Below are positions 1 through 64,000 of a stretch of DNA of 64,000 bases, piece after piece (positions within the stretch are counted from its first letter, which is position 1; every line of letters starts with the position of its first letter). The notes under the pieces were generated by a model. The model saw only the letters and a list, made by a program, of their open reading frames with translations. It was not told the DNA's origin and made no database searches. The stretch lies in the NCBI GenBank assembly GCA_027604505.1, contig JADIIX010000015.1, positions 62,001 through 126,000 on the forward strand, read 5' to 3'. This DNA comes from Gonapodya sp. JEL0774. Lineage: Eukaryota. The position numbers were made by a program, and so were the translations under genes.

Positions 1-3000
1 ATGAGTTCATCTAGATCGCCCTCCCGTTTGTTCACGAATTTTTTGAGCTCTGCCCAGGCAGATTCCAAAACCTCGAAGAGAAGGTAGTGTTGTAGTTCAT
101 GTATAAAGTGAGTCATTTGATTCAGCGAGGAGCGCCATTGCCGTGCTGTGGTTGATGAGTTAACATTTCTCGGAAAATGAGGTTTCAGCATGGATAAACG
201 GCGATAGAGGACCTCACCTTTCCAACCACCAACGTCCTCCTTGGCCATTCTGGACCATGTGCCACCCAAACCGTGCTCCACACCTCGCACTTTCCAAAGG
301 AACATAAAGGTTCGTCGGTACTCGTTCATTACCGCGCCGTGGAATATTACATCCAACGGAGCATCAACATGGTAGTCGAGGTAGAATACGTCCCAGCCAA
401 TCTCTGCGTCGTTAGCCTTCAACAACGTGTGTGCTTCCAGCCAACAGAAAATAGACCGAGTTTTCGCTTGCGCAATCAACTCACTGGCAAGATTTGTACA
501 TCAAGGCGACCAAGAATGGCTGGACCGTCATACTGGGCATTTGAGGAGCGGACTGCCGTATCCAAGATGCCAGTCAAAGTATGCAAAATAGGACGAAGGG
601 CGGTTGCCGGCATCGATAGGATGTGGCTGTTCAGACCGGATATGATCTCTCAAAGAAAGCTCCAGTATCTTCAGCTGCAGGATACTTACTTCATTGCATC
701 CATGAGAGACTGTACGAAGTCACCCTGCGCAAGCAGCATGTACTTTTTGAGCGCCGTAAAGTGCCCATGGAGATCGAAGCGTTCGTAAAGCATATCGAGA
801 AGCCGTTTTGATGTATCTCGGTAGGCGGTGTCGACGTGGTGTCGAAGAACAGGGGGATGTGTGAACCAGTCTGGCATTCAACATTTCAGAAGTGGTCCAG
901 CACGGCGATAGCTTGCAAAGTGGTTATTTAAATTCACCATCAAAGCCAGGGACGCCTTTGCCTCCGCTTCCGTATTCGGCATCTCCACCGGCGTATGTGA
1001 TAAATTTGATGCTTTTGCCAGTCACCAAAATCTGAACACACGACACTCATGAAGATGAGTACAGGACCCAGCAAAAAGCGAGCTCCTCTCACTTTCTCTG
1101 CGACTTCCTCCCCGACGAAGCCTGGGAGCATTTGTCGTTTCAGATAGTACTTTCTCCGCCACCACTTCTCTCGGGCAGCGCCTTCCTTTGCCTCTTTTTC
1201 CGCCACAAAAAACTCTCCATGAGGATCGATGAGCTCTCCACGATAAAGCCATGTGTGCAGGATTGTTAGGAGCGGGTACGTGACCTGGCCGACACGGTTC
1301 CATCTATTCACCGGTAAATTAGGAGAAATCTAAACTGAACCCACATTCTTCATTAAATCCTCAATAAAGCTGGCAATAGATGGGTCCCCATGATCTCGGA
1401 ATTCATTGATCTTCGAAGCCAGTGTGCCACCGTGCAAATCTGTATCCCACAATCGTAATTATCCCAAAGGAGTTGCGAATTAAGCTCGGGAACGTGATCA
1501 GCACTACTGACCTTGTCCAGCTTCCACCACGTCCGCCATACATTTTACTCGTTGTTTCGGCTCAAGTGTCCAAACCAGAAGTCGTCGCAGAGTCACTGGA
1601 TCATCACGGGTGCCGGGGGATGCTGCAACCGATGAGGGTGTGCCGAGTTGTACTTCGAGAACCGCCACCAAGCGATAGTAAGAAGAGAGATGGGTTTGTA
1701 GAGAGGACGAAAAGGCCTGTTACGTTGAACCCAACACCACGAGAGGAGATACTTGAATCAGCGCTGATTGATCCACGGAATCCCATGCCACACCCACCTG
1801 CCTCACAAGCCCCACGTCAATAGATCTACTCTCCCCAAACAATCCCATCTGAGAGCCCATGCTCTCCCCGGCATCACCAGTCTCTCGAACGTAACTTGCA
1901 ACCCTCCGATACAGCGCACCAAGCTCACCAATGCGACAGGCCAGGAGGCGCATGGGTGCTGGAATTGGGACCTAGTTATAGACAATATATTGTGCGGAAA
2001 GCTCAAGCATACTGCTGGGTGCCAAACAGGAAGGAGTTTGTTTCTCACCTCCTGGGCGATAATCACTTCACCGCTGGCCGGATCGAACTTAGCATAGTGG
2101 CCGTCAATGCCTTGTAAGACATAGACGAGGTCACGGACAAGGGCAGTTTCTGTGAGGGCAGTGTCTAAAAAGCAAATGTAATGTGAGACAGTCTCATTCA
2201 GACTTCGCCTTTGCTGCTGCACCACCACGTCTCCGGAGCGCACTCAAGTCATAAGCTGGTCGCTCCCCAAAAAGTTTTTTCCTTGCTTCATATCTCATGT
2301 CAGCCACTGTTTCTTGGGATGCGCGAACGGTAGGTGGAGGGGGAGGGGGAATGTCCGAATCTGTGGCTCGGAGAAGAGCCTGAACCGGGCGAAAGGATGA
2401 CAATCCTGCCGTAGAAAAGGCAGCAGAAAGGGCCTTCGTGTCCGTTGGGAAAGGTCGGTACAGAGAGCAAATTGCGGGCAGACAAACAGAACCGAGACTC
2501 TCACCGGGGGAAGTGTGTCGGCGGATGATGCGAATTGAGACTGCTCGGAGATGGTAAGGAGGAGATAGAGGATTGACCACTTGTTGCGTGCAGATGTCTT
2601 TTTTTGAGCAGAAGATTTGGATAGCCAGGTGACAGGTCGGCGACGTCAATATTTGCCTCGGGAACGCAGGCAAGCAGCACTGTCCTCCCAAGTATCGTTC
2701 TTCCCTCAAGTCGCACCTTCTTCATTAGCCTGTTGAACAGGTTGGCATACTCGATGGCGGTTTCCATGTTCTCCCGCATGACTTGATTGACCACCGATGG
2801 TTCAATACAGCATTCACTATGAGCATCCACCACGAAAACACCAGAGCTTACGCTGCTTTTTTATCATATCCGACACATGATACACATCCTGAGACACTGT
2901 GGGCGCCAGCCGGCTTGAATCAAACCGTAATGTGTGTAAATCAAAGTTGAACGAACTCAAAAGTCCCTTCGAAAATCTCACGTGAACACTCACCTCCCCA

Positions 3001-3214
3001 AAATTCTCATGGCGTACGAGTACACTCGTAGCACGTGTGGATCCGACTCCATGCCTGCCCTCATGTCCGCACCACTGCCGCCAACGCCGCCCAAACTTGC
3101 CCATGCTGACCCTCGAAGGATCGATGTAACAAGTGTAAGGACAAGGGAAGAGATCTGATCCGAGGATGTGCCCGGACGATCGGGGATGGATGGCTGTGGG
3201 GAGTTGGTCGCCAT
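1..3214 (-). CDS. SPC98: Gamma-tubulin complex component 3 (Spc98/GCP3), multi-exon, 3' end runs off the window start
   Basis: Spliced fragments: [51 protein letters not shown]...[37 protein letters not shown] are typical GRIP-domain GCP3 segments. Likely ATG at 3214 (MATNSPQ...YAMRILG). Confidence 0.88.
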
Positions 3215-3661
3215 CACCTGGGTTGGGGATTTGGATCAATGACGGTTCCCTCAACTAAAACCGCAAGTACATAGCTTTCTCTTTCAGAAAAATACAAGTC
3301 TGGTTTATGTATGTACGTTAATTTACTTCCTTTGCAAGCAAGCATAAACAGCTTTTTTCGTTGTAAAGTGCATGAAAATCCAGTTCCATGTAGTGTGGAG
3401 CGTAGACGTACTGTGATAGTCCGAATTGTACCAGCCTCTCCCTAAGGGTCGACTTGGACTTTTCGTTTCAAATTTCCCACTTGGGCACTTTGGGGAGAGG
3501 CAAGCATTCCACCCTACATAGGCCACTGTGATGTGTGGTCGGCTGAAATCAACCAAGGTCTTTCAAGCACCCATAGCTCACTCCACCACCATCACTCTAT
3601 CCTGGACCACGGTGAGACCCCACGATGCGCTCCCAGTTTGCCAATCCCCCTCTCACCTTCA

Positions 3662-4440
3662 ATGCGCTCTGAATCCCTCACGCGGTCCCTGGACTCCACC
3701 GCAGCTCTGAACAAGCTTCTCGAAAGGTAAACATCTTGCACCCCCGCCTTCGCCGGTTATGCACCACTTTCCACCCCACGTGAACTTTGGAATAACACTA
3801 GTCCCTCTCGAAACTAGGGTCGACGGCCTCGAGGCTGTCTTTGTGACCGACAGGGAAGGTGTGGTGGTCTTGAGCGGTGAGTGTGTCCCATGCTCACCAG
3901 ATCGGGATCAAACTGATGGATTTTTTCTGACCACATTGTTGGGACCAAATGGTGGATGAATAAGCTGAGAGGCCGGACCTGCCGCCCAAGATTAAGGATC
4001 CGCCTATTTCAGCGACGTTCACTGTTGCGGGTGATCAAGTGAGTGCTGTTGGAACATTGAGATTCGCAAATTCCTTGTTCACCACCTAGTGTTGATAATG
4101 CTTCTATGAACGCTATTCTCTGTGCTCAAACTGGACGAGTTCAGATTTCCAAGCTCGGTCTGGGCAACCTTAAATCCGTCGCAACGTTCTACGATCACCG
4201 CCAAATCCTCCAATTTTCCTTCCCCCCGCTGATTCTCACCTTCATCGCAAAGGAAAATGCCAACACTGGTGATTATTTTGTCCCATCCCGTTCGCCTCCC
4301 CTTCCATTTTAGCCCGTTCATTTTGTGCGTATCGTGTCGCCCCAACTTCTGCCCCACCTCATTCACCCACAGGCCTCCTTATGGACCTCGGACAGAGCAT
4401 GAAGGAGAGTGTGGATATAATTTCTCAATCTATTCAATAA
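3662..4440 (+). CDS. LAMTOR3: Ragulator complex subunit LAMTOR3 (MP1)-like roadblock protein, about 5 exons
   Basis: Spliced product: ALNKLLER|VDGLEAVFVTDREGVVVLS...ATFTVAGDQ|ISKLGLGNLKSVATFYDHRQILQF...LTFIAKENANT|GLLMDL. This matches the recalled LAMTOR3 pattern (VTDRDGV, SKLGLG.NK, ANTG.L). TAA at 4438-4440. Confidence 0.85.
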
Positions 4441-4789
4441 CCGTGAGCGTGTGATCTCGGTTTGAGGGTTCCATCCGCGTGTGGGATCCAAGACGTGTTT
4501 GTAACGGTATCAGAGAACAATACATGGTACCAACAGTAAATAATGTGTGACGAACAAGTAAATCCACGAAATCACGTTTCCGGCAGTGACCAGGGCCGAA
4601 AGCGGAGGCTCCCACGGTTGGGAAAACTCCTGGCATGTTGCTCCCCACTAATAGGTGTGGTATCGCCCGCTCACCCGCCTCCTGCTCATTTGAGTCCAAA
4701 AACAGTCGAAACTTACAAGGCCCATCCAAAATAACAAAGTGAATCAATCTACTAAAAAATAGCGCCTCCTGACAATGTCCCACTGCTGC

Positions 4790-7154
4790 TCACGACTCCT
4801 TGTTGACCCCTGCCCTGTCGTCGCAGAACAGGTCCGTATCATAGAGCAACAACAGCGGTTGTATCACTCCGATGCTACCGTTCGAAAAAAGAAAACAAAA
4901 AAGAGGTTCAACGAATATATACGAGCGTGAGATCATGTTTTCCCGACCCACCCCGTTACGGGCGTTTTAAAAGTTCAAAGAATACACGAGCGTGAGATCA
5001 TGTTCTCACGACCCAACCCTGTTACGGGTTACGGGCATTTCACCCCTCCTTTGGAACCCCCACCTCCCCCTTACCCTCCCCACCCCCCTCGCGCTGACAC
5101 CACAGACCGACCGTACTCACAGTTTGATCATGATGAAACTGACCTGCGACGACGTGTGACTCGTGGGGCGCCGCGCGATGGCCTCGTACATGGTATTGAG
5201 AATTTCGGGCATCCAGCAGCTAAACGAGCCCACGAGGGGGTGTCGCAAGTAAGAGATCCAACAAAACAAATCAAACCAAAAAAACACATGAAAACAAAAG
5301 TGGGTCCCGGCACACGTCACTGCCGCCACCGCACCGATCCGCGCGATAAAATTTCACAAGGAACCGCCACCCAAACTCACACCACGAATGTAATCGCCAC
5401 ATGGTTCCACGCCCTGGCCAGCTGCCTCTCCTTGTTCTTGTCTCTCCTCTGTTTCGGCCCAAAGGGGTCCCTCTTGATTTCGTCCTGGAGCCTGGCGCGG
5501 TCGTCTCGTTGGGCCCGGAACCGAATGGCCGTGGAGCTCAACAGGATGGCGAGAGTGGCGCCCACCATGCCGAGGAGGGAGACGGCGGTGCAGAAGATGT
5601 CGAGGGGGTGGGAGTCCCAGCTGTGGGGGTGGGGTTGGGGCGATGGGGGGGCGGAGGGGAAGGGAAAGGTGACGGTGGGTCGTGGGGTGGAAGAGGTGGG
5701 TGAGATGGGCGATGGGTATGCGCAGGGTGAGAAGGACGGTTCTTTGTGCACTCACTACCTGAACTGACACGACAGCCCACTGGGCGACAACACGTCTACA
5801 CGCATCCAAACACAAGGCAAACACGCATCGTGAAAAATCTCACAAATCTGTTTTTTCGATACCGCTGAACGTGCACTCACATCCCCGCCACAAGTACCCG
5901 ATCCCCACGACCGTCGAAAAGCCGTACCCGCCGAAAAACACGCCGATAGCGGTGCGGCGGGACATGCCGCAGTAGCCGCGGCCTGAGGCGGCGGTGGTGG
6001 CTGTGGGTGGGGGCTTTTTTTTGTTTTGGTTCCGGAGGTTCGACAGGCAGACACGCGAGCGCACGCGCACGTGCACGGGGCGATAAGAAAAAATAAAAGA
6101 AAGAGAGAGAGAGAGGGACGCGGTGAACCTCTGATCACCGACGCTTCGACGGGCGTTCGATACCAAACACGCGGACGGGACGTGGACCCGTATTATTGCT
6201 CACCTTACCCGCCCCCTGCCCCTTACCGTCACCGTCGCCGGTCCCGACGCCGATCCCCTCGAACAGGGAGCAGTACCTCTCCACGGCCAGCTGGGCGTAT
6301 CCCAGGATCGACCCGCCCCACGGTACGATTGACGAAACGGCGAGGATCTGGCAGTTGATGGAGGTGAGGAGGGGGCCGCTGGGGGAGGTGGAGGTGGAAG
6401 CCAAGTAGGGGCCGCCAAAGAGGGTGGCGGTGCGGAGGAGCGTGCGGACGAGGAGGGCGAGGAGGTTGGCCTTTGGGAAGATGTAGGGGTAGAGGTGTTG
6501 GGGGGGGGGGGAGGTGGGTGGGGTGGAACGGGGTTTCGGGCCCGCGGGGAAGGAAGATGGGGATGTGAGCACGACGGGTGCAGAGACAGGACACACAGAG
6601 ACACGACGACGTACGGAAATACACGTCGCGGTGATGATGACTTGTATTTCGATGACGCGCTTGCGAATATTCTGTGGGTGGGGGGGTGGGTAGGGTGAGT
6701 GTGGCAAGTATCGTGTGATGTGTGTGGTGTGTTGGTGATTGTGGGTTCATCAGTTGGGGTAGTTGCCGGTACAGGCAGCGATGGTGGACAAAGTTGAGAC
6801 CAAGAAATATTCTCGTTGGGGGGGGCGGGGGGTTTGAGGCCTCACCCTGATCATTGCGACAAAGTATACGAGGACGATGGCGTGTGCGACAGAGCCCTGA
6901 GGGGGGTGTGGACAACCGTCCGCCAGGCAATTGATTTCATTTGAGTGATAGTTCCGCAGGTACATATATATAGAGAGTGCCGTTGACACCACCACCACCA
7001 GCAGCACAACTCGTGTGTGCGATATGCTCACCATGGCACAGACCACGAGATCGATCAAGGTGACCATGACTTCAGATTGGGAGAGTAGGTGAGGGAAGTC
7101 GGGTGCGTAGGAGTCGTCGGAGGTTGGTTGGGAGGTGTTGAAGGCGTCAGACAT
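4790..7154 (-). CDS. Class A (rhodopsin-like) 7TM GPCR with Lys at 7.43; type-2-opsin-like protein, 9 exons, ~346 aa
   Basis: Predicted exons 7154-7032, 6896-6846, 6671-6615, 6470-6227 (alternative donor 6209), 5982-5881, 5795-5756, 5620-5381, 5219-5121, 4874-4790. All are GT-AG and phase-compatible. Seven hydrophobic segments; Cys exactly 25 residues before the R of ERY; ECL2 YVLSPSGLSC; TM6 TFVVCWMPE; TM7 SFIMIKLIGVIQPLLLLY. Confidence 0.85.
4921..5028. repeat. Imperfect ~43-bp direct duplication inside the last intron of the GPCR gene
   Basis: acgagcgtgagatcatgttttcccgacccaccccgttacggg (from 4921) versus acgagcgtgagatcatgttctcacgacccaaccctgttacggg (from 4986). Confidence 0.85.
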
Positions 7155-8737
7155 TGGGGAAGGAAGTTTATTTGGTGGGAGTAAGGAGTGGGGTTGGGCG
7201 GGAGATGGAATGGGGCGGGAGTGGGGGGAAGGGTTGATAAGGAAATGGAGTGTTGGGGTGTTGGGAGCGGAATGGATGAGGGATGTGTATTCAAGTAAGT
7301 TGAGCGGAGCGATGTGCTGGTAAAGGCCTTCAATACAGGAGTGAATCTGGATACAGTGAAGGAATGAAGGAGTGAAGGATCCATTTGCGGTGTCCTGGTA
7401 GGTGATGAGCGGATGCACCTTGACGGGTCCTTGAGTGGTCCTTGTCCCTTGGTGCCTGCGTCCTGAATGAGCACCACACGCCGGCCACCACACACACGTC
7501 ATACTCTGGGGAACACCAGAATGGCATTTGGCAAAGAGAGGAAAAGGACATGGACCCGGAGAAAAAGCAAATTAAAATAATTGTGGGGGTGAATGAAAGA
7601 GAGGTGAGGGGCAGGAATGAGAGCGGGACGTGTGCGGAAACGAGGAAGGAAGCAAAGGTTGGAATGTGCTGATTGGGCAGAAAGGGAACAAAAAAAGATG
7701 TGGGATTAAGACATTGGAATGGGAGTGCAAGAGAAAGAAATACAAGGATGACTCGGGTGGAGAAGGATGAAAGGCCAAATGAATTATACAGGGATTGGGT
7801 GTGCTGTCGTGATCAGTCGGCCAAAGTTCCTCCCTGCCCTACACACTGGCGGTTTGGAGCTGCTAAATAGAATGGTCGCGCGACTGATGGCCATAATGTA
7901 TAGACGGATAGCGATGCTGATGCTAGCACCTGACGTTAGTATATCATTGCCGTAACGTATTTGAAAGTGTGGAGAGTCCTTCTGAACCAGAAATCGCCTA
8001 TATCTGTATCTGAACCATTAAGTGGATAAATTGAACTAAATGGGTGTTTACTTGAGCAAAAATGGATATTTTCTGGCCCAAGCTCCACGGGGTTCAAAAT
8101 GGGGGCAAGACTGGCAGACGTGATCACCGCGGGTGCGGGTGCACGCGAGGTTGTCGAGCAGCACTTTGACCAGCCAGCAGACCGTTCCCATTCCCCATCG
8201 ATTGAGCCATTCCACACGCAGGTGAGCGTGGCCCATCAAGTGCGCAGTCGCCCATCATCGCCCTCTTCCCCTCTCGCTCCTGTGTCGCCCACTCTCCGCG
8301 TTCCCAACCCACTCAACAATGCCCGGACAACCCAGTCCATCCGTAAACGCGACAAACGCTCTCAAAGGGGTCCACAAATAATTGATTTGGACTCCATCTC
8401 ATCTGAATGGCAGGACGGAAACATGGACGGGTTCAAAAGCGGGGCGGGTTGACGGTGTGGAGCGTGGTTGCAAATAATGGACCTTTCGAGTTTGTCTCTG
8501 CATTCGCCACCCCTCTGTCGCTTCCTTGTTCCCATGCCCGCTCAAACCTCGACAATAAATCGAGCTGTCTTTGCCCTTGTTTTTTTTTTTGGTCTGTTTT
8601 TGGTGTCTTTCCTGCTGACTGCTGACGGGCCACCTCCTTCCACATCCGACACACCCCCTCCCCGTGGATGACACCTCCCCTTCGTTTGGCCCCCTTGTAG
8701 CACGGGCCTCTTTTGTCCACAGAAAGGAGCAAAATAT

Positions 8738-11700
8738 ATGGCGCACCAGCAGCAGCAACCAGGCGCCCCCGCGCACCCAACGCTCACACCTACACCCGCA
8801 TCCCAACAACCCGCAGCCACCACACACGCACACGCACACACCCAACCACAACCACAACCACAACCACAACCGACCCAGCACATGACCCAGGCACAACTCC
8901 ACCAACAGGCCCAGACTCAAATCGCCCTGCACCAACACCTGGCAAACATATTCTCCCAGCAGGGACACGCTCTCCAAGCTCAAGCTCAGGCTCAGGCTCA
9001 GGCTCAAGCCGCACAAAGTCAAGGGCAACCCCACTCCCACCTCCACTCGCACATGCAACAAATGCCCCAACCTCCCCACCAGCCCTACCCCCACCAGCCA
9101 ACCCAGCCCCAACCGCCATCGTACGCCCACCTCCCCCACCCACCTTACTACCCCGCTTACCCACCCCACCACCACCAGCACCCTGGCCCCGGCCCCGACC
9201 CGGGCCCCCTCCTCTCCCCCGGCGGCACCCATTACCCCCAGCAACACCCCGTGCCCATGCCCCTCCCCGTGCCCATGCAACACCAACCTCAGTCTCAGAC
9301 CTCACCCCAAGGCGCACCCGCTCACACCGGTCCTGGCGGCGGCGTCGCACCGGGCCAACCGTACGGAGCACACTACGCCCACCCACACCCGCACTCGATC
9401 CCGCACCAAATACCGTACCAGCACCAACTCCAGCACCAGCACCAGTACCAGATGCACGCGCAGTATGGGATCGAGCAGCACGGTGAGTGGGGCAGGGGAT
9501 GGGTTGGGGGGGGTTGGAGGGGAACGGGGCAGTTCGGGGTGGTGTTCAGGGGTCGGATACGAATCTAGTGCACGTGAGCGGCCGTCAACCCACACATCCT
9601 CTTTTCGTTCTCCTTCCCTCCCCCCCCTTCTACTCCCACCAGCGACCGCCCCCTTACCTGCACCCCCCACCACTTCCCGCTCCAGAAAACGCCCCGCCCC
9701 CACCTCCAACTCCTCCACGTCCTCGTCGGCAAAACGCGGGACGGCCAAGAAGGCAAGGGGAGACGACGGGGCCGGTGCCGGTGCCGCCGCTGGTTTTGGT
9801 ACCGGTGCAGGTGCAGGTGCCGGTGCGGGTGCGGTTGAGACAATACGTGTAGAGCACGGCGCGGGGCAGGGGAGGGTCAGGGCCCGCGTGGGCGTGGAGA
9901 GGGCCCGGGTGGGCGACGGGGTTGGTGGTGGGACGGGGACGGGGACCGCGCTTCACGGCGCCACTGGCCACGACCACAGCGGGTCCCTCCCCCCTGCCCC
10001 CGCCCCCGCCCCCGGCCCCTCCGTGACGGCGCACGCGCTTGCAGCCCCCGACCCCGACCCCGACGCCTTCGACCCGGCCGACCTGGACGTACTCGACCCG
10101 GACCCCTCTGACGACGACGACGACGACCCCGACGAGTTCCAAGACGCGGGCGGGGCGTCCGAGGACGATTCGGACGTGTACGAGGAAGGAGGGTACGATG
10201 AGAACGGGAGGCGGAGGCGGAGGCGGAACGGCGGGGGTGGGGGCGGCGGATCGGCGAGGCGGAGACCCGGCGGCGTGGGTGGGGGAGGTGGGGGGGCGGG
10301 CGGCGGCGGCCCGTCCAGTTCGCGCCGGCGCGCGGCCGCCACCGCGGCCCGACGGCTGCTCTCCTCGTCCCACCCCACGATCCCCCGTCCCGTGTTTTCC
10401 GACGGCTTGGACGCCATGAACCCCCGCGCACCCGGGCCGGCCAAGGCCCCCGACGATGCGGCGAGGTGGTTCGTGAAACTTGACGAGGGGAATTCCCCGT
10501 ATGGGAGGTGGTGTGGGTTGGTGGCCGATGCGGTGAGGGGCGAGGGGGGTGGGTGGGAGCCCGAAGCGGGGGAGGGGGAGGGGGTTGTGGGGCTAAAGAG
10601 TTTCAGGGAGATGGAGGAAGTGTTGGGGAGGTTGAGAGTGGAGAGTGAGTATGGGTGTGGGCTGTCGTAGGGGGTCGTCGGGGTGCGGGTTTGGGGAGGG
10701 ATGGGGGTGGGGCGGAGCGCGCGTTCCTGCTGTCACGGAATACGAGACAGACGAATGCGTACTTGGTCACGGTGTCCGTGTAGTGACGAGGCAGGCAGTT
10801 TGATCGCCAGGTGTCGGTGGTGCATCACAGCTTTGGTGCCACAGTTTTGCCCCGTCACCGTCCACACCCCTCCCACTACCATCTCATGCACATTCCCTCT
10901 TTCTCCCCCCAACCCCTCTCCAGACGGCCCCCGCGTCGGCGGCCGCAACCGACCCCGCCTCGACCCCTATACACTCGACACCGGCACGCCCCCCCCGCCC
11001 GTCCCCTCGTTCAACCCCCGCCCGTCCCGCTCCACCGCGCACGCCTCCTCCTCTGCCACAACCCTGTCCCTCTCGTACGGTTCCTCCTCGGGCAAGGCCG
11101 GCGGCCCTGGGGGCCGGCGGGCACCCAGTGAGATGCCTGCCCTGGACGGGTTGCCGCAAGGGTACAGCTTGTGGATGTTGAAGAAGCCCTTGGGGCCGCG
11201 TGGAGCGGGGAGGGGAGGAAGCGGGGCTGAGGAAGAGGGGAGGGGGAAGAAGGGGAAGGGGAAGGGGAAGAAGGGGGGCGCTGGTGGAGCGGTTGTTGCA
11301 GGGGCTGCAGGGGTGGGGGGGGATGGCCAAGCGCAGGCGCAGGTGGGGAGCGGGGTAGGTGCTGGGGTAGCGGCAGGTCCTGGTGGCTTGGGCGTTAGTG
11401 GGGATGGGGAGCAGGCGGGAGTGGCGGGAGTGGCGGGAGTGGAGGGCGCTGCGGCTGTGAGTGCGAGTGGAGGCCCGACGGTTCCGGTGAGGGCCGGTGC
11501 GGCGGCGCCGCCGGTGCCTCATCAGCCGGGTCAGCAGTTTAGGAGTGATGTGTTCTTGTACGGTGGGTAGTGGGATGGGGGGACGGGGAAGGTGTTCTGG
11601 CGGGTAGGCGGTGCCGGTTTTGAGGTGGTTTGTTCGTGTGGAATTTGCATGGGCTGATGTGACTTTTATTTCGAATTCCAACGTAACGCAACGTACCAAA

Positions 11701-12626
11701 CACCACAAACTGAACGTCGCAACTACAACGAAACGAACGTCACATTTAAAACTCGGAACTGCACTGCGTATTTCCAACATGGGACTCGGCGTCCCACCTA
11801 TTCCACTCCTTGTCTAGGCCACCCCTCTGGTCGTCGATTCCGTTCCGCCGGTGAATTCGCGATCCACGTCATGTGGCTCTACCTGAGCGCCGTCGAAAAA
11901 TCCCGTCACGAGGCTGCGTTGCGAGCCCGGCTTTCTCTCCCCCCCGACGCCCCGATCCCTGACGCCGAGACAGACAAGGATCCGTGGCAACCCGACCACG
12001 CCAAATGCGCGTGCGTGTGCTGCGTGCCGTGGGTCGCGGAGATGGAGCGTGAGCGAGGCGGCGGTGTGAGTGGCGGGAGTGGCGGGCTGGTGGGTGGTGA
12101 CGGAGCGCGCAGCAGGCTCGGTATGCAAGGGAGGGGTCGAGGGTTCCCCAAAGGGGTCAAGGTTGAAGGGGCGGGGATGGTTCCGGTTGTGGTGGAGGCG
12201 GTGGGGTTGGGGATGGGGAAGAGGAGGGGGAGTAAGAGGGTGGTGATCAAAGAGAGGGGCGTGTTTGAACACAGGGATGTAAATGAGGGGGATGAGAAAG
12301 AGCAGGTGGGTTTGGGGGGGGCGGGGGTCCAGGGGGGTTGCGATGTTGTTGCGAGTGTGTGAGAGCCATGGTGTAACGTGCCCCTTTCTTGTTCACGCGT
12401 TCCCACCAACGCATGGTACACGGTTGTTCAACCTCCACCACCCGTCCACTTGGGTGTCCCACGTCTTTACCCTCTCTCCACCACTCCGACGTCTTTGCCT
12501 CTGGCGACCATGTCGCACCCATCCATCATCCCTCACATGCGTATTTTTTGCGTGCAGGCCGTCCGGCAAAGGAGGGCGAAAGTTATGCGGTATTTGGGAC
12601 TCTGTATGCCTGTAGAAGAGATTTGA
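8738..12626 (+). CDS. Low-complexity (Q/H/P/G-rich) nuclear protein with a Clr2 (cryptic loci regulator 2) N-terminal-type domain, about 5 exons
   Basis: Splicing across introns ~9483-9641, ~10646-10923, ~11564-11817 and ~12306-12558 gives LPQGYSLW...RSDVFLYG|HPSGRRFRSAGEFAIHVMWL...CACVCC, the LP.GY.L / D.YLYGHP...FRS..EF..H..WL / CxCxxC signature of fungal Clr2-like proteins. Start codon uncertain. Confidence 0.75.
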
Positions 12627-12809
12627 AGTGTGGATGTGGTGTGGTGGACGAGGGTTGGATAAGTCGGTTTGTGGTCGAGGGCAAGAATACGGTAACAAGA
12701 GAGGGACAGTAGTGTACAGGTTGGTGGACTAAGAGAGAAAATAATTTCACATGCGCGTGGGGGTGAAACAGCAGGATTCGGACAGGATGATGGGATTTCA
12801 TGCTCAACA

Positions 12810-13816
12810 ATGACAATCACCGTGGGAACGTGTCACCGCGACGTCTTGTTGGAGCTATATGTTGCTTCTGTCCACTATCTCTGCATTCTGGTAGGCTTGG
12901 ACGACACCAATGCACAATTTATTTTGAAAGTGTACAACCTTGGTACGGTGCGCGATCATGACAAGGTCCTAAACTCCAAAACTAGGAGACTCGCCAAGGT
13001 CGTACACTCGGAGAATGAATTGTCAGTCGAGCAGCGAGTTGCTCACCAAAATTGACAACGATGTGAACGACTGGGATGAAGGAGCGTGATGTGAGAAAAA
13101 CAGAGTGGACGCTCGCGAGAGAGCTGCAAGCAATTATGAACAGACGCAAGAAGAATCCTGTGGCTAATGTGTTGCACTTTCCAGAAGACGAGAGCGCAAA
13201 GCACATTGGTCACGGGATCGTCAATCTTGCACTTTACGTTGTGACGGGCGAATGAACCAAACGCTCCACTCAGCAGAGACAGACTGCAGGAGGTGACGGC
13301 AGGGGGTGCAAGTCCAACAATAAGGTCGGTACTGTCCATCTCTCGCTTGGCATATCGGAAGCCAAAGTTTCGTAGTGTGATCCGAGGTTTCAAGCGAGAG
13401 ATTGCAACAAGTGTGTGGGTGCAGGAGTGAGAAACTAGAAGACGGTACGGCAGCTCGTCAGAAGGGAGCAGGCACTCACGAACAGAATGACCAAGGATCC
13501 CGAGATCCTTGTGTTCCACTTTTCAACAGACGAGCGCGCGACAGAGGATCTGGAGGCGTGGGGTTTCGGAAAAGCGGCTGACGATGCGCTCAAGAGGTAC
13601 AACGCAGCGAAGCGAGCACGCGAACAGGAGAGGAAAGAGAATGGGCTTGGGAGAGGGCGTGGGCGCGACGGTGGCAAGGGTGAAAAAGGTGCGCGGGTCG
13701 GTGCGGAATCACGGGGGAAGGCCATTGTCAATGCGGAATCACGGGGGAAGGCCATTGTCAAACGCGGGTTGAGTGAAAAGTGTGACAATGTTGAGAAGAG
13801 GCAGAAGCAAGAGTAG
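12810..13816 (+). pseudogene. Possible degraded coding relic (protein-like segments broken by stops and frameshifts)
   Basis: Helical, protein-like peptides occur in successive frames (12810-13055; 13076-13255; a shifted frame ~13250-13430; 13487-13816) without convincing splice signals. No family recognised. Confidence 0.3.
13702..13761. repeat. Perfect 30-bp tandem duplication
   Basis: tgcggaatcacgggggaaggccattgtcaa occurs twice in tandem. Confidence 0.95.
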
Positions 13817-14240
13817 AAGGCGGAGAAGGCAGAGGGAGATGACAGCCAGATCTGCCGTTGTGGCTGGATGGATTGATTGAGCGCGCAGCTGGCTGTTCCT
13901 TGTATTATTCGCTCGTCCCGTTACAATCCTTGGAATCGGACTGATTGTTGTTCTTATAACCGAACCCTCGTGGTTATCGCTTGAGTGTATTGGCACATAC
14001 GTAATTTGTATGTCTTTCCGGTGCTGAAATTTTCATTGTGCGAGGAGACGAGAATCGATGGCGGCAGTCAATGTGTTCTGTAATGTGTTGTCGGGGCACT
14101 TGGGGTGCACAACAAAACTGTTACCAACAAAAAAACGATCAAACCCCTCCAATCCACTCCGGACCACCGCCGTTCGACTGGGAATCGTTAAAATAAATAT
14201 TTCCTCGTGTTGAAAAGTCAAAAAAATGAACTTTGTGGCC

Positions 14241-14321
14241 TGCAACGGCCGGGAATCGAACCCGGGTCTGGCCCGAACTGCTGCTTGGCAGGGGCCAATT
14301 CTACCACTAGACCACCGTTGC
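14241..14321 (-). tRNA. tRNA-Gly(GCC) with a 10-nt intron
   Basis: Reverse complement: GCAACGG TG GTCTAGTGGTAGAATT GGCCC CT GCC A [AGCAGCAGTT] C GGGCC AGAC CCGGG TTCGATT CCCGG CCGTTGC A. Acceptor, anticodon and T stems pair. The intron (14276-14285) is at the canonical 37/38 position. A T-run terminator lies about 15 nt downstream. Confidence 0.95.
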
Positions 14322-15050
14322 TTTGTTTTGTTGGGGCCCTTGTGGAATAAGATAATATTTTTATTTGGTATGTATAATGCATTAACACGCTTCAGGTGTT
14401 TGTTGTGATATTGGGTGAGGTCAAGTGAGCAGTGGTGACGCACCGCGGATGTGGGAACATGAAACTTAAACCAGGGAATGAACTGCCGTCAACCGTCAAC
14501 AGGAACATGAATAGATCCACGGCAGAGATTAGTGGGGGACGCCGTTAACCAGGTAAGTGATATGAGAAGGTCGCTACAAACGCTTCTCATGACAAAGTTA
14601 TTGCCGTTCATTAAAACTTCCGTACCGCTCATGAGAGCGCCAATTCACTTTAGCTTGGTTGAGCTCTAACACGCGAGACATTCACGAAAAGAGGAGGACG
14701 GGTGACGCCTGGTCGTTTCAACTGATCATCGAGGACACTCGTCAGCTAGAATTTCCGAAATCCATGTATCTGACGTGGCGTTTCATGATGTCGAGATCAC
14801 ATCTGCTACCTATACTGGGAACGTCATGTTACCGTACTATGTAAGCGATTGACAGAGAGGGCACCGCCAAACCGACGCCGTCGACCTCGCATGGTGAAAC
14901 ACAATACATCAAAAATTTGGCTGGTCCACACGCATGTAACGCGCTCATTGCTGCACCGGGGAAGAAGGCGTGTTGATACCTCTTGTGCTTTGGTCCCTGT
15001 CATTCACTATAGTCAGACAGCACACGATTCGTCAATCAGTCATACCCATA

Positions 15051-17387
15051 ATGTCCTGGCTTTTCACGAAACCACCACCTAACCCTCCTGCGCGGCCTCC
15101 ACCACCGATATATCCCTTTTTTACAAGGACAGAAGATACGGAAGGAGAGAGATTGTTGGGATTCTACAGAGTTGAGGGGGTAATAGGTGAGGAATCGGCA
15201 GGCTTGAGCTTTCAAGACGAATTCAGAAGGGATCTTGAGATAGTTGTGGTTGTGCTTGCACGGATTTTCGGTGCGAATCGGGTTAATTTGCTGGAACCAT
15301 GATCGAATGAGGTACTGGCGAGACTGTGGGGGACTTTACTCGATCTGACTTCCTCCCACTCGTAGCTACCACTCCACACTCCACTGTCTCCCGTGCAGTT
15401 CATCTCCCTACATCGACGCCTGTTGCTATAAAGGCAGTGGCAAAGTCCTCCTTGAATCCCAGAGACTTTCTCTGGAGCAGCAAAAAACACAAATGGCTGT
15501 ACAAGGAGGAAGCAATTTTTCGCGTTTTGGGGCTCGGTGAGGAGTGGGATGATTCGAAGGGTGAGTCTTAATGAGTTCCGTTTGGTTTAGTGCGCATGTT
15601 TCACGAGGTGACCGTCCGCACTCTTAACCTCCCCCGTCTTCCCATTCCTCCAGGCTGGTCCCCACCCACTTACTCTTTGCCCTCTCGAGCTTCCTTGTCA
15701 ACCATATCTACACTTGGACGGAGGCCGAACCGTCGACATCCGAACCTGCCCCCCTTTCTCACCACCTTCGCCACCACACGCCATATCAATATGGTCTTTG
15801 CATTAGCAAGCACCGACTTGTTTGACGTGGTGGATGGCAATGCAATCGTGTCGACTAGACAACAGGAACAGGGCTTTCAGATTGGAATGGACGAAGGGTT
15901 TGCGGCAGAGGTTGTTGCCAGGCTCTGTAGTGTCGTATCGTGGTGCTGGAAGAGAGGAGTTGTTCATCGAGGTGAGTATGGTACAAAAAATGACCTTCAA
16001 AGACTAACCTTGAAGCTTATGTATCACAGATATCAAACTGGAGAATATACTCTTCCTCCATCCCCGCCCCACCCCTCCCGTTCAGCCGGAGTCTGCAGCC
16101 CCTTTTCTTTCTTCCCTATTCTTGTCCGACTTTGGTCTAGCCGCGCTCATCCCTTCCACTGTCGTTCCACATACTTCAAAAGCCCAGTCGGTAACCGAGC
16201 TGTCCCAAACGACCCTTTCCTTTATCACACCTTACGCTGGACGACTTGCCCCATCTGCTTATGATACTCCCCCACCGAGCCCTACCGGTGACCTGTCTGA
16301 GGAGGCGATGCTTCGCGGTGCAGTTGGATCTCCTCACTTTGCGGCTCCCGAGGTTGTGCATTCCCCGATGGGGTATACAAAACAAGTGGATGCGTGGAGT
16401 ATAGGCGTAGTTGCTTACATGTGTGTGGGAGGTGGATACTGCTGGCCTTTCGGGGAACTCTCGGAGAAGCAATTGGTGCCGGAGGAGTCAAAATTGGCGC
16501 AAGGGGCCGAGTGAGTTGATCTGTTTGCGTTGGCCGAACTCAGTCTACATGGCCATTTTTACTATTTTCCCACTTATCCGCCAAGCTTCACCCACCCTTC
16601 CCTCTCCTCCACCTCACCCAACTTCCAACGGTTCGTAAACTCCCTTTTGCACCCCGACCCTTCCCTTCGTCTTACTCCTCGCGCCGCTCTGGATCATGAC
16701 TGGATTCGCACGATGGTCGAGGACGATGTTCGCATGGACTTGATTGGCTGGTCGGAGGGCCGTGACCCTGATGACTGGGACGGAGATGACGAGGAGACTG
16801 ACAGGGTGTCGGATGTTGGGGTTTTAGATGATATGACGGGATTGGTGAGAAGGAGAAGTAGGGGCGAAGGTGTTTCCAGCATTGGTGGGTTTGGTCGTGA
16901 GCGAAGACCCGTCAAGGACACTTGCTAATGGCATCTTATAGAGCTTCCACGGCCCTTGGTTTCCAAGCGACGCATAATCTCTGGGCAGCACCCTGGAGCG
17001 TGGAGACTTGCTGTTGGGTTCCTCCTGGTGGGAATCCTTCTGGAGTTGCTCATAGTCATTATGGATTTCCTGGACCTTGGGTCTGGAAATCCAGGTGACG
17101 AGGGTCAGGAATTTTGGAAGGCGATTAGGGCGAGTAGGATCGCTCTTGTGTTGGGAGGATTAGTATGCATTGTTCTGGGAGTGCTGTGAACTCTCTTCTC
17201 CTGCTAATGAATGTTCCTCTCCTTGACACAGTTCGTGCTCGCAATTGGGGCCACTTTTTTTGTATTATCGTTTCGGTCCTCCCGGCGTATGTTTTCCCGC
17301 GTGTCCTTGGATTGCAGAGGAGTGCAGTCAAGCGAGGCGGATGCTCCTTTGCTGGGCAGGAATGGGGACAGATACGGAGGTTTCTAA
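15051..17387 (+). CDS. CAMK-like Ser/Thr protein kinase with a degenerate Gly-rich loop and two predicted C-terminal TM helices
   Basis: Motifs VAIK, HR|DIKLEN, DFG, GSPHFAAPE, DAWSIGV and PSLRLTPRAALDHDW. Introns 16897-16941 and 17163-17231 join two hydrophobic segments; stop at 17385-17387. The unspliced form ends at 16928. Confidence 0.8.
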
Positions 17388-17676
17388 TTGGCAAATGTCA
17401 TAAGAATTTTTCCTGCAATCCTGGGCAATTGTGGCTTTGAGTGCATGCTACTGTCAAACTGACAAAACTTCTTGGCATCCATCTTTGTTGATAATAGCGC
17501 GGGATTTGTATATAGTCACTTTATCGCAATTACGACCCTCCTTGTGGAATAAACTTCCGCTGCGTCACGGTTCGTGGTGGTTGGTCGCGTTTTACGCAGC
17601 TCTATGGATGTGGCGGAACAGTCACCTGCTTATCCACCCATGAACATCCCTGGTGTGCTGACCCAGGAAAAGTTCG

Positions 17677-20497
17677 ATGGGGAATCAACTTTCCGGGGTT
17701 TCTATGACAAAGCAGACGACCAGTGACGCTGATGAGCGCTTGGCATACTCGGCAAGCTGTATGCAGGGTTGGCGACCGTACAGTGAGTGGGTTGGGGTGG
17801 GCTCTACTCCGACAGACAACTCGCGAAGAATACGAGCGACAGATGAATGAGCCGATGGCAAGTTTGTAACTACTTCACACATCTTTGTTTTCTATGCTCT
17901 TCCTTGTCCACCGATCACTCCAACCACAAATCATGGGCCGATGATCTCCCATTCTCGTGGCGTGGAACCTCCCTCACTTCAACATGATCGTATCACCACA
18001 TTGCAGTGGAGGATTTTCACACCGCTGTCCTGCGTATGCCTAATGTTGCTTTCCCCCAGCACTGCCCCCATCCTTTTGTGTGCACTTTCTCCGGAATCCC
18101 CGATGATGCTCTGGAAGCTTTTCAGGAGTTTATGTCCTCGAACGAAAATGGTCCTCGCTCGAACGCTGTATCATTAACACAAGCGAGCAGTGGCTCTTAC
18201 GGAGTTCCGTTCCGAAAAACGGTCTCAGGGCGCTCAGCTGTCACCATCAACTCACTGCTCACAGAGGATACCCTAGCAGAATCTCAATTACCGCGGGCAT
18301 CCCCAGCGAACTCGCGATCTAATCTTGCTGCAGAGGTTGATGATTCTTCACTATCTGGAGATCCAAACCCTCCTGGGGATGGTGTTGACATGACTGTCAA
18401 CACCAACGGCAGCATGGATTCTCCTCGCACATCTGCTTCCACACCCTTCACCATTCCTAAAAAGCACAAATCCCGTTTGCACCCAAGTGAGTGTGACTGA
18501 CGTGGAAATGTCCGGTCAGCCGTCATGTGCGTGCATGACCTTAGGCATAACTACCCCAATATCGCAAATATCGCAGTTGTGAAACGGAAGTTTCGGTAGT
18601 GGCGGCTTTTGTTCTGACCCTTGATTTCACCGATCCCCCAACATTTCAGCCCCCTACATCTTCACGGCGCCACTCTTCCCTTCTAACGAGCACCACTCTT
18701 TCTTCATTGTCTCTGATGGTCACCGCGGCAACCGCGTCGCGCACTACCTCTCCCGGAGAATCCACTGGCGAGTTGCGAGTATGGACGAATTCGAACGTGG
18801 AGAGTATGGCGAGGCACTTAGACTGGGGTTCATGGCGGTTGAACAAGAATTGCATAAAGGTGCGTCAAAGGACAGCGATCTCGGGGATGAAAACACAATT
18901 TTCCTGGAGCCAATTTGTCTTGCTGAAGTGGGAAATTAAGATGCACCGTTTCCAATCTCTTGCAACATTGACTGTGGCGAAATACAGACAGCTTTAATGT
19001 TATTGATGGTCCTCATATGTTCTCCCCCTTTCAGCCTATTCTACCGTCCTCCGTGGGAAGGAGCCAGCTGGCTCTACTTGCTGTGCCGCACTCATCACCG
19101 ATGATCGACAACTCTTTGTAGCGAACGTGGGGGATTCAAGAGCAGTTCTGTCATGTGCAGGAGTGGCTGTCCCCATGAGTTTCGATCACAAGCCTAACAT
19201 TTTTGGTAAGTTCTCTCAGTAGGCTGAGATTATGACTCCTCATTGGGGGAAGTTTGGACGCCTCTTTAAAATCTTCCTGAAACCGTACGTGCGCTCAGAG
19301 GAGAGTCAACGTATCCATCGGGCGGGCTCTATGATAATAGATGGCCGCGTTCAAGGTGGGTTTTGTGGCTCTCGACCACATACTATTGGACGAACGACTG
19401 ACGAACAGTTCGTCCCCTTTCGTGACATTCGCGATGTACGGGAAGGTCGTCTCGCGACCTCGCGATCGTTCGGTGACTTTGATTTCAAGAGGAACCGGGA
19501 CCTGCCCCTTGAGGAGCAAGCCGTGACAGCAAAGCCCGAAGTTCTCCGGAAACAACTGATTGACGCAGACGAGTTCCTTGTCGTCTGCAGTGACGGTGCG
19601 TGTTTCGATTTTACACACCTTGCATGATCGGCAAATCTTCAGTGGATTGTCTCGGACCCAAGGTGTCTTCGATGTGCTCACCAGCGAGTCCATAATAATT
19701 TTCGTGAGATCCCGTATTGCAGCGGGGCTTCCCTTGCCTCGTATCTCTGAAGAGGTTTTGGACTACTGTGTTGCGGCCCGACCGTCGAGGGCCGATGTCT
19801 CGTAAGTTTTCGCCCGTTTTGAGAGTTCCTTGTAGTCGTTTTGCTTAGATTCGACGACTGGGGCCTTTTACACAAAAATCTTTTGAATTGCGCAAACCCC
19901 AAACGGGCTCGTTTCCACCGCAGCGCCTCCGCGGTTGGCGGTACGGACAACATGACGTGCATAATTGTTGCTTTTCTCTTTGGACGCTCATGGGAGGAAT
20001 TCGTGGATGAAATTCGAGCCCGATATGGCGCTGTGGACGCAGACCCCGTGGTGGAGATCGATCCCGCAACGGGGCAGCCACTTCCAACCCCCATTGGCTC
20101 GATACCGTCTCAGCTGCGTCCTGTTGAATTTGTTGCCATCAACCCTCGCCGCAAAACGGACCGGGAGGAGCGACCGATTCCATCGGGAGGTAGTCTCGGG
20201 TGCTGTGGGATCCCATCGTCGGAAGACGATGTAATCGCACCTCACGAACCTCTACCAGCTGGCGTGGCGGACGTGACCGAAGAAAACCACCTGCACGAAA
20301 GTGAGAAGGTGGCCTCGCCTACTGGAGCAAACGGTGCCACCATTGCTTCTACGAACGGGACTGCAAATGGTCACCATATTGCCCCCCCACCTCCGATGTC
20401 TATGGTGGTACCAATAGTTGCGCAAGCGATGGATACAAGTGCGGACGTGATGCTGACGTCTGAAAAGCCTGTTAAGCTGGTGACTGTGGCTGCATGA
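17677..20497 (+). CDS. Protein phosphatase 2C (Ptc2/Ptc3-like), multi-exon
   Basis: MGNQLS...[63 protein letters not shown]. The N-terminal MGxxxS is myristoylation-like. Confidence 0.92.
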
Positions 20498-20786
20498 AAC
20501 ATCATTATGGAAGCGGGATGAGCTGTGACTGACCCCATGTTGCGGGTGTGACTTTGCAGAACTTAGCACGCTCAGTGTAAATGATGGTGCATTACTGTAG
20601 GCTGGAGTGAAGGCCTAATGGAAACGCAAAACTGGATTTAGGACAGCGGTGCTTCGTCGTAGACGTACTAGTATCGAACTTTGGCTCTGCCAGTAGTCAG
20701 TACCCACTTTTATTTAGACTAAATATGTGATAGAATCATTTCCTAAGTAATGTGGAATATTCATGGATCCTCAACTTGTGATCAGC

Positions 20787-23360
20787 CTACCCTAATTTCG
20801 CAACAGGACTGTCTTTTGCGACCCTGTTCACCAGTCTCTTCATTCCCGCAGCTCGCCTCTGCACCTGCATCACCTTCTGCGATCCGATTTTTTTCTCTAA
20901 CTCAGGCAACCGAGCTTTCCTCACCTCCTCATTAACACCCTCAACACACTCCCTCAGTCCTGCGAGCGCATCCAGGACCTTTTCCAAATTCTGCCACCTC
21001 GTCCAGGCTGTACCTATGGCCTCCCCAAGCTCTCGCGCACACTCGTCCTCAGCGGCTAACGGAGGGCGAAGTGCAAGCAGACGCCGGGAAGGAGCACACA
21101 GATGTCGGTTGTGAGCGGCGAAGAAGGACGCTAGAGACTTTGATAGGCGAGCAGAAGCGTCAGTGCAGAGGCGCGCAGATGTCATAGTCGGGTGAGAATG
21201 TGCGGGAATGGGGGTGGGAAGGAGATAGAGCGGAATTGCCGCGAGAGTGGAATCAAGTGGTTGGGTGGGATTTTGGGCATGGAGAGCGGCGACAGCCGCC
21301 GATGAAAGCTGCAAATCATGCGTTCTTTGTCACTGTCCACGCACTCGAAAGGGTCCATACTAGCTTACCTTGCTTTTAAGGTTTGTAATCTCCCTCTCCC
21401 AACCTTCACATGTCACCCTCCGTTCGAGCAGCTCTCGTCTCAGGTTCTCCACCATATCCACAACATCGCCCTCAGGTGTCGAACTTGGACGCTCTACACC
21501 AGATACCATACGCCTCCTCTCGACTTCAACCTTCATCCCGCCACACAAGAGCTCTTTCTTTTCCGCGAAAAGTCCGTCTAGAGTCGTGCGTGTAACAACC
21601 GTCCGGAAGAGGACGTCGTCGTCCTGTGGGGGTTTTGAGGATGCTGTCAAAAGGGACACGAGGGACAAGAGTCGATAAAGGGTTACGTAAAAGGTGCTGG
21701 AAGAGCTAGCAAAAGGGGGAAGTTGTGTTGCGGAAGCGGTTGTTGAGCGAGATGTTGAGGAAGCATACACCCCGAGGAGTGCAAGGTTGCTTGTAAGGGC
21801 TGATGAGGTGTGCAAGCAGAGTGAAAAGTGGCAAGATAACACCGGAAGGTATGAAAAACAGACCATGAGATGTGTGGAATTCCAGAACGCTCTTCGAACG
21901 TACCTTTCGCGCGAGCGATCAGTCGTGTTGACGGATCATCGCTGGCCACTTGTGAATGGGTTGGGTAAGGAGGCGTGGATGAGAGTAAAGTGAACACCCT
22001 TTAACAGAAGTGGGGGATGACAAAACACAGCCGAGGTGAAATGGTATGAGTATATTGTTTTAGCAAGCTATGCTCAGAATGACATCGGAAAGTGAAGTAC
22101 ACCTGCACCTCACAACCAACAGCTCTTCGACTCTCCAATAAGGATCACTCACCGAGATACGCCCCACTCCCCCACATCGCACCGCATGGATGGGTCTTGA
22201 GCTAGTCGGGGGTCACGACGCATGCTTGGAGTGAGAGGCGCCCCCAAAGATTGGAGAAGAAGAGAGAGTGATGAGATGAGGCGGGGTTCAGTTGGGTTTA
22301 GAGAGGATTTGAAGACGGGATGGATGGTGCGGGACGTTGATGCCAGGGGTGCGTTGGCAGTCGAGCTGGGGTGTGGGCCGGGTTTGATTTCAGTGGCAAG
22401 AAGAGGTGTGCGAGGCTTAGGCAATGGTGACGGTGTCGTGGTAGGGGGAAGTACTGCAGAAGGAGGGTTGGGAAGGGTTTCCTCCAGGGACGACGCCTGC
22501 GTTGCCGAGACCAGGGGTGCTCGATAGTATTCTAATCACGGAACCGAGTAAGAGAATGATTGTTAGCTCACCTCTAAGCGCACTCGTGGCTCCAGTGTTG
22601 CCGAGGGATTTGACGTCGTGGCTCCCTTTATTCTCAGTGATAGTCCCGATGATACGGTGTTTTCAGCAGCCGAGCTCGAAATAGCAGGATCCCTGGTTCG
22701 GTCGATTTGCGCATTAGCAACATCTCTTCTCGTTGCAGAAGCCAGCGGAGCAGAAGTCCCTTCTTCAGGTGCTCTTCGGAGGGGATCTCGAGCCTGAACC
22801 GTCGGTACTGCTCGCCCGTGGTCTGAAATCGAAGTGAGCACGGTCGATTGCCCAACGAGCAATCTCTCTGTGTTCCGTGCTTTCGATGCCGATGGGAGCG
22901 TAGTCGTGCGGGGCAGAGTCCTGCCAGTAGGTGATGATCGATGCGAGGCAATGAGAGATGATGGGGCCGAGCTTGGCTTAAGTGGGGCTGCAATCTTGAC
23001 AAAAAGTTTCCTTTCAGTAACCGCCGGAGCGGAGGAGCGGTATGGATTGGAACGGGTTGTAGCAGTATGGTTCTTCATGGAATTCTCCCGCGCAGACCCA
23101 TCGACGAGTCCAGACTTCTCTTTTACACCCGGTTTGTCCCTCTCACGGGCCATTCCTATTGCTGTTCTCGTCAATGTCCCTGTTTTTCCCCTGATTTCCA
23201 CCCTTTTGCCTCCAGCTGACGCCTCGTTTGCAGCTGCACCATCCATTCTCGCTCGGATTGCACCGATGCTCCTCGCGGACGCTCCCGTGCCCAATATTTC
23301 GACTGCTGACGATGGCCGGCCGGCCCCGATATTTGGGCGCGCTGCGGGCGTGGCCTTCAT
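20787..23360 (-). CDS. Hypothetical multi-exon protein: disordered S/T/R-rich N-terminus, helical/coiled-coil C-terminus
   Basis: Minus-strand ORFs 22563-23420, 22149-22424, 21683-21997, 21360-21866 and 20787-21314 can be linked by GT-AG introns. Heptad-like segments occur (ENLRRELLERRVTCEGWEREITNLKSK). No family recognised. Confidence 0.55.
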
Positions 23361-23801
23361 GGTGTTGGAGATGGTATAGAATAGCGGCAGGTGCTCAGTC
23401 CAACTGGCCATTTGCTTCAAATTGGCAAGCCTCCAATTCCACGTTGAAGGAAAACCTCACCTCTCTTTTAACTCCAGTCGGTCATTTAGATTCTCCTAAA
23501 TGTGGATCAGATTGTTCTGAACATCAGGAACAGAACGTGATCTAGACTACACTCATTAAAGTACATCTCATCTAGTCAGAATTCTCGCTTCAAGGAAAAA
23601 CACCAAGGAAACCATACTGGAGCTATAGAACGAGACGGCTATAGGTTTTTTGACGTAATATTTCTGATCCCCTCTGAGGCCACGACGAGAGGCCCGGCAG
23701 TGCGCCACCCGTAGCTCATCTTTTCATCTCTCAGAAACCTGACCACCTCGCGCACCAATCCTTACCCATCCAAGCTCACAAGCACAATCCAGCAGCTCAG
23801 C

Positions 23802-24830
23802 ATGGCTCGCTTCTTTGACCTCTGTACCCTCGCCATACTCTTCTCGGTCGCGTCCATCCTCTCGCTTGGTCTCTCCGTAATCGGCGGCGGCGTAGCGGTG
23901 GTCCCCTTCAAATCCCTCCCTTGGATCCAAGCCCATACATTCACAATGGGAATCTTTGGAGCGTGTCCTTCTCAACCTGGCTTCGCGTCGCTCTGGTCCT
24001 ACAACCCCGACTGGCAAGATGTTCAGGCAAAGTGTGTTTCAATTTTTGACCACGCCGTGCTCAACGTGGACGGCGAAAGCGTCGACAATGGTACGTAATT
24101 CTATTTGATGTTTTTCCTTATATCTCACTCAGGTTTTCCTGACTATCCGTTGTCGCCACGGACTTCATCAAACTTGCGCAAACAATGAAAAATTTACGGT
24201 CCACAACCACCACTCTCACATAGTTCCATTTTCTCTCCGTATCACACTCTTTGGTACCCACTCTCTCGCTCTCCTTCTGTGCCTCGTGTCTGCCGTTCTC
24301 GCATCCGGCAGCAGACCCAGCACAGCCTCGTTGTTCACAACGATTGCATTCCTCAGCAATGCAGTGGGGTTTGCGATTGGAGTTTGGCAGGTGGGAAATT
24401 TAAGAGGGTGTCATATTCTTCAACTCATCACTATTCGAGAGTTGATACTAAGACTGACCTCCACCCCCAACACACATAATAATCAATCACACCTCTCAGT
24501 TCCAATCCACCATTGTCTCCTACAACTCTGACGGTCGCAATCTCACCGCTAACTTTGGGGCCGGCATGTACCTCTCAGCCGCGTCCGTTGTTCTCGAGTT
24601 ATTCGCATCGTATTTCCATTCGGTCCACGCGAGGAGGGTCCGAGCAAAGAGTCCGAGCGAGGAATTCCTACTGCCGAGGGGTGGAGTCGAGTACGGATTC
24701 GCTTAGGACGGCTGGAAACAGATGGGGATTGTACTTGAAGCCAAGTACAGGATTGGTTCATATGGAGAGGACCACACCGGCATACAATTCGGCGTTCAGA
24801 TTCAGACGATATTCGGCGCTTAGACCCTAA
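23802..24830 (+). CDS. Four-TM membrane protein of SUR7/PalI/claudin-like topology
   Basis: N-terminal hydrophobic helix, then an extracellular loop with W...GIFGAC...C, then further hydrophobic exons at ~24224-24390 and ~24500-24620. Confidence 0.55.
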
Positions 24831-24922
24831 ACTTCGTTATTATACTCCCACAATTTGCAACATTCATTTTATAAAATTGTTTCGCACCCAAATTGAGCAG
24901 GGAGTTCCGGACTGTTGTTCAA

Positions 24923-27640
24923 TCATTCTTTGAGATTCTTAACAAGCCTGACCCTCCCTCGGGCACTGGCCTCTAGCACTCCATCCATCAACTCGTTCAC
25001 CATGTTATCTTTACCAGATGATCCAGAACCTCCCCCTACGCGTCCCGAACTTCCGCTCACATCCCAGCCACCTTCAGACAGGCCGGTGCTTGAAATCACC
25101 TGCGTTCCCTGTTTCAAAAACACCAGTTCCCTCGCCCACCCGCACATGTACCCGAGTTGCAACTTTCCCTCAGCCTCAGACCTCACAACTTGCTCAGTCA
25201 CTTGTATCAGCCGGATGACTGCTTCACATAAAAGAACGCTGTGAATCAGAAGATGGTGGTCATAGTTACTGATCCAGGCTAAATCATGGGCGTGGGGAGA
25301 AGGGCGTGTGGACCAGGTTCGAAGCATGTCCGAGAGAAGGCTGCTGACAACATGGATTTGTCGGCTGTCAAGTGGGCCAGTTCCGTAGATCTGCAAGGTC
25401 CATATTTGAGGAGCGACAGAAACAGGTGTTATGTCGACTGACCCAACGAACACATCTGAGCTGGTAAAGCATCCTTTCGCAGACTCACCCAAGTCAGCCT
25501 GCTATTCTTCCTGGCCCGGAACAACTCCATCCGTCTGCTCTGTACCTTGCCCAATAACACGTCTAGAAGTTCGTTATCAAACGACTGTATCATCTTCGAG
25601 AGTCCCGGGTCTTGAAAGCTTTCGTCTACAAAATCTGGGTCGGTGAGGTCGACTGGAAGGTCTGTTGTGAGCTGGAAATCGACAGAATAGATGTCGCGCG
25701 GCACTTATTGCTCTGAACAGAACAGAACATTCCGTTGGAACACTCACTTTGCAATCTTTAAAACCCGGCTCCCACTTGCAAAAGAACTTTTTCCTATCCA
25801 ACCTCCGCTGCGATCCGTTCCAGTACACAACGTTGTAATTCCTCCGCTTGGCGTGATACTCTGTGACCCTCGCAGGGTGGTACGCGTGATCCTCGCTGGC
25901 GTAGGCCAGGACTGCTTGGGTGGGGAGACGGAGCCTGCATCAAATAAGTTTTCAGAGATGGAGCAGTTATCGATCGCTGCCTTAGCGGTTAGACGACATA
26001 GCACTGACTTACGTTGCGTCTCCCTCGTCTGAGTCGTCGTCGTCGTCATCGACTTCGTCTGTTACAGAGCTCCGATCATGCTTCTTTGAAGGTACGGTTT
26101 TCGTCTTCTTTTTGAGTAACTTATCCCTTGGTTCTAAAACGAATGATGAGCAAAATTTGCCTACCGTATTCCAAATGATCATCAACCCACTGGGGATCTC
26201 AGTAAATTTGGACGGCGATTTGAGCATGTCCTCGGGTGAAGGAAAGAGGTCCTCGTCGTCCGTTTCCCCATCCCCATCCGGCGTGGGTAAGGGGGAGTTA
26301 TAGCGCGAACCCTGCACCTCCGCGATTGCCTGGCGCTCTGAAACATAAATTGGCCGTGTCTCCGTGACATATGATTTCCCACTTTCCTCAATTCCCAATT
26401 CGAGTCCCGACTTTGCCATTTCACTAACTCCGCATTCGCATGAGCTCGAATCGTGCTGGGCTTCCACCGGTGCATTCCCCGACACAGGGCGGGAGTGGAC
26501 ACTCAAATACTGCACCTGTCCGTCCAGTGTGTGCTCATTTGCTTTCGCTTCCCCCTTGATGACCAGACGTTGGGTCAAAGAGGTCGTGCCATTCTCTCTC
26601 TGGATTGTTCGCTCGTTAGTAACAATCTCGCCTTGGTGCTCCACAGTCAATATGAATTTTGAGACGTGGGGCCCAGAAGGCTTGGTCGGTAACAAAGATG
26701 TCGAGCATTGGAGAGAACTGACAGGTTTTCTTGTGCTTGATTCGGGAGTGTTCTCTGGCGAAGCAGATGGGGCTTTGGACGAGCGAGCATCAAAACTTGG
26801 CGATGCGTCCTTCTCCTTCGCCTTGGTTCGCCGAGGAGCTTGTGTAACTTTGTCGGGGCGCTTGGTGGTGGATAAAGATAGTTTGTCCATCTGGTAGTCC
26901 GACTTGCCAGATTTCACACCAAGTTGAGGGCGAGTCATTTTCTTGGGGGCAATCCTCTGATCGACATCATCCAAGTGGTTCTCGTCATCGCCACCGGTGA
27001 GTTCCGCCAATTTTGTTCGTGCAAGAATGGCAAGATCCAGCGCTCGGGTGAAGCTATTACTGACCCCCGAATGGATTCCTCCGTCCAGCATTCCATCATA
27101 GTCATAATCAAAATTGACCAGACCATGTCTGAAGCCAAAGTTCTGCACACGAACGGTGCTATCAAAAGTCGCGGACTGAGGTAACACCGTATGGAGGACA
27201 ACTGCAGATTCAGCTCACGTGGGATCCGTTATCCCGAAGCGCTCCACTGTCCAACCTGATGTATGATCCTCGTGGAGTGTACCTTTCTCGAGAATCACAC
27301 CAGGCCACCATGGGTACTGTTGCGGTTCAACACAAAGTTTCGGGGTGGGACATACTCAGCGTCCATGCAACTGGGGGCATGAAGGAACAATCTGCCCAGA
27401 ACAATAACCCACCGGGGCCACTTTGACCCATACTATGGATCCTTTGTTGGGTTTGGTGTCTTTCCTTCCGAAGTGTGATCGTGATGGACCACCAGAACTT
27501 CCCGAACCCGACTCCGTGTTGGCACCTTCAAAGAACTTCCGTTTCTTGTTATCTAAAAGTGATTGAGGCTCAGACCTAGATAAATCGACTCTGTCTGCAT
27601 CCTCCCCGTCACTGTCTGCCTGTCTCTTCTTCGATGGCAT
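24923..27640 (-). CDS. PWWP-domain chromatin protein, multi-exon
   Basis: GSIVWVKV...|YPWWPGVILEK near 27290-27445, an N-terminal basic NLS-like MPSKKRQ, and long disordered and acidic linkers. Confidence 0.75.
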
Positions 27641-27845
27641 AGTGACCAAATCTGTGGAGTTTCGGGTGTCGATGTCGAATCAAGGTAAGTCTTCTGGATG
27701 AGAATCACTCAAAATGAAGTTCTGGGGAGAATCGTGCCGAATGATCCTCGAATCAGTGGAACAGGGGAAAGTCTTCGCAAATTAGTGTAGATTCGTGCAA
27801 CGACCTTCACAACCTCTTCACAAATTATTATCTGCATCATTACAG

Positions 27846-30108
27846 TCAATCAAAAAAATTCCACGCCTTTATCGCTCCGGAAGCAACGGTTGCTCTCCGG
27901 CAAACTCCGAAAATCCTGCCTTCGTCACAGCCTACAGATGTGATTCCTTCTGTCCAACCACTTTTGTCCGTTGCCTCGTCTGTCTGCAAGTCTCTCACTA
28001 CCGACAATTGCTTTCCAACACACGGATCCACGTTTTTGACAGAAAAGCTTTTTTTCTTGCCCTGTCTCCATGGAACTTCAGGCAGAACTCTCACATGGCA
28101 GGTGCCATCAAGGCCCCCAGTCACCAACTTCCGCAAATTGGGGTTGGGGTAGACAGACGCGACTCGCGATGTATGCGAAGGGAATGTGGAGATATGATAT
28201 AGAGACCGAGGGTCCCGCCACTTATCACGTTTGTCCGCGTCGCGAAAAGCATACACCCTCACATTGCCATCCGCGAATCCCGACACAACATAACCCTTGC
28301 GGTAAGCAATCGAACTCATCACTGCACTTCGGCTGGAAGAGCCCAAATCGTCATCCGCAAGCGGATCAGAAACCGGACGGAATGGAAGCTCCGGACATGT
28401 TTCGGTTGTTTCGGTTTTGTCCCCATCCTCGTAATCAGACTCGTCTGAGTCATACCAGTCTGCAACAAGTCCGCTTGACTTCATTTTCCCTCTGGGTATG
28501 GATGTCGGTGTGTAGTAATTAGTTCTGGTGCATTTGCCCCACATGTCAAGTTCAAGTTGTTGCACTCCAGGTTGCCAGCCACCCGCGTGATGTGGGATAG
28601 CGAATGCAATAGTCAATATATATGATCCCTCGTCCAGTTGTAGGTCGGCTTCGAGGGAGACGGTGACTGGTTCCCATGCCACTGCGGACTTGAGCCTTTG
28701 TGCGACTTGCAAAGAAGCTGTTTCCCCGCTTACTTCCCAAATGCGAAAAACTTTCAACGAAAAGTCCTCAGCACACGCAACAACAAGGTGCTCGCACACG
28801 GCAACGGAAACAATAGGCTTGCCACCTTCACTCAAGGTATCCACACTGTAGTGACAATATAATACCCCTTCCGAACCATCGGCGAGGACACGAAAAATGG
28901 CGACTGATCCGTCAGCGTAGCCAACTGCGACATTGATAGGCGCCGAAAGGTCTTGCAAACCATCTCTCAGTGATCGAATCCGAGTCCGATAATTCTCATC
29001 GATGGAGAGCGCTGTTGCTTGTGTCTTTCTATCACCACCAAATGACCCCGCACATTCTCCAGTCCAGCTGTCCCATACCATGATTTTGGAAGGCGGATTA
29101 TACATTGTTGAGGCAGTGAAGAGTAGGTCGGATGTGAACGCTAGGAGCGGGTTGGACGGTTTGTAGAAGAGTGCGACACCGCTTGAGTAATTTGCCGATA
29201 AGGGGGATTTTTGAGAAGGCTCAGACCACCCCGAGCCACTCAAGCCATCAGTGCCGAGGTCTTCGGCAGACTCCGCCACGCTGTCAGAGTAGCCTTCTAA
29301 TCCAGTTTCCTGCATCATTTCCTCCATTGTCGGACCTTGGTGAACCGACGATAAAAGTGCAGGCACTAGCTTTACAACAGTTGCGTTTCCGGTCTCCCAA
29401 TTGTGTTGCCTAAGGGTAATGTGACGTTAGCCAGGTTGACTTGCAAACCGGAACTCCGCAAAACTGGCCTCACAACTCGTAAAGCAACTTCCACTCGACC
29501 CTTCGTCTAACCAATTCAGCAGGCTTCGGACGAACAGCAGCCGTAGAGTTCCCGTTGTTGCCCGTTTGTTGAGGTTTCGGCGTGTGCGCAGCGACATCTG
29601 GCGTGTAAGTTTGCTCGTCTTGCCTCCCAGGGAGAACGAAGCGGGCAAAAAAAAGACGTCTGAAGACGAGATTCGGGATAGGAGAGAGGCACGAGGGTCC
29701 GGAGTGTGAGAGATGCAGGTAGGTACGAGAAGGAATGGGATGTGCGTGGGGACATGGGCGAGATATGGGTGAGAAAACGTACAAATGTGAGCACGTACAG
29801 TACATCTCACCTCCAGAGGAGTCTATCGACGGAGAGGGAATTCCACCGCCGTGAAAGCTTTGAGGCAGTGAGCAGATCCTTGACAGAAAGATAACTAAAG
29901 ATCTGGCGTATCAAATATCATTGCTCGATTGCACAAGAAGTTACCCAGGATAGAGAGGAAGCTGACATGGGCTTACCAAGAGGTTTGTCTCATCACCAAA
30001 TATTCTCGTGAAGTCAGTTGCACTGATGTGTTTGCCCGAGCCACCGCTCTGTCCATTGGGTGAAGTACTTTGCTGGGATGAGAGACGCAATCGTGGTTTC
30101 TTGTTCAT
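27846..30108 (-). CDS. F-box/WD40-repeat protein
   Basis: F-box exon QIFSYLSVKDLLTASKLSRRWNSLSVDRLLW (~29810-29905). WD-like repeats in the large exon (IMVWD, GYADGSVAIF, SGFADGNVRVY, LVTGGLDGTCHV, AIKAWNF). Confidence 0.85.
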
Positions 30109-30533
30109 TCTTCGATCGATCGATTCTTGTTGCGGTGTGAGATTTGCAGGATAGTGCGTCGGCCTGCTACACCTATCACTGCGCCCTATTTTCCTTTACA
30201 CGCTTTCTCAACGACAAATCTGTTAGAGATACACTTGACATTTGCTTAGTTTCAAATTTAGAATAAGTTTCTTCTCCCAAATGCATCTCACGATATGGTT
30301 ACTCGTTCAGACCTTGCTCAAACAGGGTAAAGTATGTACCTGTGAGAAGAGAAATTTCGAGGTGCTCAGTTTACTTCACGATTGTGTGACAGAAAAATTC
30401 GTTAGATGTTGTTCCTGAGCTCCGGTGGTTCCCCGAAAGAGGGAGACATCTTTGATCTTTACAAAACTGGCCAAATCGACGGCGAATTTGGAATCCCCCC
30501 GCTGATTTGCAACAGTGGTCGAAAGAGGCAGGG

Positions 30534-33816
<3,283 letters not shown>

Positions 33817-33914
33817 TTTGTAATACCACTACCATTTTACTCGACTATATAAAGCATCTTGACTGTAGAGTTGGTCTAGACGTAATTTTCTATGTTGTTT
33901 TGACACAGATGTGC

Positions 33915-35399
33915 TTAAAGTGACGATCTCATGCCTCGTCGTTTTTCAATCCAACTGGCCATGTGCGTTGCTACCACATCGGCATGTTGTGGGAAGAGCA
34001 CAAAAGCGTGGGGAAGCGTATGCTCATCGATATGCACTTCAACTTATTTGTGAAGGACAAAAATTGTAGCAAAAAGGTATGGTGAGTGAAGCTCTGACTC
34101 GTAACTGCAACTACTTTCGATTCACCATTGGGCCAGCGATTCCGAAATTGTCGGTGGTGCTCATTTGGTACCCATTGATCAATCGTTCCATAATATGCCA
34201 CTATGCGGTCAGAAAGGAGATCGATCGCGCTTGAATTTATTTCCAGGACTGTCTGCGGTGTTCGAAAAGTGGGAATCTCTTGTTGGAACGACAAACATTA
34301 CGATATAGATCACACCACAGCAAATTGTACCTGCATCTCGTCATCTGACATCAGTAAAGCGGAGTAAACAGAGTGATACGAGATAACTGGGCAAGCGGGT
34401 TGTGTCGCACGGAGATTCATCATTGGTGCTATTTTGCAAACAAAGAAACAATGGCTGACCCACGTTTGTTGGCAGTGACACGCGCTTGAACTTCCGGCTG
34501 GTGGGATAGCTCAGCGACAAGCTCCACGAGGCCACCAGCTCCTTCCATTGGTAGTGCCCACCTTAGAAGGGCAGCGACATTTGCAATTGCTTGCCGGAAA
34601 GGGGTCCTGAAAAACATGCTTTGACGCTGACCGTTTGGAGTCAGCGCAATGTTCTGCAGTGTGGGAAACAGAAGGAAGACTGTCTCACCTTAAAAGGTGA
34701 GTCAGAGATGATTGTTTCGCCAGAAGTTCTTCGACTCACCTCCTTTGACACGTTGGCCTGCATCGAGGTCTCGAGCAACCGTTTCAGCCAGCTCAAGGCA
34801 AATGTAAGCACCAATGGAGTGTCCTGCAAGAAAAATCGGTCCACGGGGAAACCATTGTATGATTTGTCTGTAAAGATTTACTTTGTGATTCACTTGGTCT
34901 TTGACCGTGTGAGCAAACGACGAGGCAGCAGAGGGCGGTGGTGTTGTTGCGCAATGATACAGGTGGCCCACTATGGTGGGGGAGTGAGACGGTTCACAAA
35001 CATGGAGGAAAAAGTAAAGGGTAGAGTTGAACCTGCCACAATGTTCACCCTCTGTTGAAAGTGGTGATACAGCCGGTCCAAGAAGTGTTCGTAATAGTCT
35101 GGGATGCCAGGATTCCCTGCGATGTACACCAAAGTTGTTTCCTCATTCTCCGACAACCGCGTTGTGGGAAATTTCTCGGCAGACAAACTATCCCAGATAA
35201 GAATCTCAGTCGGGTGTTCATCCAAATCTATAACTATATGGCGGGGTAGAGGCGGTTTCGCGGTCTTTCGCTTGAATGGAAAATCCGGATATTCGTAATA
35301 GCTGGACACCGTTGGCACATCATCTTGAGCAGCCATGTCCCCTTCAACCTCCCTAAAAGAAATCAAATCTCTCAAATGTGTAGGGATCACTGTGGACAT
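33915..35399 (-). CDS. Lipid-droplet-associated alpha/beta hydrolase (LDAH-like)
   Basis: YIAGNPGIPDYYEHFL, nucleophile elbow LAGHSIGAYI, YYGTIDQWVP, C-terminal PHAFVL. Confidence 0.85.
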
Positions 35400-35776
35400 G
35401 GACGATGTCCCCGATGAGGATGGTGGAGATGCATTATTCAGAAAAGGCCTCAAAACTGTGATTCAAATCAGCGATGCGTTCGTTTTAGTTGGTTAGATTT
35501 GATCGTAGAATCAGAACTTACGAATGCGAATAGCTGCAGCCACGCTATCTCGAAAAAGACTTGACATGTTCATGTATCTGTTGGGTCGGGGTCCAATGAA
35601 CGATTTTGCTTCCATATCCGGACTGCAGATATGTACTTGCGACTCAACCCTGGGCACACGAATGCCTTCCCCAGTAACCTAAATAGAAATTGTTCGGTGC
35701 AACAGTCTCCATTATTATTAGAGGTGTAACCATATCTTTATATTAGATCACGAGTCACGTCCGTCTTTTAACACTT

Positions 35777-38700
35777 TCATTTACTCTGCAACCTTTCATT
35801 GTATTGTTGCTCTTGAGCCCATTCTTCCAATTTCTTAACTTTCGTGACCAATATCTCCATTTCCTTCTTCAGCTCAACAAGCTTCCCCGAAGGACCCGCT
35901 TCTCGTAAGCGTGCAACGCGTCTTTCAATAGAGGGCCGGCTCTGCATAACAAAAGTTTTTGCCGCCGTTTCCATCCTCGAGATCATATTCTTTGCATCGA
36001 GATCAACGAATGCATCGATGCATGCCATACGCACGCTCTCAGAGTTGTCCAGAACCACGTAATCTGCCAAAAGATCCACTGCATTCTTTCTACGGAGGGG
36101 ATCTTGCCAAAGGGCGCTGCTTGCAATTGAGTTAACTACAACGGGTCTTATTCGCTCGTACTCCAATCCAGGGGTGAGCCTTGTCATCAGGTAATCAAAA
36201 GATTCTGGAGTTCGCAGAAGCGCCAGCGCACGAATTGCACCAGCCCTCGTGTACCCGTGTTGGCCAATATCTGATGTGTCTTGACCGATTTTCATAATGA
36301 CTGATCTCAGAGGTGAGTTGGTGAACCAGGACTGCAGAAAATCACCCCAAGAACCCACGGACTTACAAGAAAAGTCCTCTTGCTCTCTTTGAGAAGCAAG
36401 TGCTTCATATGCGAATCCTTTTGCTCTATAAGTCAAGTCTTCTCTCTTAAAAAATTGGAGGAGCGCTGCTCGGATGGTCTCATGACGGACATTTATGCAG
36501 GAGCGTGCAACTACCCACGTCGCTCGTGGGTCGGTTTCTGCAGTCAGCATTTTAGCAAGTATGGACGCTGCCCACCGAGTCTTTGAGCGTGAGAGCAAGT
36601 CGGCAACTTGAAAGAATCCACGTCAGTTTGAAGATCTAAGCCAACAAACAAAACGCTCAACCACCTTCTCGCCGCAATCCATAGAAAGTCTCAGTCAGTA
36701 TAGCGGTCTCAACTTTTCTGAGTGGCGTTGCTTCGTCAAGACAAAAGTAACAGGTTGCGCGAGGCAAGTAAAGTGGGGTACAAACCTCATCGGAGATACT
36801 CCACCGGCTTTGATTAGCTCAGAATACGCCCAAAGCTTGTTTCTCACATCGATTTCCTTCCCGGACACAGTACCTGCCAAGATGTCTTCTCCTGGGTTCA
36901 TGTCGAGCTCGAACAAAACCTTACACCCCGGATCTACCCGCAGCGCGATCGGTTTCACGTCCTTTCCAATATCAAAATGAACCACCGCACGTGTTTGTCC
37001 GCCTTTCCAGGTGGCAGTTCCGATGCGCAATCCGTCGCTCAGAATTACTTGTATCTCAACTTCGAGATCGAAAATGGTCCATTTGGCAGATCCCTGCGTC
37101 TGCTCTAGAATCAGGGTAGCAACGCCACGCGCTTTGTCGTGCTCCCAAGTCCCCTTCAATTTCGGAAACCCGATACCGGAAGTGATCCACTGATCAAAGA
37201 ACCGGACGAGGTTGAGACCAGAAGTTGCCTCTAGCGCCCGACGAAAACTGTACGCAAGCGTTGAATACAACATAGCATAGATACTGGAACTGTCTTTCAT
37301 GACACTCACTCAACTGTCTCGACTGCTTTTTGCTGGTGGGAGGTGACATAGAGCTTCACACCTTCCCAAAATGCTGCATCTCCCAGGATCGCACGAAGCA
37401 TGTGAATTCGCCACGATCCGCCTGCGCCGTGTTGAGCAAAGTCAGCAAAGATAGACAACAAATTGGACCGTAAATCTCGAGCGTTTATGCAACTTACCTG
37501 GGTATGTGTGTTGGTCAAACATGTTCCACGAGGAGTCGTACCGGCGTTCCACAATTGGCCGACTGTAATATGGAGGCGACATCAATTGATGAGGAGGTTG
37601 CACTGCACTGTACTGGCACTCACACGTATCGCGAACATTCGTCCGCGTACCAAGCCTTTTGCCGCATGAGTATATAGTACCACTCGTCTTTGCCGTTCGG
37701 AGCGTCTTTTAGAGTGTCTTCAATCCAGCAGGCTTCTATGTAGGTTGCCCAGGACTCCTTGAGCCACGCGTGTTCGAAATGGCGGATCACGAGGAGGCTT
37801 CATAGTAGTTCACGTTGATTTCATGAACCCTTGGATCGGAATCGAAACACCAGGAAACCCGAAGACGATTCTCACTCGCCAAAATACGTGTGCGCCATTT
37901 CGTGGATATTGACTCCATCCACGGCCAATTGGTATTCCCGTGCCAAATTCTCGTCCATTATGAAAGTGTCGCCCCACGTCACAATGGAGATGTTCTCCAT
38001 AGCACCCCCCATTAAGGGACTGCAAAGTTGGTAGTACTTGATGGAAACGAGTGCGATAGTTTACATGGAAACAGACTGCACGAAATAGTGGTGAGAGGAG
38101 CGCACCTTGCTCCATGGAAAGTTTACACCAATCTTTTTCTCCAACCACTGTACCATCGGCTTGGTTGCCTGAAACGCCCTAAACACATCTTCCTTTTTCC
38201 AATCTGTAGTTGCATAGTACTTAACGGGCATCTCCCTTCCCCCGTCCACTGCCACCGTCCCATCGTCCACCTCAATGAATTCACCTACAGCAACTGCGAT
38301 CAAATATGAGGGGCAAAGTTGGTCGAGCTGCCAGTGGGTGATAACTGTATTGTCGGAAGAGGTCGTGGAGCGAAGGGGAGTGCCGTTGGTAACTGATGTG
38401 AGGTTGGAATCGTGTTTGAGGTGAATCGAAAGCGTTGTTCGGACTTGCGGGTAGCTGGAGAGACGTCACATTGGAATCAAGAAACATGCTCGATCACAAA
38501 CCATGGGTAGTGAGAGGGGACTCTCACTCGACACATGCTAGCCAGTAGCGCGCCATTTCCGTTTCATGTTGAGTGAAACAGTGCAGAGGACGTGTCGGGT
38601 ACGCTGTGTCCGGTACCCAGCTGCAAAAAGGTCTCATGAGATGGCTACCGAACCACATCCTCAAGATTCAAAAACACTAACAATCGCATTCCGCCGACTG

Positions 38701-39234
38701 AAGGCAAGCAGAGGGTTCAACAAGATAACTTTGATTGGTAACGCTCACTAAGAAACACTCACGCGGCTCTGTTACATCGTATTCCTTAACAACTTTCCGT
38801 GATTCGCCCGGTGCAAATGGTTTTGACCAGAGAATTTCCAACACCTCCCCATTGTAGTACCATTGCCTGATATCGTCACCTGACACGGCAAGATTCTCAA
38901 ACCCCACACCATTAAGTTTGATTGAAGAGAACCGTGGATCTGTCGCCTCCGACGATTCTGAGGGAATCGCATGAGAGCGTGCAAAAGTTGTTGCTATCAC
39001 AGCGTGAGGAGACTTGTTTTTCAATCTGCCCTGACTGAAATCGAGGGAAATATCAATGTGAATTGGAGTCACAACGATGTCGGGAGCATAGCTTGGGATG
39101 GCAGTTTGCAATGCAAAGTCGGCAGATCGGAGCGAGTTTGATGAATTCGATTCTGACTGGAACTCCAGGGAATCGAACTGAGATGTGGACGAAAGGTGGG
39201 CGCAGCCGAGGAAGTCGGAGTCCGAAAAAGGCAT
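35777..39234 (-). CDS. M1-family zinc aminopeptidase with a C-terminal HEAT-like region and coiled coil
   Basis: GGAMENISIVTW, HEMAHTYFG...AWLKESWATY (HEXXH-x18-E), LVRFFDQWI. The C-terminus is helical-repeat-like (RAGAIRALA, VRMACIDAF). Confidence 0.9.
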
Positions 39235-39560
39235 CTTGGCGAATTGATGATAATCGACGAAGGTCTGGTCAGCTGGATGGGGCTCTGGCACTACCCTGGA
39301 AATTGCACCAATCCCGGTCATCTTGATCGGATGCATCCCACGCTAGCGCAATACGAGCGGTCTTATGCCCATCTAGTTGCAATTACACAGTGAGCGACAA
39401 CCCTGGGTAACGTACGCTTAGCACGTGTCGACGCTCCCTACCACCGCCGCAGCAAATCTCAAAATAGAGCTCCATCCGTTTACCTCAACCACGAGGAACT
39501 TTGTCATTTCGATGTATTTACATGGATACGTAATACAAAATTCCGCTTACGTGCAGTAAC

Positions 39561-40388
39561 TCAAATTGTCCCCCACCGCACTTTCCCACGTCCCCGACCA
39601 TCATTCTTGAATTTCTCTTGCTCAGGTGCGAGTTCTGGCATCTTCCCTCCGTGATCCAATAAGAGATTTACAATTTCTCCGTTCATTATCATATCCCGTG
39701 TTACGAATGTATGATGAGGCTCCGGATTACGCAATTTGACCAATCCGCCACGCTGATTCATCCAAAGCTGTCCTTTGCTGGCGAGATATTCAACAGTCGA
39801 TGCGCGGTTCCCATGGCAGTCAATTGCTTTTCCTCTGCAGAGGGCAAAAGCCACCGCGTTGTCGTACATGTATGTAAAGTCCCACACATCTTGACGCAGA
39901 TTCTCCCATTCCTCTGTGATCCAAACGTCATGGCCTCGCGCAACAGTCCATGATATGGAATCGTTGGGGTTGGCACCAGCTTCTAGCAACGCTTGAACGA
40001 TGCGAACAGAGTCGTTGACAATTGCGAGAGCAAGCGCACTCTCACCCTGCGCCTATGTTTTGGGAGGTGAATCCGCGACAGCATATCATTCATTATCCCA
40101 CTGAGGCTTACCCGTTGGTGACCTATCTGGCATTTTCCAGATCCTCTTTCCTTCTCCTCTCTTCCAAAAAGTGACTTGACCATCTTGCTCTCCTCGTAGA
40201 CATCGCTGTGCGAAAACAACACGTCACCATCACTCAAGAGAAGATGATCGTCCACGAACCCACCAGGTGAGGATTACTCTTTTCCGTGCATTCGGATTTG
40301 CCTTTCCACCAAGAGCCTTGATCACACCTTGAAGATCATTTGCCTCCAAGCAGTCAAAAAGTTTGTCATTCGCGAGCGATTCTTCCAT
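39561..40388 (-). CDS. Split-ankyrin-like protein, paralogue 1 (3 exons)
   Basis: ALGGKANPNARKRVILT|CDVY...|AQGESALALAIVNDSVRIVQALLEAGANPNDSISW...AVAFAL...MNQRGGLVKL...EIVNLLLDHGG. Confidence 0.75.
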
Positions 40389-40870
40389 CAGGCGAAGTAA
40401 CACCAGAGTGGATCCCTCTGTAGACGCTTTAGGGAAGATTCGAAGAGAGGAAAACGAAAAGTGAGGGGTGCGGGAGGGCCGGCGGGTCCGTGCGTGATGA
40501 CTCATTTTGCGCAGCGGACCTAACCGGCGTACTGTCAACCAGACAGCAAACCCGTCTCAAAGTTGCTTACAGATTATTAGCGATAGGCCTCACTCTCCTA
40601 GTATATCTGGCTCTAATCATTATTATTGCCACGACTGCATGCCCAATCGAATGCTATATTTGAAAGAAAATATCATCTCATGTTACATTCTATTCATTGA
40701 TTTGCACGATTCGTTTAGGTTGTGCAACTCACGCCAGGCGATGGCGTGCTTTTGTCTCTAAGTGTCACATTTATCACCATGCCGGCTGTTGCTTCCTGTG
40801 GCAGCACCCTGAACACAAGACCTCTTCTTTCGTCCATATCTTTCGCGAAGGCTTCGCCGAAGTCTGCCGG

Positions 40871-41746
40871 ATGCAAATGGATTTCTCGATCGTTTTTCTC
40901 GTCCTCGTCAGCCTCGCACGGGGGGTCACCGCCAACTACTGGCTTAATTCGGCCTACCCAGCCGACGACCAGCTCTTACAACCCAGCCAATGGATCCCCA
41001 TTGCTGTTGGCGTTGTTCTTTTCGCTCTTTTGTGTCTCGCGTACTTCAAGTTCCGGCGTTGGCGGGGACGCGAAAAAGTGGGACCCATCGATCAGGCAAC
41101 CAACCCCATGGTCCAACGATGGAGGATAGGTGCTGGGGGGTGGAGAAACGCCGTAGCAGAAGTTGCGAATCGTCTCAATGCGCAGCTAGAACCACACGAT
41201 GTGATTGCGAGGGGAACAGTGCAGCTTGTCCCCGTGGTCCCCGTTGCAACCGACTCTGCTGGGGAACCATTGCGTGGGTCTTCCTCGAGCGTGCGCGTGT
41301 CATTTGACAGTGCAGGCGGACCGGCTGCGACAATCGTTGGTCCAAATCCTCGAACGCCTATCGATCCGCAGTCAGAGACGGTGGATGGTGGATCCTTGGT
41401 CTTCGCATCGTTGTCTGATCGACCCTCCCTCACTTCCACTGCGGTGGACAACCATGGAGAGAATCCGAACACGATCACGAATGTGGTACTCCCTCTCCAA
41501 CCTGTCCCGCCCCCTGCTCAAGCGACGGAGATTCGTCGGCCCCCCAGCCCCTTGGTCCGCTTTCAACGCCGCAATGCTCCTCACCCCACCTTCGCACACG
41601 CCACACTAATCGTAACTCCTCCACCTCCCCGCATGGGCGCGACATCCCAGGTGTCACCGGAACTGTTTGAAGCTATGGGAGGAAGAGAGCCCAGGATCTC
41701 CAGGGGAGCGCCTGCAATTGTAGTCTATGGGCAGCTGGGGCGGTGA
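40871..41746 (+). CDS. Single-pass type I membrane protein (signal peptide, short ectodomain, disordered cytosolic tail)
   Basis: MDFSIVFLVLVSLARGVTA signal-like segment; TM WIPIAVGVVLFALLCLAYF followed by KFRRWRGR; intronless ORF. Confidence 0.65.
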   Translation: MQMDFSIVFLVLVSLARGVTANYWLNSAYPADDQLLQPSQWIPIAVGVVLFALLCLAYFKFRRWRGREKVGPIDQATNPMVQRWRIGAGGWRNAVAEVANRLNAQLEPHDVIARGTVQLVPVVPVATDSAGEPLRGSSSSVRVSFDSAGGPAATIVGPNPRTPIDPQSETVDGGSLVFASLSDRPSLTSTAVDNHGENPNTITNVVLPLQPVPPPAQATEIRRPPSPLVRFQRRNAPHPTFAHATLIVTPPPPRMGATSQVSPELFEAMGGREPRISRGAPAIVVYGQLGR

Positions 41747-42129
41747 GACATTGGCAGAGTTTGCAGTCGGAAACCAAGTGGAAAAAATTTCTGCAAAATC
41801 ATGCATTCGAAAATGTTTATTGAGCGTTGCCCGGGCGGCGGGTTTGGAGTTTGTCAATTACGCTGCAAACTCAGTGGATGCAATAGTGGACACATGGACA
41901 GGAGATGCCGTGGCATTGGGTCTTGTCGATGGACAATTGTGTTGGGATTTAACGGGGTGACATAACGGCTTTCTCAGTTATCGCTCCCTTTCTTGTTTGT
42001 AGCATCGTAGTTTCCATTCTTTTCATTGTTTTTCGTTGCCTTCCGTTTTCTTGGCGGCTGTCTGAATAACATCCAGGTGTCGTGTGGTTGCCATCATCTT
42101 CTGTCATTTGTTACATTCCCCTCCAATAG

Positions 42130-43655
42130 ATGCATGGCCACTGGACCGTGGGGATTTTTGCCGCCGGCGTGGTTGTTGGCATGACAGCAGCTGCAGTCGG
42201 CGGTAAGTGAAACCTCACGGATGTTTGCAGGAATCGAATCTCTTTGACTTCAGCACTTTGCTTGACGAACTTCAGGATCCTTCAGTCACGCATTTACACC
42301 ACAGTCCAGCCGCGCAGAAGGGACGATTCTTCCCAATTCACCTTTGCGATCTCCTGCAACCGAGCCACCCCCTTCCCTCTCGTCCCGCACCACCCCCACT
42401 GCCAATCGCTCCTTTCCCTTCTCTATTCTCGCGGACACCGCGGATCCCCTGGCAAATGCCTTGAGGATTCTAGAGCATGGAAATCCCACAAGTCCTGCCG
42501 ACCAAGTACTTGCAAAATCTGCATTTGTCCTGGCGTATGATAGGAGGACAAGGAATCCTTTGTGGGTTCGTTGACCATATTACTGTTGAGCTACGACTGT
42601 GAATTCAATTAGGCTATTTTGTTCTTTGCTGCGGCACAGGTTGCCCAGCGATTCTCCAAAAATCACGACTTCTCAGCCTTGACGTCCTCTGATTCTTCGT
42701 CTTCTTCACTTACAAAACAAACCCGACCACTCACTTTCCGCCCTGACCCACTCATTCCAGCCCTTTTCCGTGCCCCAGCTGCTTTTTACTCGTCCTCGGG
42801 GTTTGATCGGGGACACATGATCCCGTACGCAGACGTGGCAAAAGGCGTTCAAGGAGCCGGTTTGGATGACGTGGCCGTGAAGAAGTGCACAGAGGAGACT
42901 TTTTTGTGTGGGTGGGCTTGGTAGAAGTTTTATTATGAGAGGTGACAATATCACCTCCGACATGGTACAGTGTCCAACATCTCCCCACAACATCCACCGT
43001 TCAACCGTCACGTGTGGTCTTCCGTGGAACGGTTCGTGCGCCGTGCCGCGGAGGCGTACGAGGACTTGATAGTTGTGACTGGGCCTGCATGGGTTCCGGA
43101 GTGGAACGAGGAGAAGCAGAAGTGGAGGGTGGAGGTTGGTGGTGTGTGTAGTACTTTGAACGCAGCGACTCACCTGGTTCTCGCATCTAGTACGACGTCT
43201 TGGGTCCACCACATTCACTCTCTATCGATTCGCCAACATCGGTGTCAACTCTTCCTCTCATACATGTTCCTTCTCACTTTTTTAAGTGCCTCCTCGGCAC
43301 CCCCGTGCGCCACCCCTCTTCTTCATCCAGTTCTCGAACTCCTCTTCACCTTGCCTGCTTTTTCGTTCCCCACGTTCCCAACCTCCCCGCTGGCGCGCGT
43401 CTCGACGATTACCGCGTAGATCTTGAGACTGTTCAGCGAGTTACGGGGATAGAGCTGTTTCCGGGCCTGAGTCGCTCAGAAGGACATACACCTGTCGAGT
43501 TCGTGGACATGTGCTCATCCGGGCTGCTAGGGTGTGGCGTGCACGTGGGGTCGAGCACGGAGGGCAAAAGGTCGAGGAGACGGACCGATGTTGGCGGTGG
43601 AGGGGCAGACACAAATAGGAGGGATGGCGAACAGAAAATAATTGAAATCGAATAA
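42130..43655 (+). CDS. DNA/RNA non-specific endonuclease (EndoG/Nuc1 family)
   Basis: FVLAYDRRTRNPLW|V, SSGFDRGHMIP, TF.LSNISPQHPPFNRHVWSSVE, VVTGP, VPSHFFK. Hydrophobic N-terminus (MHGHWTVGIFAAGVVVG). Confidence 0.9.
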
Positions 43656-43702
43656 TCTACACCATTAAAAATTCTTATCTAGACGTGTTTAAGAATCTTC
43701 TA

Positions 43703-45531
43703 TCAAATCAGCATCAGCCCGTTTTGATACTCCCAGGCCCCCCACATTCCAGTTGCCAAGCTGGCCCCACCAAACACATGCCATAGACTATGCGTCCCAG
43801 CCCAACCCTTCCTATCCGCCACAAAGCACACAATCCCAGCGGCTCCTGTTGCGATTGCAGCCGTGCTACCAACAATATAGTACGCGTACACTAGGAACGG
43901 TAGACACAGAGCGCAGAGCTGGACGGCGAGCGTGGCTGTGCGTTCCCAATTCCTGATAAAAGTAATTGAAATAAACAGAATGACGAATATTGGGGTGAAG
44001 GGATGCAGAAGGATGGGGTGCGGGAAGTGAGAGGAGAGGAGGTACAGAGTTTGCTGTGGTGAGACAGAGGTGCGATAGGGGGTCAGTTGAAACGAAAGTG
44101 GCAAGAGGCCGAAGTTCAAAGTTCCGCGCTCAAAAGGTTGAATTGTTAAAAGGAGAAGGATCTCCCATAGGTTCTCTGTCCCAGTCGCCTCCATGCAACC
44201 GAATGCATTTGAGCACCCGTCTTTCGAAATACCATTGAGCGGGCTCCAATTGTACGTGTACTTACTAAAAATGCCATCACCGTGGCTAAGCAGGTATCCG
44301 CCGCACTCAAGACCTTCCACAACGTCGCGTGATATGCAGCACTGGTAACTGCAGTAACCGCGCTGCAAACAATAGTGAGTCCCAATAACGGGCTCACATC
44401 TGATATTGGTATCATCGCGAGAATGCCCACGGGAAGAGCAAAGAAGAACGACGTCCAGGAGCAGTGGAATTCAGCGATGAAAGGAAGCACGGAATATTTG
44501 CGCTCTAGAGTGACAATAGTGGCAGGGAGAAAAAGACGGGTGGAGAGTGGTAAAGAGACTTCGGGTGTGTTGAGAGATGAGGAGGAGGGAGACAGTGTAC
44601 TGGTTGGGGTGCATGAAGCCGATCGCTTAATTTGATGTGCTGTGCACGTGCAATCACGTCCGATAAGATCGAGAAGTTCGTGAATGAAAGTCTAAAGGGG
44701 CAAATGGGATGCGTTAAAAGTTGAGCAGCGCCAAAAATGCTGAGAAACGAGTACAGTGTTCTCAGAAGGGCAGAGTCCCTCAATTGTGTAATAAACGGAG
44801 TACCTTCCTCGACTGTTCTCAGATATACTTCCTTGGCTCTGTCCATTTCGCACAGAGCGATCGCTTGCACGTGGAGCTACTCACGCTTACTCCCCACTTC
44901 GCAGCTTTCCATCCTTTAGTCACCACCTCGTGCCCAAAAAGGGTCCAGTGTACCCGTTGAGCACGGGACGACTTTGCTTGGTGGGTGGCGTCCACTACTC
45001 CGTCAGAGGTTCCGGCAATGTGGGAGTTCTTGGGCCGTTCTAGCCCTGCTGCCGACACCGCCCATCCCGCCAAGTTTCTTACGGTCGCATTGCGGTAAGC
45101 GTAAACATTCCCCCACCCAGGAATCCAGCGCCGGGTCGTGGAAGACTGTCGGGAATCGGGGGACGGACGGGAACGCGAGCGTGTTCGAGTGAGACTTATG
45201 CCGTCTGAAGTGTCCAGAAACGATCGGCAGGAGCCCGAAGCGAATGGTGCCCATTGGGCGGCGAAGGGAGATTCACCGTCGCGATGGTTTGTTGATCCGA
45301 GAGTTCATGAACAGACCAAAAGATGAATACCCCGCGGGTTTCGTCAACGTTCCTCTTAATGCACCCACCATCACCGTTTGTAGCTCCTTGAAAGCCACTT
45401 AAGCTTTTGCTCCGTGTCCGATAATGGACACCTTCGCCCTGCAACGAGTGTGAGGTGCTGAAGCTACGAGACGGGGTGGAGGTATCGATCGGATCGCCGA
45501 ATGCTGGGTATTCCTCGACCAGGAAAGCCAT
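43703..45531 (-). CDS. CREST-superfamily 7TM hydrolase, alkaline-ceramidase-like, with an N-terminal extension
   Basis: YSVLPFIAEFHCSWTS (compare ceramidase IAEFxNTxSN), SAAYH (SxxxH), a downstream Asp (ADT), C-terminal HSLWHVFGG (HxxxH). The 5' exons are uncertain. Confidence 0.65.
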
Positions 45532-45805
45532 CAAAATGGGCGATGGAAACCCCGGGACAGAAAGGTGTGAGAGAAAGTCCACTGGGTGTGGCGAATGTGC
45601 TTGCGGCACCTTGCCATGTACAAAATAATAATTATATGATTTTGGGGGATTCATGACTTTCATGGGCCACTAACGACCGTTTATATCTTCTCCTAGTATA
45701 GCTGTCTGCAAGCGTTGATGACGCTTGACTTGCATTTTGATAGTCCAACCAAGATGTCCTTGACCGCCACATCGAGTGATCGTCCGCTTGCATATTTCAA
45801 TTCAT

Positions 45806-47589
45806 CTATCTGTTTGCTTCTTCAGCACCAATCAAAGGTGTGTTCTCGTCTGGTTCCGTTCCAACTCCATCACCAGATGTTTCCGGGCGACTCTCCTCAT
45901 CACCCTCATTGCGAACTTGAACAACCTCTTCTGGAGGCTTGATGTGATCAAAAGACCAAAGAAGAAGGAGATCTGGCGTGAATTTTCAATTTGGCATTTG
46001 CAAACTAAAGTTCAGTTTGCAAGAGCACAACAAGAAGCGACACACCCCTCACCATACACAATCTTCAATCCACCACAAGCCCAAAAAGCGACATCAAACC
46101 AGCCTCTAACACTGAGCCATCCAGTTGCTGCAGGTCCAAGTGAGCCTGCAACAGAACGCACGATGTTTGTGGCGCCGAGGACCGCAGTTCTTGCAGTGGG
46201 AGGAACGATAGAGGACACATAGGCAGTACGTGGGGCAACATCCTTCCGTCGGAAAGCATAATCGATGGTAGATGCAACAATTCAGTCATTCAAGATGCCA
46301 ATCTCACCATCTGAGAAATCGAGAATCGTGCAAACAGAACCGTGACTGCCAACGGCAGATTGGGAACGGTCGAGGGGAGCAGCGCCATGAGCACATTTGA
46401 AGGTAGATGAGTGAATACCACTGTAGTTGAACACGGGCATAAAGTTGGAAAGTCGTGCAGTGTGACAAATGGCTCAAAAGCTCTGCAACCAACTTGTTCT
46501 CACAAGACCGATTCTTCGCGCAACATGTGGTGCCACCAGCGTACTCAAACCAGCAGCCACCGTGGAAGCTGAGAGTAGAGGTGCCAAGTGAGACAAGTCG
46601 AGATTGAATCGGAGCCGAAACCAGTAAGTGAGTAAAGAACCGGTCACCAGAGATCCAGCAAAAGCGTCCAGCGAGAATAAAAGAGATAGGTGGAAAAGAG
46701 TATGAAGAAAAGAAGCGGGAATAGTAGAATCTCTCGGAGCTGCTTGAATGAGTTCCGCCTTCCTTTCGCGCTCTACTTCAACGTGTTCACTCAAGCCACA
46801 GAAGAGTGCAGCGAGGAGCAACCCAAGTGCTGCATAGGTGAGTGCAGTGAGTCGGTACCCCTCAAGAGTTGTAAGACCGAGCCATTTAGGGACAATGTCC
46901 ACTACTAATCCAGAACATACACCACCAACAGCGGATGACAAATATGCGGAGGATTGGGACCTTGTAGAGAATCACAATAATAATCTTGAATCGTGTTCTG
47001 ATGACGAGTATGTAAGTACGAACCAAGCGAAAACCATGGTCCGTTCCGCAGGAACCGCAATAAATCCCGCCAATGCAGAGGATTCTAGTGCCATAAATGG
47101 ACCAACCTCCATGCCAGACGGACTTATCACGCCTGGCAATATGGCGCACGAATCAGAAACGGCAATTGACACTCCTCCAGGAAAGGAAAGATCCATGCAC
47201 TCACCAAAGATTCCCGCGACTGCGAGAATAGAGAATCGTCTTGCTCCCGAGAAAGGCGCCCAAGCGTATACAGCACCACCCACAGTCATGAGCAGCGCTC
47301 CAAGAACAAGCATTCGTCGTCGCCCGATGTAGTCAGCGTTCCACGTCACGATTAGGGAAAACAAGGCATCTCCCGCAAGCGTTAAGCTCAAAAGCCAACC
47401 AATCTCGAGGTCCGTGAGGCCAAGCTCGGCAAGATAAAGTGCGAGTGGTATACCGATAAGACCGTAAGCAAAGAGTCTCACGCATCGTGTAAGAAGAAGA
47501 AGGACACCATCACGAGGGAGGGTATATAGAGTATCCAGCCCAAGCACTGTCGAAAACGACGGGCTTCCTTCTTGTGCCTGACTGTTCAT
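45806..47589 (-). CDS. Major facilitator superfamily transporter
   Basis: RCVRLFAYG, NADYIGRRRMLVLG (motif A), GVISPSGMEVGPF, FSLDAFAGSL, ARRIGLVRT. C-terminal ENTPLI is dileucine-like; TAG at 45806-45808. Confidence 0.9.
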
Positions 47590-48718
47590 CGATGCGAAGG
47601 GGTTCACAAACCGTGCCACAACCAGCCTACATAGTCACCACGGCATAGTTTCGTTCTGGGCTGTGAAGAACCCAATCTGACAAACGATTGTTTTCCAATT
47701 GTTCACGGCCGAGATAAAAGTTGCGGAGAAGAAGTCTCCTGAAGCCACCGAACGATCGCGTATCCCCTCAAGCAAGTCAACGAACGGGGCACATCCGGTC
47801 CCGCGGACAAAGTTGAATGAATGGGCATTGGGTTCGCAGTGCGACTCTAGCCTTTCACCCAGTATTATGTCACTCTCTCGCAATCCCTCCACCTCGCTGA
47901 AGTTGAGACCTTGCGTTGTTCAGGGGCTCCAGATCCTCACTGTCACACCATGTCCGAACGACGAAGGGATGCTCCTGCTTCGACAAGTCCTGGTTCTCCT
48001 CGTTCTGATTGTCTTGCCACAGGTCTCCGGAACACCCCACCGTCGAGGCAATCTCCAAGGAATTCGGGTGGGCGTGGGGCAAGTTCCAGATGAAGGGGGA
48101 GGTTTCTGATGCAATGGATCTGCTAGACTACTGGTGAGTCAGATATATTTTCTGCATATTCTCTACAAAGCCTGTTATTGTTTTTGATCTCCACTCGTGT
48201 GCTTTGCCAAGTGTCCTTCTGCACACGCCCTTCCTGTGTGATTTGTGCAACAGCCCTGGCGAGGCACATATATAGGGTAAGAGATGTCTTGTGCAGGTGG
48301 CCAAGCTAGACTGGGCTAGATTTGGGGAATGTTCTAGCGTAGTTTAGTGCCGTTGATCTCCTTTGGGCTGCCATTATTTTGCGAGAGTGGGCTCCTCACG
48401 CCAAGCTCGTCCTATCACGGATATACAGTTATTAATTTAAGTAGCTCTTGGGGTGGAGGCCTGATGGGATATATTGTGTCATTCGTAAGCGGTAGTCACC
48501 CAGCCGATTACAGAAGATCATTTTAGGTTATTGTTGACATATGCGTAGGGTACAAATAATAGTATGTCAGAAATGTAAAGGTGAGAGTTTTTATACCAAC
48601 ATAATCAAAAACGATCCCGATGATCCACAACGATTGTCCGGCGGGCACAAACCTTGCGCGATTCTCTCCACTACTTTCATGGTTTATGGGTACAAGGTTG
48701 GGCTGTCTGGTCCTCTCC

Positions 48719-51700
48719 TCACCATACCATTTGCACACCAGGTTCTTCACCTAATCCATTCGCCCTGCCGTTTCCAGCATGGGCGCTCTGCGCTTCCTTT
48801 CGGCCCGCACTGGTTCCAATTCTCTCACCGCCTGAAACCGACCTATCGCGCCTGCCTCTTTCTGGCGCTGACAGACCGGTCGAGCCTTTTGAAGACCCAC
48901 CACCACCAAATATCGAGGACAGCGGGCGCCCTATTCGTCTCGATGTCTGTTGCGGTTGAGGTTGCGATTGTCGTGGTCGTTCTCGTTCCAACTCCTGATC
49001 CCTCTCTGATCTCTCCTTCTCTGCTTTCTCCGCGGCGACGGCGACCATTTCGGCCCTTTGTCTCTCAGCGGCAGCAACCCTCTCTGCAAAGTCGCTCGCT
49101 TCCTTCGCTTCCCGTTCCGCCTTTTCGCACCGCACCCGCCACTCTTCACGCTCCCTCTCCAACTGGTGAATGCGAGCAAGATAGTCCCGTTCAGTAGCAG
49201 CTACGCGGCGCTCAAGAAGGGAAGCATAGGCACGTGTTTCTTCAAGTTGGCGCACAAGCTGTGCCGTCGCAGAGGTAGGGGTGTGCGGGTCAGGGGGTAT
49301 CGATGGGCTTGGCGTGGCTCGAGGGGGAACAGAGGGTGTAGGGGTGGGGGTTGTACTTGACGGATTGGGGCTACTTCGGGTCGCCGCCGATGAAGATGTT
49401 TGCGTACCGTTGGGGGTGGCTCGACCCTGACCGTAACCGTGATGAACGGTGGACGAGGCAGCCGAACCAACAGCCGCAGTATATTGCTGAGGCACATACG
49501 GTGAAGTTAGGGTAGAAGAAGCTGGTGGAGTGGGTGGAAGGGGGAGTGATGTGTATGTTTCAGAGCGCGGTACTGGAGTGTGTGAAGAGAGAGGTCCTGG
49601 AGTCGATGTGGATATCGAAGGTGGGTTCGTCAATTGCCGTCCATTTCCGTCCCTTCCACCGTTTATGTAGCCAGAAGCCGAGGCGGATGTGCTGGTTGAG
49701 AGTGATTGATGATATTGTAGCTGACCCTGATTGTGAGGTCCAGCGGCAGGCGATGCTGCCGATGGTGGTAAAGTCGATTGCGAATTGGTGCTCGCGGCGA
49801 TGAATCGCGAATCGCGCCTAGATGATGGTGCTGGAAAGGAGCTCAGAACAGCAGAGCCCATTGCCATAGACCCCAGAACGGTAGATCCACCAGCACCGCC
49901 TGAGGAACTGGGAGTGAGTGGGTAGAAGTGAGACTCGCGGTACGAAGATGAACCAGTCACAGTCGCCATCGAGTTTGGACGGAGTTGAAGGCTCTGATAC
50001 GACGATGTTCCGGCACGGGCATGGAGGACTGTTGAAGCCGAGGGTTGTATGGGGAGTGACCGGGGAGCTATAGGTGGTTCGCTATTCTGCTGCATTTGCG
50101 ACAGTCCGAGTGCTTCGAGAATATCCCAACGTTGAGTCCGGCGTGCAGCCTCAATCACTCTGTCAGTGACAAGTGCACCTTTCCTGACAAGCACCCTTAC
50201 CACTTCCACGTTTACTTTTGTCCGCACCTCGTCACACCGTTCGGAGTTATACTGGGGGTCCAGCAAGCGTACCGTCCCACCCTTCTTATTGATGCGAATA
50301 TGCCCTTGATCTAGATCAAGCTGCCAATCTGGAAGAGGAAGACCATCGGGACTCAAAACCCGACCAGCGTTTACAGCAAAGGCGAGGGCAGAGTTATAAG
50401 ATATAGAGCCAGCAGTACGTTTCCGAGTCCAGTCGTCATGTGTCCAAGGTGAATGGGCATGGTAGCTATGGAGGGGAAAGGGGGGATATGCGGCGCAAGG
50501 AACTTCAAACAAAATACTTGTATCGCATTCTAGCCCAGCCCGCGTTCAGACCCCACTAATAGTCTCATTCAATATCGCGTCGAAAGGCCCGCTTTGTTAC
50601 TTGTTTCCACTGCTTCCATCCTGTTCTCCGCTGTTGACGTTTGAGAGTGAAGCATTTTTTATTTCTCCAAGAACACATCCTTCTGCCACGGTAGCAATGG
50701 GTGTTTCAAGATCTTTCGCCGATCTATCCATCACCAAGGTAACTGCACGCCACATATCAAGCGCTCCATGGCTTCTGGGCGATTTCGTAGTCCCACTCAG
50801 ACATTTGGCGAATATGCAGCGACTTTGTACCCTGAATTACCCTGAATGAACGCACGAATTCGTAGTCCAAATACTCACATTTGCCATTCAACAGGGTCGT
50901 TTGGGTCCGCCCCTGCATCTAAAAGCATTTGCACAATGTCCGCGTGTCCACACAAGACTGCAATAGCAAGCGCACTTTCTCCCAGGGAAACGTCGTGCCT
51001 CAACTCGCCGAGGTCTCTCGTGACCACGCCTCCTCCGGGCTTTACCTCCCAGTCGCGAAAGACTCGACATGAAAAACGGATCCACTTTCGCGCGGCCGGT
51101 TTCGCGCCTCGGTGTAGAGCTTCTCGGACGCGAGAGATATTGCGCGCTTCTATTGCTGCAATGAGGGATGCGTCGAGCTCAGTCGGGGCAGGTGGAGGAC
51201 GATTTGAAGGTGCACGAGCGTACGGGTTGGCGGAGGATTGAGGGACGAAAAACTTTTTGACCTCTTGGGGAGGTGTTGGAGAAGAGCGCTTGCGAGAATG
51301 AGGGTCTTGAGGGGAAGCAGGGGATGGAGGGAACTGAGAAAGCTCCTGTACAGGAGGGAGAGCGGGTGGAGTGGAAGCAGGTGGTGCATGTGGCAGCTGC
51401 GGAAGCTGTTGCTGGAGGTAGGGTGCGTGAACAATTCCCGTCGGAGGCGGTAAACCAGCAAGTTGTGGCGGGAGAACCACGCTGACAGGTCTCCCAGGGT
51501 AGTTTGTATTCACGCGGCGGCCCCGAGATTCTTCTGCTGCCTCCCTTTTCACCCGCTCGTCAACCATCCGCTGAGTGAATTCGTGCATTTCCGGGTCAGT
51601 TCTGGTCCGGCCATGGCGGGGCGAGCGGGGGCCTTCACTCAGTTCTTCATGGTCCTCGTGTAACTCGTCGTCTCCCGACCCCCCTAACTTCGACAGGGTC

Positions 51701-51783
51701 CAGTCCGAATGTGGGCGTGGTAATTGACGTTTTCCTTGCTCAGCGCGCCCTCGACGGCCGCGGGAGAAGATGGAAGTGTCCAT
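48719..51783 (-). CDS. Split-ankyrin-like protein, paralogue 2, with Pro-rich N-terminus and S/T/P-rich plus coiled-coil C-terminus
   Basis: ALHRGAKPAARKWIRFSC...GESALAIAVLCGHADIVQMLLDAGADPNDPVEWQ|I...SALAFAV...INKKGGTVRL...VEVVRVLVRKGA. Intron ~50466-50878. Coiled coil LVRQLEETRAY...ERE. Confidence 0.75.
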
Positions 51784-52355
51784 TTGCCAAAGGTGGAAGT
51801 CCAAATATGGAGCTCGATTGTGCCCAGGTGGACCGCAAAAAGCGCCCTGACAAAGTCCTGTTGGGGTTCACCGCACAGAATATATGTGATAAGGTCAAGC
51901 GCCCAATCTCCACTACGTGAGAATCTTTTTTCCTTTAGATTGCTTCTTGAACGCATATGTATTCATATGTATTGTCTTTCCGAAGAATTATATCTGTTTC
52001 CTAATTCGTCATGAATCCTCGCTTGTTGAAAATGTGCTTTGATATCAACCCATAACGAGCGATTCAAGCTAATGACAGATGTAACGATAAGTATAGTGCA
52101 TAGTCTCGGTTCATCACTGGCGGATGAGGATTCGTGGGCTCCTACCGTGCCGCTGTAATCGCGGTGACGGACGAGACGAAGCTTAGTTCCGAGAAAGTTG
52201 GACAGTACGATAATGGCAATCGCAATACTTTGAGTTCATCCAAGCTTCCAAAGTTTCAAGTTTGCTTGGGAGTGAGGCTTCGAAAGAGGGCACGCATCAC
52301 CATGCCGAAGAACCCCATTTCATTTCCAACATCGAAATAAATATTTCACTCAATA

Positions 52356-53359
52356 ATGGGGCCACCCCGATTCCCTTCCAGAAACCTGAGAGTGTCGCAC
52401 TCATCGATGTCATTAGCTTCCGCAACGTCCGTTGCCCCTCTCCGACTGACCCCATTCGCACACGATCGGCTCGACGCAAAAAGTGAACAGAATCCGCTGC
52501 CTGCAAAAACTGCCCCATCGGAGTCACCATCAACACTTGAGATCCACACAAGGCCTGCTTCTTTGATCTATCCAGTTCGGCCATCTTCCCAGCTGGATCA
52601 TGAAAGCTCCCTCATTTCCGCTCTCTCAGTTCACCCTTCCAAATTTAAAGTCGACGTGTTATCTAAGGCAATCGCCGCAGGCGCTAATCCGAATGCCACC
52701 ACCAATCTCAATTTCACCCTTCCTGGTACAGACGGGACGGAGCATCCCGCCACCCTTCTGGCACCATCTCCGCTCGCACTCGCGATTCTTCACGGTAACC
52801 TTGGCGCAGTAGCTTCCCTTCTCAATGCCGGTGCAGATCCTCAGCTTCCAATCGTCTGGGAAGTCCCCTTCCGACGTGAGTACCACTTCATCAATGCTTC
52901 TTCAATTTACAGAGTACAATTTGGAAACTGGTCTTCGCAGCTCGACACTTAGATGGTTGGAGTAACGAGCAGATGGTTACCGGTGCGTGGAAGGTAACTT
53001 ATCGATTCCCGGCTGCCACCCTGTTCGCCCTGGTCAGGGGATGCGAGGTTCTTGAGACAGACGGGTCCCTGGCCGCCGGTTGGACCCAAGATTCAAACAT
53101 GCGCGGAGTTGTGAGGCTACCCAGTAGGGCATCAGTAGTCGGGGCACCGGGATCAGACGGAAAAATCGTCGTTCTACCAAGGACCATTGAGCCACAGATG
53201 GACATATTTTATGCGTTACAGCGGTGGATACTGGAACGTGTGGCGAGAGATGCTGTAGACAGTTACCGACTCCAACAGGACAAATCTGGTGGACAACTGC
53301 AGAAGGTGCCCGAAAGTCATCCAGCTCGTTACGCAGTTTTTGGTGGCATACCCCGCTAA
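52356..53359 (+). CDS. Split-ankyrin-like protein, paralogue 3 (2 exons)
   Basis: AIAAGANPNATTNLNF...APSPLALAILHGNLGAVASLLNAGADPQLPIVW, intron ~52877-52952, then HGWSNEQM...WKVTYRFPAATLFAL. Confidence 0.7.
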
Positions 53360-54186
53360 GTCGTACGGGGGATGAGACTTCGTGAAGTCGCGTTGAGTAG
53401 AGATGCGCACTTTGAGGAGAGAGGGGCGTCTCGAAATGATGACGGAGGGTATGCTTGGGAAGGTACACATAGGGGATCTTATCGCAAAGGACACATTTGT
53501 CATCCTTCAACAGTGAGTGATCATGTGTTTATATGTTTCTTTGTGAGCTCCAAGCGATGAGGTTTTGTTCGCCATGTAGGTCTGCTTCGAACGGACCTAC
53601 ATGCAGGACCTACATGCATTCAACTCCTACTATAACTTATAGACTGTTGCAGCAAGGAATTGAACAACAGGATGATCATGGAAAACAATTGTACTGAAAC
53701 CCAAATATTTAATTCATGCATATGTAGCATGTTGTCAACACGAGTGATTTCGAGTCGGACAGGTTCTAAAAGCAATACAGCCGGCAGGCCCGGTTGAGAA
53801 GCCCGGTGCTTCTTGAGTTGGCAACCAGCAATCTCATGTTGCTGAGTGCGGAGAGAGAACGTGGACGCCAGGTGACGCCAGCGTCTGAGTGGGGGAGCAG
53901 GCGCACAGCCCGAGTGGAGAGAGGAGAAATCCACTCTATGTAGTAGAATCATTGTATGTCCGTGTAATTGTAGGACTTTTGTGTGTCCAGACATAGTGGG
54001 GCCGCCGCCCGTGAAATGTGAGAGGATGGGGGACAGAACTGCCGAGTTTGTTGTCCATGCACGATGCTGTGAGCCCCGCATCCTGAGGCCAGCCCAAAAC
54101 GAACTCAATAATGCTTCAGACACTGCCCCAGCACTCTCATTCGTCGGACCGTGAACAACTGTTACCCGCACCGAATACATGTATGT

Positions 54187-55486
54187 ATGTACACCTTCCA
54201 CAAGTGGTGCTCAATCCCCACTACCCGAGAATCCCAATATATCGACTTTCATCCATCCTTCAGTAATAATGGGTTGGACCGACAGCCCAGCAACTTGTCA
54301 GTGGCTGGACTACCTGTTCTACCACCAGAGATTTGGGCGACGGTCATGGGATACTTGTCATTTAGAACGGTAGGTGATTTGAAATGCACCCAGACCTCCA
54401 ACCACCTTCTCTCTCTGAAACAAGCGCAATGCAGCTCATCCGCATTGCAGTCGTATCAAAGTCACTTCGTTGTTTCCTGCAAGACTGCCCTCAACTCTTC
54501 CGAACCCTCGACTTCTTCCCAATTCGCCAACCTGATCCTTCCGCCTCTCGTGCACTGCAGTGCGTAGACGATGATCTAGTCGGAAAGCTTCTAGACCCAG
54601 GAGGTTTGCTTGATCCTGTGAGGCGAAACATCAAGGTTGTGAATCTGGATTTCGCCGCAATCACCGAGCAAGGGTTTTGGAAAGTGATGGACCGATGTGC
54701 GGCTGTGGAGGTGGTGTCAGTGATGGGATGCGAGCGGGTGTTTCTTGATAACGTGAGTCCAAACGGTCAAGAGAATATGGACAAGTTACAGTTCCGCATG
54801 CACTTCCCACTTCATGAACTCAGGAAATGGTCGCCCGCCTTTCCTTCACTATGGCTCTCAACGCCCATCTCCGCAAAGCGAAGGGTTCGCCTATCCAGTT
54901 TGACCGCTCTCTCATACGCGCACTCAACGTCTACCAACTCCGACCCTCTACAGCTCGTATTAAGGAACTGCCACGACAGCTGGAAGAACTCTATCTCGTT
55001 GGAACGTCGCCCGCTCGCTATTCTCATGAAGGTCGAGCGGCTCCTCCTGGGCCATGGCTCCCGCATTTGGGCCGACGTCAAGCGACCCTGCCTATGTTTT
55101 CGAAAATCCCCACGGACCAAGTTGCACGCCTGTATCGACGTGCGGAATTTAGTCGTGCAATTCTACTGAACGAGGACGACGTCATCCTCCGCTCGGACCG
55201 TGCCGGCTTCTCGTGTCCAACATGCGGTGCTCTCTCCCTCTCTCCCAACCACGTTGCGTGCTGTACTTGTGGTCACAGGAGGTCCTGCGGCCTTCCTGGT
55301 TGCCCTGAAACCAATAGCGCTGCAGAGTGGGAATTGTGTGAAGACTGTTCTAGACCGTTATGTGGTCCGTGTTTGAGGGGTGTGGAATATTTGGGAAGTT
55401 GCAAGAGTTGCTTTGCGATACAAAACTATGGGATGACAGTGTGGCCAGTGTTCGGGTCTGACTCGGATGTGGATGAGAACGAATGA
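54187..55486 (+). CDS. F-box protein with an LRR-like middle and a Cys-rich (Zn-finger-like) C-terminus
   Basis: F-box LPVLPPEIWATVMGYLSFRT|LIRIAVVSKSLR; LRR-like IKVVNLDFAAIT and VEVVSVMGCERV; intron 54753-54823; C-terminal CPTC...CCTC...CEDC..LCGPC...CKSC. Start uncertain. Confidence 0.75.
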
Positions 55487-55530
55487 TTGAATGATATTTT
55501 TTGTGCCTTTTCATCGCTTTGAGTTCCGGA

Positions 55531-56904
55531 ATGGAAGACTTCGTCGAAAGTGCATACGGCAGCCAATCTGAATTGCTCCGATTCTGCCGTGAGCTGCCTA
55601 AAATCGTGAGCATCGTGAGCGTGAGCTCATTCTGCATTCAGTTCCACTGGGGCGACATTTGCCAAATCCGTATCGTCCCACATCAGGAACTGCATGCACA
55701 CCTCAATGGCTCCGCTAGCCCTGAAATCATGAGCTCTCTGCGTGACTTGAAGAAGGAATCACATCCTCACCTCCAAAGTGTCGCATTGCCTGAGATACAA
55801 CCCAATTTTGTGATAACGGACTTCTTCCCATTTTTCGACTTTATCTACCAGCTGACTGATGATGAGGAGAGTGTACGATACGTTGCTCGTCGTGTGATAG
55901 ATGAATTTGCGAAAGATGGTGTTCGTTATCTCGAACTACGTTCAACACCACGAGCTAATGAAAAATCTGGCATGACCAAGGAATCGTATGTTCGCGCAAT
56001 ACTGGACGTACTATGCGATTCGAGGGCGGAGCATATCACTTTATCTCATGGAACGGATCGGACTCCGCATTTGATTGTACGCTTTATCCCATCCATTGAT
56101 CGCCGTTCAACCAAATCCGCTGCTTTGGACACTGCTGAGCTTGCTCTACGCCTCCGCGATGATCCGAACCGTGGAGAGTACATTGTTGGTGTTGATGTGT
56201 GCGGGGACCCAACACGTGGGGATTTCGCAAACGTTCAACCGGCAATAGAGTTGCTCAATGCAGCGAGACCTCCCCTGCCTACCACCATTCATTGCGGAGA
56301 AGTTGCTCGTGCAGATGGGGAAGCTACTGTCATGCTGGCCAGTAATCCTGGAAGGATTGGGCACGCAACTTTTCTCAGCTCGGATGAAAGGAAAGAAATC
56401 GTTCGAAAACGCCTGCCGAGTGAGTATGGTGAGTACCAGTGTGCTCTTCAATTCGTTTTTATTCATTGCAATCTGTGAGCAGTCGAAATATGTATGACAT
56501 CTAATGTTATTTGCAAGGTGGGTGACTGGTGGGGGTCAGTAGGAGTGGAACATGTCACGCTGATTGGTTCATGCCAGACTGTCAATTCTTATCCTGAACA
56601 TCACATTCGGGAGTATTTAGCAGAAGGACATCCAGTTGTCCTTTGTGTAAGTGCCGTAATGCAATTGGGAATTGCCCCAACTTACATCCAACCCTCATCA
56701 AAATACCAGACGGACGACTCAGGTATCTTTGGTTGCAGTTTATCACAGGAGTATTCTTTGGCAGCGCAGCATTTCCGATTGGGAAAACGAGAACTCTTTC
56801 AATTGTCAAGAAATTCGATAGAATCCATCTTCGGAGATGAGAATGTGAAGGAAAACTTGCGGCAGTACTGGGACACGTGGGCAGAAACATGTCTGGAAGA
56901 CTAG
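55531..56904 (+). CDS. ADAL: Adenosine deaminase-like protein (ADAL/MAPDA-type N6-methyl-AMP deaminase family)
   Basis: LPKI|ELHAHLNGS, DGVRYLELRSTPR, VGVDVCGDP, TIHCGE, RIGHATF, EICMTSN, TDDSGIF. HLNGS and the E.C.TSN context are ADAL-type. Confidence 0.88.
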
Positions 56905-57015
56905 AAGCCAGATCTAGCCGAGCAATTTTTCATGTCACGTGGATGTACCAATGTATTTCGCATAACGATAGGCAGTGGCCAACTTATCCACAAACATCTT
57001 ATCGTGTTCCTTGCA

Positions 57016-58592
57016 ATGAGTGAACCATCAACCGACCCGATCTCAATACTGCGCGCATCTTCCGTAGCTTCTCTCGACCTCCCTGACAAACGGTGTGTGT
57101 TTCAATGGTCGAAACTCGTTGACAGAACAGCTTCCTTCGACATTTTGGTCACATTACCTAATCCATATCCCGCAGAGTATGTTGGATTTGCTATGCCGAT
57201 GAAACTCTTGCAGATCGGGAGCAGCAAGATCCCACTCGTCCCCCAAATTCTCAACCATTCGCGACACTGGACGTGCGATGGGTGCGTGGATCGGTTCCAC
57301 ATCTGCAGGTTAGCATGGTGCTCCATACACGTTTTCCAATAGGTCCGCCCTTGTCGCTGTACTGGCTCCCTGCGTGATGTGCATGAGAGATGCCTCCTTA
57401 AGTGGAGATACACTCAGACCAGTTCCAGCTCTGATTCCAACAACGCGCTGAAATGCCCGGCCTGCAAAACGACGTACAAGTTCGAGGAGCCAAGCGATAT
57501 TCTTCTTGATGCTCTCAACTCAGTGGACCGAAGGTGATTTTATGTATCGTACAAAACGAGGATGGATCTCTTTGATCTGTCAAAACGCCTAACTGGTATT
57601 GCAACTTAGCATTTCTCAAACTACACCATACCTGGCGCTCTCCCTTGCTTTCATATCCTTGTATATCGTCCTGGTTTCTCATGGCGCGTACAGTATGGTT
57701 GCCTTCCTGGGACCACGCGCTTCCGCCCGCATTTTGACCCCCTCCGGTGGGACACCATCATGGCGTTTGTGGACTGGGCTTCCAATGATTCCTGCGGCTC
57801 TTGTAGCTGCCAGACTTGAGGGCTTCGAAATGTGGCTACTTGCTGCTCCGTGGATTTGCGTGGAGGATGTGTTCCGTGATGTCGTGCACGGTTTGCAACG
57901 TTTTCCCCCGAGTGAGCAGGGATTAATGGTGATGGTTCCCTGGGCAAGGTGAGCTAGAACTCTTGGTAGCTTTGGTTTCATGAAGTTGCAATGATTTTGA
58001 TGCTTTGTGCAGGCTTGCATACCGTTTCACCCACAAGCGTGCCCTCACATATCTGTTTCCTCCTGCCCCACAAACCATCGACCAAGCGCCAATAGAAGTA
58101 GTTCCCGTTGCTCCAGAGGCCGCAGATGGCGATCGTGCGGACGAGGTGGTTGATGTTCCCAACCGTGCGGCAGGAATCGGTCCTCCTCCTGTTGCTGGTG
58201 GTCGCCAGACACCGGCAAGAGTTCTTGCTCTTGCCCTACTCGCTCCCTCAATTGCCACGGCCTGTGGTGCCGCTCTTGGATGGGGAGTGACATCTCTGCG
58301 GGAGCTGCTCGGTGTTACCAATGCTACCAGTCATGCCGGATTGCCCTTTGCCCCTTTCCCGAATTGGCCGGTGCGGCTTTCCACTCATTTCACAATGGGA
58401 CAGTCTTTGGCTGCGAGGTTGGACTCAATTTTGGCATCATTAGAATTGATGCCGCCACTCCATAAGAATATTCTCGGGCTTGGAATGGGAATTTTCTTGA
58501 GAGACTGCCTGGGTATTTTTTGGAGAGGCAGGGAATCAAAGCGTCGAGCAGGGGTCAGAGTTTTGGAGTTCGTGGCGGGCAATCACACTTAA
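57016..58592 (+). CDS. RING-CH (MARCH-type) membrane E3 ubiquitin ligase, MARCH5-like topology
   Basis: CWICYADE...RPCRCTGSLRDVHERCLLKW...KCPACKTTY (C4HC3), followed by TM segments including WTGLPMIPAALV, LALLAPSIATACG and NILGLGMGIFLRD. Confidence 0.8.
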
Positions 58593-58634
58593 CCACTACA
58601 CTTGTATGTTATCACATATACAAACGAATCGAAA

Positions 58635-59383
58635 ATGAGCCAGCCATGGCGCCGAAACAATCTACGCCCTCGCGAACGCTTCGCTTCAGAACTGGACGTT
58701 GACATCTGTGGATGTGGATTCAAGGTTATTCAAAATCACGACACTGCCAGCGCGCTCTGGGATGCAAGTGTTGCTCTCGCGTCGCACGTCCTGTCCCTTC
58801 CTCCAGAGACTTTTCATGGAAGAACTGTCATTGAAATAGGAGCTGGGGTGACTTGAACAACTGCACCACCCCGTTTCGCACCCACTGACTCATCGCCCAT
58901 CGATGCCATCATTCCCCGTAGTGCGCTTTACCAGGAATCGCGATCGCCAAATATTGCAAACCGGAGCGAGTGATCCTAACTGACCTTGCAGATGAAATTT
59001 CGCTTTTGCAGGCGAATGTTTGCGCGAACGGACTCGGACCGGACTCTGTTTCAAAAGTCGAAGTAATTGAATACTTCTGGGGTACGGAGCCGACGTGGCT
59101 TGAAGCGGCGCCTGATTACGTGCTTGCGGCTGATGTTGTTTATGAAATTCAGCACTTCCAAGAGTTGGTAAAGGCCCTTTCAGACCTCTCTAGAGACAAG
59201 GAGGAACAGCAGACGATCATTATTATGGCAATGGAACATCGGTGGAAGGACGTGGAGGAGGAGTTCTGGCGCCTGATGGCAAGCGCTGGTTTCGTTCACA
59301 AGACAGTGGAGCGTCGGCATCTGGACCCGCAGTTTGTGCCCCTTGAAATAGATGTATATGTAATTCGAAGAAAAGGTGTGTAA
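58635..59383 (+). CDS. Seven-beta-strand protein-lysine methyltransferase (METTL21/Methyltransf_16 family)
   Basis: TASALWDASVALA, VIEIGAG|CALPGI, VILTDL, YFWG, YVLAADVVY. Confidence 0.88.
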
Positions 59384-59384
59384 A

Positions 59385-60830
59385 ATGCTCTCAACTCACT
59401 TCGTAGCGTGCCACATAAACTCGCCTCACCAACCTCACCCGCGCACTCGCCCACCCGCCCGCCATTTAGGAAAGCTTAACACTGGCCAGACTCTCATGCC
59501 TGTATCGGTCATGTCCCCATCGCCGTTTCTGGCTTTCATACAACAATATCGTCTCCCGCCTTCCTCCCCGGCACGGTTGACGACACACAATTGGATGGAC
59601 TCTAAGTCACCCATGTCGGGCCAGTACGGGATACCCGTCTCCGAGATGTCACAGTTTTGGCGACTCTACGCTGATCATTGTCGCAATCATCGGGAAGTGC
59701 CCCTCTACCTCACAGAGAACATCCAGAGCTCGGTTGTGCGACCCTTTTTCGATGTCGACTTCCCCTTCCCTGCAGATTACGAAGTACTCAGTGAATCATC
59801 GGGCCTGAGTTACGATGAAGTGACCGGCGTCATTGTTGAAGCTGCCCGTGAAGCTATGGCAAAGTTGTTGGACTTGGACTTGGATGACAGACATGTGACA
59901 ACCTGCCGGGTTACACGCCGGTTATCTGCACAACATAAACTCCATCTTCACTTCCCATTATTGGTGACCGCTGCTGCGTCGGCCAAAGTGGCCGCGCTGC
60001 ACTTACGCCGAATTTTGGAACAAAAGTTTTTGAAGCTTGCAGACCAAGGGGAAAGCAAGCCTCCCAAGCTTGATTGGGAGACCATCGTGGATGATCAAGT
60101 TTATGCATCTTCTCTGCGTCTTTTTGGCTCTCTCAAATCAGGAGACAACAGCGGCCTCTCCAAGTATGGTCTATTGACGTTGAATTATCGCGACGGCCAT
60201 CTCGAAGGAATAGCCATCCGTCATGCTGGAGAGATGACTGCTGAAGAATTTTCGGAGCTTTCTATTGTTCCAAGTCCGAATCAACAGTCTGCTGTGGAAT
60301 GTGTTCTGGCCCAGGAGAGATACGAATCTCTGAATGATCATAAAGTGTCTCGTACAATGGCCCTCGCGAGGACAGAGAATGATGTGGAGAGTGGTGTTGT
60401 GAGGATTGACGGAGTTTCCCGACAGGCTGCAAGGGTGGTGCTTGACCACTTGGTCTCCGCGAGTTCGAATGGGGAGCTTCATCTTGAGGATCCGCGTCCC
60501 TCTCGTATTATTGGGGCAAAACGTGACCATTTTGGCAAAGATATTGTTGTTGCGCTAATCCAAAGAAGTTGCCCGTTTGACAAAAGATCGCACGCAGATC
60601 ACATGCTGGAGATTGTTTACGTTCTCTACACCCCAAATGGTTGTAGTGTACATTGTCGGGCTTGTGACATTGACAAATTTGGACAAGATTGCAACGTGCA
60701 ACAAGCGGCGATCGGTGCAAAGCGTTTGGTGTTGCCCAAACACTTGCTCGAGTTGCTTGACAAGAGGCATATCGAAGGATATGTGGATAGAATGGAAAAA
60801 TGGAAGACCATGAGAATGGCAAATAATTAG
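59385..60830 (+). CDS. Intronless archaeo-eukaryotic primase (AEP) of NCLDV/PrimPol-like type with a C-terminal Zn ribbon
   Basis: THNWM..GQYGIP...FWRLY, LYLTEN, motif I PFFDVD, motif II KLHLHFP, motif III IVDDQVY, SLRLFGSLK, and C-terminal CPF..RSH...C..C. Start at 59385 or 59496. Confidence 0.8.
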   Translation: MLSTHFVACHINSPHQPHPRTRPPARHLGKLNTGQTLMPVSVMSPSPFLAFIQQYRLPPSSPARLTTHNWMDSKSPMSGQYGIPVSEMSQFWRLYADHCRNHREVPLYLTENIQSSVVRPFFDVDFPFPADYEVLSESSGLSYDEVTGVIVEAAREAMAKLLDLDLDDRHVTTCRVTRRLSAQHKLHLHFPLLVTAAASAKVAALHLRRILEQKFLKLADQGESKPPKLDWETIVDDQVYASSLRLFGSLKSGDNSGLSKYGLLTLNYRDGHLEGIAIRHAGEMTAEEFSELSIVPSPNQQSAVECVLAQERYESLNDHKVSRTMALARTENDVESGVVRIDGVSRQAARVVLDHLVSASSNGELHLEDPRPSRIIGAKRDHFGKDIVVALIQRSCPFDKRSHADHMLEIVYVLYTPNGCSVHCRACDIDKFGQDCNVQQAAIGAKRLVLPKHLLELLDKRHIEGYVDRMEKWKTMRMANN

Positions 60831-60951
60831 ACCTCTGGTAGAGACTGTTGTAGATTGTTTCATTTGAACCATGCCTTCAGATGGAGGCACAGTGTCCTTG
60901 GTGCATAGAAGATCCCGATGAACCCAGACCCCAGGTCTCACACCACCAATA

Positions 60952-63832
60952 ATGTCTATCGCTATTCGAGAAACCTTCGCCCGAGCCAAGACTGAAGGTT
61001 CGTTTATTCTCACGATACGAATCGCTCGTTTTGTCTGGCTTTTAGGCCTGCGATGCATGCTCACTGCTTGGTATATTATCGTTCCGAAAATGCTTCCACC
61101 TTCACTTCAAAAGGCCGCCCTGTATTTGTCGCCTTCATCACGGCGGGATATCCTAGTCCTGATGAAACTGTCGATCTCCTCCTTGCGATGGAGCGCGGTG
61201 GGGCTGACATTATTGAGTTAGGTATGAACAGACATTTCGTTCCATCATCAATGTTTCGTAGCTGGATCAGTGGACCACTGCCCCTTTCCTTTGCTTTTGC
61301 CCTGTTCAGGTATACCATTTTCCGACCCCATCGCTGATGGCCCAGTTATACAGGAAGCGAGCCACGTCAGTTGAACTGGAGGGTTTTTGAATCAAACCGG
61401 GTAGACATCTTATTTTCCTATCCAATCCCAAAAGATTGCTCTTCAGCACAACGTTTGCATCAGCGACTGTCTTTCGATGGTGGATTCGGCTCGCGCTCGT
61501 GGGTTAAGAGCGCCTGTCCTGTTCATGGGGTACTACAATCCCCTGCTCATCTACGGGGAGAGTAAGATCATGGACGACTGCGTGAAGGCCGGCGTAAATG
61601 GTTTCATTGTTGTGGATTTACCACCGGAGGAGGCGAAAAGGTTCACTCAATTATGTAGGCAGAGCAGGTGAGTGACAGTTGGCTTCGAGCAAAAGCTGGG
61701 GCATTTTCGATTTTTGACGTACGCACCATAACCATACTCTCGTAAAGCCTTTCCTATGTTCCTCTCATTGCACCATCTACCACCGATGCCCGGGTCCAGC
61801 ACCTGGTGACGGTTGCAGACACCTTCATCTACGTTGTGTCCACGATGGGTGTCACCGGCGCCCGTGGTGCTGTAGACTCAAATCTTGCTTCTCTCGTGGC
61901 ACGAATTCGGAAACATACCGATGTGTACCTTGCGGTTGGCTTCGGCGTCAGCAATCGAGAGCAGTTTGTGCAGGTTGGCAACGATGCTGATGGCGTGGTT
62001 ATCGGGAGCCAGATTATCAAGACAGTTAAGGCGGAATCCACAAAAGAGGCGCGTGCAGCAAAGGTGGAAGCGTTTTGTGGTGACGTGACTGGGAAAAATG
62101 AAGGTATTTCTCAACCACTCCTACCCGGAGGCAAGGACCATCCGACCAGTCTGTCTTTTCTTTCAGTCAGAACAAACGGTAAACATGCCGCAGCAAAAGA
62201 AGCCAAGGCAGCGCAGCCGCCATCTGCTGTCACTGTGACCCAGATTCCTCCACCGCAACATGCTTTGGCTGATCGGTTCGGCCAGTTTGGTGGTCAGTAC
62301 GCACCGGAAGCGTTGGTGGATTGCCTGGACGAGTTGGAAAAGGTTCATATAAATTTAATGGACCTGTTTGGCGAATTCCTGATACCGTGAATTACTTTTG
62401 ATAAAGGCGTACGTGGCGGCATCGAATGACCCAGCTTTCTGGGCCGAGTTCGAGTCCTACTACGACTACATTGGTCGTCCATCTCGCCTGCACGAAGCAT
62501 CACGTTTGACAGAATACGCAGGAGGTGCACGCATCTGGCTCAAGCGGGAGGACCTGAACCACACTGGATCCCACAAGATCAACAATGCCATCGGGCAAGC
62601 GCTTCTTGCCAAGCGGTTGGGCAAAAAGCGGATTATTGCGGAGACGGGCGCTGGGCAGCACGGCGTTGCGACTGCCACCATTTGCGCCAAACTTGGACTC
62701 AAGTGCATCATCTACATGGGCGAAGAAGATGTGCGAAGACAAGCTCTCAACGTCTTCAGAATCCGACTTTTGGGTGCCGAAGTTGTTCCCGTCTCGTCGG
62801 GGAGCAAGACACTTAAGGACGCAGTCAACGAGGCGATGAGGGACTGGGTCACCAACGTCCAAAACACGCACTACATCATTGGTTCCGCGATCGGACCTCA
62901 TCCCTTTCCAACCATTGTGCGAGATTTCCAGTCGGTCATAGGCAAGGAAGCTAGAAAACAAATGCTGGAGAAGGCGGGAAAGCTGCCAGACATAGTCATG
63001 GCATGTGTTGGAGGTGGTTCAAACGCGATCGGTCTCTTCTATCCTTTTGTGCAAGATAAAAGCGTACGGATTATTGGAGTTGAAGCTGGTGGAGATGGTG
63101 TGGATACCGGAAGACATTCAGCCACGCTCGCGAAGGGAACACCCGGTGTACTCCACGGCACCCGGACGTACTTGCTTCAAGACGCGAATGGGCAGATCAT
63201 CGAGACGCACAGTATCAGCGCCGTGAGTTTGCTAGTTGTACCCGTAGCTGGATCTGGTGGAGACTTGAGTTTTATTTGGTTTACTCGACAGGGCCTCGAT
63301 TATCCTGGCGTCGGACCTGAGCACGCCTTCTTGAAAGATTCTGGGAGAGCCGAGTATGTAGCTGTTTCTGACAAGGAGTCGCTCATCGGGTTCAGGTTAG
63401 TCTGTGAGCTCGAAGGTGAGTTTCAGGATTTGGACGGAGGGCATGTTTCATGTAGTGAATTTCCTTGTAAACAATGCTTCGTACTCCCACCACCCCATAG
63501 GGATCATCCCCGCGCTTGAAACGGCTCACGCCTTCTACTACCTCCTCGAAATCGCCAAAACCCTCCCCAAAGACAAGGACATTCTCATCGCCGTCAGCGG
63601 ACGGGGTGACAAGGATGTTGTGTCGGTCGCAGAGGCGCTGCCAAAGTTTGGGTGAGTTTAGACGGCGCCGACGAATTTGTGTGCTCTCTGTTGTTTGTTT
63701 GTTGGGTTCGCTGGTTATGGAACGAAATGCTCAACGGTAGCCACGAAGTACTAAACGAGGTTTCGTTTTTGCTTTTATTCTAGTCCCCAAATTGGATGGG
63801 ACTTGAGATTCGAGGACCACAAGATGTACTGA
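60952..63832 (+). CDS. TRP5: Tryptophan synthase, fungal alpha-beta fusion, multi-exon
   Basis: Alpha: [39 protein letters not shown]. Beta: [67 protein letters not shown] at 63830-63832. Confidence 0.97.
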
Positions 63833-63960
63833 ACTGTAGATGGCAGGCAACACAGAACGTTTGCTTTGAAATACACAATGCATGCACATTTGGCCAAAAT
63901 CATTCTCATGGTCCATTACAGTAATAACACAACGCTAAAGATTACGAAAACAAACTACCA

Positions 63961-64000
63961 CAAAAAAAAAAGAAAGAAAGAAAGAAAGGGAAAAAGAAAC
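63961..64000. repeat. A-rich/(GAAA)n simple repeat at the window end
   Basis: caaaaaaaaaagaaagaaagaaagaaagggaaaaagaaac. Confidence 0.8.

Follow-up and report, generated by a model that had tools for sequence, protein, structure and literature searches.

A predicted class A receptor of the fungus Gonapodya sp. JEL0774 with a lysine at the opsin position, probably a chemoreceptor

Whether retinal-binding G protein-coupled receptors exist outside animals is a question raised by a gene on the minus strand of a 64,000-nucleotide stretch of contig JADIIX010000015.1 (hereafter the window) of Gonapodya sp. JEL0774, a fungus of early origin that lives in water and whose genus is described as a member of the Monoblepharidiales. 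The gene was originally predicted to encode an animal-type, opsin-like receptor with a lysine at position 7.43, the residue by which opsins are defined in the literature. If the product were a convergent pigment it would, once the lysine claimed for a Spizellomyces receptor is set aside, be the first genuine visual pigment of a type 2-like kind in a non-animal. It is in any event a cheap test case, which would reveal either a second origin of opsin-like vision or that Lys7.43 alone is not diagnostic of an opsin.

The proposed chain of nine minus-strand exons could be rebuilt. All eight introns (85-246 nt) have GT-AG borders and the exons, one of them only 40 nt long, join into a 352-aa frame without internal stop, as had been claimed. 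Exon 1 (7032-7154), whose donor at 7031 scores best locally, contains the start codon, the N-terminus with an N-glycosylation sequon at Asn6 and the first half of TM1 including Asp35 (1.39). TM1 continues in exon 2 (6846-6896) with His46 at 1.50, where the paralogue described below has Asn, and exon 3 (6615-6671) encodes ICL1 and the start of TM2. Whether Asp35 falls at 1.39 hinges on the junction of exons 1 and 2, at which the paralogue record is 5 residues shorter; a shorter exon 1 fitting this gap was tried and rejected, its donor scoring -5.8 versus 6.7. Exon 4 (6227-6470) encodes TM2 with Asn2.50, Arg2.57 and Arg2.61, ECL1, and TM3 with Cys3.25, Leu3.28, Trp3.36 and the ERY triplet (6281-6273), and is followed by exon 5 (5881-6000) with ICL2 and TM4, which has Tyr at 4.50. 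Exon 4 could alternatively end at 6209 and exon 5 begin at 5982; for intron 4 there is a choice of two donors and of two acceptors, and every combination of them is in frame. The 40-nt exon 6 (5756-5795) encodes the part of ECL2 with Cys208 and with Ser at the site equivalent to Glu181, and exon 7 (5381-5620) encodes TM5, ICL3 and the first half of TM6. The CWxP motif of TM6 with Glu6.51, ECL3 and TM7 as far as Lys324 (codon 5123-5125, position 7.43) are in exon 8 (5121-5219); exon 9 (4790-4874) adds the remainder of TM7 (Gln7.49, Pro7.50, Leu7.53), a short C-tail and the stop codon. The hydropathy profile of this spliced model has seven peaks, those of TM3, TM4 and TM6 being weaker. The predicted positions of the ERY triplet and of the lysine codon, the distance of 25 residues from Cys117 to Arg142 and that of 7 from Lys324 to Pro331 were all reproduced. 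Intron 8 contains a 38-nt direct repeat (4917-4954 and 4982-5019, 89% identical, 65 nt apart), each copy of which has a branch-point-like CTCAC word.

The warning that annotation might miss or split the gene proved justified. Exon 4 matches a single protein at 100%, HDU93_001929 (P0001) of the same strain, a 333-aa public model in which exon 1 is identical, intron 3 is kept, exon 6 is skipped and the end lies in TM6. Exons 6, 8 and 9, and hence the ECL2 Cys and the Lys, are missing from it: the model stops ahead of TM7, and therefore does not have the lysine. Its stop codon arises where exon 7 runs on into the intron-7 donor, and the truncation is explained by reading through a phase-2 GTGAG/GTAAG donor, which gives an in-frame stop. 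The same kind of read-through likely accounts for the end in TM6 of the paralogue HDU93_005893 (P0002) of strain JEL0774, whose public record stops at the same TM6 position; TM7 of P0002 is unannotated, the model probably running into a phase-2 intron common to both genes. The alignment of P0002 with the spliced model, over TM1-TM6, reaches 200 bits (118 of 291 residues identical, 41%), that with the public model 129 bits; in P0002 TM2 is free of any intron-3 insert and the exon-6 peptide is present. Comparison with the paralogue thus supports exons 1-7, the 40-nt exon included, whereas exons 8 and 9 have no homologue because the P0002 record ends in TM6. Judged by its sequence, the nine-exon gene is real and mis-annotated. 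As public models can lose TM7 in this way, surveys for the lysine in annotated proteomes may be incomplete.

The protein has few relatives in the collections searched. A HMMER (phmmer) scan of 1.84 billion representative proteins at a cut-off of E 0.001, with the partial public model as query, found two proteins only, P0001 and P0002, and word-index protein searches gave nothing beyond P0001, or P0001 and P0002; a homologue with TM7 was found in neither. Searches of PDB sequences returned only weak, unrelated matches. None of 276 candidate stretches in a metagenome scan held a receptor relative. One of 72 in a second metagenome scan (L001:4336-4413) was rejected as a chance match, since it overlaps the start of a bacterial ORF, which we take to be aconitase-like, on the opposite strand.

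The assignment to class A was sustained by the ERY motif, the pair of Cys3.25 and the ECL2 Cys, CWxP and Pro7.50 of the spliced model; ERY and the Cys pair are also present in P0002. Non-consensus sites are His1.50, Asn2.50, Tyr4.50 and QPxxL, while Asn1.50 and Asp2.50 are retained in the paralogue. In the ESM Atlas the clusters closest to each paralogue are mostly 7tm_1, with scores up to 0.92 and 0.94, and the best 10 family hits all belong to one clan, with shared-feature counts (119-147) below the 170 typical of same-family hits. Neither the public model, which matches nothing in Pfam, nor six exon pieces, nor the paralogue hit Pfam 7tm_1; all of these are partial sequences. The AlphaFold models of the two paralogues are poor (pLDDT 41.5 and 47.1) and without TM7; that of P0002 (TM1-6, low confidence, pLDDT 41.5) has six long helices. 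With this low-confidence model Foldseek listed 50 matches, all of which we take to be class A receptors, the best at E 0.013 and none at 0.001, with rhodopsin 27th among those listed. The P0001 model found no GPCR among 24 structure-search matches, and VIA-align returned helical bundles and receptors of mixed GPCR classes, with Z of at most 8.9 and no opsin among the matches listed, an uninformative outcome.

Krishnan 2012 (PMC3251606) gives as features of the fungal family a D/ERY motif, Cys in ECL1 and ECL2, Asp in TM2 and NP in TM7. The Gonapodya gene has D/ERY, both Cys residues and, counted by eye, the family spacing between TM6 and TM7, and its ECL2 and TM6-ECL3 regions resemble, again by eye, the sequences of that study. 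It has Asn2.50 and Gln-Pro, with Asp2.50 present in the paralogue; 3 of the 12 Krishnan members are also without NP, and accepted fungal Rhodopsin-family members likewise do not have Tyr7.53. On motifs and by-eye counts our verdict is that the product is a predicted divergent class A GPCR of the zoosporic-fungal group. The claim of an animal-type, opsin-like family was not upheld: the searches gave no match specific to opsins, and the closest resemblances (by eye) are to zoosporic-fungal class A receptors that have no such lysine. G-protein coupling is only assumed, because Tyr7.53 is replaced by Leu and Tyr5.58 appears, by eye, to be lost.

The original prediction pointed to Spizellomyces as a precedent. 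Ahrendt et al. 2017 (PMC5410147) called SPPG_00350T0L the sole fungal type 2 rhodopsin with the lysine, and obtained this sequence by adding one base to the genome. The JGI model SPPG_00350, given in the supplement of that paper, fits the unedited genome without a frameshift; it splices out a GT-AG intron of 65 nt within TM7, and has Ile at 7.43 and a spacing of 37. The edited SPPG_00350T0L reads through the intron, is 22 residues longer there and takes its K320 from the 3' end of the intron (PMC5410147). These two models suggest that the published Spizellomyces K320 lysine is a gene-model artefact, and the precedent is probably wrong, as in the unedited genome that lysine is intronic. The Gonapodya receptor, unlike the 2017 Spizellomyces case, offers an exonic, in-register Lys7.43. 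Galindo et al. 2022 searched with the Spizellomyces sequence and obtained two weak hits in G. prolifera, for which residue 7.43 is not reported; on the strength of the Spizellomyces claim the 2022 survey assigned a 'type II rhodopsin' to the ancestor of fungi. A 2025 survey found neither K296 nor E181 in the receptors of choanoflagellates and ichthyosporeans or in three representative ones of Holomycota, and concludes that K296 arose in stem animals. Our literature search, which covered few subscription journals, found no publication on a Gonapodya receptor with this lysine and none questioning the Spizellomyces model.

The lysine is at the opsin position, as claimed: Lys324 falls at 7.43 by two anchors, Trp6.48 plus 30 in the same exon and Pro7.50 minus 7. 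As Trp294 and Lys324 both lie in exon 8, 30 residues apart, the assignment to 7.43, with spacing of the 37 type, holds whatever the last junction does. In a by-eye comparison with 13 published zoosporic-fungal class A receptors (12 Rhodopsin-family sequences of Krishnan 2012, PMC3251606, and JGI SPPG_00350) the distance from 6.48 to 7.50, which is 37 in the Gonapodya gene, was 37 in 11 and 38 in 2; 6.48 is not Trp in two of these sequences and 7.50 is not Pro in two, and there the positions were placed by neighbouring motifs. Lys at 7.43 occurs in none of the 13 (S, S, S, Y, V, Y, C, Y, Y, H, V, A and I), so that it is not a common state. The two exons around the lysine were judged by several measures. 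Exon 8 begins with CWxP at the sole good acceptor of its interval, shares 9 of 18 ungapped positions at its start with SPPG_03814 (by eye, and a selected figure, being the best of 12), and is followed by donor 5120, which ranks first by score. The codon-position bias of the gene, taken in the model frame, amounts to 0.20 bits per codon in exon 8 and 0.19 in exon 9, scores which 0 of 1067 overlapping non-coding windows reached. Acceptor 4875 closes a 128-nt AG-free run (AG gaps of at least 126 nt number 18 of 3719 in the window), and AG-free runs of 98-141 nt precede the acceptors of five of the seven other introns too. It has the top pyrimidine content among the AGs from 5090 to 4400, and scores only -2.8, outside the top 8, with a C-rich acceptor matrix trained on introns 1-7. 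We consider it quite unlikely that the 3' end is mis-modelled, whether by other splicing, an end after exon 7 or 8 or a register off by one, or that the lysine is functionless drift. Such an error would be in keeping with a gene model predicted from sequence, with the shared TM6 end of both public models, the failure to find a TM7-bearing homologue, the poor last acceptor under one matrix and a weak GT that lies inside the exon at 5143, ahead of the Lys codon, but it has to be set against the opening of exon 8 with CWxP at the only good acceptor, the matches of that exon to a Spizellomyces receptor, a Trp-to-Lys distance independent of the last junction, coding bias in both last exons, and the phase-2 donor read-through, whose stop accounts for the truncated annotation.

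The residues around the lysine bear on whether it could hold retinal. With rhodopsin numbering (PMC10060157) placed by motif anchors, the pocket of the spliced model has Asp35 at 1.39, Arg86 at 2.57, Arg90 at 2.61, Leu120 at 3.28, Pro127 at 3.35, Trp128 at 3.36, Ser202 at the 181-equivalent site, Glu297 at 6.51, Phe320 at 7.39, Lys324 at 7.43, Gln330 at 7.49 and Leu334 at 7.53. Established counterion sites are 94, 113 and 181, and coral opsins use Glu292 and chloride (PMC12401545). No acid stands at 94 (Arg), 113 (Leu), 181 (Ser) or 292 (Phe) in the spliced model; UV and chloride-dependent opsins are described as exceptions to the acidic-counterion rule. Gly121(3.36) and Ala292(7.39), small residues that line the retinal pocket in rhodopsin (PMC10060157), are replaced by Trp128 and Phe320, and at these motif-anchored positions Trp3.36 and Phe7.39 crowd the pocket together with Arg2.57/2.61. 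The four non-acidic counterion sites and key pocket residues unlike those of rhodopsin again speak against the opsin-like family of the original prediction, and it is because of these two findings, on the counterion and on the small pocket residues, that we do not file the gene as an opsin. The paralogue P0002 keeps Arg2.57, Lys2.61, Leu3.28, Trp3.36 and Ser at 181, and for this reason the pocket residues look selected. Rhodopsin in which Gly121 is changed to Trp is reported to fail to bind retinal, a point that we do not count as evidence. Since Met44(1.39) borders the Schiff base in rhodopsin (PMC10060157), Asp35 would be well placed as a counterion, and Asp1.39 and Glu6.51 could be Schiff-base partners or a new counterion. 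Three basic residues and two bulky aromatics would nevertheless suit a diffusible ligand with a charge more than they would the protonated Schiff base of retinal.

A retinal pigment of either origin, convergent or ancestral, is in our opinion a minor but serious possibility. A convergent fungal photoreceptor, in which Lys324 would form the Schiff base with retinal and light would switch a G protein, seems unlikely. The base might be protonated, its counterion being Asp1.39, Glu6.51 or chloride, or else unprotonated, in a receptor that senses UV. This reading would agree with the exact 7.43 register by two anchors and with acids at 1.39 and 6.51, which line the Schiff-base/polyene region in rhodopsin numbering. 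There is also precedent for non-canonical counterions, as coral opsins manage without the canonical one by means of chloride, and one of them, which has Arg113, is a UV pigment (PMC12401545); a UV pigment needs no counterion. A carotenoid oxygenase that G. prolifera is reported to keep, together with its type 1 rhodopsin hit and its partial CyclOp, also speaks for a pigment; that it has only one of the three carotenoid-to-retinal enzymes speaks for the chemoreceptor. A convergent pigment is disfavoured by Trp3.36, Pro3.35 and Phe7.39 in place of Gly121, Gly120 and Ala292 of rhodopsin, by the two arginines, 2.57 and 2.61, that adjoin the Lys, and by the want of an acid at any of the four known counterion sites. 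If instead the lysine had been inherited from an ancestral fungal-animal opsin, opsins would be older than animals, which we hold to be very improbable. The literature offers this reading two points, that zoosporic-fungal class A receptors resemble opsins and have been inferred in the fungal ancestor, and that monoblepharids are described among the earliest-diverging chytrid orders. It would need many losses, because none of the 13 fungal relatives has the Lys, and it is further weakened by the non-animal receptors examined in the 2025 survey, which have neither K296 nor E181, by the low place of rhodopsin among the Foldseek matches listed, and by the high divergence of a protein with only one relative among the 1.84 billion representatives.

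The explanation which we regard as most likely, with a confidence only somewhat above even, is that the gene encodes a fungal class A GPCR in which Lys7.43 was likely gained independently, and which acts as a chemoreceptor for a charged, probably acidic, ligand. An independent origin of the lysine had been named in the original prediction as an alternative, and it is the better reading. In such a chemoreceptor Lys7.43 and the two arginines at 2.57 and 2.61, their charge offset by Asp1.39 and Glu6.51, would make up a polar network in a pocket between TM1, TM2 and TM7, which would bind the carboxylate or phosphate group of a diffusible ligand. Binding would shift TM6 through the CWxP switch, and this shift would release the ERY motif and activate a heterotrimeric G protein. 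The role in the cell might be, for example, chemosensing by zoospores or gametes.

The neighbouring genes in the window include no light or signalling gene cluster. Ordinary genes encode a gamma-tubulin complex component (3-500), two kinases (16014-16511 and 27849-29426), a WD40 protein (31837-33813), a non-specific endonuclease (42946-43416), an MFS transporter (46975-47634), an adenosine deaminase (55495-56475) and a lysine methyltransferase (58922-59380). A weak match to the Clr2 silencing protein (11658-12359, plus strand; PF16761, E 6e-5, below the cut-off) adjoins a GC-rich low-complexity region (8400-11800). On the plus strand at 59364-60827 a stop-free frame of 488 aa has an AEP primase-polymerase domain of the C962R type (PF23162, E 2e-14), possibly from a large DNA virus or a mobile element. 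It adjoins tryptophan synthase (61746-63516, plus strand), whose alpha and beta domains lie side by side on the same strand, which is the arrangement of the fused enzyme of fungi.

It is useful to compare the receptor with the systems it most resembles. Animal opsins, represented by bovine rhodopsin (PMC10060157), share with it Lys7.43, Cys3.25, ERY, Trp6.48/Pro6.50 and Pro7.50, but the fungal protein has no Glu at 113, 181, 94 or 292, has Trp3.36 for Gly121, Phe7.39 for Ala292, Asp1.39 for Met44 and Glu6.51 for Tyr268, has no Tyr7.53, and counts 30 rather than 31 residues from Trp to Lys. The coral ASO-II opsins (PMC12401545) likewise have the Lys without an acid at 94, 113 or 181; they differ in being nested within animal opsins, in having Glu292 and no ERY, and in that their pigments have been shown. 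SPPG_00350T0L belongs to the same receptor group, with Arg2.57 in both and a claimed Lys seven residues before the TM7 Pro, but its Lys needs a one-base edit and intron read-through, whereas the Gonapodya Lys is exonic in the unedited sequence. The receptors of Krishnan 2012 (for example SPPG_03814, SPPG_00617, AMAG_11340 and BDEG_04847) have in common with the gene, by eye, Cys3.25, the ECL2 Cys, ERY, a spacing of 37, a Tyr nine residues before the ECL2 Cys and no Tyr7.53; SPPG_03814 also resembles it, by eye, in CWxPE and in the pattern of ECL3. The gene departs from them in Lys7.43 (0 of 12 there), in Asn for Asp2.50, His for Asn1.50, Tyr for Trp4.50 and Gln for Asn7.49, in being without Asp7.35, and in a divergence so great that none of the pieces tested hit Pfam 7tm_1. 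The paralogue P0002 has the same residues at 2.57, 3.28, 3.36 and 181, and a basic one at 2.61.
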